Shown: piece by piece, positions 1 through 64,000 of the stretch | How the letters are laid out: each line of letters opens with the position of its first letter | Position numbering within the stretch: the first letter of the stretch is position 1 | Assembly (NCBI RefSeq): GCF_963506605.1 | Contig: NC_083288.1 | Coordinates: 26,970,001-27,034,000, forward strand | Direction: 5' to 3' | Source of the DNA: Zootoca vivipara | Lineage: Eukaryota | DNA length: 64,000 bases | Notes under the pieces: model-generated | What the model was told of the DNA's origin: nothing | The model's database searches: none | The model's input: only the letters and a program-made list of their open reading frames with translations | Translations under genes and position numbers: made by a program

Positions 1-386
1 TATCACCAATGTCTCACAACAAATGTAACTGAAAAACCTGAATAGAATAATAATCATTAGAAAGAGACAATGCATGTGCTTTTGAAAACGATGGGAAATT
101 ACTATTTTTTACAATAAGAAAATGAATGTGTCGCAGCCCCCAGTATTTAAAGAGCCCCCACCCCTATTACATCATTAGAACCAGAACATAAACCTATGAA
201 CCTAGAAAAGAGCAAAAAACAAACAAAAAAACAATGTTTGGTCCAGATCCTGGGTACTGCACTCTCACTAAAGGAGACTGTATGGATGATTCACTTAATG
301 ATTGTAGGATGGCGTGTGTAACTGAGCTTATGGCCTCAGATTCTCTTTATCTTATACTAGTGTCATCTTATACTATTTATCTTATA

Positions 387-540
387 CTAGTGTCATTGAG
401 CCCGTTAAATAAACAGGCGCTAGAACATATGTGAGAGGAGCGGCGGGGCCGCGGCCTTCCCTCACTCTCTGCGCTCGGCTGCAGGGCGCGCCAGGAACGC
501 AAGTAAACAAACTCTCCTCTCACGGGCCAGGGAGGCACTA
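387..540 (-). mobile_element. Non-autonomous Helitron 3' end (fragment)
   Basis: Minus strand reads gcctgtttatttaacgggc (hairpin), ~9 nt spacer, then CTAG|T (CTAG at 387-390). This is the same architecture as the copy ending at 28622. The 5' limit is uncertain. Confidence 0.5.
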
Positions 541-3500
541 CTGATCCTAAACTGAATAGTTAGTTGCCCAGCCACCCCCTCCAGAACCCAGTGCTCTCAA
601 CTCACTCTCAACTGCCTCACATTCAAACTCCCTTTCAAATCCTCATCCAATCATGACTCTCCACCAGAATTCCACAATCTCTCTCTCTCCCTCTCCCTGT
701 CTCCCTCTTTAACATTCATTCCCATAATAATTCTGATAGTTACCTTAATAACCCTATTAATTCAATATTTTATACTCTCTGCTCCCTATAACCATACTGT
801 TAGAAGCACTTGAGCTTCCCATTCCTGGTTCCTAGGAAATGGTAAGCAAACTGCAGGTTCTCCATCCATGTTCCAAAAACCAGTTGTCTTCCCCCATATG
901 ATCCTGGGAATTGCATTTTGTTAGGGGTTCTGAGGATTGTAGGTCTGTGAGAGGGAAGTCACAATGGCACAAATCATTTCAGTGGAAGTCATGTGCTTTA
1001 AAGGCGCATTGGATGTTCTTTAAAACATAGCATTATAGAATTGTAGAGTTGGAAAGGATCCGAGGAGTCATCTAATCCAACCTGCAATGCAGGAATCTCA
1101 ACTACAGTAGATGATCCATGGCCAATGGCCATCCACGCGCTGCTTAAAAACCTCCAAGGAAGGAGAGTCATGGCTTCAGGGTCTAAGGGCCTCTGGAGCA
1201 GGAGAAAGCAAGCTTGCTCTATCCTCCATGTGACAGCCCTTTAGACTTTAGTTACCGGTATTGAAAGGCTGCATGGTGTGGATCTCATATCAGTGTTATG
1301 AGAGTGTAAGCAGCACATTTCATTTCCCTCTCCCCTTTCTCCACACCATGCAGAATTGCAATGGTAACCAGAAGGCTGGTGTTTGGAGCCCAGCCAGGGC
1401 TGGCTGTGGGCAGGATCCTTGCATTGCCGGGGGTTGGGCTAGGTGACCCCTGCCATGCTATGATTATATCAAGCAACTAAAGGAACAAAAAGATGCTTCT
1501 TAAACATTTGGAAATCATAGGAACACTCTCCCCACCAGTGGCTTCTAGCAAGAGCTTGTATCTTCCTTAGGAGATACGCAGGCCAGAACAAGGAGGGAAA
1601 GGCTCAGAGTTCAGGTAGGTGGAAATACCAATTGAGTTCCCTATACTATAGGAATGCTTCCTTCCCGTGTCGCCCACCCTCATGAGCCAGACTGCTGCTA
1701 TCATGGCTGGGAACCAGGCGCCTGCCGATTCCTCCGTTTTCTTTGCCTTTCCCCAACATATACTTTGTCCTGGCCAAATCCCTGGAGAGACGTGACGACC
1801 CTCAGGTACTGGGGCAGGGAGAAGGAAGGGGTCCCTGTGAAACACGCTTGGGGAGTCTCTGGCTTCCATCAAGTGCTTTTCAGAAGCATTGCTCCCTCCA
1901 ACAGGGGAGGTTGAGCTTAGCCATCACAGCTAGTTGCCTTTGATAGGCCTCTCCTCCATGCAATTGTCTCTGTTAGGATTTTTATATATCCTCTGGTGCA
2001 CAAGCAAGCAGCACATGTGTGACTGTTGTGTTTCTCACACTGAGTTTGAGATACTTCGTCAGACAATAAGTTTATATTATGTTTTCTTCCTAGTCATGTG
2101 ATGTTATTCTGTACTTTCCCCTTTGCTACTGCTCTCGATGGAGTAGGAAGCAAGATGCCTTACTCTGTTCCACCACAGCTTTGTAGACAGAGAAACTTTG
2201 TATATAGCCTGCAATAAAGTGGATTCAATTCTACTTTTCCGGCTCATTATTTCCTACTGCAAGCTGCAGAGGAATGTGTGTGCTTATCTCCACGGAGGAG
2301 GCAAGTTGCATATGGAGGCCTCTGGTCTGCTTTAGGCATCGGCAGCCAGGCACGGTCACTCGGAAATGCTGGTGGCTGGCGCAGTCTGCCGTCTGCACCG
2401 AGCGGCATTTCTAACAGTCTCACTCTCTTTGAAAGCCATCCCATCCAAGATGCTCTTGTGGTGCATATGATTCTCCTATGCTTCCTTGCTCCTGCAAGGA
2501 GATGACTATTGTGAGATCCTTTGGTTAACATCTCTGGGCTGGAAAATATTAAAGAATCAGAGGACTGGTGAGCTTCCCTTGAAGCACAACTGATCAAAGG
2601 CAGGCAGATCTGTTAGCATCTTGATAAAGAAGCTCAAAAGACAAAGGATATTCTAATACCCTGCAAGCATCTCAGAGAAAGCTCCCAAGCTGATGGAGAA
2701 GAGAGCAGTTAAGTGGTCAGTGGGGCCCCAGGTTGCCGTTTCTGGATCCCACTACAGCCCTTCCAAGTTGCCAAAGAAATCAATATCACAACAGTTTTGT
2801 TCCTCGCACCTCCTCTCCATGATCCCTCGCGGGGCCTTCTCAGACATATGCTGTGTCTGAACCAGCAGATCCCACCAAACCAAGTAATCAAGGACCCAGA
2901 CAGAAAAGGAGTGTGCGCAGTCATACCAAAAATTAGCAAAATACGGTAACTAAACAGGTACTAGAACTGGCCCAGAACTGGCCCTACTGAACATCTTCCA
3001 AGATAACAATGCTCACTCACATTAGAAAGAGCTCATAACCCACCGACAGCATACAATTCAATATGGCTAACTTAACCCAACAACCCCCCTCACCCATGCA
3101 CAAACAAATCCCACTGCAGCCAGCCAATGACTATCAACCACACCCTAGGCCACCCCAACCTCTCTCGCCACCAAGGAAATATAACAAGCGAATAGAAAGA
3201 TAACTTGCCCAAGTGATGCTGACAGAAAAACCCCAAGCATACAATAAATAAAAGAACTTAAGCTTTGCCACCCTGGTCCCTCTCTCCTGTTCCCCCCCCA
3301 CCCCCCGCATCCGCAAAACATGACCAGTCCAACAAAGTTCATTGCTTCAACACTGGTGATCTTTGCTTCTTCCAGTACACTGGCATTAGTTTGCCTGCCT
3401 TCCCAAGTGATGTGTAACCTCACCCCAAAATGAATGCTAAATAGGTAGGAGTCACAAAATAAAAATAGATTATTATTTCTTAAAGTTTTTATTTATACTT

Positions 3501-4129
3501 TTCAAGTTTATACATTTAATTAGTTTTACAATCAATTTAACATTTTAAAGTTTGACTTCCTTTTCCCTCTTTCTGCGGTTCCTTAAATTTATATTTTAAT
3601 ATCTTCTGCATATCCAAATTCATTTAATTTGCTCATTTAATTATCTACTTTAAATATATACTCTTATGAAACTTCATGTTATTACAATAATCCTGCTAAA
3701 GTTTTTATCTGTTTGCAATTTATCTGTAAATATTCAATAAACCCATTTCCACTCTTTTGTTATCTTGATTTCTTATTCTCACGGTAAGTTTCGCCATTTC
3801 TATATATTCCATAGGGAGGGACCCATGTGAAATTGGTAGATAGGAACTTGCTATCTAAATTGTTGAATCTGTAGTTGTGGGTGAAAGGGAGGTCAGTTGG
3901 TGGTATGTGGTTTTTTCGCTGTGCTGTTGTATTGTGAGGGGAATAGTGTTTATATGAGGTACATTTTTCTTACATTGCAATGTAGTCGAAGCAGAATTCC
4001 AAGTATGGTTGATACTTGGCCAATAAATTCTATTCTATTCTACTCTACTCAACTGTCACTTGAGTCTGCTTCTTTCTCCCTTCCTCCCCTCCTCCCCCTC
4101 CCCCTCTTTTTGTGAACTTTGGGGCAAAG

Positions 4130-5310
4130 GCTGCCTTGTCTACCGTAAGTGGACAGAACCGCTTTAAAAGCAAACCGGCCCACTGACAGTTGCCCCCCCC
4201 AGGCTCGCGCGCCTCCTGCCGGGATGCTTTGGCACGCTTGTGATTGGCCCACGGGGCGACGGTACCTGCCTTTTCATGCGCACGCAATCTGTCCCGCTCT
4301 TTTTTTCTATTAGAACCCGCCTTTGATCTTTTGATTGGCTGTATTCTGAATGGCTGAGGGTGGGGTTGGGAGGCGGGAGGTTAGGTTGCGCCAGGCCGCC
4401 CGGAAGTAAGACAAGCGCCTAGAAAGCGAGGGGGATTGGTCAAGTGGGAGTGATACGTAGGAGCTGCAATCTCGCTTCCTAGAGATAGGAAAGGTGAGAA
4501 AAGCGCGCAGCCTGAACTTCCCGTAATACAGAATCGCAACCCCTACGTTTGCCGACTCTCGGGCAAAGACGTCTAGGATTGCAGACTAAAATGCTTTTGA
4601 GAAAAGCGTTGTGATCTCTTGCGTTGCGGGAAAGCGATCCTGAACTCTTGAGCCGAACGGAATTCGAGAGCGGAAATGGCCGATGCCGAGGGGCTCTCTT
4701 CACTTTTTCCCTATCTCTAGCTCTCGCTTGCTCGCGCTCCTATTCTCGCAAGAAGGTGCTGAGATTCCACTGTCAGCTTCGAAGCCGCGACTGCGGTGCC
4801 CCGAGCGATGGGAGTGGGGAGGTGAGGAGAGAAGCCAATAAAATAAAAATTAGTAACCCCCTCACCCGACTTCTCCGCCCCGAGCCCTTCCTCTGTGTCT
4901 CCGTTCCCGGCGGTGGGCAGTAGGGGGGGAGGGGCATTTTGGCCGCTTTTCCTCCTTTCCCGGTGGGGGAGGGGGAGAGAGATAGAGACCTGCTGTGGCC
5001 CCGCCCCTTTTGCTCTGCATACCCCCCAAATCATTTCAAACTCTGGGATGTCCCTTTCCTGGTTGGGGGGGGGGCGGGGGCGGCTCATGACATTCCCTCC
5101 CCCATCCCTTTGGTATGGTCCTCAGTTCCTGTCACTCAAACGTTCTTCCCATTTCATTCCAGATTAGCTAACCCGGAATAATGGGCGTAATTGGCAAAAA
5201 AAACCAAACCCACGCCTTTCCTTGCCCTCCGCCGCCCCCCAATTACTGATGCACGTTAGGACTCCTACGGTCGGGTGGGTGAAAGCGTGTGAATGTAAGG
5301 GCGTCGTCAG
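4130..5310. promoter_or_regulatory. CpG-island promoter, probably of THAP7, with non-coding first exon
   Basis: Dense CpG. Several ATTGG (CCAAT) boxes near 4243, 4335 and 4436. ETS site CCGGAAGT at 4400-4407. Candidate donors (aag|gtgaga ~4494; gag|gtgagg ~4822). The THAP7 ATG directly follows a splice acceptor, so an upstream exon is required. Confidence 0.7.
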
Positions 5311-7192
5311 TCTGTTTTCAGGTGCCTGTGGGGTGGTATTAAAAGGATCAGACTAGGACCTTGGTGTGTGAGGGGGGTGGGAATCCTGGCTTCATTCCCC
5401 CACTATTTGGTTCTGAAGCTGGTTAGGGTGACCTTGAACTAGCCACCCACCTCACAGGGTTGTTGTGGGGGTTGAAGTGAGTGGTGGCAGTGGAAGAGCA
5501 CCGGAGCCATGAACCCCCCAGGGCGATGGATGGGATACAGGTTTTAAAAATAAATAACGCCTTGGGAGATCAGCAGCTGAATGAACTGAATGCTTGTGAG
5601 ACGTATGAAACCTTCTGTCTGGGCCTCTCTGTGTTTCACTTAAGGGCAGTGTTTTCTTGTTCCTATCTCGTACCGCTATATTTTCTCAGCATCAGCTTCT
5701 GCTCTCTGTATACTTCAGCTACCATGTTACATTGGATCTATTTAGGCCAGCATTCTGATGCAGCATTGGCCAAGTAGATCCCCTGGAATGCCCCACCCTT
5801 CCCAGCAGTGGATGAAGGCAACTCTCATTCCCTGTTGCTTTGTGCCAATATCTGGTAACTGGAGACCTTCAGTTTCAAAAGTCGAAGGGTATGGCCCCGT
5901 ATACAATGGGTGCACAATCTAAAACTAACAGCAGGAAGCAAACAACATAGAATGCTGGATAGAACTTGGAAGAAGTGTACATCCAAAGATGGATGTAAGA
6001 GACTGTGGAAGAATAATTTCCACTTATAGCAGTTGATGGTCTTCTCCATAAACATGTTCAATGCTCTTTTCTTTTTTAAAATACTAAGTTATCACATCTG
6101 GGTATTGAATTCACTGCAATAATATGCTGTGTGCAGAAGTATGTTCCTTTCCCTGTCCTTGGCCTATGCCAAATCAGTTTTATTGGATGACCCTGTTCTA
6201 GTATCCTTTCCCCCTCAGCACTCATAATTTTATATTGTTTTGCGCAAGTAATTTTCTCTTCGCTTCAGATTCCGTTTGGTTTTTGAGCATTTTGGTTTGA
6301 TGCTTTGATTGTCTCTCCCCACAACCCCAAACCCTGACAAGAGATTCAGTAATCCATGAGGAGAGCTTCAGTAATCTTCTTCCAAAGGATACATGACTTG
6401 CACAGCCTTATGCCAATTCCTGAAGATGGTTGCTTTGCTTTTAGAGCTGTTCAAACCCTAAGTGTATTTACTTAAATGGTTTCTGGGATATTGCTTTAGC
6501 GTTATAAGGATGTTATGTGCTACCTTGTTGTTTCTGCTGTTCTACAATGAGAGATACAGAGGCCCAGAAAATATATGGGAGCTTTTCTTTTTTCTGCCGC
6601 CCCCCCATTATTTCTGATACCTTGAAAAATGATTGAAACAGATGCAAACAGAGAGTAGGTGTTCATAAAGTATAACAAAAGGAAGAACCTGTGTGACTTG
6701 AGAGTCAGCTTGTGTGTATTCCATGCCAGACTGAAAAACTTACTGTGTTCCTGTGCAAGGGATCCTGTTTCTTCAGCATCTTAGATGTCTTGTGAAGGTG
6801 GGCTTTAAGTTTTGTCTGCAATGCTGGTGAAATCTCATAAACCAGGCGGGTGGATGAAGATTTCCAGTGGTTATATTGTGGGGTGGGACTTTGCTTCCCT
6901 ATATAGCTCCTTGTCTTAACCTCTGCCTAAAAAACAAAAACTAGCAGATTATGCAAATAAATTGTGCTGATTATAATAATTTATACAGATGATAGAATTC
7001 AGATGCTTTTGTCACCAAATTATGATAACTTGTTGCAGAACATGGGACTTTCTTAGCACACTTAGTCAGCTCTTGGAGCTTCTGATTACCCAACATGCCC
7101 CTTCCTCTTAAAATACAAATATAATGGCTTCTATAGCTTACCCTGAGTCCTCAGGATAGTGTGGGTTTTAAAGTTCCTCTCTTTTCTTATAG

Positions 7193-7272
7193 ATGCCCCG
7201 CCACTGTTCTGCCACTGGCTGCTGCACCCGTGACACTCCTGAGACACGCAACCGAGGCATTTCCTTCCATCG
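7193..7272 (+). CDS. THAP7: THAP7 coding exon 1
   Basis: Translates MPRHCSATGCCTRDTPETRNRGISFH(R), the THAP7 N-terminus. Polypyrimidine+AG directly precedes the ATG. Phase-2 donor gtgaga at 7273. Confidence 0.95.
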
Positions 7273-7525
7273 GTGAGAGTTGATGCTATTCTGGGCCCAC
7301 CCAATCTCTCATTCAAAATGGTGCCCATTTTGAATTGAGGGCTGGCTGCCATTAGTCTGCAGGAATATCATGCTGGGGATATTAGTATTTCTTATTATAT
7401 TTCTGTCCCACCCTGTGTGTGTGTAGCCATTGATCCAAAGTTAGAGCTGTCACAAGGTAGAGTAAAGGCTAAGAAAATCTGATTCCTGCTGTCACTCCTT
7501 TGACTGGTTGAAGATCTTTCCATTA

Positions 7526-8180
7526 CAGTGGTACCTTGGTTCTCAAACTTAATCTATTCCGGAAATCCATTCCGAAACCAAAGCATTCCAAAACCAAGGC
7601 GCACTTTCCCATAGAAAGTAATGCAAAACAGATCAATCCATTCCAGACTTTTAAAAACAACCACTAAAACAGCAATTTAACATGAATTTTACTATCTAAC
7701 AAGACCATTGATCCATAAAATGAAAGCAATAATCAATGTAATATACTATACTATAAATAAGACAGTATTGTACTGTAGATGATAAAAATTAAAATTATTA
7801 TTTTTTCCTTACCTGCACTGATGATAGTCATTGTTTGGATGGGGGCTTTTATCCATTTCCGCAGTCACACAATCAATCAGTAGCTGAACTGGGTTCCACA
7901 CAGTCACAAAAACAAATTAACCGAAATTGCCTAAAAAGCAAAAATGCAAAATGAATAGCAAAAACAAAAGCGCCAAATTTTATCCATTCCGGAAGTCTGT
8001 TTGACTTCCGAAATGTTTGAAAACCAAGGCGCAACTTCCGATTGCTGCAGGTGCCCCAGAAACAATAGCCAGCAGCCGTATCAGATGTTCGGCTTCCAAA
8101 AAACAGTTGAAAATCGGAACACTTACTTCTGGGTTTTCGGCGTTTGAGAACCAAGGCGTCTGAGAACCAAGGTGCCACTG
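7526..8180. mobile_element. Tc1/mariner (Tigger-like) non-autonomous element
   Basis: TIRs cagtggtaccttggttctca / tgagaaccaaggtgccactg, flanked by TA on both sides. Confidence 0.85.
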
Positions 8181-8824
8181 TATTTCCCTGTTATCATTTC
8201 TGGAGTTCACAGTGCCTTTTTACAGTAACTTAAGCAGATTTCGCACAAACAGAAGCTGTAGTATGCATACTTTTTTTTAAAGTAACAATAATGTCCTGCC
8301 CTCTCCCTCACACACAAAAAAAGCGTTCAAGATAGGGGTTTGTTGGCATGAAATGTGAACAGGAAGGTTAAGTTGCAGGTTGGCTTCACAAAAAACTATG
8401 GAATATTTTACTTAGCCACACTTCCTTTCCTTTTGCACCGCAGTGATACTGTTGGCTGAACAGCCATAATCTCTGGGAATAGTAATGTAAATATCCTTGT
8501 AGTGTCTCCTAGTGTTAACGGGTGATGCCGTAGTTCTTTTTCCAGCCTGGGAAAGAGCCTTATGTTAGCCAAGTATCTGGAGTCCCAAGGGATCAGTCAG
8601 ACTCAGTTTGACACTAAGCTACTCACCCAGAGCAATTGTTATTCCATGATCAAATCACACTTTTGCTCTATGATGCACTAAGTCCACATGACAGGGAAGC
8701 TTCTGGGACGACATTTTCAGACAAATGTCCTTGTGCTCGGGAAGAAGGCCTCCATTGTTTCGCTGCAGGCTGCTACTCATCCTTGCCTGGCTAACTCTGA
8801 CTCACCTCCTGTGTGTGCTCCTAG

Positions 8825-8977
8825 ACTTCCAAAGGACAACCCCCGGCGAGTGATGTGGTTGGAGAATTGTCGGAGGAAGGACTTGACCGGCGAGGGTCTT
8901 TGGGACCCTGCCTCCAAGTATGTTTACTTTTGCTCCAAGCACTTTGAGAAGAGTTGCTTCGAACTGGTGGGCACCAG
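8825..8977 (+). CDS. THAP7: THAP7 coding exon 2 (THAP zinc finger)
   Basis: ctag| then LPKDNPRRVMWLENCRRKDLTGEGLWDPASKYVYFCSKHFEKSCFELVGT then |gtaggt. Contains the THAP P, W and CxxHF residues; phases 2-2. Confidence 0.95.
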
Positions 8978-9821
8978 GTAGGTCACTGGAATATGAAAGG
9001 GCATGAACAGCTAAGCAGAATTAAAACAGGTGGATATGGTCACAATTGGACAATTATTAGATTATACATTTGACATTGGCAAAGATGCTGCTTGCAGAGG
9101 GGGTGGAGAAGGGAGCTAGAAATGACTTTAAGGCCAGTCGGGAGGGGGAACAGTTGTTGAAGGCCAGAAAGCTGTCATGGAAGACCCGCCCTGTGTGGTT
9201 TATTCAGGGTGACCAGCTTTCAATTTAAATATTTTTTTTGGGGTGGGGGCAGAATCCAATGTGTGCAGATGCTGAAAAGATAAACCTAGACATATCCAAG
9301 TCACCAAGTCCTGTTAGATCAGTTTGATAAAGTAATGAAGGTGTGTAAGGATCTTAAGTAATATGTATTGGGAAAAGCCTCTTCCTGAGTCCTTAAGTAT
9401 CACCGAGAGCAGATAGTAGTGGGCAATAATGGTCCGACTCATTATAAAGCAATTTTATATCTTCTTAGGAGAATAAGCAAGTGTGGGAGTGCTGTATTGT
9501 GGAGGTCACGCTGGATTATCTCCATTGAGATTGGTGGGGAGAAATCCAAATTTAAGCAGCATGTGTTACTTACAAAGTTCATTCTGTTTATTTGGGACTC
9601 CGCACATGCAGTTGCACGTGCAGAGATCTAGAGGGGAAACATTGCAATGCAGAAATATAACTAGCTAACTGCAGGTGCAGCTAGGACCTCCCAGAACCCA
9701 GCAGCTCCCCAAAAAGAGATGTCTTGCTGCAAGGTCTATAGTTCAGATGACCTTCCAGAGAAGGATGCTTGCCTGTCTGAAGCCAGAGATGGCTAATGAG
9801 CACTGATGCTCCTTTTTGCAG

Positions 9822-9938
9822 TGGCTACCATCGGCTCAAAGAGGGTGCTGTTCCCACAATATTTGAACTTCACGCCAAACTGCGCAAAAAATCAAAGCTA
9901 GGCAACTCGAAACTCGCGAAACGTCAGCAGAAGCAGAG
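9822..9938 (+). CDS. THAP7: THAP7 coding exon 3
   Basis: ttttgcag| then SGYHRLKEGAVPTIFELHAKLRKK... then |gtgagt. Carries the AVPTIF box that closes THAP domains. Confidence 0.93.
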
Positions 9939-10285
9939 GTGAGTACTGTCCTTCTGGCTTCTCTTGCCATGCTCCATGGAAGTTCTTCCCTCCCTCCCTT
10001 TACCATCCTATGAATGTTAATTATGTTTAGTGGGGCTTGCTTCTTCAGAAGTGTGCACACAGAAATGCTGCCTTACTGCAGGGTTAGGGAAGCTGCCGCC
10101 CTCCAGTTGAAGTTGGACCACAGTTGTTGCTCCATGCTGGCATGCTTGGGTTATTTCAGGAAACGTCTGCAACAAGGACATGTCCAATTTTGTCCTCTTC
10201 TGCTTGTCACTGCACCTGTGATAAAAGTGTGGCAGATCTTCCCCCTGGGTTCCTGTCTGACCAGGGTTCTGTTTCTTGCCTACAG

Positions 10286-10841
10286 CTGCAGCCGTTGCCT
10301 GGAGGAGGAGTTGAGTCCTTTGTGCATGGACATCTCATGCTTCCCTGCACAAGAGCTGTCAAGCCCTGGGGCTGCTCCCACCAGCAGCGAGCCTCGAAGC
10401 CAGCCTGACCTCCCGGGGCCGGCGTCAGAGAGCCTGGCCACCCTGTCAGACATTCCCCTGGAACAGTCACCCGCTGCTACTGGCCAGGAAGGAGCTTCTC
10501 CTTCTCCGGCCCTCCCGGAGCCTGTGGGGGATTCATCCCACCCCGTTTCCCTCTCTCTCTACATGTTGCGCCTGCCTCCCCCAGCTGGGGCTTACATCCA
10601 GAACGAGCACAGCTACCAGGTAGGCAGTGCCTTGCTGTGGAAGCGGCGAGCGGAGGCAGCCCTCGATGCTCTGGGGAAGGCGCAGCGGCAGCTCCAGGCC
10701 TGCCGGCGCCGAGAACAGCGACTCCGCCTTCGGATCTGCGAGCTTCTGCGTGAGCGGCGGCCACACAGCGCCGAGGCACATCGACGGCTCAAGGAGCACC
10801 TGCAGGTCTTTGAACTGCAGCTCCTCAATGACCTTGAGTAA
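10286..10841 (+). CDS. THAP7: THAP7 coding exon 4 (HCF-1-binding EHSY motif, coiled coil)
   Basis: YMLRLPPPAGAYIQNEHSYQVGSALLWKRRAEAALDAL matches the THAP7 C-terminus. Best acceptor is gtttcttgcctacag (10285); in-frame alternatives exist upstream. TAA at 10839-10841; AATAAA at 11018-11023. Confidence 0.88.
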
Positions 10842-13800
10842 CTTTGGGGCGGGCCAAAACTGACCTTTCCCTGTTTGGTACACTCTCAGCTTCAGGCTGT
10901 GTGATGGTCCCTGCAGCTAAGCTGTGTGTCAAAACTCGGGGTCCTCCAGTCTAGCTGGCCACTTGGCATTTGCCGCCTTCCCTTTCACCATTCATTCGCA
11001 TATAATCTGTACCTGTAAATAAATATTGTTTTGTATGATGGATGCTTCCTACTCGTCTGAAAGACACCTGGTTGCTTTTACAGCAGATTTGCAACAGCTG
11101 TCAACCTGCGGCCTTCAGCATGGTGTTGCCTGAGGTGTAGGAAGGATCATACAGTTTCTAGCAAGTTTCGGCTCAACCTTGCTCACGAGGAGATTGAATT
11201 AGGGGGTGTAAGGGATAAAGGTTGCCCTGTTTTCTGATGGATTATAGGTTTACAAGGATCTTAAGATCCTGTGGGCCAAGGCATCCTTATCCCACTGAGG
11301 CTCATCTATAAAATATATATAAATACTTCAGGCGGAGTGATGTGCATCAGCAGGAGAAGAGCAAACTCGCCATGCTGGAGATGGCACTATCTTTTGAGGA
11401 ACAGTTCAGTAAAACCACTCAGATGGTTCTAAGTAAGTAAGCCAAAAGCTTAAGTGAAGTCTAGGCTGCTAGACTTGCTGCGAAGCAAAACCTGTCCGCC
11501 TATCAGCTGAGTTAGGCCTAGTGTATGTTAGAAAAGGACAGAAGCGCTAAGACAGAGGAACAATAAGTACCATTTGTTGGGCGTTTCTCATGTGCACTCA
11601 TAAACACAACCATCTGTGCTCTTCAAATAGCCTTTTGCAACAATATTTTATTCAAAATGCTGGAGGGTCATGGGTGAATATGAGTCTCATTACTGATAAT
11701 TGAAACCTGCTCTGGGAGCCTTTTTCAGCTCAAAGAGTAGAGTGAAAACAGGTTTAAAATGCACATTAGTGGCATGCAGAAGGCTGCTTACCCGTAAAAA
11801 TCTATTGTTGGACTGGGGCAACTGATTTCTATAGTTTGCAATGGTTGCAGGATATTTCACTTTGTGCTAACACCCGTCAAGGACTCGGCTGCCTGAACAG
11901 AACCACTTACATGCCTATCATGACTATCACAACCCGCAAGGGTGGGTGGAACAAGGATGTGGCTCCTCAGAAATATTCCTAGCCTCTCTTCTGAATGTTC
12001 AGCTGTTTTTTTAAAATAAAAAAACCTAAGTCTCTAGTCCTTTTTCCTAGAAAGTACCCAGACAGACTTTTGTCCAGTTGCTCTCTAAAAATAAAATTGC
12101 TGTTGTCTTCTATTGTTTTCTGGCTAATGAATGAAAAGGCACTGGAATAACTGATGAGCTCTAATCCATTATTTTATTTTTTTGTACTTTTGATTTTATT
12201 TGTATTTAACACCATGAAGCAAAATAAATATACTGGGCTACTCCAACTCATATCCTGGTTGTCCTGAATAAAATGTCCGGCTACAGAATAGCTGCAATGA
12301 TCTACCATAAAATGTAGAGAACTCAGCCAGTGGAAGAGAATTACATGCCCATTTCTTCCAGGTTAAGGGGTCCCAAAGAGATGCCTTGTCTGAGAGCCTC
12401 CAAAATCCTGTTGCTGGGTTTATTTTTTAAACCAGGGATGGGGAACCTGTGGCACTCCAGCTATTGTCGACATAGCCAGTGGTCAAGCACCCTTCCATGC
12501 GCAGTTCATGAGGCAGAAAGAGTTTCAAACTTTAAACACTTCCTGAAAACCCATCTATTTAAGCTGGCATTCCCAGGCTCATCAGATTCACCATGTTCTA
12601 TTATTTATTGATATTTAACTGAATGTTTTATTGATGGCTTTTCTGTTTTTACTCATGTATTTCTTTGCATTTTTGGTTTTAAATGTTGTACATACATTTT
12701 TCTTTTTCTTGCCTTACTATGCTTTATGTAAACCACGTAGGTATTTTGTATATTAAGTGGCATATAAATCTTATTGATGATGATAATAGCAGCCACATGT
12801 TCCCTATTCCTGTTTTAAATAGTGCTATATAAAGCTGTTACATAGCCTAATTTTATAGTAAAGCACAAGATACAGTTCTAAAGAGACATGGGATAAAATA
12901 TGAATGGGAAATATATAGGAACCCTTACGCACCTTGAGAAAATGAGTACTCTTGAAGATGTCCTGGTGCCGAAATGCCATCAAGAGACAAGGAATGAAGT
13001 GAACCTGCTCCTCATCCCTTCAACCTCAACTACACCTTAGCAATGAGATGTAGGGATAACCTGACTAATCACTATAGGCAACATGACCAGTCACCAGAGA
13101 CTAGCTTTGTGACCTCACCTGTCCATTGTGACATCACATTCATAGGCTGTGGCTGTGACTGCCAGGGAAATACCACCCCCAGTTTACTTATAACTGCAGA
13201 AAAGACTTGTACCTGTTAGTCCCCAGCTCTATAATACTTTGGGTTACCTGCTAAACTTAGCAAATTGGCATGCCCTGTGTCGTCGTCCTATAACAGAAGT
13301 GCGTGTCTACAACAGGCACCAAAGCTAAACAAGCTACAATCATCAAAGCGAAACACTTAATTCGTATGGATGCCAATGGCAGAATTGAACCCAATCTTAA
13401 ATACCACTGGAATCAATAGAAATTTAAAAGTGGTCAACTTCAGCTGATTCATACCAATTAAGTCTAAAAAGCTGAGCTCACTGTTAGCGTGTAGAGTTAT
13501 GGGCCAAGCTACACATGACAAGATGTCACTTGAAATATATAAATCTCTCCCTCCCCATTTTTTTAAACTGGCTGCTGAGTGGTCTAGTTGAGCCTGTGGT
13601 GCACTGGGAAGTGGGATTTAACTTGTCCCACCCCCAATACTATAGCCCTGCTGAAAATCACCTCCCTCCTCCCCAAAAGAAAAGCTATTGCATTGGGATG
13701 GGAGCTTCTCTCCCTTTCCAAAAGGCAGTTGGCATTTTTGTTGAGACCATGGAATGAGAGGAAAAGGCTACCCCTTCCACGCCGTCCGCCCTCTCCCTTG

Positions 13801-14046
13801 TGCTGCTATCCTGAACAAGAGACTCAATGCCTGCCCTACAGTGAAAAGGAATGGGACCACACGAGGGCAGCATAACCACAGGAAAGGAGCCTGTAACTGG
13901 AGAAGGACGAGGGTGGGATTTCTGTAATGGAGGAGAACTGTGATTCCCAGCATGCAGCAATTGGATAGCTTTATCCTTCCGAGCTATAGCTTTATCCTTC
14001 CCAAGCTATTGAGAAGAGGGATGACAGACCAAAGGGGGGGGGATGC

Positions 14047-14135
14047 CATAGCTGCCAAGTTCTCCCTTTTTTAAGGGAAATTCCCTTATGCTGAATAGGC
14101 TTCCTCGCGAGAAAAGGGAAAACTTGGCAGCTATG
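14047..14135. mobile_element. ~89-bp hAT-type MITE
   Basis: TIR catagctgccaagtt / aacttggcagctatg. 8-bp TSD GGGGATGC. Contains GGGAAATTCCC at 14075-14085. Confidence 0.85.
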
Positions 14136-14577
14136 GGGGATGCACCAAAGAAACAGGTACGGACCCCTCAAGCTTTTGACAGGATCCCTGCTCTATTCAT
14201 ACGTTAATTAAATTTCTAATACACTTTACCAGGGCACTAAGAAAATAACAGCCCTGGCTCCCAGTATTCAGATACTTCCCTGTCTCATTTCTTTGGCAGA
14301 GTGGATCAGTCTTACCAAACTGAAAATCAGCAAAGCAGAAGAACATCAAGAAAATGAAGCTCCTGTTAAAGTTACTCACGGATTATTTCCTCTTAACCAG
14401 CTGGCAACCTAATGTATGCTTGTTTTCCTATAGAGCCAGAGCAGCTCGTTTTTTGAGAAAGGTTTCTAACTTTCTTTTAGCTATAGAAACTTTGAAGGAA
14501 GCAACAGTGTTCAAAGTCTGTGCTTTGAACTTTCAACTTAGGGAGGGGGGCAGAATTCTTCCTCTCTTCAGCCAAAC

Positions 14578-14693
14578 ACTTCCTGAGACTGGATGGAAGG
14601 AGAGAGAGTTTTACTCTTCCCCGGAACTTTCACTTTCATTTGCTGTGCTATGCCAAAGAGGACAACCGCAGCGAGGGAGGAGGAGTGGTGAGT
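14578..14693 (+). promoter_or_regulatory. Putative interferon-responsive promoter and first exon of the PYD-B30.2 gene
   Basis: ETS core acttcct at 14578-14584. TTCCCCGGAA (TTC-N4-GAA) at 14617-14626. ISRE/IRF-E aactttcactttcattt at 14625-14641. Donor gtg|gtgagt at 14688. Confidence 0.55.
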
Positions 14694-15104
14694 CCCCCCC
14701 CCCAAAGTCTGAACGTTCCCTCAAATTAAATGTTGAGCCTGGGCTGTTGACTTGACAGGGGCCTTGCTTCTTGTTCTGTAGATACAGTACATGTCTCTTT
14801 TGTCCTCCCGTCTTTGCTGATCAAACAGGTTTGGCAGGGTTTACAGAATAATAAACCTGAGCCAGGGCTGCGGAAGCAGGGTGATATACTATTTATAATA
14901 TGCAATATATAAACCTGTGTCAGGTGGAAGTGGGATTGGGCACCCACAGCACAACTTCTGCACTAGAAAATAAATTTGTTGTGCTGCAATTCTAAACCTT
15001 ACCTGGGGCAGATAAAAACATTGGATTCAATATAATTTACTCCTGAATACGGACATAGTTGCTGCAAAGTTTTTTTTTCTTGCTTTTGCTGTAATTTTCA
15101 CAGC

Positions 15105-15194
15105 CATAGCTGCCAAGTTTTCCCTTTTCTCGCGAGGAAGCCTGTTCAGCATAAGGGAAAATCCCTTTAAAAAAGGGATAACTTGGCAGCTATG
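15105..15194. mobile_element. Second copy of the same hAT MITE, opposite orientation
   Basis: Same TIRs. TSD ttcacagc/atcacagc. Internal sequence is approximately the reverse complement of 14047-14135. Confidence 0.85.
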
Positions 15195-15911
15195 ATCACA
15201 GCTTCCCCTCTAAGTTTTCCCCCCCAACAGACCTTGCAACTTGACCTGAATGTACCCAGTATGTACACATAATGGAGTACTCTGTGGTATACTTGATACT
15301 CACAGAGCATGAAAATGCATACTTACAGAGCATGAAAACGCAGGACATCACTTCTACTACAGAGCTCTGTGGAGATAGAGCATATTTGTTTTGTAACAAA
15401 AGGAAAACTGAGCAGAATGGGGCCAATCTATTTTTTATTATGTGACTCCTATGGTACCTATTTAGCATCAATTTTGGGGTGAGGTTGGGCTTTAGAGGCA
15501 GGTAGCTGATATTTGCAACCACTAGTTCCCCTTGACATTATGCTTTTTTCCAGAAACTTGTCCCTCTTACTGTATTGTTGGATGAGCATTTTAGGAATGT
15601 GGTATTGTTTGTTGTTTTATTCTTTTCAATGGCTTTTAATTGGTTTCCCCCATTTGCATTTTGTCATTAAGTTGCTTATACTGTACACTATAATAATAAT
15701 AATAAATGGGTTGAGGAGATTCCTTTTATGAAACTGAAATCATTCTGTAAAGTTATTGTGCATCCTTCAGCTCACAGATCGTGACACTTTGCAGAAACTG
15801 GTCAGCCCCGTCTTTGCTTCCTGTATCCAATCAGAAGAGAATTGACTCACCTTCCTTCTCCTAGAGGCCATTTTTCCTCCTTCTGCAAACCTTTGACTGG
15901 GAGGGGCCAAG

Positions 15912-16188
15912 ATGTCCAACAGTGTCTGCTGCAAATTGGTTGACTACTTGGAGGAGCTCACAGAGGAGGAATTCAAGAGATTTAAGATGCACCTTGAAGA
16001 CTACCCACTGGAGCAAGGCTACAAGCCGATCCGGCACTGTAAGATCGAGAAGGCCGACCTCATTGAAATAGCACGGCTCATGGTCAGGGCCTACGAGGAG
16101 GCTAAAGCATTGCAGATGACAGTCAACATCCTCGACCGAATAAATAGAAAGGATCTGTCGGCAAAAGTCAAACAAGAGATGCCAGCGT
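15912..16188 (+). CDS. PYD-B30.2 gene coding exon 1: pyrin (PYD/DAPIN) domain, NLRP3-like
   Basis: MSNSVCCKLVDYLEELTEEEFKRFKMHLEDYP...EKAD...LM...KALQMTVNILDRINRKDL is a PYD signature. Acceptor at 15864, Kozak gccaagATG, phase-1 donor GTAAGT at 16189. Confidence 0.92.
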
Positions 16189-17370
16189 GTAAGTAAACAA
16201 AGGAGCCCCACCCTTCCAGGCTTCGTAGGTCTCTTGTCCAATTTGCTGTGAATCCTGCGCTTCATCCGTGTATCAAACATGCGTGAGAAATGCCTATAGC
16301 CTTTGCCCACGGAATTCTGGGAACTGCAGTTCAACCATCACAGAGCTACGAACTATGGCTCCCATAATTCTTTGGGGGGGGAATCTGTGTGCTTTAAATG
16401 TATGGTGTGGTTGTGAGCACAGACTGTGCACCAAATGGCCTTCACTTGTCTGCTGTGTGCCTGGGTAGGTAACAATGGATGGCCATCCATCTGTCATGGA
16501 AGTTTTAGCTGAGATTCCTGCATTGCAGGAGGGTTGGACTAGATGACCCTGCGGGTCCCTCCCAACTCTACGATTCTGAGATTCTAAGATGAAAACCCGT
16601 CTCTCCAATGCAGCAGTATAGGGCCAGCAACAGGCCTTGAAAGGCCTCATACTTGCAATGGAGCCCTTGTCTTCCACCCCTGGTGAGCTCACCACTGTCC
16701 ATGATATCTCAAACCCATGCTTGCCTCCCTGGCAGCAGAGATTCTCTCTGGCGACATCACTGGGACCGCTACTACCTCAATGCAGTTGACTAGGGCTTAG
16801 TAGCAGCAGTGGCTACCTGGCCCAACCTCCCGTGTTTAAAAAGGCGGCTGCATGCTGTTCCCTGCTCCATATTGTGTGATGGAGCCTCACAGTTGCAGGA
16901 AGCTGTACTAGCCTTGTGAAAAAGTCCAAGCACATATGGAGGCTTAGCCAATGGGCAGCTACATACCACCATATTTGTTATGTGCTTTTGGGGGGCTGTG
17001 GGCCCTGGCAGATCCAAGACTATGCCAGCTGTGACACTGGGCCTCCAGCAGTTTCTTATTGTGATATTTCTATGTGCCTTCCGATGATGGGTGCAACTCT
17101 GCCCACAGAACAGCCTCAGGCTTTACACTGCACATTTCTATTCCATGAGCCCTATATCAATGCTGCAAAGTCTGGAGGAGCCCTAACTGTTGCAATGCTA
17201 TGCAGATCCTGATCCTATTTGCATCAGTTTATTGATGGACTTCCGCAAAGGGGCACTGTTCTTGTGCATGCGGTGTAAGAGGAGCAAAAAGGGGATGGGA
17301 AAACGTCTATCTTTCTTTTATTTACTTATTTTTTAACAAGAGCATCCTTTTTTCTTTCTTTTTTCTGCAG

Positions 17371-17481
17371 TTTTCCTGCAGCCTACGAAAGCAGCGGCCT
17401 CGACCAGGGAAGAAAAAAGAAAACGGGAAGAAAGGTTGCTGTCCAGTATCACTGACAAGTTTTGCGGGACTCAAAAGAAAG
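17371..17481 (+). CDS. PYD-B30.2 gene coding exon 2: charged linker
   Basis: Long polypyrimidine tract + ctgcag acceptor. 111 nt, phase 1-1, open: FFLQPTKAAASTREEKRKREERLLSSITDKFCGTQKK. Donor g|gttagt. Confidence 0.72.
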
Positions 17482-17917
17482 GTTAGTTCACGTCGGGGAG
17501 AAATAGAAGAAGACGCCTCACCCCGGTTTGGTTCCCCTTTATCACATTATACACAGCCCAACAAGACAACAACAAGAATCCCACGACAGCATATGAATCA
17601 ATCTGGTTAACCTGATTCAAAAATACACCCACCCACTCACACAGAATAACAATTCTCACTACAGCCAACCAAAGACAACCAGCCACACCCTAAGCCACAC
17701 ACAACCTCTCTCACCACCAAGGAAATACAACAAATGAATAGTAAGAGAACCCATACAAATAACGCTGACACAACCCCTTACACACCCTAAGTAGAATAAT
17801 AGAAGCATAACCACCCCATCCACCACTCCCCCCTTCCACCCCTTTTTCATCTTCCTAATTGTTTAAACCAATTCATAAACCAAGAACTCATACATTGACC
17901 ACTAATAATGAAACATA

Positions 17918-18281
17918 GGGACACGGGTAGCACTGTGGTCTAAACCACTGAGCCTAGAGCTTGCCAGTCAGAAGGTCGGCGGTTCGAATCCCCGCGATGG
18001 GGTGAGCTCCCATTGCTCGGTCCGAGCTCCTGCCAACCTAGCAGTTCGAAAGCATGTCAAAGTGCAAGTAGATAAATAGGTACCGCTCCAGTGGGAAGGT
18101 AAACGGCATTTCCGTGCGCTGCTGTGGTTCGCCAGAAGCAGCTTAGTCATGCTGGCCACATGACCCGGAAAAACTGTCTGCAGACAAACATCGTCTCCCT
18201 CGGCCAGTAAAGCGAGATGAGCGCTGCAACCCCAGAGTTGTCCGCGACTGGACTTAATTGTCAGGGGTCCCTTTACCTTTT
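17918..18281 (+). mobile_element. Sauria SINE, full length
   Basis: gggacacgggt...ggttcgaatccc (B box)...ctttaccttt tail. 12-bp TSD taatgaaacata. Confidence 0.9.
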
Positions 18282-19712
18282 TAATGAAACATATGTTGTA
18301 GATATTTTCCAACATTGTGCTATTTTTGTGATATACATATGACATGAGAAAACTTGGTATACTTATTTATATAACATTATTCTTGTTTATAAAACCCAAT
18401 AAAAGAAAGAAAGAAAGAAAAAGAAATGTAGGTAGGTAGGTTAGTTGCCAGCAGATGAATCGAGGTCCTTCCATCCAGGCTGAAAGCCGGCAGCCACTGC
18501 AAAATGAATTTTTCTGCAGATGTGCTACTGCTAGCCGTCCAGAATTTGGAACCACCCCTTATGCAATAGAAGGAAGGAAGGCTTTCCACCTACCTCACAG
18601 CTAGATTTGATTGCCATGTGTTGTGGACTAGGAACAAAGACCTTTTTTCTTCTGCCTTTGATCCAAAAGTGCTATTGTTTGAGCCTCTGGGAGGATAAAC
18701 AACTTTTTTCTGTATTAGTGACAATTTAAGAAGCCCCTCCCTACCTCAATAGTATCTGACCTCATATTATTTATTCTAATCTATGAATAGATCCTAAAGA
18801 TGCAATTCTTTTAAGGCAGGTTTATGTCCATATATACAAATATTTTGGAGGGAGGTTTTGAGTAGGATGTAGGAAATAGCAGCATAGGTTCTTTCCCCAG
18901 ATCTCCAAAATGCTTAGTGTTATTTTTAAAGGGAGGTAAAACAGTAGTTTTGGAATGTAATTTAATGTTACTAGCAGTTACATGGATTGGTAGAGCAGGA
19001 AGATCCCAGAATCTCCAGCTGCTTCAGTGTCTCTACACAGATGTGGGAGATCACATCATTTAACAAAGTTACCTTACTTTTTGAGAAGTAGTTTTAGAAA
19101 TGAACTTAACAGTTTTATTGTGATTTAAGCTTTGTACCCTTCTAGAATGGTAATTTTGAAGATAATGTGCAATCTTAAGTTATATTTAACCATATTATAA
19201 TTATCACGGCCTTCTTCTTAACAGCAATAATATAGTTATGAATGTGATTTTGTAATTATCATAATAATTACATCACAAAAATATACCGGTACCTGTAATC
19301 TTTCAAAGAAGGCCTTCCTGGGTTCAACCTGAAACTATGCCCAAATCTACAGTTTGTTTGTTTAAAGAACTTATCCTAGGAAGGAAAATAGTACATGTTT
19401 TCTTCTGGTTAGCAAAGGTACCATTAAAGAACATTCACTGTTCCTAAAATGTTGTTCTTCACCTTGAGATGTCCGTGCTCTGGAAACTGTTACCACTAAA
19501 GCAGCAGAACAGGTATGGGGAACTGTTGGCCCTCCAGGTATTGCTGAACTACAACTCACATCAGCGTCAGGAAGCACGGCCAATGACCAAGGATGATGGT
19601 AGTTGTAGTTCAGCAACATCTGGAGGGCCAAAGGTTCTCAACCCCTACAGTAGAAAGTCATTTCTTTAGCTGGTAAAATTGTTTGCAAACTATTCTCCGT
19701 CTCTGTTTTTAG

Positions 19713-20221
19713 TGGAAGTCACACTGGATCCCAAGACAGCCTTCCCTACCCTCATCCTTTCTGAAGATCGGAAAAGTGTGTACCTGGGCAGCCAGGCCCA
19801 GGTTCTTCCTGACAACCCTGAGCGCTTCAATTTTTCGCCCTGTGTCCTCGGAGCAGAAGGCATCACCTCTGGGACTATGGAATGGGTGGTAGAGGTGGGC
19901 AAGGCCAAAGCATGGGCCATCGGTGCAGTCCGGGAATCCATAGGGAGAAAATGGTACCAATATATCAAAGTTACTGAGGGGTTTTGGGCGCTGCAGCTGA
20001 TTGAGGGAGAATACATGGCCTCTACCTCTCCTTCCACTGTCCTTCCGCTGTGGAAATCCCTGCGACGGATCAAGATACGCCTGGAGTATGATTTTGAAAT
20101 CCTCTCCTTTTATGACGCCGACTCCATGGAACCTATTTTTACTTTCAATTATCCTTTCTCTGAGAGGATGTTTCCCTTTTTCCAGGTCTGGGATACTGAG
20201 ATCCCCCTGAAAATCTCATAA
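19713..20221 (+). CDS. PYD-B30.2 gene coding exon 3: PRY/SPRY (B30.2) domain
   Basis: tttttag| then VEVTLDPKTA..LILSEDRKSV..LPDNPERF..PCVLG..WVVEVG..WAIG..LSFYD..IFTF..F.E.MFPFF. This is the typical phase-1 terminal exon of TRIM/butyrophilin-type genes. Stop at 20221; AATAAA at 20583-20588. Confidence 0.93.
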
Positions 20222-20592
20222 GGGCACATTTTAAAGATGTCTTAGGCTGTAATCCTACACTAGGGCTGTGTACCACATGTTCCTGTTTGCTCCGCAGCCG
20301 GTGTGCTTCCTGTTGTGTATTGAGTCAAAGGATTTTATATCTGTATTATTATTGTCTGTATTTGCATTAGGATAAAGTAACTGCCTTTTGGTTCCAGAGG
20401 GTACAGCTACTATTGGTTCATTTAAGCTGCCCTATTTGGATCCTCTGTCTTATTGGTTTTCTCCAAAAGGCAGCACTGTGATTGCCTGATATTGTTCCCT
20501 CCAAAATGTATCCCTTTCTAGCTAGTCCCCTGTCCCTATAAATGTAGCTTTGCTCTCCTCAGACCTCAGTCTTGTTTACTTTAATAAAGAAG

Positions 20593-21041
20593 CAGGGGCG
20601 TACCCAGGATCAAAATTAGGAGGGGGCAAGGGGCGGGGGCAAGGGGCGGGAGGGGAGGGGAGGGGCCACAGTGGGAATGTGGGTGGGGCTACGTGGCCTG
20701 CGCCCGCCCAGCTCTTCCGAGGAGGCGGCCCCACGCGCCGGGAGCGGAGCTCCAGAGGCGTGCGGGGAACACGAGCCCATGGCTGCCTCCTCCGCGCCTC
20801 CCAGGTCTTCCGAGGAGGCGGCCCCAGGCTCCTGTTCCTAGCGCGAAGCTCCAGAGGCGCGCAGGGAACGCGAGCCTGTGGCTGCCTCCTCCACTTACGC
20901 TCCCCGCTCCCGCTTACGCTCCCCGTGCGCCTCTGGAGCTTCGCGCCGGGAGCAGGAGCCTGGGGCTGCCACGCTGCGCCCCTTAGCCTTTTGCTTCTGG
21001 GGGGGGCAATTGCCCCCTCCTGTCCCCTGCCTACGCCCATG
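20593..21041. mobile_element. GC-rich hAT-type non-autonomous transposon
   Basis: Termini caggggcgta / tacgcccatg. Perfect 8-bp TSD taaagaag. Internal ~95-bp imperfect repeats. Confidence 0.8.
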
Positions 21042-21845
21042 TAAAGAAGTGTTACTAGAGAACTGTCTCCAGCATATTATGTCAAGAAAGCTGAAATCAC
21101 AAACCCCACGTCACAACACTTCCATTGCTGGCTTGGGAGCAGTGTACACAACCTTAGTTACAGTTCATACGTGGTTTCTTAGGAAATAATCATATGTTGA
21201 TGCGTTTTTCGCCAAACCTGCCTGGATTCAAATTGAGGAACAAGGACAACCTAGTAATGTGTACACAGCCTTAGACGTGGCAAGAAACCAATCCGCCAAC
21301 CAATTATGAAATTGAGCCAGTAATTTAAGGTGAGATGAGTTGGCGAAATGGCCCCTCACACAAATTTGTTTCTTTTGCTTGTTTACTTGAGAGTAAGTCC
21401 TATTGAGTTTGGTGGGACCCCTAAGCTTCTGATGCGAAATGAATATGCTTACATTGTTAATTCCTCCACCCCAAAGAATGGCATGGGGTTGCCTTTTAAG
21501 CCTCTGCATCTGCTGTCAAATAAATAAAAAGCATTGAGGGGGTTTGCTATGAAAAGAGAGAGAAGAAATCCAAATGTGTAAAATGTTCTTCTTGTTGTTT
21601 TTATACTTCAGGTTTTAAAATAGGGTTATGTGGAACAGCACACTGTGATTTTATATTTTTCACAAGTCTAATTCAATCTGCCTTTTCTTTAGAGGGATAT
21701 TTAACACTGCATCTCTCGAAGAAAAGGACAGGGCTTAGCTTAGGGGCACAATCTGCCCACTCAGTAAAAGTGTGTGGTTTTCTGTACATATTCATTTGCT
21801 GCCCACTAAATTGGTGGTCCCCTGTGAGTGGCAAAGGAGGCAGCC

Positions 21846-21846
<1 letters not shown>

Positions 21847-21884
<38 letters not shown>

Positions 21885-22207
21885 TTATTATTTCTACCCC
21901 GCCCACCTGGTTGGGTTTCCCCATCCACTCTGGGCGGCTTCCAACAGAAAATGAAATAAAATAATATATTAAATATTAAAAGCCTCCCTAAACAGGGCTG
22001 CCTTCAGATGTCTTCTAAAAATCTGGTAGCTGTTTTTCTCTTTGACATCTGATGGGAGGGCGTTCCACAGGGCAGGCGCCACCACCGAGAAGGCCCTCTG
22101 CCTGGTTCCCCGCAACTTGGCTTCTCGCAACGAGGGAACCGCCAGAAGGCCCTCGGTACTGGACCTCAGTGTCCGGGCAGAACGATGGGGGTGGAGACGC
22201 TCCTTCA
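21847..22207 (-). mobile_element. L2-type LINE 3' fragment with (AAT)n tail
   Basis: Minus strand translates ...RAFSVVAPALWNALP...FRRHLKAALF, the typical L2 ORF2 C-terminus. Microsatellite tail at 21847-21883. Confidence 0.75.
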
Positions 22208-22761
22208 AAATTTGAAAAACCACATCAGAAAGCGGCTTTGTGTGAAAAACAAATGGCAGCTGCTGCGATTCTCTTCCTCTCAAAATTATGTCACCTCAGC
22301 TAACGATACAGAAAACAAAGAAGCTATATTTTGATGTCAGGATAGGTGAAATGACTGAGAAGTGGTCCTTGTCAATGTTAGTGCAGAACACCTACTTGGG
22401 AGTAAGTCCCATTCAACTTGGTGAGATTTGCCTCTGACAATTTGCTGTATTTCTCTCATATATCCCCACCCTAGTGCATTGTACTTGCAAGAGAGGGTAT
22501 CTTATGGGTATATTTGCTCCACCACTCTTTAGCACACATTGGAGATTCCAATGCACCTTTGCACTTCCAATATTGGCATGTTGTTTCAGTACTCTCAAAT
22601 GCCTACTTCAGCAACACCTCATCTCTCATGGGGGAAAAAGCAGCTTCCTTGCTGCTAACAATATGTGTGAATGGACCCACTGAGAGGACTGAAGTGGCAC
22701 ACAGCAGTTGCTTTGGATTTGTTAATATCCAAAATATTCTATAGGTATCAAGCTTCTCTGT

Positions 22762-22901
22762 GGGACGCGGGTGGCGCTGTGGGTTAAACCACTGAGCCTA
22801 GGACTTGCCGATCAGAAGGTCGGCGGTTCGAATCCCTGTGACGGGGTGAGCTCCCGTTGCTCGGTCCCAGCTCCTGCCAACCTAGCAGTTCGAAAGCACG
22901 T
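22762..22901 (+). mobile_element. Sauria SINE, 5' part
   Basis: gggacgcgggtggcgctgtgggttaaacc...ggttcgaatccc...cagttcgaaagcacgtc. Confidence 0.85.
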
Positions 22902-23311
22902 CTACCTCTCTATCAAGCTTCTAGTTCAGCCTTAACATCTGTTCACCATGATGTGACTTTAATATATATAAATGGCCACATTTGAGGGGACGGGCAGGGT
23001 TGAATTAGAAAACCTTTTGGCATCACAGTGGGGGACTTAGAGTAAGCAGTCTAGAATCTTGACTCAATTGGAGAAATGGCCTGTGTCCAGGTAGGTAGGT
23101 TGTCCAGGTAACAATGGAATGCCTCCTTTGTGACATTCCTTGTTGATGACATAGAAGTATGGAATCGAGAGGTGTCCAGGGAAGGAGTTAGGATAGGTAG
23201 CAAGAGCCTCTGAGAGAGATGGCACAGATGAGATAATAGATAGATAACTTGGTGGGGCGTATTTATTGTTTGCATTCCGCTTTAGCTTACCTAGTCCATA
23301 AGATGTTACAC

Positions 23312-23425
23312 CAGGCATCCCCAAACTGCGGCCCTCCAGATGTTTTGGCCTACAACTCCCATGATCCCTAGGCAACAGGACCAGTGGTCCAAAACATCTG
23401 GAGGGCTGAAGTTTGGGGATGCCTG
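23312..23425. mobile_element. Short hAT-type MITE
   Basis: TIR caggcatccccaaact / agtttggggatgcctg. 8-bp TSD tgttacac. Confidence 0.85.
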
Positions 23426-23999
23426 TGTTACACACAAGCAGCACCAACCTCAATGTGTTCCCCTGCAAATTTGGATTTACCTGATAATCTGCTAAATGGG
23501 GCAAAATCAAACGCCAAACCACTCCTCTTGGGGTTGCAGGTGAAGAAGAAGAAGAAGAAGAGTTTGGATTTGATATCACTACCCGAAGGAGTCTCAAAGC
23601 GGCTAACATTCTCCTTTCCCTTCCTCCCCCACAACAAACACTCTGTGAGGTGAGTGGGGCTCAGAGACTTCAAAGAAGTGCGTCTAGCCCAAGGTCACCC
23701 AGCAGCTGTATGTGGAGGAACGAAGACATGTTACAAGTCCACTGCTCTTAACCACTACACCACACTGGTGAATTGTTTTGGGGTGGGAGGATCACTCATC
23801 ACATTCAGCTACTCTCCTCAATGCTTTCATTTCTCTTTTCGCAGTGTAAAATGTTCATATTACATCAAAACATAATGTTTCCTCCTAGATTCAGTTTGTA
23901 TACAAATCCATTGTGTGGAATAATTAAATGATTAAGCAAATTGCATGTCTCTTTGTCTGCTCTGCCACCTTACTGGATGTATACAAATTCACAAATGGA

Positions 24000-24944
24000 T
24001 CAATGACTTTCAGAAACGGTATTCTTCCCTATTGCTTTAGCCAGGGCTCCTTTGACTTCCTTGTTCCTTAGGCTGTAGATTATAGGATTGAGCATCGGAG
24101 TAACAACTGCATAGAAGAAAGCCAGCATCTTGTCCTGGTTGGGCGAAGTGTTGGATTTGGGGCTCATGTAAGCAAAGATTGCTGTGCCATAGCAGAGGGC
24201 GACCACCGTCAGGTGAGAGGTACATGTGGAGAAGGCTTTCTGACGGCCTCCTGAAGACTGGATAAGTAGGATAGCACGGATTATATAGACGTAGGAAAGT
24301 GTTACCACAATACAGGGGGTGACCAGCACAATGGACCCTGTCACCAAAAACAGAATCTCATTGACGGAAGTGTCTGAACAAGCAATCTTGATAACAGCCA
24401 GGACTTCACAGGCAAAGTGGTTGATGATGTTGGAGCTGCAGAAGTGAAGGCGCACAGTGAACACCGTATGCAGGAGAGCATTGAGAAATCCAGCTGTCCA
24501 GGATGCTAGCACCAACTGCATACACACTGTCCTGCTCATGATGATCTTGTAATGCAATGGATGACAGACAGCCACATATCGGTCATAAGCCATGGCTGCC
24601 AAGAGGATAAATTCAATGCTTCCGAAGGCGAATGAGAGGTAGAGCTGAGCCATGCACCTGTTGTAGGAGATGGTCTTGGAGCTGGTCAGGAAATGGATTA
24701 ACAACTGAGGCACCACACTTGTTGTGTAGCAGATGTCTAGGAAGGACAGATGGCTCAGGAAGAAGTACATGGGTGTGCTGAGCTGTGAGTCTATGTGGAT
24801 GGCCACGATGATGAGTGTGTTACCTGTCAGGGTGATGAGGTACATGAAAAGGACCGCTGCAAAGAGGTACAGGTTGGTGTCTCGATCTTTGGAAAACCCC
24901 AGAAACACGAAATCCAGGGCAATTGTTTGATTGTATTGCTCCAT
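24000..24944 (-). CDS. Olfactory receptor, class II (OR2/OR13-like), intact, 314 aa
   Basis: Single-exon 7TM ORF with N-glycan site NQT and motifs LSTPMYFFLSHLS, MAYDRYVAVCHPLHY, KAFSTCTSHL, PMLNPIIYSLRNKEVK. Confidence 0.95.
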   Translation of the reverse strand: MEQYNQTIALDFVFLGFSKDRDTNLYLFAAVLFMYLITLTGNTLIIVAIHIDSQLSTPMYFFLSHLSFLDICYTTSVVPQLLIHFLTSSKTISYNRCMAQLYLSFAFGSIEFILLAAMAYDRYVAVCHPLHYKIIMSRTVCMQLVLASWTAGFLNALLHTVFTVRLHFCSSNIINHFACEVLAVIKIACSDTSVNEILFLVTGSIVLVTPCIVVTLSYVYIIRAILLIQSSGGRQKAFSTCTSHLTVVALCYGTAIFAYMSPKSNTSPNQDKMLAFFYAVVTPMLNPIIYSLRNKEVKGALAKAIGKNTVSESH

Positions 24945-37837: not shown

Positions 37838-38963
37838 TCTGGAAGATTAAGGCATTGCTATGGTGAGTTACTGTCTTTGCTTTTCCTTCTAATGATGTTA
37901 AATGAGAATTTAGCTCAGAACCAGTTATGACTTTGTCTCCTGAAATAATATAATAAATGTCTTGATAGGTCAGGCCAATGGTCCATCTCATCCGATACTC
38001 TTTGTTTCAAACAATGGTCACCCGTCCTGGACCAGCTTCCTGATGCCCCCAGGTGCCACTGGGAAGTTAAAAACATGCCATGAAACTGGCGGCATTTCCC
38101 TTGCCTTGCAATTTGTCCTCAGCATCTGGTATACAGAGTCATACCTCATCTGCATGTTGATGTTTCATTTTTATGCATCCTGGCTTATAGTTGGGGATAC
38201 TTTGATCCACCGTGGGGTTTTTCCCCAATTCCCTTTGATTTTATTTTTTATATATAGTTTTTATTAGATTTTTCTTATTTATATTTCAAAATATTCATTT
38301 AAACAACCTTGAATCAATGACTTCCGTTTCTTCTCTTTCTGTGGTTCATTTTGCATACCATACATCCCTACATATTTTAAATGAACTAAACCATTCAGCA
38401 ATTGTTAGATATATGATTGAGGCAACGTTTATCATTTCTCACAGTAATCCATTGTTGCACCATCAAAACTTGTTAACACTGTTGAATTTATCTTAATGCT
38501 ACCAGCGTTTTAAATGTACACAATTTCCACCCATATAATCGGTAAACGTTTTCCAGTCTTTTTTAAATGTATATTCTTCTTGTTCTCTTATTTCCTAACT
38601 CCCTTTTAAAGTTGTCTAATGGCCACTGTGTTACCTTGTGACAATAAAATTATACACGTTAATTATGTTTTATATGGTGATGGGGTGTTAGAAGACTTTC
38701 TTTCCTTTGTTGTAAATATATTGAGTTCAATCTGAATTTTAAGGTGCAATCCTAATTCTTATCTGATCAGTCAAAAGTAAATCCCCAGACAAGAGGTGCC
38801 TGACTAAGTTGCATTTTCCGTACTTCTGCTCACATTATGACTAATATAAGTTCTATGGATTTCAGTGCTAGTTTCAGACATATGTACGGTATGTATGGGC
38901 TGATGATACTGTCAGCTTCCCACAGTGGGCTACATAAAAAAACAAAAAACAATAATTGTATGT

Positions 38964-39032
<69 letters not shown>

Positions 39033-39033
39033 A
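38964..39033 (+). repeat. Compound microsatellite (TCTG)n(TAAA)n
   Basis: Seen directly. Confidence 0.9.
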
Positions 39034-39441
39034 AAATGGGTCTACTATAAGCATGACTAAATCTGGATTGTTGAGTGGGTAGTGGTGGGGTGTTTTTTTT
39101 TATGCTGCCTCTGACTTTTGTGTCTCCTACACAATTACTCATTGCTTCCCTTCTGCCTTTCTCAAGCTTTTAATGAAATTTGAGGGCTTCCAAGAATCAT
39201 CCCCCTCTCCCCACTCCCTGACTTCTTCAACTCCTCCACCTTGCAGTTTTTAGTTTGCTTCTAATATTGTGGGGTTTCCCCTTATTCTTATTTCCCTCAT
39301 TATTGCTTAGCAGCCTTGAGGCTTCAGCAATAATACAAGATGTAATCCTCAATATAAATTATACTCTTGGGTCAGGTGAGGCTATTTACTTCCAATCTGT
39401 TTTCCTGTTTCATTCCCAGGAAAGCCCTTAGAGGAGATAAC

Positions 39442-40377
39442 ATGGGCAGAAGAGAGAATGAGACTACTGTGACCGAATTCATCCTGCTGGGCCTCTCGAG
39501 TAACCCTCAGACGAAGATTGCCCTCTTTGGTCTCTTTCTACTCATCTACTTCATCACTGTGGTGGGCAACGGTCTCCTCCTCCTGCTTGCTGTAGTGGAT
39601 CCCCACCTGCACACCCCCATGTACTTCTTCCTTGGCAACCTGTCTTTCCTTGACATCTGCTATACTACCAGCACCATCCCTCAGATGTTGGCTCATTGCC
39701 TGTCAGCCAAGACCACCATTTCCCATTCTGGCTGTTTTGCCCAAATGTACATCTCCCTCTTCTTGGGGACGACGGAATGCCTCCTGCTGGCAATGATGTC
39801 CTACGACCGCTGGGTGGCTGTTTGCAACCCCCTGCGCTACAATACCATCATGAGCAATAAGGTTTGCACTGCTATGGCAACCATTTCATGGGGCAGCTCC
39901 TTCCTCCTGATCCTGGTACCTTCTCTCACCTCACAGGCCTCTCTATGTGGGCATAATGTTATCAACCACTTTCTGTGTGAGGTCCAGGCTATGCTCAAGT
40001 TGGCCTGCTCAGATACTAGTGGAAACCAGTTGATCATGTTTGCCAGCAGCATCCTTACTCTGCTTCTTCCCTTCGGCTTCATCTTGGTCACCTACGCCCG
40101 TATTATCACCACTGTGTTGAAAATGCAATCCACAGAGAACAGGGCCAAGGCCTTCTCAACCTGTAGTTCGCATCTCATGGTGGTCACCATTTTCTATGGA
40201 ACAGCCATGTCAATGTACCTACAGCCTCAGACCAAGACATCCTCAGATCTAGACAAATACATTGCCATATTCTATTGTACCATCACACCCATGTTGAATC
40301 CACTGATTTACAGCTTAAGGAATAAGGATGTGAAACAAGCTTTCAAGAAAGTGACAGGGAGGAAGAGAGACCTCTGA
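39442..40377 (+). CDS. Olfactory receptor, class II (OR13-like), paralog 2, 311 aa
   Basis: Same motifs as paralog 1, with 10 amino-acid differences. Confidence 0.95.
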   Translation: MGRRENETTVTEFILLGLSSNPQTKIALFGLFLLIYFITVVGNGLLLLLAVVDPHLHTPMYFFLGNLSFLDICYTTSTIPQMLAHCLSAKTTISHSGCFAQMYISLFLGTTECLLLAMMSYDRWVAVCNPLRYNTIMSNKVCTAMATISWGSSFLLILVPSLTSQASLCGHNVINHFLCEVQAMLKLACSDTSGNQLIMFASSILTLLLPFGFILVTYARIITTVLKMQSTENRAKAFSTCSSHLMVVTIFYGTAMSMYLQPQTKTSSDLDKYIAIFYCTITPMLNPLIYSLRNKDVKQAFKKVTGRKRDL

Positions 40378-41140
40378 TACCTACCAGCCCGCTCCCTTTA
40401 ATATCAGAAATGTTTGCCTTTTCTTTTGATGTATATTTTTGTAAAGGCGCACATTGGTAGGCCTACTGGTCCCTGCAAGTGTCTTTTCAACTATTACTTT
40501 TGTGTTCAGAAAAACCTATAATTTGTCACCTAAAGTCTTGCAAAATAGGGGAGCGATAGTGAAATAACGAAACACAAACATTTCTGATGTCAAGCACTGA
40601 CTTTTGAGCTTGAGAATTCAGCTGTTGTGGAATTTTGAATGCTTGCCCTGGAGAAATGTAGTAACAGCATGAACGACCTGAGCAAACAAATTCCAGAAGG
40701 GAACCTGTTTTAGTCTGCCACAACAAAAACATCAAAGACTCTTGTGGCACTTTAAAGACTAGCTTATTTCTTCTTAGGTTTCCATATATTCCTTCATTTT
40801 CAGATGTCTGATTATATGGGTTAAAGTCCATTAAAGATTATGCCACAGGTCTGCACTTCCCTGGCCCATGTCCAAGCACTTTCCATTTTTGGTCCCTCCA
40901 CATTCCCCAGGAAAACCCAGTCTCTACTGCTGGATTGGAGCAAACAGCAATTTGGTTTTTCCATGAATTGTCATTTGCTCCAATTCAGCGGCAAAGAGCC
41001 GGGTTTCATGGGAAAAGTGGTGGGGCAAAAATAAATAAATGCTGGGACATGGACTGGAAAGCCCAAATCTGTGCCTAGAAATGCAGCACAAAGGTAAGTG
41101 TTATGGAAGCACAATTGTCTCAATTCAGCAGCTCTCTCAG

Positions 41141-41285
41141 AATCATAGAATTGTAGAGTTGGAAGGGACCCTGAGGATCATCTAGTCCAACTCCCCACAC
41201 TGTAGGAATAGGCAGCAGTCCCATACGGGGATCAAACCTGCAACCTTGGTGTTATCAGCACCACACTCTCACCAGCTCAGCTATC
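41141..41285 (-). mobile_element. tRNA(Ile)-derived SINE with CR1-like tail
   Basis: Minus strand tagctgagctggtgagagtgtggtgctgataacaccaaggttgcaggtttgatcccc followed by ttggactagatga...ccttccaactctacaattctatgatt. Truncated counterpart at ~36595-36665. Confidence 0.65.
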
Positions 41286-42546
41286 CAACTTCCACAAGCA
41301 AAAGGTCCAGAATAGAGCTATGGGTGAGCAGGAGGACCTTTCCCACCCAACTTTGCATGCAATTCCATTTCCTGATGTTGAAATGGAGATGGAATCCCTG
41401 GCTTATGTGCTGCCCTGTGCAACCTAAAGATCTGGAACTGGGAAGCAAGATTTTGAAATCCTGACATGGAATCAAAACATGCTTTGAAATGTGTGGAACC
41501 ATTTGTGCACAGTCATGCTTATTTGGTGTTCAATATCTTAAATAAAAATGTTGCACGCCTCTGCAAATGTGTCAGTCTCTCCTTTTCCCTTTGAGCTCTT
41601 TTTGCCGTGTGAGCAGAGAGAACTAAAGTGTAAACCAGGCATAGGCAAACTCGGCCCTCCAGATGTTTTTGGCCTACAACTCCCACGATCCCTAGCTAAC
41701 AGGACCAGTGGTCAGGGATGATGGGAACTGTAGTCCCAAAACATCTGGAGGGCTGTGTTTGCCTATGCCTGGTGTAAACTCTTCCTAGGAGATAAGTCCA
41801 CCCTCCCAGTAACCTTTTCCTTGGGAACTGGAAAGGTAAATATTACCATGTCCCTCTCTTGAGCACACATATACAGATAACGGGAGAAAGACTTTTGAGT
41901 TTAACAAGAGAGTTCTCTGTGTTAAGAATATTTAAAAGGTCCAACAGACTATTATTCTAATGCTTCACTCACTTTCTGCACAATTCTGTGTTTTTAAACT
42001 CTGCTGCAGGCTCTCTCTTGCTGGAGCATGTGTTTAGCCCCGCACTTTAGATCTAGGGATCCAATCAGTTCTCACACATGGAAGGTTTATATCTATTTTT
42101 CTCCCCACAAAATGGGAGTCAGATTGTCTGATATGGGCCTGCTCAATGCAGCTTATGCCCAGATGCTGATCAGATTCACATCTGTTTATCTTCCACAATG
42201 TTGCAGAATAGTCTGATGCTTTCAACCCATTCATTGGGTAACACCGGTGGCAATGATTTTCAAAATGGATCTGATGCAGGAGCAGTGAGCTCTGATGGAC
42301 TTTTGGAGTGTTGACGTTGTGCCTCCACCTATGCGCATCCTGTATATCTGTAAATAAATGCAAATATTACAAAATGGCAATAAGCCTCCTTTCAAAGGAA
42401 ACCAAACTCAACTAAGTGCTATTGCACATGGAGAAGTGTAACAGTAGTCTGTATCCTGTACAGTCTGTTTTATTGTGATATTTTGTGGGGAGCCGCCCAG
42501 AGTGGCTGGGGCAGCCTAGTCAGATGGCCGGTATATAAATAATAAA

Positions 42547-42547
<1 letters not shown>

Positions 42548-42591
<44 letters not shown>
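42548..42591 (+). repeat. (TTA)n microsatellite, tail of an L2-like 3' end
   Basis: Seen directly, preceded by gccgcccagagtggctgggg... Confidence 0.85.
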
Positions 42592-42593
<2 letters not shown>

Positions 42594-44828
42594 CTGCAAG
42601 AGCAGGCTGGACTGGGCTGATCTTGAAATCTTCTGGGTCCAATCAAGGAACATAATGCTCAAGGGGGACGGAACTTCTGATAGCAAGTAAACAATTCTCT
42701 AAGAGTACCAATTCCTTTGAGTTGATTGAGTTGATCAATCCCAAAGGCATTGAGATATTTTTGCTCCTCAGATCTGCAGCAAATACACTGGGATATATTT
42801 TTTAATGCTTTGTGAATTGTGTATTCAAAGAACTAAGATATGCATAGCCTTATTTGAGCAATGGGCGTTTACCGAATACAAAAGATACTCTTCTGCACTC
42901 TTAAGCGTCACTGGTAAATATATTTATGGTCCTTAATGCAACTTATTTCCTGGCTCCCTGTCCATCTGTTGGTCTATCTAGCTACTAGTCTCTTGTTCCC
43001 ATTCTCTGGCTTTGCATCTTCATTTTGTTGTCGCTGCTTAGGATGGAACTCAGTCCAAACAACATCCCAAGCGTTGGCTACCCCTGTAATGCAACATACT
43101 TTTGTGTTTTGAGGTGAGACTCAGTCTAGAATGTTCTGTGGGTTGTTAGGATGATCTAGGGCTGGGAGAAACTCCGGCCAGGAATCCTTGAGTGCTGCTG
43201 TCTGTGTGACAATAGGAAGCTCTGTGGCCCACCGGCCAGTCTCAGTAGAAGGCAGATTCGTATGTTCCTATGTACCTGTCAGAGCAAATACTTTACTAAC
43301 ATGGACCATTGGCCTCACTCAACTTAAAGCAGCTTCAGGCAAGCCTGAGTTTCTAAATGTGAAGGCAATTGAAGCCAGGCAAGTCAACAGGGCAAAGATC
43401 ACACAGAACTGTTTTAACCAAATTGGTTTGCGGACTCAAAAACCATTGCAATCTTCAATTCAGAGTAGCTGAAAATCACACAGGGAGATTCGTCCGAAAC
43501 AGTAATTGCCAGCATCTCTCTTGCTATCAATTGCTTTGCTTACCTGGTCTTCTAACAAATTAGTTTAGCATTGTCTTCTCCGCTTTTGCTGCGATTGTAG
43601 CATCCATAAACACCAAGCAGAGGAAATGGATGGGGGAAAGGCTGGGAAATTGTCAATATTCCTCTTTGATCCCTTAGGCAACTTTACTTTTGCCCACTAA
43701 ACACAATAGCCCGCTTCCAAAACTCTGACTTGAGTCCACTGACTAAGCAGGGCGCTGTGGAATGTACTGACTTCACAGTTTGTTCCTCAGCTTTCCTCCC
43801 GTCTCTATCTTGGAAAAAAGAAAAGAAAAACCCATGAACGTTGCTAGTACTCAAAAATCAAGTGGGTGGGGAATGGAGCTCATTCACATCCAGTTTGCAA
43901 GCATTTCCCCACCTGAAGCAATGCTTACTCGCTACTGTACAGGAAATGCTTTTATCTTTTAAATGGCTGTTGGTAAGATTGGGCTATCCCAGTTCCTCTC
44001 AGAGCAACCCTCTGAGGGAGCTTAGGCTGAGAAAGATTGCGTATGGTCACTGTTACTGAACTTCATGGTCAAACAAATATCTGAGCCAAGGTCCCAGGTG
44101 TCGAATATGACACATCCTGCATCTAAGAGAGTTGTGTTATGTTAATCCGATCTCTGTTACATCATTACAGAAATAGCTGTCTTTACAGGGGCAGAATCTA
44201 CTTTGTAGCATTCTACACCCGAAACAGCCAACATGGCTATCCAGATGTTTCTGGACTATAACTCCCACCATTCCTGACCGTTGCCCATGTTGTCTGAGGC
44301 TGGTGGGCGTTGTAGTCTAGAAAACCACCAAGTTGGCTTTCCTAGCCCTGCACTGTGGGATTCCTGCAGCTTTGTAAATAGAGCAGAAGTATGAAGTGAA
44401 GCAGAGATTGCAAAACTAACAGAGGAAGCAAAGGATGAGGAATCTCTGCTGTGATTCACATTGGTGAGGCAACAGGAGTTGAAGTGGGGTTTAGGAAGAA
44501 GAGGAAGTCACCAACAAACCTGTAGAGATGGCAGAGCAGCTTGCCTTGACCAGGCTTGCCGCACACCTGCAGATGTCATGTGACTCCAACTCCCATCAGA
44601 CCTAGCCAGCATGGCCAATGGTCACGGATGATGGGAGTTGTAGTCCAGCAACATCTTCAGGGCATCAAGTGGACAAAGGCTGGGCTTGAATCACAACTTG
44701 CAAAAGAAGTAAAAGGGGGAAAGAAAGAAACTGATGCTGAAGGTGCAAGGGAGAGTCAGAAATGAATAATCGGGTATCATATAGATCAGGAGACAAATAG
44801 GGAGGAAAGGGCAGATTACATAGGATCG

Positions 44829-44968
44829 TAAAGAGTTAGAAGGGACCATGTGGGTCATCTAGTCCAACCTCCTGCAATGCAGGATTTATTTTTTGCCCAA
44901 GGTGGGGCTTGAACCCACAACCCCAAGATCAAGAATCTCATGTTGTACCAACTGACTGAGCTATCCCA
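44829..44968 (-). mobile_element. tRNA(Lys)-derived SINE with CR1-like tail
   Basis: Minus strand tagctcagtcagttggtacaacatgagattcttgatcttggggttgtgggttcaagccccaccttgggc is a degenerate tRNA-Lys. Followed by cctgcattgcaggaggttggactagatgacc. Confidence 0.6.
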
Positions 44969-45126
44969 GCTCTTGCCGTAATTCATGGTGTGCTTGGAGA
45001 TCACAGATGAAATAAAGACACCCATGTGAATGGGGCTTTGTGTGTACTGGGAATAAGCATGGTTTTCAGTTATGGGTGTGGTCCCTCCATTTGGTCTCCT
45101 AAATCTCTCCCACATTTCAGGTACAA

Positions 45127-46074
45127 GTGGTGAGGCAGGTGGGAAACCAAACCGCAACAGCAACATTTGTGTTCCTGGGCTTCTCCAGCTTCCCGGAGCC
45201 CCAAGCCCTGTTCTTCCTCCTGTTTCTGACCATGTACATCACCACCTTGCTGGGCAACACTCTAATCCTGGTGACCGCATGGCTGGATTCTGGCCTCCGT
45301 ACACCCATGTACTATTTCATCCAGCACCTGTCATTCCTGGACATCTGCTACTCCTCCGTCACTCTGCCCCACATGCTTAAGAATCTGTTGACAGAGACAC
45401 AGACCATCTCCATTCCAGGCTGCCTGGCCCAGCTTTACTTCTTGGTGACTTTTGTAGGGGTCGAGTGCCTCCTCCTGGCCGTGATGGCATATGACCGATA
45501 CATCGCCATCTGCCACCCACTTACGTACACCATCTTCATGAACAGGAAGCTGTGTACCCAGCTGGTGGCAGCTTCCTGGGCCTGCGGCTTCCTCAATTCA
45601 GTCCTGCACACGGCCATGACCGCTCTCCTGCCCTTCTGTGCCTCTCACAACCTGGACCATTTGTTCTGTGACGTCCCCCAGCTGCTCAAGCTGTCTTGCG
45701 CAGACACATTCCCCAACCAAATCACCTTGCTGGCAGTCACCCTGCTGCTCGGCGTCAGTCCTTTCCTTTGCATTGTGGTTTCCTACGTCCACATCGTGGC
45801 AGCCATCTTGAGGATCCGTACTAACCGAGGCCGCCGCAAGGCGTTCTCCACCTGCACTTCGCACCTCACAGTGGTCACCTTGTTCTATGTCACCTGCATG
45901 TTCAATTATAACAAGCCCAGCGCCAGCCATTCTGTATATTTTGACACCTTGGCAACTGTGCTCTACAACGTTGTGACGCCAATGCTCAACCCTATCATAT
46001 ATTGCCTGAGGAACAAAGAAGTGAAGGACGCCGTGAGGCGTTTGCTGCACCCCAAGACGCCGTCCTCTTTCTAG
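45127..46074 (+). CDS. Olfactory receptor, class II (OR5V/OR1-like); full-length ORF with no ATG before TM1
   Basis: Motifs NQT, LRTPMYYFIQHLS, MAYDRYIAICHPLTY, KAFSTCTSHL, PMLNPIIYCLRNKEVK. Start is uncertain: GTG codons, with the first ATG at 45232. Confidence 0.85.
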   Translation: MVRQVGNQTATATFVFLGFSSFPEPQALFFLLFLTMYITTLLGNTLILVTAWLDSGLRTPMYYFIQHLSFLDICYSSVTLPHMLKNLLTETQTISIPGCLAQLYFLVTFVGVECLLLAVMAYDRYIAICHPLTYTIFMNRKLCTQLVAASWACGFLNSVLHTAMTALLPFCASHNLDHLFCDVPQLLKLSCADTFPNQITLLAVTLLLGVSPFLCIVVSYVHIVAAILRIRTNRGRRKAFSTCTSHLTVVTLFYVTCMFNYNKPSASHSVYFDTLATVLYNVVTPMLNPIIYCLRNKEVKDAVRRLLHPKTPSSF

Positions 46075-47014
46075 CACCAGCTATTAGCCAAAATTCCTGA
46101 TTTTGGAGATGACTATAAAGTATATGCTTGCTGTCGACACACACACACAAGGGCTCCAACTTCGGAACAAGCAACTAGACGGGCCACTGGCATGATCCAG
46201 CAAGGATATTCTTGTGCGGTTATGGTTCATGGAACTCCTGTCTACCAGCCTTCAGGTTCACCAACATTACATACCCTCCAACATTTCTCCAACAAAAATA
46301 GGAGAACGTTGATGAAAATAGGAACGTCTTATCAGTATCAGTTGGGAACTCAGCCTTCCTTTGTAGCTGATGACGCTGTAGTCTCTGACTTTCTGTCTTT
46401 GTCACTGCTGGACTCCAGGACTCCATATGCCAATTTGTGTATTATTATAATAATAATTTTATTATTTGTGCCCCGTCCACCTGACTGGATTTCCCCAGCC
46501 ACTCTGGGTGGCTTCGAACACATATAAAAATATAATAAAACATTACACATTAAAAGGCTTCCCTATATAGGGCTGGGAATCAGTGCTTGGTTTGGGATAA
46601 GGGTGGAATGCCATCCTTATTCTCTTCAAGAAGAGGTTTCTTTTCAGTTGAATGTAACAATTCAGACCTAACCTAGCCACACACACACCCACACACCCAC
46701 ACACACCAGTCATCCCACTTCCTCCCAAACCATCCTTTTGTTCTTTTACATTGAACACTGTCCCTAGTGACAAGTTAGATGTAAATAGAGCCCAACAAAA
46801 AGAAGACTTAAGTAGTGTGTGGTTGGAGGACATTGGTGGAAGATTATTTGGCCTTGCCTTGATGCAAGATGGGGTTTACATGTTACCTGTAGCTACTTAT
46901 CCCTGGCAGCAGGGAAGGGTGGTCTCAATGACCAGACACCTCATTTGCAGAACCTTCTTGGTTATAGCTCCCTAGTAATGGAACTTCCTCCAAGGAGGCA
47001 GCGGTTTCCACATA

Positions 47015-47269
47015 CAGGGGTACCTTGGTTTACGAACTTAATCCGTTCCAGAAGTCCGTTCTCAAACCAAAGCGTTCTTAAACCAAGGCGTGCTTTCCCA
47101 TAGCAGCGGGGGACTCAATTTACAAATGGTAAACAGGACTCAACAGGAAGCGGAACATGTTCTGCTTCCAGGGCAAAGTTCACAAACCAAAACACCTACT
47201 TCCGAGTTTGGAGTGTTCATAATCCAAGTTGTTCATAAACTAAGCTGTTCTTAAACCAAGGTACCACTG
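47015..47269. mobile_element. Tigger-like MITE
   Basis: TIR caggggtaccttggttta / taaaccaaggtaccactg with TA flanks. Confidence 0.8.
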
Positions 47270-48075
47270 TAATTAGGTTTTGGGTTGTCTCACCCCTCAC
47301 ATACCCAACCTTGAATTCAAGAACCTGCCTCCCAAAGTCTTTACATTGCTTGATTAAATGGAAAACAAATGCATGGCTTGCCAGTGTGTTGTGTTTGGAC
47401 CAGAGAAACCTGAGTTCCAATCCCGACACTATCATTCCGCTCACAGAGCTATCCTTAGTGAGTCATTCCATGCACCATTAACACCTAAAGATTGCTAAAT
47501 TCTGAGGAATCGTTCGACTTTAAAAACTGTGATTTGGCAGGGGAATTAAAGCAACTCCTCCCTCCAGCTAGTTGTGTTTCAGTCACCATGGTGCTAAGGG
47601 GTCAGAGAAGGTGGCTTAATCAGAGCCCTTCCCTAGAGCAGGAGGAAGGGGCAGTGTGTTTCGATGCCTTCGTTAACTTGTCTGTTATTTTTTCCCAAGG
47701 AAGCTGTTGTTGTTTGTTTGTACATCTGGGGGCAGATGTCTTGCTCTTGTGGGGAGGTAGTATTACGAGTCTGGGGTGGGGGCGAAGCAGGCTGTATGCA
47801 CACTTAACATTCATCTTTATGGCAGCACCATGTTAATTCAACTTGTGCAAATGGTATGAACTGTAATATTATTATTTTTAAAAAAAGAAAAATAATGCAA
47901 AATACAGGGAAAATATGGAATATTAGGAATGAAGGGAAGGGGATCTGGCCTCATTAACCTGAGCTTTACTCAAAGAGTTTGGATGGCGTACACACAAATG
48001 AAATGTGTCAGCGTAACCAAGGCAATTAGATGTACAAAATAAATTCCAAACACACCGAAATGCAGAGTCCAGATT

Positions 48076-48786
48076 TCAGCATTCAGTATTTCCTGCCAGG
48101 TAATGTGAGATCGCATTGCGCACCTCCTCGCCTCCCGACTCACTGCTGGTTTCGTAAAAATGGCAGTCCTCGTTATATGCTGCCAACAGGACGTGCTCAG
48201 AGATGTCCACACCTTCGGGAACGGCGTGCCCCTTGGTCTCACAAATATTGTGCAGCACGACACACGCAGTGACCACTGCCAAAACGTTCTCCTCTGCCAC
48301 TGGGAGCCTCGCAGTGAGGCAACGCCACCTTGCCTTGAGCCTGCCAAAGGCCTGCTGGACCACGCTGTGGCAGTGGTTGAAAGTCCTATTGTAGATGGTC
48401 TTCCTCTGGTCCAAGGGGCCTCCGTAGGGCTTCATGAGCCACTTCCGCATAGGGTAGGTGCTATGGGCGAGTATTAGAGGTGGGATCTCCACGCCCTGCA
48501 TGTTGATAGTCGGGTTCCCTGGGACAAAGGTGCCCTCGTCCATAGCCTGGCACAGCGCAGATTTGCGGAAGATCTGCACGTCATCGTGTTTCTTCCCGCT
48601 CCATCCCACTTCGATGTTCGTGAAACGGCCGGTGTGGTCGGTTGTCCCTTGAAGCAGAATGGAACAGAAATTCTTTGGCTTGTTGCACTCGTCTCCTGGA
48701 CCTGTAGCGGCTATTATGGACAGATGCGTCAAGTCCATCGCGCCAACGCAGTGAGGGAATCCCATCTTCCTGAAACCATCCATGAT
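48076..48786 (-). CDS. HARBI1/ALP1-like (PIF/Harbinger transposase-derived) gene, coding exon 2 (DDE_Tnp_4-type domain)
   Basis: ttacag| then IMDGF..GFPHCVGAMDLTH..SILLQGTTDHTGRF..GWSGKKHD..ILAHSTYP..WLMKPY..VVQQAFGRLKARWRCL..ACVVLHN. Phase 0; stop at 48076. Confidence 0.9.
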   Translation of the reverse strand: MMDGFRKMGFPHCVGAMDLTHLSIIAATGPGDECNKPKNFCSILLQGTTDHTGRFTNIEVGWSGKKHDDVQIFRKSALCQAMDEGTFVPGNPTINMQGVEIPPLILAHSTYPMRKWLMKPYGGPLDQRKTIYNRTFNHCHSVVQQAFGRLKARWRCLTARLPVAEENVLAVVTACVVLHNICETKGHAVPEGVDISEHVLLAAYNEDCHFYETSSESGGEEVRNAISHYLAGNTEC

Positions 48787-48851
48787 CTGTAAGCGACAAC
48801 GAAGAAGTAGTAAATTTTAAAAGGGTAGTTTCGTGGTTGTGCCAACAATTC

Positions 48852-48882
<31 letters not shown>

Positions 48883-49456
48883 GTCCACACAGCACTCCCA
48901 TCTCGTCCAAAAAAGTCACAGTAATATGGCATAGTAGCAAGCTGTGTTTTTGTGTGTGCTGTGTAAGTACTTTTTACTAATTTTGCATTGCAAGTGCAAA
49001 ACAGAAAAACACTGTTCAGGAAGCATATAAACTACAATGCAAATATGAGAGTTTCTGCCTCATGTTCCCAAATTATTCCCTTCCACTGTAGCAATCTATG
49101 CAGCTTCAAACAATTCAGTAGTTTTGCATGGGAAATCTCTTCCACATAATATAAAACAAGGCAGGTCACCAATAGGATTTCAGCAAGTAGTATTCTGACA
49201 CTGGGCAACTGTTTTCATGCTTGTATTAATTTTATTAATGTATATTTGAAGTTTTATCTGTATAACTATATTATCTGTAAGCTGCCTTGAGTCCCAGTCT
49301 GAGGAAAAGGTGGGATGATGATGATGATGATGATAGTAAGCTGCCTAGGGAAGATTTTATATCCGGGAAGGTGGGATGAAAATGTCAAAAAAGCAACATT
49401 TTGCTACACTGACTACTCCCATAAGTGCTCACAGATACAATGGCAATTGCCCTATA

Positions 49457-49719
49457 CAGTGGTGCCTCGCAAGACGAATTTAATTCGTTCCACGGGTCTA
49501 TTCTTATAATGAAAAATTCGTCTAGCGAATCCCATAGGAATGCATTGAATTTTTTTTGCCCATAGGAACGCATTAATTGAATTTCAATGCATTCCTATGG
49601 GAAACCGCGATTCGTTTTTGTAAAACGAATTCATCTAGCGAGGCAACCTCCGCTAGAAAAATCCTTTCTTTCAGCAAAAATTTCGTCTTACAGGGCGTTC
49701 GTTAAGCGAGGCACCACTG
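49457..49719. mobile_element. Tigger-like MITE in the HARBI1-like intron
   Basis: TIR cagtggtgcctcgc / gcgaggcaccactg with TA flanks. Confidence 0.85.
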
Positions 49720-50266
49720 TATAGTTATAGGTAAAAAGTTGGGACAGATGCCAAGAATAATATCAATTAGCATATGTTCTTACGCTATCAATATTATTCT
49801 TGCCATCTGTCCAACTTTTTACCTATAGCTATAAGCATAAGTTTAAAGAAGATTGGAAAATGTTTATTGAATATATGGAAAATAATAGTGTATAGCTGAA
49901 AACGCTGGCAGCGTTAAGATAAATTCAACAGTGTAAATAAGTTTTGATGGATGCAGTAATGGAATACTGATTGGTATAGCTTTCCTTAAAGTATGCAGGG
50001 GTTTAAGATATGTAAAATGAAGCATGGAAAAGAAAAAGGGCAGACGTTGATATCTTAAGGATGTAAAATGAGTATTTGAAATGGTAAAACAGAAAAATTA
50101 ATAAAAAATATAGTAATAATAACGGTAGGTATTTTCCCTTTTGCAATGTGCAACTCAACACACTCACACACCCTTCTAGACAATGCAGCAGTGTGGCACA
50201 GCAGTGTTAGATTGAACCTGTGCAACTGCAGCAACTTTTTAAAAAACCCTTAAAAAAAAACTTTAC

Positions 50267-50869
50267 CTTCCAGTAGTCGCCCAAATAGATTGTCTTCTGG
50301 ACGAGCAGGTGCTTGATGGCAAAGCACACCTCCAGAACGATCTCTCCCACCGTCGACCTCCCGACTCCAAACTGCGCGGCAACTTCGCGGTAGCACTTCA
50401 GATTAGAAAGCCACCACACGGCGATAGCGACCCGCTTCTCGACGGGGATGGCTTCCCGCATGATAGTTCTCTGCCTCTGGAGCTGGGGTCGGAGGACGTC
50501 CGCAATTTCGAAGAGGGTCCCTCGGCTCATCTGGAAGCTCTCGATCCACGTTTCGTCGTCCCGGGTCCCCAGCATGGAACGCTCCCACCAATGCTGCTTG
50601 GTGGGGCAGACCCACCAGCGCCGCAATTTCGGCCCGCTTTCCAACAAGGTGACGATAGGAACCATATGTCTGCAGCTCCTCCTCCTCTGAATGATGCGCC
50701 TGGTCCTCAAGATGTGGTTCTGAATCGCCCGCCCTATCAGCACTCTCCTTCTCTGCCGCCTTCTGATACTCATAAGATAGGCGTTACATCGGCTGATCGC
50801 TGAGTGGAGCACGGCAACCAATACCTCAAGGTGTAACTTCAGCAGCTGCAGCAACACATGAGGTTCCAT
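50267..50869 (-). CDS. HARBI1/ALP1-like gene, coding exon 1 (Arg-rich leader + HTH region)
   Basis: MEPHVLLQ...WWERSML..W.ESFQMSRGTLFEIADVL...IPVEKRVAIAVWWLS...YREVAAQFGVGRSTV. Acceptor cctttgcgcag lies just before the ATG. Donor AAG|gtaaag is phase 0. Spliced product is 437 aa. Confidence 0.88.
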
Positions 50870-51205
50870 GCTGCGCAAAGGAGTGGAACGGTGTTGGAAG
50901 TCACAGGAGCAACGTTGAACGGAGGAGGTTTTTGAGCAGAGGTTGGGTGACCTTCTGTCATGGATGCTTCAGCTGAGATTCCTGCATTGCAGCAGGTTAG
51001 AATAGAGGTGGATCTACACAAAGAGGAAAAAAAACCCCACTATAAATAAGTCAGAAATTAAATCATTATAACAAATGGAGTGAAAAAACCCGCAATGGAA
51101 AATCGTGAAGATAATTCTTTGCTCTCCAGCGCCATCTAGTGTTGCATGTTTATAACGCATTCAAAACACAGGTTTTTTTTTTTTAACTAATGTAGCTGAG
51201 TCCTA

Positions 51206-52740
51206 CCGTGTTTCCCCTTTTTTAAGACACCGTCTTATAACTTTTTTCCCTCAAAAAAACACACAGTGGCTTATTTTCAGGGGGTGTCTTTTTTTAAAAA
51301 AAGTGCTGGTACAACTGGGACCCACTGGCTCAGGACGCTCGGTGCTCTCTTCTGCGCGCTGCTGGGCGCGTTGTTGGCGCTGCCAGTTCCGAGCGCCTGC
51401 AGGGTGGGGTGGGGGTGGCAGTGCTTTAAACCCCCAACCCTGTAAAAAGCAATGGAAGTTATGGACCGTAACAATCCTTAAGAGGCGCAGGTCTTAAAAA
51501 AACCCTGGTATCACCCTTGAAGCACAGCCTTCCAAAGTCAGGGGGGAAGAGGTCTGTTTAGACAAAGGAAAGGATCGGGGGTGATTCTGCGCCCTGGGAC
51601 CCACAGAACTACTTTAAAAATCCCAACCTGGGGGGGGGTCAAATAGTGAAGCCCCATAGCCCTGTAGCAACAGAAGGCACATTCTGAAGCACCCAAGCTG
51701 TTCGGTTCCATAAAAAATCCAGGAATTGTAAAATTAACAACAATAATGGGGGGGGCACTCTATCCAAAGAGTTAAGAAGGAATGGGAAAGTGTTGAGTTA
51801 TATATGGAAAAATATGGAAAGGAAAGTTAGTTAAAGATAAAAAATAAATAATTATCGCAAGGGAAAAAATAACATCATAAAGGGTAATAATATTAAATAT
51901 AAAATAGACAACACAACAGAAAAAGCAAGTATATGACTAAATGAGATCGCACAGGAGTGAGGGAAGTGGGGAGAGAGGGAGGGGGTAAGGAATGGAAGGA
52001 GGCAATGGTTGGAGGAGGGTATAGGGGGATGAATTAAAGGAAAATTAAGACTGAGAAACGCATGGTTTTTGTTTTTTAAAGATGCAAAGGCTTGCAATCA
52101 GCCAAAGTATAGAGCCCAATTTCCAGGAGACTGCGATCTACTTGCGGATTTATAAACTGGAGGGGATCTACCCCCGTTTTATTGGTGTTCAGGTCAGAGT
52201 TGTTTTTAGAGAGAGGAAATATCCCATTTTTGAGGTTAAAGTAAAAGTTCCTGACCTTTTTTTTATAATGAGGAAATGCTGCTAAAACTCCGTTCTTCAT
52301 TCCACGAAGGGGAGAGAGGGCGGGGCCGGGTGCTCAAAGACAAAAGAAATAGAAAAGGAGATAGCGATCAAATGCAGCCTCCTGGGGATCGATGCAGCCG
52401 CCGGGAGAGGCAGGGGCTGCAGCCGAGTGCTGCTTCGCAAACAAACGGGGGAAAGTGCTTAGAACCCAGAGAATCCAGCTGAAAAACACGAAGCAGCAAC
52501 AGCAATTGCACACACACCATCCCAAGCCAGCACAGTAACCAAGTCCCAAAAGCAAGAAAGGACTCAGCAAACACTGCTGCGGCCGGCGTTGCTGCTGCTG
52601 ACTCGGGGAGCTCAGTGCTCTCTTCCACACAGCGCCTATCACTATGGCTTATTTTCGGGGTACGGTTTATATTTCTCAAATGCTTAGAAATGCTGCTATG
52701 GCTTATTTTATGACTACGCCTTAAAAAGGGGGAAACACGG
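51206..52740. mobile_element. 1.5-kb Tc1/mariner-type non-autonomous element with heterogeneous interior
   Basis: TIR ccgtgtttccccttttttaag / cttaaaaagggggaaacacgg. TA flanks. Confidence 0.7.
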
Positions 52741-53840
52741 TAGATGACCCAACTCTACAATTCTGTGAGTCTAAGAATTGCACACTTCTGCCCTAAAACA
52801 CAACAAATTACGGTATGGGGGCAATGGTATATCAAAGTGAAACCTGGCTACTTCTTATCCTACTGTGCCCACTGGTGTGGACAGCATATGGTAAAATGTT
52901 AGCAAAAACACATTATAAAGGTCAAAACAAAATAATAATAATAAAAATAAAAATTCCTTCCAGTAGCACCTTAGAGACCAAATAAGTTTGTCATAGGTAT
53001 GAGTTATAAAGGAGCACACTGGTCTGTCTTAATGCCAAGTTCCACAAACCACAACTTGCCTCATAGATGATCAAACAAACCAGAGTTTGCTTCTCCACAA
53101 TTTGGTTTATTTTCCAGCTACTCTTGCCCCATCCCTTTGTTTTCTTAAAATAAAAATAAAAATGTTATTCCTTGTTTACATTTTTGAATTACAACCAAAA
53201 ACAACAAAAACAAAACAAGCATCAAGTCACAATTAAAACAAGCCAAGATTTATAAGCCAACAAGCTGTGGCTTCAGATGGTGGTTTGATGGCAATAAAGA
53301 AACCATAGTTAAGCCATAGGACATGGTTCACATTTAATGCTACACCATCATGTAATAAACCACAGTTCCACAAACCAAGGTTTAATGTTATGTGTGAACC
53401 AGACTGATGCCTTCTACACACTGATGACAAGGAGAATGAGGCCTTGTGTAGCACTGTCTCCTCCAGATGTTGTTGGACTCCCATAACCCCTGACCACTGG
53501 GCATGCTGGCTGGGAGTGATGAGAACCGTAGCCTAGCAACATCAAGTTAGCTGCATTTGCGGAAGGGGCTTACAGTCTAACGGTTCCTGCGGACAATTGA
53601 CTTCTTGAGCATCCCTCCTGATTTGCTTCACCCTGCGGCTAACTATTTACTGTGCTTTCCTTTGGATTTACTTATGGGGCACTCACACAACAAAGAGCAT
53701 TCATCCTGATTTACTCCTGGTGTGTTTACATGCCCTCCCATTCATCATTTGCTCATCCCACACTTCTCGGTGCATAACACTGTCACTTCCCTAACCGCAG
53801 CAGATCCATTTTTATTTATTTTTAAGCAGAGTTAAAAAAT

Positions 53841-54143
53841 ATTCTGAAGGAAATCAGCCCTGAGTGCTCACTGGAAGGACAGATCCTGAAGCTGAGGCTC
53901 CAATACTTTGGCCACCTCATGAGAAGAGAAGACTCCCTGGAAAAGACCCTGATGTTGGGAAAGATGGAGGGCACAAGGAGAAGGGGACGACAGAAGATGA
54001 GATGGTTGGATAGTGTTCTTGAAGCTACGAACGTGAGTCTGACCAAACTGCGGGAGGCAGTGGAAGACAGGAGTGCCTGGTGTGCTCTGGTCCATGGGGT
54101 CGCAAAGAGTCGGACACGACTAAACAACTAAACAACAACAACA
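53841..54143 (+). mobile_element. BovB (RTE LINE) 3' fragment
   Basis: MRREDSLEKTLMLGKMEGTRRRGRQKMRWLDSV...VHGVAKSRTRL followed by a (CAA)n tail. Confidence 0.9.
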
Positions 54144-55199
54144 AAGCGGAGTTTCTTGCACCAGGACGACAGCGTACCTAAATTTATGCAGGAAGACATT
54201 TTACGACACACAAAGAGTCTGGAGGCTCCTAAATGCAGGCACGGGCAAACAGAGGAAATGGAAGTCAGCAAGTTGGTTATAAGAAGCAGGAAGAGGAAGA
54301 TCGCGCGATTATTTCCACTATGCCTACTTTTTGGCTCAGTTACAACATATAGGGAATAGGGGATGGAGCAAAGATTCCAGAAGGAACAGGAAGCGGGAAG
54401 ATTCCCCTTCCTTTTTCTCCAGGAGTGTGTCAAAGCCGGGGATAGGTAGGCTACAATCTCCCTTAGTGCTGGCAGGACCTTGTTGTTGTTGTTGTTTAAA
54501 CGGACCTTAGGCCGTTTAAAGAGCTACCAGGGGAAAGGTGGGGAATTGGTTCTGTCCCCAGAGAGGGACTCCTCAGTCCCTGCAATCCTGTGATCAAGAA
54601 GCTATACCAAGTTCCAGTACTGTGTGCGCATGGGCATCGTTGGGGGTGGGGGTCAACTGCTCCTCCCTAAATCAAGTAAATAAATAAAAGTGCTTAACTG
54701 ACCAATTGCATTGCAGATAACTTGGTCCCGCCCTTCGCCCAAAATAAACCCTGCCCACCCTCCACCCCCTTAAATAAATCCTGGCTACGCCAATGTGTTT
54801 GTGTTTGTGGGGGGGGGGAGTAAGAAAAATTAAAAAAAACCAGGGTTCTGGCTCTTTGGATTAGCGCTGCCCGGGGGGACCAGGCGCCCTTTCCCGCTGC
54901 TGCGCAGCAACTTTCTTCCCAGTTCAGTGGCAACCGCGGCTTGACCTTCCCACTCTCCTCCATCCTAATAAATTGGAAGGGGGGCGGGAGAGATCGAGAT
55001 CAGACCCCACTTCCCCACCACACACTCACTGTTAGGCTTGGATGGAGGCAGGCAGCTGCCTGACCCCCCCCCTTGCTCCTCCTCCAAATCTGCATTGCTC
55101 TTCCGCCTGCGTCTGCAACGCTTGCAAAAGTTATTTCTTTTTTAATGCATTGGGTAAGGATCGCTTGAAGGGATCCGGCACGCCCCCTCCCCACTTCTC

Positions 55200-55720
55200 T
55201 CATCCCCCAATATCTGGATCCATTTCTCTTTTGGACAGCAGGCAGGCACCCCTTTACCCCGCCCCAGCTCGATAAACGGGATGGCGACAACCCCCCCCCC
55301 CAAAAAAAACAACAACCCGGACAGACGCATCACAGCGGATCCCGTTCAACGCCCCAGAGTGCCGCGGCGAAGGGCGGGTCTTCCGGAGGACCTTTGAAAT
55401 TTGGGCACTTCTCTAACCAAGGCTCGCCTTCGCCTAACCCCGCCGAAGGATTCGCGGGTTCTAGGAGATCCAGGGATTCCCCCCTTTCCTTACCTGCTTT
55501 CCGAGGGAAGTGCGCAAGCGCGATCCCTCCTCCTTCTCCCGAAAGGCGCCGCTTTGCGATCTGCGTGCTTTGCTCAATGAAGGCGTGGGGTGGGGATTCC
55601 TCCGTATGCTCTCCTGCTTAGGGTCGCTGCCGGGGTTCCTTTTTCATTTTCGGTCACCCTCGTACCCTAATTGGATTGCGATCTTCTGAACCGCTTGCCA
55701 ACCTAATCTCATCAAGAGAT
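55200..55720 (-). promoter_or_regulatory. CpG island with probable non-coding first exon of the HARBI1-like gene
   Basis: CpG-dense stretch. Consensus minus-strand donor CAG|GTAAGG with the exon ending at 55494. CCAAT near 55670. The downstream coding exon begins with an acceptor. Confidence 0.55.
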
Positions 55721-56699
55721 GTAAACATGATCTAGGCCAGCGATTATTATTATTATTTTTAATTTTTGCAATGCAGATCCTTCGTTCTGGACCAAGCCCT
55801 CTTCAAATGGGGAAGCAAACTGAGAAGGCATTTAGCCGGGACAGGCAGCCTGGTCCACCTAGGCGGGTAGCCTACCTGGTGGTGGTTGTTTTTACCTTGC
55901 TTCACCATTTACTTGTCTGTTACCGGTAGGTTGTTTCAGGTGAACAGAAAACAACAGAAATATTTGAGAAAGTTAACTTTCGGTTTATCTCCCCCCCATT
56001 TTTATTTTAATCAAGAGATTTCACACATGTACAAAAACATATTTGGTACACTTTGACTTGTGAATCTGTGCTGACGAAGAATAGTCGAAACAGGGCCTTG
56101 TCCTGATTTTTACTGAAATTTACCTTTATTTGCCTTCAACATTGGGATTGATTCCCATTTAAACTCCGCATCATATCAATAAAACCTAGTGAAGACTTAT
56201 TCGAAATCCATCTTCTTTTGGCCTGAGTTCTTGCAATTTATCGTTTATTTTTGTTACAAGGGCAGCCTTGCCATTTTTATTTTCTGCTCCCCGGCTCTCA
56301 ACGGGCCCCGCGCGGTGCGCTGCTGCCGGCTCTCACCGGGTCGGGGCTCGGCGCAGCATGCTGTTGCCAGCTCCCGCTCGAAAAAATAAGACATCCCCCG
56401 AAAATAAGCCGTGGTGTGTTTTTTTGGAGGAAAAATAAATATAAGACATGTCTTATTTTAGGAGAAACACGGTAGTTCCACAATCTGGGAGCAGCCAACA
56501 AGAAGGCCCTCTCTTATCTTCACCAAAAGTACCTGTGAATGAGATGGGTCTGAGAGACAGGCTTCCCTGGAATATCTCGAAGCCGAGCAGAATCATATAG
56601 AGAGAGGTGGTCATTCAGATAGCCTGAACTCAAGCTGTATAGGGCTTTGTTAGGTCATAACCAAAGCTTTGAATGGTGCCTGGAAACAGATTGGTAGCC

Positions 56700-57216
56700 T
56701 GTAGGGTTTTCTGTTCTCCCTTATGGTACTCAATTGAGCATCAAGTTCCTGTGGGATGTAAACAGATGCAGTCAAGTCACAACAGTTCCTAGACCTAGAG
56801 TGTCCACATGGAGGAACACCTGACCAGGTCAGTTTCCTGTTCTTCCACACATGCAAATGAGATGGGAAAGGTGCCAGATAAATTCGCTGGTCAGTAGCCA
56901 TTTTCCCTCTCTTGGACCACACACTTTGAGCAAGCAACATCTTAGTGAGGAGAGAGAGGAAATGGATGTATATACTACTTTTATCTAAGCTAGTCTACCT
57001 CTTGAGTTGTGCTGTATCTCAGGAAGCTTGTAAATAAACTCTTTTTATACTTTTAAAAGAGCACTGTGTCATGTTTTTTCTTTTAAGAGGGATAAAGGGG
57101 GAAATTACCAGGAAATACATACTTTATTCTAGAGGTTTAATGAAACCTGTGCAACCGTTTTCTGCTGTGCATTGAAAGGGAATGTTACTCTGCTAAGTTT
57201 GGAGCTTGCTAACACA
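56700..57216 (+). mobile_element. Possible solo LTR inserted in an L2 fragment
   Basis: Starts TG, ends CA, with an internal TATA-like motif and AATAAA (~57033). Interrupts L2-like sequence. Imperfect 4-bp TSD agcc/agct. Confidence 0.35.
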
Positions 57217-58655
57217 AGCTGGGAGAGGATATATTTAATAATATTTCCTCACCCACATTCCTGAACATTCCCACAGTTCCTTGCAGGAAACGGGACTGGT
57301 TGGAGTCATGGCAATGTGGGATGAGTTCAAGGGTGCTGGATTAGCTGTATGTTTAGGACTAGTTGGCCCTATGGGAGGGGGGGGCAACAGTTTCCTCTTC
57401 CCTCTCTTGGAAGCTCCAAACAAGGGTCTCTGATTATGAACATCAGGATCTATTTTTGGATTACAGCAATGCTAGGCGAAAAGGCCAGGAAAGTGTGGAG
57501 TATTTGCTGTGTTATGAAATATCCATCCATAATGTTTGTAAGGTGGAACCTTGAAGTTCTGAAAATTATGTGTGTGTACGTTGAAGGAGGATTGCTTTTA
57601 ACACCCAGACTTAAGTTGATACTGATCTATTGGAAGGGGTGGGGTAGGAAAAATTAGCTTGCATTGTTCTTTTGGGAGATTTGTTTTGATTATTCGTTTC
57701 CTGCTTTCTTTGCTTTTTAAAATCATACCCTTCAAGTAAGGTGCATGACAACTACCCAAATTAACTATTTTAAAAGCTCCCTCATTAACTATAAGAGCAA
57801 ACTTTTTCGGAAGAGAGGCATTCCTTCCCTTTCAAAAGATATGCAGCCCACTCCTAAGTGGATTTTTGTGTTGGCATCTCGGGAGACAATTGAATTGTGT
57901 GCCTTCCGGGATAAAGTCAAACCACTGGAGAGTTACAGCACCAGCTGTGGCTTTGGAGACCAATATGGGAGAGACTACAGGTGCACCATTGCATTTCTTT
58001 TCTCTGCACACTTCAGCGCATTTACTCACAAATAAACTCAGTGGGAATTACTACTCCCTGGTGTGTTGTGTGAATTGCAGCGCAGGGGCTCCTGTGGTGT
58101 GTGAAAAAGAGTCAGCCTTATGTTTGGGGCCTCCAGAGCTTTTGGATCCAATTTCTTCCAGTCTAAAACCCTCCAGGTATAGTTGGACTTTAGGAGATAT
58201 TCATATTTATACTCAATAGGGTAGGTTGCTTTCCTGGGGGAACGGTGTTGTTCTGAAGCACTATAGTCTGAGTAACAGTAAACAAGGGATGTCCACGAGG
58301 GTCTTGGAAAGGTATAATATTTTTCCATTGTGGACGAGGGGATTGGTACACCTAAAAGATTGTCTCACTTATCTACACGCCGAATCAAAACCACTGCTTT
58401 CTGCAGGAGAAGGCATCCTTCAGGTACTGCCTGATCATTCTCCACAATACCAGAATTGAGCCTTTGCCATTGGAGCATCTACTCCTTGGAACTCCCATTA
58501 AACATCAGAGGCACCATCACTCTTGTTTTCTCGGCACCTGCCAAATATGTTCTTCTTTCAACAAGTCTACTAAATTAAGGTATCTGTCCTTGTTGGTATC
58601 TATATTGGATATAATTGATTTTACATATGTCCTGTTGCTGTTTTAAATACCTATC

Positions 58656-58688
<33 letters not shown>

Positions 58689-59222
58689 CATCCACACACA
58701 CCATATTTTATATTTGCATTATTTTATATATGTTTTTATTACATTGTAAATTACTTTGGGATGCCTCATGGGATGCAATTCATAGGTGAGACATTATTAT
58801 TATTATTATTATTATTATTAATCTTCTGAAAGCGTTGAGGAAATAATTCATCTGGCCTCCAGTCTCTGCTTCTTAGTCTTGAATGTTTGAGAACTGGGTG
58901 TGGTTTGTTAGAGGTGGAAAGACAAGCTGTATCACTCAGAGGCACTGTCATCACTTCCCAAATGCTATAGAGTCCTGGCATTGAAAGCAGAGTAAACAAC
59001 TCTCTTTTGAAGAAAAGAGATGAACTCATTTCAGTCCCAGGTACCATGGGCAATATCTACTTTCCTGTCTCTTGTGATTGGTGGGATCTCGCCACCTGCA
59101 CGATGAGGCACCCCATCCTATGTTTATGCACTATGTTTGTCTTCAATGACTGTGCCCATCGCTTTCAGCAGGGGGGGAGCACAGCAGTGCACAGCCTTTA
59201 TTAACCATCGCTTCTAATACTA

Positions 59223-59492
59223 GGACACGGGTGGCGCTGTGGTCTAAACCACTGAGCCTCTTGGGCTTGCCGATCAGAAGGTCGGCGGTTTGAACCCCTG
59301 CGACAGGGTGAGCTCCCGTTGGTTGGTCCCAGCTCCTGCCAACCTAGCAGTTCGAAGGCATGCCAGTGCAAGTAGATAAATAGGTACCGCTGAGGCTGGA
59401 AGGTAAACGGCGTTTCCGTGCACTCTGGTTTCCGTCACGGTATCCCATTGTGCCAGAAGTGGTTTAGTCCTGCTGGCCTCATGACCCGGAAA
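59223..59492 (+). mobile_element. Sauria SINE, 3'-truncated
   Basis: ggacacgggtggcgctgtggtctaaacc...atgacccggaaagc. Confidence 0.85.
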
Positions 59493-59804
59493 GCGCCACG
59501 TAAAAGAAATGTTCCTCTTCCCCTCCCACCCCCAACCCACGGTTTTTTCCAATCATATCTGAGAATGGAAGTACAACTGGGTTTTATGTAATTGACACAC
59601 AGATCCAAATAAAATTTCTGGACCTTTGGTTAAACAGATTGACCTGTCCTATACTATTTGTGTGGTAATAATGATCCTCGCAAACATCTTTCAAGTTACA
59701 GGGAAATGCAGTGAAAGTCTGATGCATACATGAACTCCATGACCTTCCATTCGCCAGCCTCCCATCTTCATAGATTTTATTTTCTGTTCTAGATTAGCCT
59801 ACTT

Positions 59805-60711
59805 ATGACGCAGGTAGAATCTATCAATGGCACATCTGTGTCTGAGTTTGAGCTTGATGGGTTCCTCAACTTGGGCGACTATGGCATACTTCTCTTTGCC
59901 ATCTTCTTAGTGATCTACCTGCTCATCCTCAGTGCCAATGCTCTCACCTTCAGCCTCATCTCTGCCACTCCTCGCCTTCACGTCCCCATGTATTTCTTCA
60001 TTGCTGTGCTGGCCACCTGGGAGGTGTTCTATACCACCGTTACCATGCCCAGGGTGCTGGTGGACCTTCTGAGGAGCAAGAAGTCCATTTCCTTCAGCAA
60101 ATCTATTTCTTCCACAGCGTGGGGATCTCAGAGGCCTGCTTGCTCGCAGTGATGGCTTACGACCGGTACTTAGCCATCTGCGCCCCGTTAAACTATATGA
60201 CCAAGATGACGCCCCAACTTTGCATTCAGCTCGTGCTGGGGTGCTGTGTGTGTGGTTTTGCATGTCCTTTGCCGGAGATTGTTCTGACTTCCAGGTTGCC
60301 CTTCTGTGGGCCTAGTCATATAGATCATATATTCTGTGACTTCCCTCAGGTGATCAGTCTCGCTTGCACAGACATATCGACCAACATCATGTTGGATTTC
60401 GCCCTCCACACCATCGCCATCCTGGCCCTCATCTTTCTCATCCTCCTCTCATACATGAAGATACTGAAAGTCATTGTTAAGATCTTTTTTCCACTTGCGC
60501 CTCCCACCTCATTGTGGTCCTTACTTTTTTTGGAACTACTGGCTTCATGTACATGCACTTGACATGGATGGGATCGGGACGTTATGACAAGATCGTTGCA
60601 GTCATCTATGCCTTTTTTATCCCTCTTTTCAACCCCATCATCTATACTCTGAGAAACAAAGAAATCAGGGATGTGATCAGAAAGATCGTTGGTTTCCCTG
60701 CTTTGGCATGA
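59805..60711 (+). pseudogene. Olfactory receptor pseudogene (OR6-like)
   Basis: OR motifs (NGT, LHVPMYFF, MAYDRYLAICAPLNY, FSTCASHL, PLFNPIIYTLRNKEI) are split over three frames. Frameshifting deletions lie near 60098 (loses the 'GCxxQ' segment) and near 60485 (loses 'GRxKA'). Confidence 0.9.
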
Positions 60712-62030
60712 GTCGGCAACATATGAGGTGGTTTCTGAACTTCTTGAGACTTCAGGAAGTCATTCCATGATCAAAAGTCCTGCTCACCCAGTGATTGTTG
60801 CTGCAATTATGATTTTTGAAAAAAAATAAAAAATGAACGTCTAACAAAATATATTTCCACAGTTTCACTTGTAAGGAAAAGGGAGATAGATTCAAATAAG
60901 AAGAAACAGAATTCAAACTTTCTTATCTCCCTTTGGAGTTTTGCATGTAACTTGTATGTCATATCTAGATTTACATATGCATACATTTGCGAACATCAGC
61001 ATGTAATGTTGCACCTCAGCATGCATGATCCACGATTGTGGAGCTCTTAATACTCCTTTATACCAATTTAAATGTAACACCATTCCTACAAAGAAACATG
61101 GTATTCTATGACAGTGTATGCATTAGCAGCTTGAAATGCAGTCTGGATCCAAGCTTGCTGTGGGGGGGGGAAAGGGGGGATTCCTCAAAATGCAGCACTT
61201 CATAAGGGAAGCATCAATACGCTATTAGTCAGAAGACAGTGTGTTGTTAGAACACTACATGCAATGTGTATACAAGCAGACACTAAATCCCAATGCACTC
61301 AAGAGCATATGCATACCAGTATATATGCACGCTCACACCCTGGAGTTAGCAGATGAGAAATAAACATTTAATCAGTGGTTCCCAAACCTTTTCGGGCCAC
61401 AAACATTTGGTTCCATAATCTCATCCCCAGTGCCTTCTAATCTATAAAAAGCATTGTTCAGAACAGCAGTCTGCACCACCCACTAAGGAAGATAATAGCA
61501 CAATACGATTCAAAATGGTAGCAATTAATTTCACATTTGTTCAAAATCCAATTAAAATATTTAGTTCAACTGATTAAACACATTTGATGGACTCAATCCA
61601 GTGATACCAGCTTTTCAAAGTCTGATAGTCATTTACACCTCCAATATCACCCCACTTGTCTCTTAGCACCCACTGTGTAATCCCATCACCACAACCCGGG
61701 GTGGTTAACTGCCCACTTTGAGAACCACGTCACAGAGCTTTCCGAACCGTGTGTCGTGACACGTTCATGTGTCAGCTGCAGTGTGTAGGTGTGTCGTGTG
61801 AATGCTCCCGGTGCTCCTCTCGGGACTGGAAAGGGGTTCGTTTAATCTCTGGTTTGCTTGTAAAACTGAATTACTGTGTCACAAAATGATGCATGTCTAA
61901 AAAGTGTGTCACCGAAAGCTGTGCCGTAGCATTAGATTATCCCTCCTTTCCCAGGCAGAAGCCAAGTAGCTCAACACTATAGTTGTTCCTAGGTTGCCAC
62001 GAGGGCAGTTAAAGAGACAATTGCCCCTTT

Positions 62031-62207
62031 TCACAGCTTCAGTTGCCTCTCTGCAATGGTGCTGAAGATCTGCGGAGTCAAGGGCATGTAACATTCTTCA
62101 GAGTCATCGAGGAAGAAGAGGGGGTCACTGATGACAGCAGGGTCAAATCCTTCCTTTACCAGCTGGCTTTTGATCTGTTTGAAAGTGCCCGTGATCTCCA
62201 GGGTGCC
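62031..62207 (-). CDS. Last coding exon of an SLC27A (FATP / very-long-chain acyl-CoA synthetase, SLC27A2/5-like) gene
   Basis: cag| then GTLEITGTFKQIKSQLVKEGFDPAVISDPLFFLDDSEECYMPLTPQIFSTIAERQLKL*, matching the FATP C-terminus. Earlier exons are not visible in the window, and the paralog cannot be fixed from one exon. Confidence 0.88.
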   Translation of the reverse strand, partial: GTLEITGTFKQIKSQLVKEGFDPAVISDPLFFLDDSEECYMPLTPQIFSTIAERQLKL

Positions 62208-62480
62208 CTGCATGGGAAAGAGCACTGTGGTGAGTAGAGAACGACAAACGGCACCCCGCTCCATGACATTCCTAGAGCAGGCCAAGGGGGGTCAGTGTTT
62301 TGAGCAGTGGCAGGTGAAGATCTACAAGAACAGGCTCTGAGCTCTGCTGGGGAAGCTGGCACCCTAAGCATCTCATTGGAGATAAAGAGAGGGGATTTCA
62401 CTCTAGTCATTTACACCTGGTTGCTGAAGGCCAAACCACATGGATCTGTGACTCGGGGCTCATCCAGACTTCCTTTTGTG

Positions 62481-62608
62481 NNNNNNNNNNNNNNNNNNNN
62501 NNNNNNNNNNNNNNNNNNNNNNNNNNNNNNNNNNNNNNNNNNNNNNNNNNNNNNNNNNNNNNNNNNNNNNNNNNNNNNNNNNNNNNNNNNNNNNNNNNNN
62601 NNNNNNNN
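62481..62608. other. Assembly gap (N run)
   Basis: 128 Ns. Confidence 1.
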
Positions 62609-62704
62609 GGGAAAGCTTGGAGGAAATTACAATCGGGGCTTGTGTGCATAGGGGCCAACTCCTAGGGGCCAACACCCCCCCCAATACTTGCCCCCCATAT
62701 TTTA

Positions 62705-62970
62705 CAGTGGAACCTCGGTTTACGAACGCAATCCGTTCCACGGAGGCGTTCGTAAACGGAGGCATTCGCTCCCCGAAGGCACGCTTTTGCGTGTGCGCGA
62801 AGTGCTGGTAGAGTGCTTCTGCGCACGCACACGCTGCGCAGATCGCTTCTGCGCATGCACAAGCTGCGCGTCCGACACCACGGAACCCAGATGTAAACAC
62901 TTCCAGGTCCGTGGCGTTCTTAAACGGAGGTGTTCATAAACAGAGGTAGTTGTAAACCGAGGTTCCACTG
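62705..62970. mobile_element. Tigger-like MITE
   Basis: TIR cagtggaacctcggtttac / gtaaaccgaggttccactg with TA flanks. Confidence 0.88.
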
Positions 62971-63130
62971 TATTCAAATTAGCACCCCTGTTTCCATGGA
63001 TTAATGTTCACTCTAATTCAGTGGTAAAACACAGATTTTCGGGGGGGGGGGAGCCCCGGGAAAAAATAAACAAAAACCATGGGCCATGGGTGAGGTCATT
63101 ATACACCCTTTCACACTTGAAAATTCACGC

Positions 63131-63132
<2 letters not shown>

Positions 63133-63175
<43 letters not shown>
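63133..63175 (+). repeat. (CA)n microsatellite
   Basis: Seen directly. Confidence 0.95.
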
Positions 63176-63179
<4 letters not shown>

Positions 63180-64000
63180 ACCCTTTCCCCTCCCCTTGCT
63201 GCTCCTCTGATTAGGAAACAGCCAAAAAGTCAGGAAAGATCACTAGAGAGGAATCCGTGCCCCACACTCTCTCAAACACACATGCCCATTCATGCACAGG
63301 CTCCCAAAGACATATTGTGCCCAGCCAGCCTCCTCTCTGCACAGTCTTGCCCCCTGGTGCTTCATTGATTGAGAAACAGCTGAGCAAGAAGGTGATGGAT
63401 GGCTGATGAAGGACTTTGTGTGAGAGGCAGGGAAGGGAAGAATTCCCAGGGTAGGAGGCTGGAAGAAGAAATGGAAGCCTCCAGGTGAGAGCTGGGAGAG
63501 TCCACTCCTTTTGGTATGAGAAGGGTTAAGCTCTACCCCTAATAGAGGGCTCTGTGTTTTCTTCTCTCTCTCTTTCCCCTCCTATAGAAGGAGTGTGTTT
63601 GTGCAGGCTCCTCACCCCTGTTCTATAGCTTGGAGGCCTACTCGGCTTGACCTATGGGGTTCTCAAGTCAGCAAGCACAGGGAGGAAAGTGACAAGAAGG
63701 GATCATACCTGGATGCGAACGAAGCGAGGTACAGCATAGGCTGGCAACAAATCATTGGCATGCGCATACAGCTCCTGCCCATCAAAGGAGTGCCCCTTCT
63801 TAAGGCAGATTGCAGCCATCCCAGTCTTTCCTTCGTGGCCTGGGACAAACCAGTTGGGGGTGTGGAAAGCCATGTCACGCATAAATGGATGTACCTAGAA
63901 CAGCTGTGGACTTAACTCACCAAATAGCCCGAGGCGGCTAGCTAAAAACAGTCCAATTCGCACAGATCTTTTCCTTTTTAATTTTTATTTTTTTTTGGAT

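Follow-up and report, generated by a model that had tools for sequence, protein, structure and literature searches.

We identified in the 64,000-nt window (the whole stretch of Zootoca vivipara DNA that was analysed) a single-copy, transcribed gene of four exons, whose product is a cytosolic protein in which a short helical linker connects an NLRP3-type PYD to a B30.2 domain of the TRIM/butyrophilin type. Sequence comparison with other vertebrates assigns it to an orthologous family that dates back to the amphibian-amniote split or earlier and whose members remain intact in squamates, tuatara, turtles and caecilians. Databases already list the gene, and its domains are of known kinds; what is new is how they are combined, how old the combination is and how little notice it has received. 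The literature searched yielded no description of a PYD-B30.2 family, and the absence of a functional description stated by the initial annotation is upheld.

The coding sequence spans three exons on the forward strand (15912-16188, 17371-17481 and 19713-20221) and encodes 298 residues. It is preceded by a non-coding first exon (14573-14687), the 5' end of which corresponds to the start of an RNA contig. Exon 2 (15771-16188), delimited by RNA joints and Pfam, opens with 141 nt of 5'UTR containing an in-frame TGA upstream of the ATG at 15912; the PYD then occupies 92 codons and the first base of codon 93, and GTAAGT directly follows 16188. Exon 3 (17371-17481), defined by RNA joints and AG/GT borders, encodes the 37-residue linker. 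The coding part of exon 4 (19713-20221; Pfam and RNA joints) encodes a complete PRY/SPRY (B30.2) and ends in a TAA stop, and the 3'UTR was followed from 20222 to 20336, the limit of the X1 RNA contig. Both downstream coding exons carry on the reading frame in phase 1, and the split codons encode F and V, as read from the database protein P0226. The exon translations are identical at every residue to this Zootoca vivipara RefSeq protein, on which the full-length protein analyses were done, the exons being searched singly. Translation, identity with P0226 and RNA all bear out the intact PYD/linker/B30.2 reading frame that had been proposed from three phase-1 exons. The good Kozak context claimed with it was found in part, with the expected A at -3 but a T at +4. 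We failed to confirm the claimed poly(A) signal: before 20583 neither AATAAA nor ATTAAA follows the stop codon, the first canonical AATAAA on the forward strand past the stop lies at 20583-20588, and the reads give no poly(A) site. Beyond 20336 a repeat blurs RNA read depth. An OR cluster adjoins the gene, and the locus also comprises a THAP-like gene; the window contains one assembly N gap at 62481-62608.

The X1 RNA contig (1267 nt) joins the segments 14573-14685, 15770-16188, 17371-17479 and 19711-20336, whereas the X5 contig (710 nt), from a different study, links all three coding exons. A third study contributes raw RNA-seq reads (X20 and X21) that span the GT..AG joints 16188/17371 and 17481/19713, so that both predicted junctions are matched by evidence from three studies. 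The first intron, read from the genomic sequence, is bordered by GT (14688-89) and AG (15769-70); a T>C difference at 14686 accounts for the odd "TG..CA plus one C" joint that the aligner reported there. RNA depth was low in the sampled runs. The X1 and X5 contigs each span both domains; the PYD and the B30.2 reside on one transcript rather than two, and no further coding exons were found in the spliced RNA contigs.

Pfam searches of the exons identified PYRIN (3.6e-26), PRY (1.1e-22) and SPRY (3.3e-14). No Pfam match to a RING, B-box or coiled coil was obtained for the protein. Across the 64-kb window, introns included, tblastn with four NLRP3 proteins detected no remnants of NACHT or LRR regions, the PYD exon being the sole match; FISNA was likewise absent from the window, as was any second PYD, B30.2, RING or B-box exon. 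A Zootoca TRIM39-like protein used as query matched the window in its B30.2 only. Pfam, the window-wide searches and spliced RNA therefore agree with the initial annotation that NACHT, LRR, RING, B-box and coiled-coil regions are missing.

The linker exon holds an EEKRKREE cluster and an amphipathic helix and ends in a conserved ..DKF.G..KK motif. The AF2 model places a helix at residues 105-123 of this region, with pLDDT under 50. The 37-residue charged linker with KRKR noted at the outset is thus present in this protein, but the KRKR cluster is not family-wide: in the family alignment it is confined to lepidosaurs, turtle linkers being acidic at this position, and one snake paralogue has lost it by deletion. 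The family profile of the linker matched nothing beyond the family itself, whether downstream of NLRP3 PYDs or upstream of TRIM B30.2 domains, and similarity between the linker exon and NLRP3 was undetectable.

Among PDB sequences, the PYD scored best against NLRP3 (71.6 bits, E 5e-19) and reached 36.7 bits against pyrin, in line with the earlier view that it is nearer to NLRP3 than to MEFV. The motifs CKL, YLE.L, FKMHLEDYP, EKAD and INR.DL, listed at that stage as common to human NLRP3, are indeed present in the HMMER alignment. The human NLRP3 PYD on its own nucleates ASC specks, and mutations of E15, K23/K24 and M27 most strongly abolish this nucleation (PMC9106292). In the alignment, the lizard PYD carries E14, K22/R23 and M26 at these positions. 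The interface residues vary across the family, for instance with E at K22 in colubroid snakes and N or T at M26 in caecilians. An Atlas search with the PYD alone was uninformative.

PYDs of the amniote family members formed one clade (98/93 support) with those of mammalian NLRP3/4/9 in a tree that included neither lacertid NLRP3 nor pyrin and for which the representative search returned mostly multi-PYD fish proteins. Grouping mammalian NLRP3 PYDs with alligator and turtle "NLRP3" PYDs was rejected (AU p = 0.0005 for a group chosen post hoc). This likeness to mammalian NLRP3 was unexpected and bears on how NLRP3 was assembled. One speculative reading, which we consider distinctly unlikely, is that the PYD closest among reptiles to that of mammalian NLRP3 would belong to the PYD-B30.2 gene and not to sauropsid "NLRP3", that the PYD exon of mammalian NLRP3 (and of NLRP4/9) would have been taken from the PYD-B30.2 lineage or locus, and that the protein would act as a ligand-templated ASC sensor. 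If true, the PYD-B30.2 protein would play in reptiles and caecilians the part of mammalian pyrin and PYHIN proteins. The OR cluster beside the gene is reminiscent of human 1q44 and might reflect synteny with the NLRP3 locus, but MEFV, too, lies near ORs.

The B30.2 domain is 43-48% identical to those of TRIM7, TRIM39, TRIM27 and butyrophilins, with which it shares its fold. Its PDB scores (BTN2A2 137, TRIM7 133 and pyrin 103-107 bits) place BTN2A2, TRIM7, TRIM11 and BTN3A1 all above pyrin, which supports the TRIM/BTN type assigned to it initially and places it in the TRIM7/BTN type. TRIM7 recognises C-terminal glutamine through a pocket in which N383 and R385 are essential (PMC9394474). The TRIM7 segment FDTNTRVLA aligns to FNFSPCVLG in the lizard protein, with N383 and R385 replaced by S and C, and a TRIM7-like C-terminal-glutamine pocket was accordingly rejected. 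The RefSeq name "E3 ubiquitin-protein ligase TRIM7" is wrong for a protein that lacks RING, B-box and coiled coil as well as these pocket residues. P172 and C173 are invariant across the family, and L246P, D264Y and P270L are polymorphisms of the B30.2.

Orthologues of ~285-311 residues were identified in squamates, tuatara, turtles and caecilians. Lepidosaurs, turtles and caecilians together yielded ~45 full-length proteins with the PYD+PRY+SPRY architecture, and an Atlas cluster of 68 members has the same three domains; according to Pfam analysis of its exons and of the orthologues, the lizard protein is likewise made of a PYD, a short linker and PRY/SPRY and nothing more. The search for this PYRIN+PRY+SPRY-only architecture, which the initial annotation had recommended, also returned a separate fish set in teleosts. 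In a maximum-likelihood tree the family B30.2 domains formed a clade (99/97) with the branching order (caecilians,(turtles,(tuatara,squamates))), which matches the species tree and in which the domain from the window grouped with Rhineura and other squamates, and this clade was sister to the tetrapod TRIM7/TRIM39/TRIM27/BTN group; neither this tree nor that of the PYDs contains a pyrin sequence. The orthologous B30.2 and shared architecture in caecilians, turtles, tuatara and squamates imply that the fusion predates amniotes and is neither a recent nor a reptile-specific graft. No family members were found in birds, crocodilians, mammals, frogs or salamanders. Mean column entropy is 1.07 for the PYD, 0.98 for the B30.2 and 1.67 for the linker, with almost no indels; the PYD and B30.2 are equally conserved. 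It had been suggested that pipelines may label such a gene "pyrin-like"; the actual labels are TRIM7, TRIM39-like and butyrophilin-like.

An IRF-E/ISRE-type motif, GAAAGTGAAAGT, lies on the reverse strand at 14626-14637, within the first exon and beside a TTCCCCGGAA palindrome, ~55 nt from the 5' end of the X1 contig. GAAASYGAAASY has a single exact match in the 64 kb (0.2 expected), which falls at this motif. With this IRF-type element in its first exon, the gene may be interferon-inducible. The ISRE and kB motifs originally described as upstream are positioned in intron 1 and the 5'UTR, not in a promoter, as the transcript begins ~1.3 kb farther upstream according to the X1 contig.

We hypothesised that the protein is a minimal ASC-coupled sensor operating on AIM2-like logic, a proposal drawn from sequence comparison that we judge about evenly poised between right and wrong. 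The B30.2 would serve as the ligand-recognition module and the PYD as the output. As the protein lacks any NACHT or coiled-coil oligomeriser, clustering of the PYDs is proposed to be ligand-driven: a multivalent or clustered ligand would bring them together, as in AIM2 (PYD plus HIN), and the clustered PYDs would nucleate ASC filaments and thereby activate caspase-1. Within the family the B30.2 is evenly conserved and free of indels, which favours a conserved ligand over an arms race of the capsid type. ASC (PYD+CARD) genes are present in squamates and caecilians. The predicted complex of the lizard PYD (residues 1-92) with the Hemicordylus ASC PYD scored 0.13, which speaks neither for nor against binding. 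Crocodilians, mammals and frogs have ASC but no member of the family, which is hence dispensable for ASC signalling.

A monomeric PYD attached to a bulky domain could alternatively cap ASC or NLRP3 filaments. As a decoy or negative regulator, the protein would bind ASC or NLRP3 PYDs through its own, and the B30.2 would block filament growth or recruit a partner, damping the inflammasome. Such a role would be consistent with the lack of an oligomerisation module and with a PYD closest to that of mammalian NLRP3, which recalls the POPs, near copies of the PYDs that they inhibit; the suggested interferon-type inducibility would also suit feedback control. However, a complete B30.2 strictly conserved for ~350 million years exceeds the needs of a steric cap, and the lone NLRP3 PYD does not block ASC but nucleates it (PMC9106292), so that we view damping as rather unlikely, if a real contender.

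Two further readings concern what the gene is. Misannotation or aberrant splicing might have produced the gene model, which would then represent a fragment or a minor isoform from a larger NLR or TRIM gene, or else a pseudogene in decay. A larger gene could indeed lose exons by skipping without a frameshift, since all three coding exons are phase 1, and the database models P0240 and P0010 lack all or part of exon 3. This reading is largely refuted, and we consider it extremely improbable: RNA contigs of two studies contain only these exons, with X1 extending from the non-coding first exon to the 3'UTR, an in-frame stop precedes the ATG, the 64 kb hold no NACHT, LRR, RING or B-box exon, and intact orthologues of the same length occur in dozens of species. 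The gene might instead belong to the same lineage as pyrin (MEFV/TRIM20), as its counterpart or ancestor in non-mammals, at a stage that preceded the B-box and coiled-coil exons or on a branch that lacks them. Human MEFV has its PYD in the first coding exon and its B30.2 in the last exon, as does the lizard gene, and sits among OR and zinc-finger genes, so that both genes have ORs nearby; the end domains are identical in kind and order, and the pyrin B30.2 is itself a strong PDB match (103-107 bits). We nevertheless regard descent shared with pyrin as very unlikely. The PYD score against NLRP3 is far above that against pyrin (71.6 vs 36.7 bits) and four butyrophilin and TRIM domains outrank the pyrin B30.2, so that neither domain is closest to its pyrin equivalent, these being similarity ranks and not phylogeny; moreover, a survey dates the first appearance of pyrin to mammals (PMC11258412).

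Pyrin and AIM2-type sensors have been reported absent outside mammals (PMC11258412). Surveys of non-mammalian inflammasomes search for mammalian sensors by name, and the database names of the PYD-B30.2 gene (ligase, butyrophilin) conceal it, a compact protein kept for ~350 million years in lizards, snakes, tuatara, turtles and caecilians. Small and easy to express, it is a candidate minimal ASC sensor or regulator of the ligand-templated kind, tractable for the study of PYD activation without an NLR or coiled-coil scaffold and of the ligand of a conserved B30.2 pocket.

Among known systems, pyrin resembles the lizard protein in combining an N-terminal PYD, which in pyrin signals via ASC, with a C-terminal B30.2 in one cytosolic protein. 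It differs in its size (~780 residues) and in the long phospho-regulated linker, B-box and coiled coil between these domains; the lizard protein has 37 residues there, with no B-box in the window or in spliced RNA. NLRP3 shares the PYD motifs and ASC-nucleating residues, whereas its FISNA, NACHT and LRR regions have no equivalent in the window. TRIM7, TRIM39 and TRIM27 possess the RING, B-box and coiled coil that the lizard protein lacks, and butyrophilins differ from it in having an Ig ectodomain and membrane span and no N-terminal PYD. Teleost "pyrin-like" PYD-B30.2 proteins (318-596 residues; an Atlas cluster of 76) have the same Pfam domains in the same order; their PYDs and B30.2s fall into fish-specific clades and their linkers are longer than those of the tetrapod family, and from these sequences they look like an independent fusion. 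AIM2-like receptors likewise combine a PYD with a ligand-binding domain without a nucleotide-binding oligomeriser, a functional analogy only, as their HIN domain is different, they are mammalian and they share no common descent with the lizard protein. Finally, POP1-4 are small PYD proteins that derive from inflammasome PYDs and modulate ASC assembly; they are primate-restricted and have no second domain, whereas the lizard protein carries a complete and conserved B30.2.

The gene at 15912–20221 belongs to a family of PYD proteins that is old and conserved, carries misleading database names and is unstudied. Its coding sequence occupies three forward-strand exons: exon 1 (15912–16188) starts with the ATG at 15912 and contains 92 codons followed by GTAAGT, exon 2 (17371–17481, 111 nt, phase 1) encodes the linker and has AG/GT flanks, and exon 3 (19713–20221, 509 nt, phase 1) has an AG acceptor and a TAA stop. 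The sequence reads as the initial annotation described it, with all three exons in phase 1. Their translations are residue-identical to the Zootoca vivipara protein XP_034992091 (P0226), with F and V at the split codons. This protein, named “E3 ubiquitin-protein ligase TRIM7” in the database, was used for the full-length analyses, and the window exons were searched one by one.

RNA reads were placed on positions 14500–20450. A 1267-nt contig from RNA run X1 spans 14573–14685, 15770–16188, 17371–17479 and 19711–20336, and a 710-nt contig from a separate study (X5) links all three coding exons. Raw RNA-seq reads from a third study (X20 and X21) cross the GT..AG junctions 16188/17371 and 17481/19713, the two earlier proposed for an RNA-seq check, and the X1 and X5 contigs join the same exons. 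RNA depth over the gene was low in the runs sampled. Because the X1 contig includes 14573–14685, we assigned a non-coding first exon approximately 1.3 kb upstream; its donor is the GT at 14688, and a T>C difference at 14686 explains the aligner offset at this joint. An in-frame TGA precedes the ATG in the 5′UTR. The poly(A) signal initially reported was not recovered: the first canonical signal lies at 20583, with none before it, and a repeat beginning near 20311 masks the 3′ end of the transcript. Intronic and flanking repeats (15097–15295, 16490–16688, 17883–18280, 19475–19673 and 20311–20450) showed very high RNA depth; as their reads continue into unrelated sequence, we interpreted them as interspersed elements expressed elsewhere, outside the transcript of this gene. 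The ISRE and kB motifs previously called upstream are located in intron 1 and the 5′UTR. An exact IRF-E match (GAAAGTGAAAGT, 14626–14637), the sole one in the window, lies inside the first exon and is suggestive of possible interferon control.

Pfam searches of the window exons identified PYRIN (3.6e-26), PRY (1.1e-22) and SPRY (3.3e-14) domains and gave no match for the 36 in-frame residues of the linker. Searching four NLRP3 proteins against the whole 64 kb by tblastn returned the PYD exon as the sole match, and the Zootoca TRIM39-like protein matched the B30.2 exon alone, with no further PYD or B30.2 copy in the window. TRIM, butyrophilin and NLR identities were rejected for the protein. 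The proposed architecture of a PYD, a short linker and a B30.2 domain is borne out by Pfam, spliced RNA and the window searches. By similarity to PDB entries, the PYD ranked closest to NLRP3 (71.6 bits), ahead of NLRP4, NLRP9 and NLRP12; pyrin scored 36.7, closely followed by ASC. For B30.2, BTN2A2 (137), TRIM7 (133), TRIM11 and BTN3A1 all scored above pyrin (107). These ranks agree with the earlier assignment of an NLRP3-like rather than pyrin-like PYD and a TRIM/BTN-type B30.2. With a mean pLDDT of 70.5 overall, the AlphaFold model reaches confident values in the PYD (75–93) and the SPRY core (78–89) and is poor in PRY and the linker, which is drawn as a helix at 105–123; Foldseek with this model returned B30.2 structures of BTN3A1, TRIM7, TRIM21 and pyrin. 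N383 and R385 are essential in TRIM7 (PMC9394474). Since these positions align to S and C in the lizard B30.2, the RefSeq name is misleading on function too; a PC pair is invariant across the family.

Successive searches, started from the B30.2 open frame and continued with a caecilian match and a 21-sequence alignment, recovered about 45 full-length PYD+PRY+SPRY proteins of 285–311 aa. Their hosts comprise lacertids, an amphisbaenian, skinks, agamids, iguanians, geckos, Varanus and many snakes, as well as tuatara, six turtles and two caecilians. Database names include TRIM39-like, TRIM7-like, butyrophilin-like and erythroid membrane-associated protein-like. The ESM Atlas contains a cluster of 68 PYD+PRY+SPRY proteins, and our literature search found no description of the family. 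The same architecture was not found for birds, crocodilians, mammals, frogs or salamanders among the top matches; as the search was word-seeded, we describe these taxa as “not found” and not as “absent”. Teleost PYD-B30.2 proteins, labelled “pyrin-like”, are longer. In snakes two paralogues share a contig, and the linker of one of them is shortened (Thamnophis P0022/P0028, Candoia P0016/P0033). Lacertids (Podarcis P0210, Lacerta P0087) also have 244-aa ASC-like “pyrin-like” and 353-aa two-PYD proteins, whose genes share a chromosome with the orthologue of the window gene.

In a maximum-likelihood tree of 59 B30.2 domains, those of the family form a single clade (support 99/97) with the topology (caecilians,(turtles,(tuatara,squamates))), sister to tetrapod TRIM7, RFP, TRIM39 and BTN domains, and the teleost PYD-B30.2 proteins fall in a fish-specific clade. 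The PYD-B30.2 fusion therefore happened once and long ago, no later than the amphibian-amniote split, and the fish architecture has a separate origin. The recent, reptile-specific origin suggested initially is incorrect, caecilians and turtles being in the same B30.2 clade. The PYD tree, built on only 92 columns and including neither pyrin nor squamate NLRP3, groups amniote family PYDs with mammalian NLRP3 and NLRP4/9 PYDs (98/93); this group excludes alligator and softshell-turtle “NLRP3”, coelacanth NLRP3, ASC and the PYDs of the caecilian family members. Constraining all family PYDs together was not rejected (AU p = 0.10). Uniting mammalian NLRP3 PYDs (P0126, P0154, P0109, P0129) with alligator and turtle “NLRP3” (P0171, P0198), a group defined post hoc, was rejected (AU p = 0.0005): either the latter are paralogues or a PYD exon moved between genes. 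Because NLRP3 is reported in Podarcis (PMC11258412), the gene exists beside NLRP3, not instead of it.

Olfactory receptor genes lie directly downstream, at 24000–24962 (−), 35425–36435 (+), 39367–40377 (+), 45127–46074 (+) and, as a pseudogene-like copy split across two frames, 59805–60562 (+). The copies starting at 35425 and 39367 (336 aa each) are near-identical tandem duplicates, and the two copies tested matched Pfam 7tm_4. This neighbourhood resembles human 1q44 around NLRP3; since olfactory receptor genes are also neighbours of human MEFV, we treat the likeness as no more than a lead. Upstream, an open frame at 8682–8978 (+) ends in a THAP-zinc-finger-like stretch (..FCSKHFEKSCFE..), and a 275-aa frame at 10014–10838 (+) lacks any Pfam match and finishes in a charged tail of coiled-coil-like character; both may be exons of a neighbouring gene. 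Elsewhere we identified a Harbinger-type DDE_Tnp_4 frame (Pfam 1.9e-21) and a second long frame with no Pfam match (48079–48783 and 50210–50878, both −), and an assembly gap, a run of N, at 62481–62608.

Across 25 lineages, the PYD and B30.2 are conserved to a similar degree (mean column entropy 1.07 and 0.98), with hardly any indels, and the linker is more variable (1.67). The KRKR cluster is limited to lepidosaurs; turtle proteins are acidic at this place, and snake paralogue A has lost the cluster. The portion of the linker that is conserved is amphipathic and terminates in ..D(K/R)F(F/C)G..KKVEV. Relative to the window, the X1 contig, whose run bears the same species label, differs in the B30.2 exon at 20061, 20114, 20133 and 20188 (L246P, D264Y, P270L and one silent change), the X21 reads carry only L246P of these substitutions, and exons 1 and 2 show a single silent difference, at 16028. 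The pattern is suggestive of amino-acid polymorphism that clusters in the C-terminal part of B30.2, or of within-species lineage differences.

Our preferred reading, with roughly even odds, is that the product would act as a minimal ASC-coupled sensor. The human NLRP3 PYD on its own seeds ASC specks, and E15R, K23E/K24E and M27E abolish ASC nucleation most strongly (PMC9106292). In our alignment the lizard equivalents are E14, K22/R23 and M26, and these positions differ in some family members. ASC is present in squamates and caecilians; a survey of inflammasome genes reports its loss in birds (PMC11258412). The principal alternative is a decoy role, in which the protein would cap filaments of ASC or NLRP3. 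Less probable is a relationship to the pyrin lineage, judged here on similarity ranks; pyrin is reported to appear first in mammals (PMC11258412). B30.2 has been conserved evenly and free of indels, a pattern that fits a conserved ligand better than a capsid-type arms race. As a sensor, the protein would have its PYDs brought together by a B30.2 ligand that is multivalent or concentrated locally. AIM2 is likewise composed of a recognition domain and a PYD with no built-in oligomeriser, an architecture that the window gene shares.
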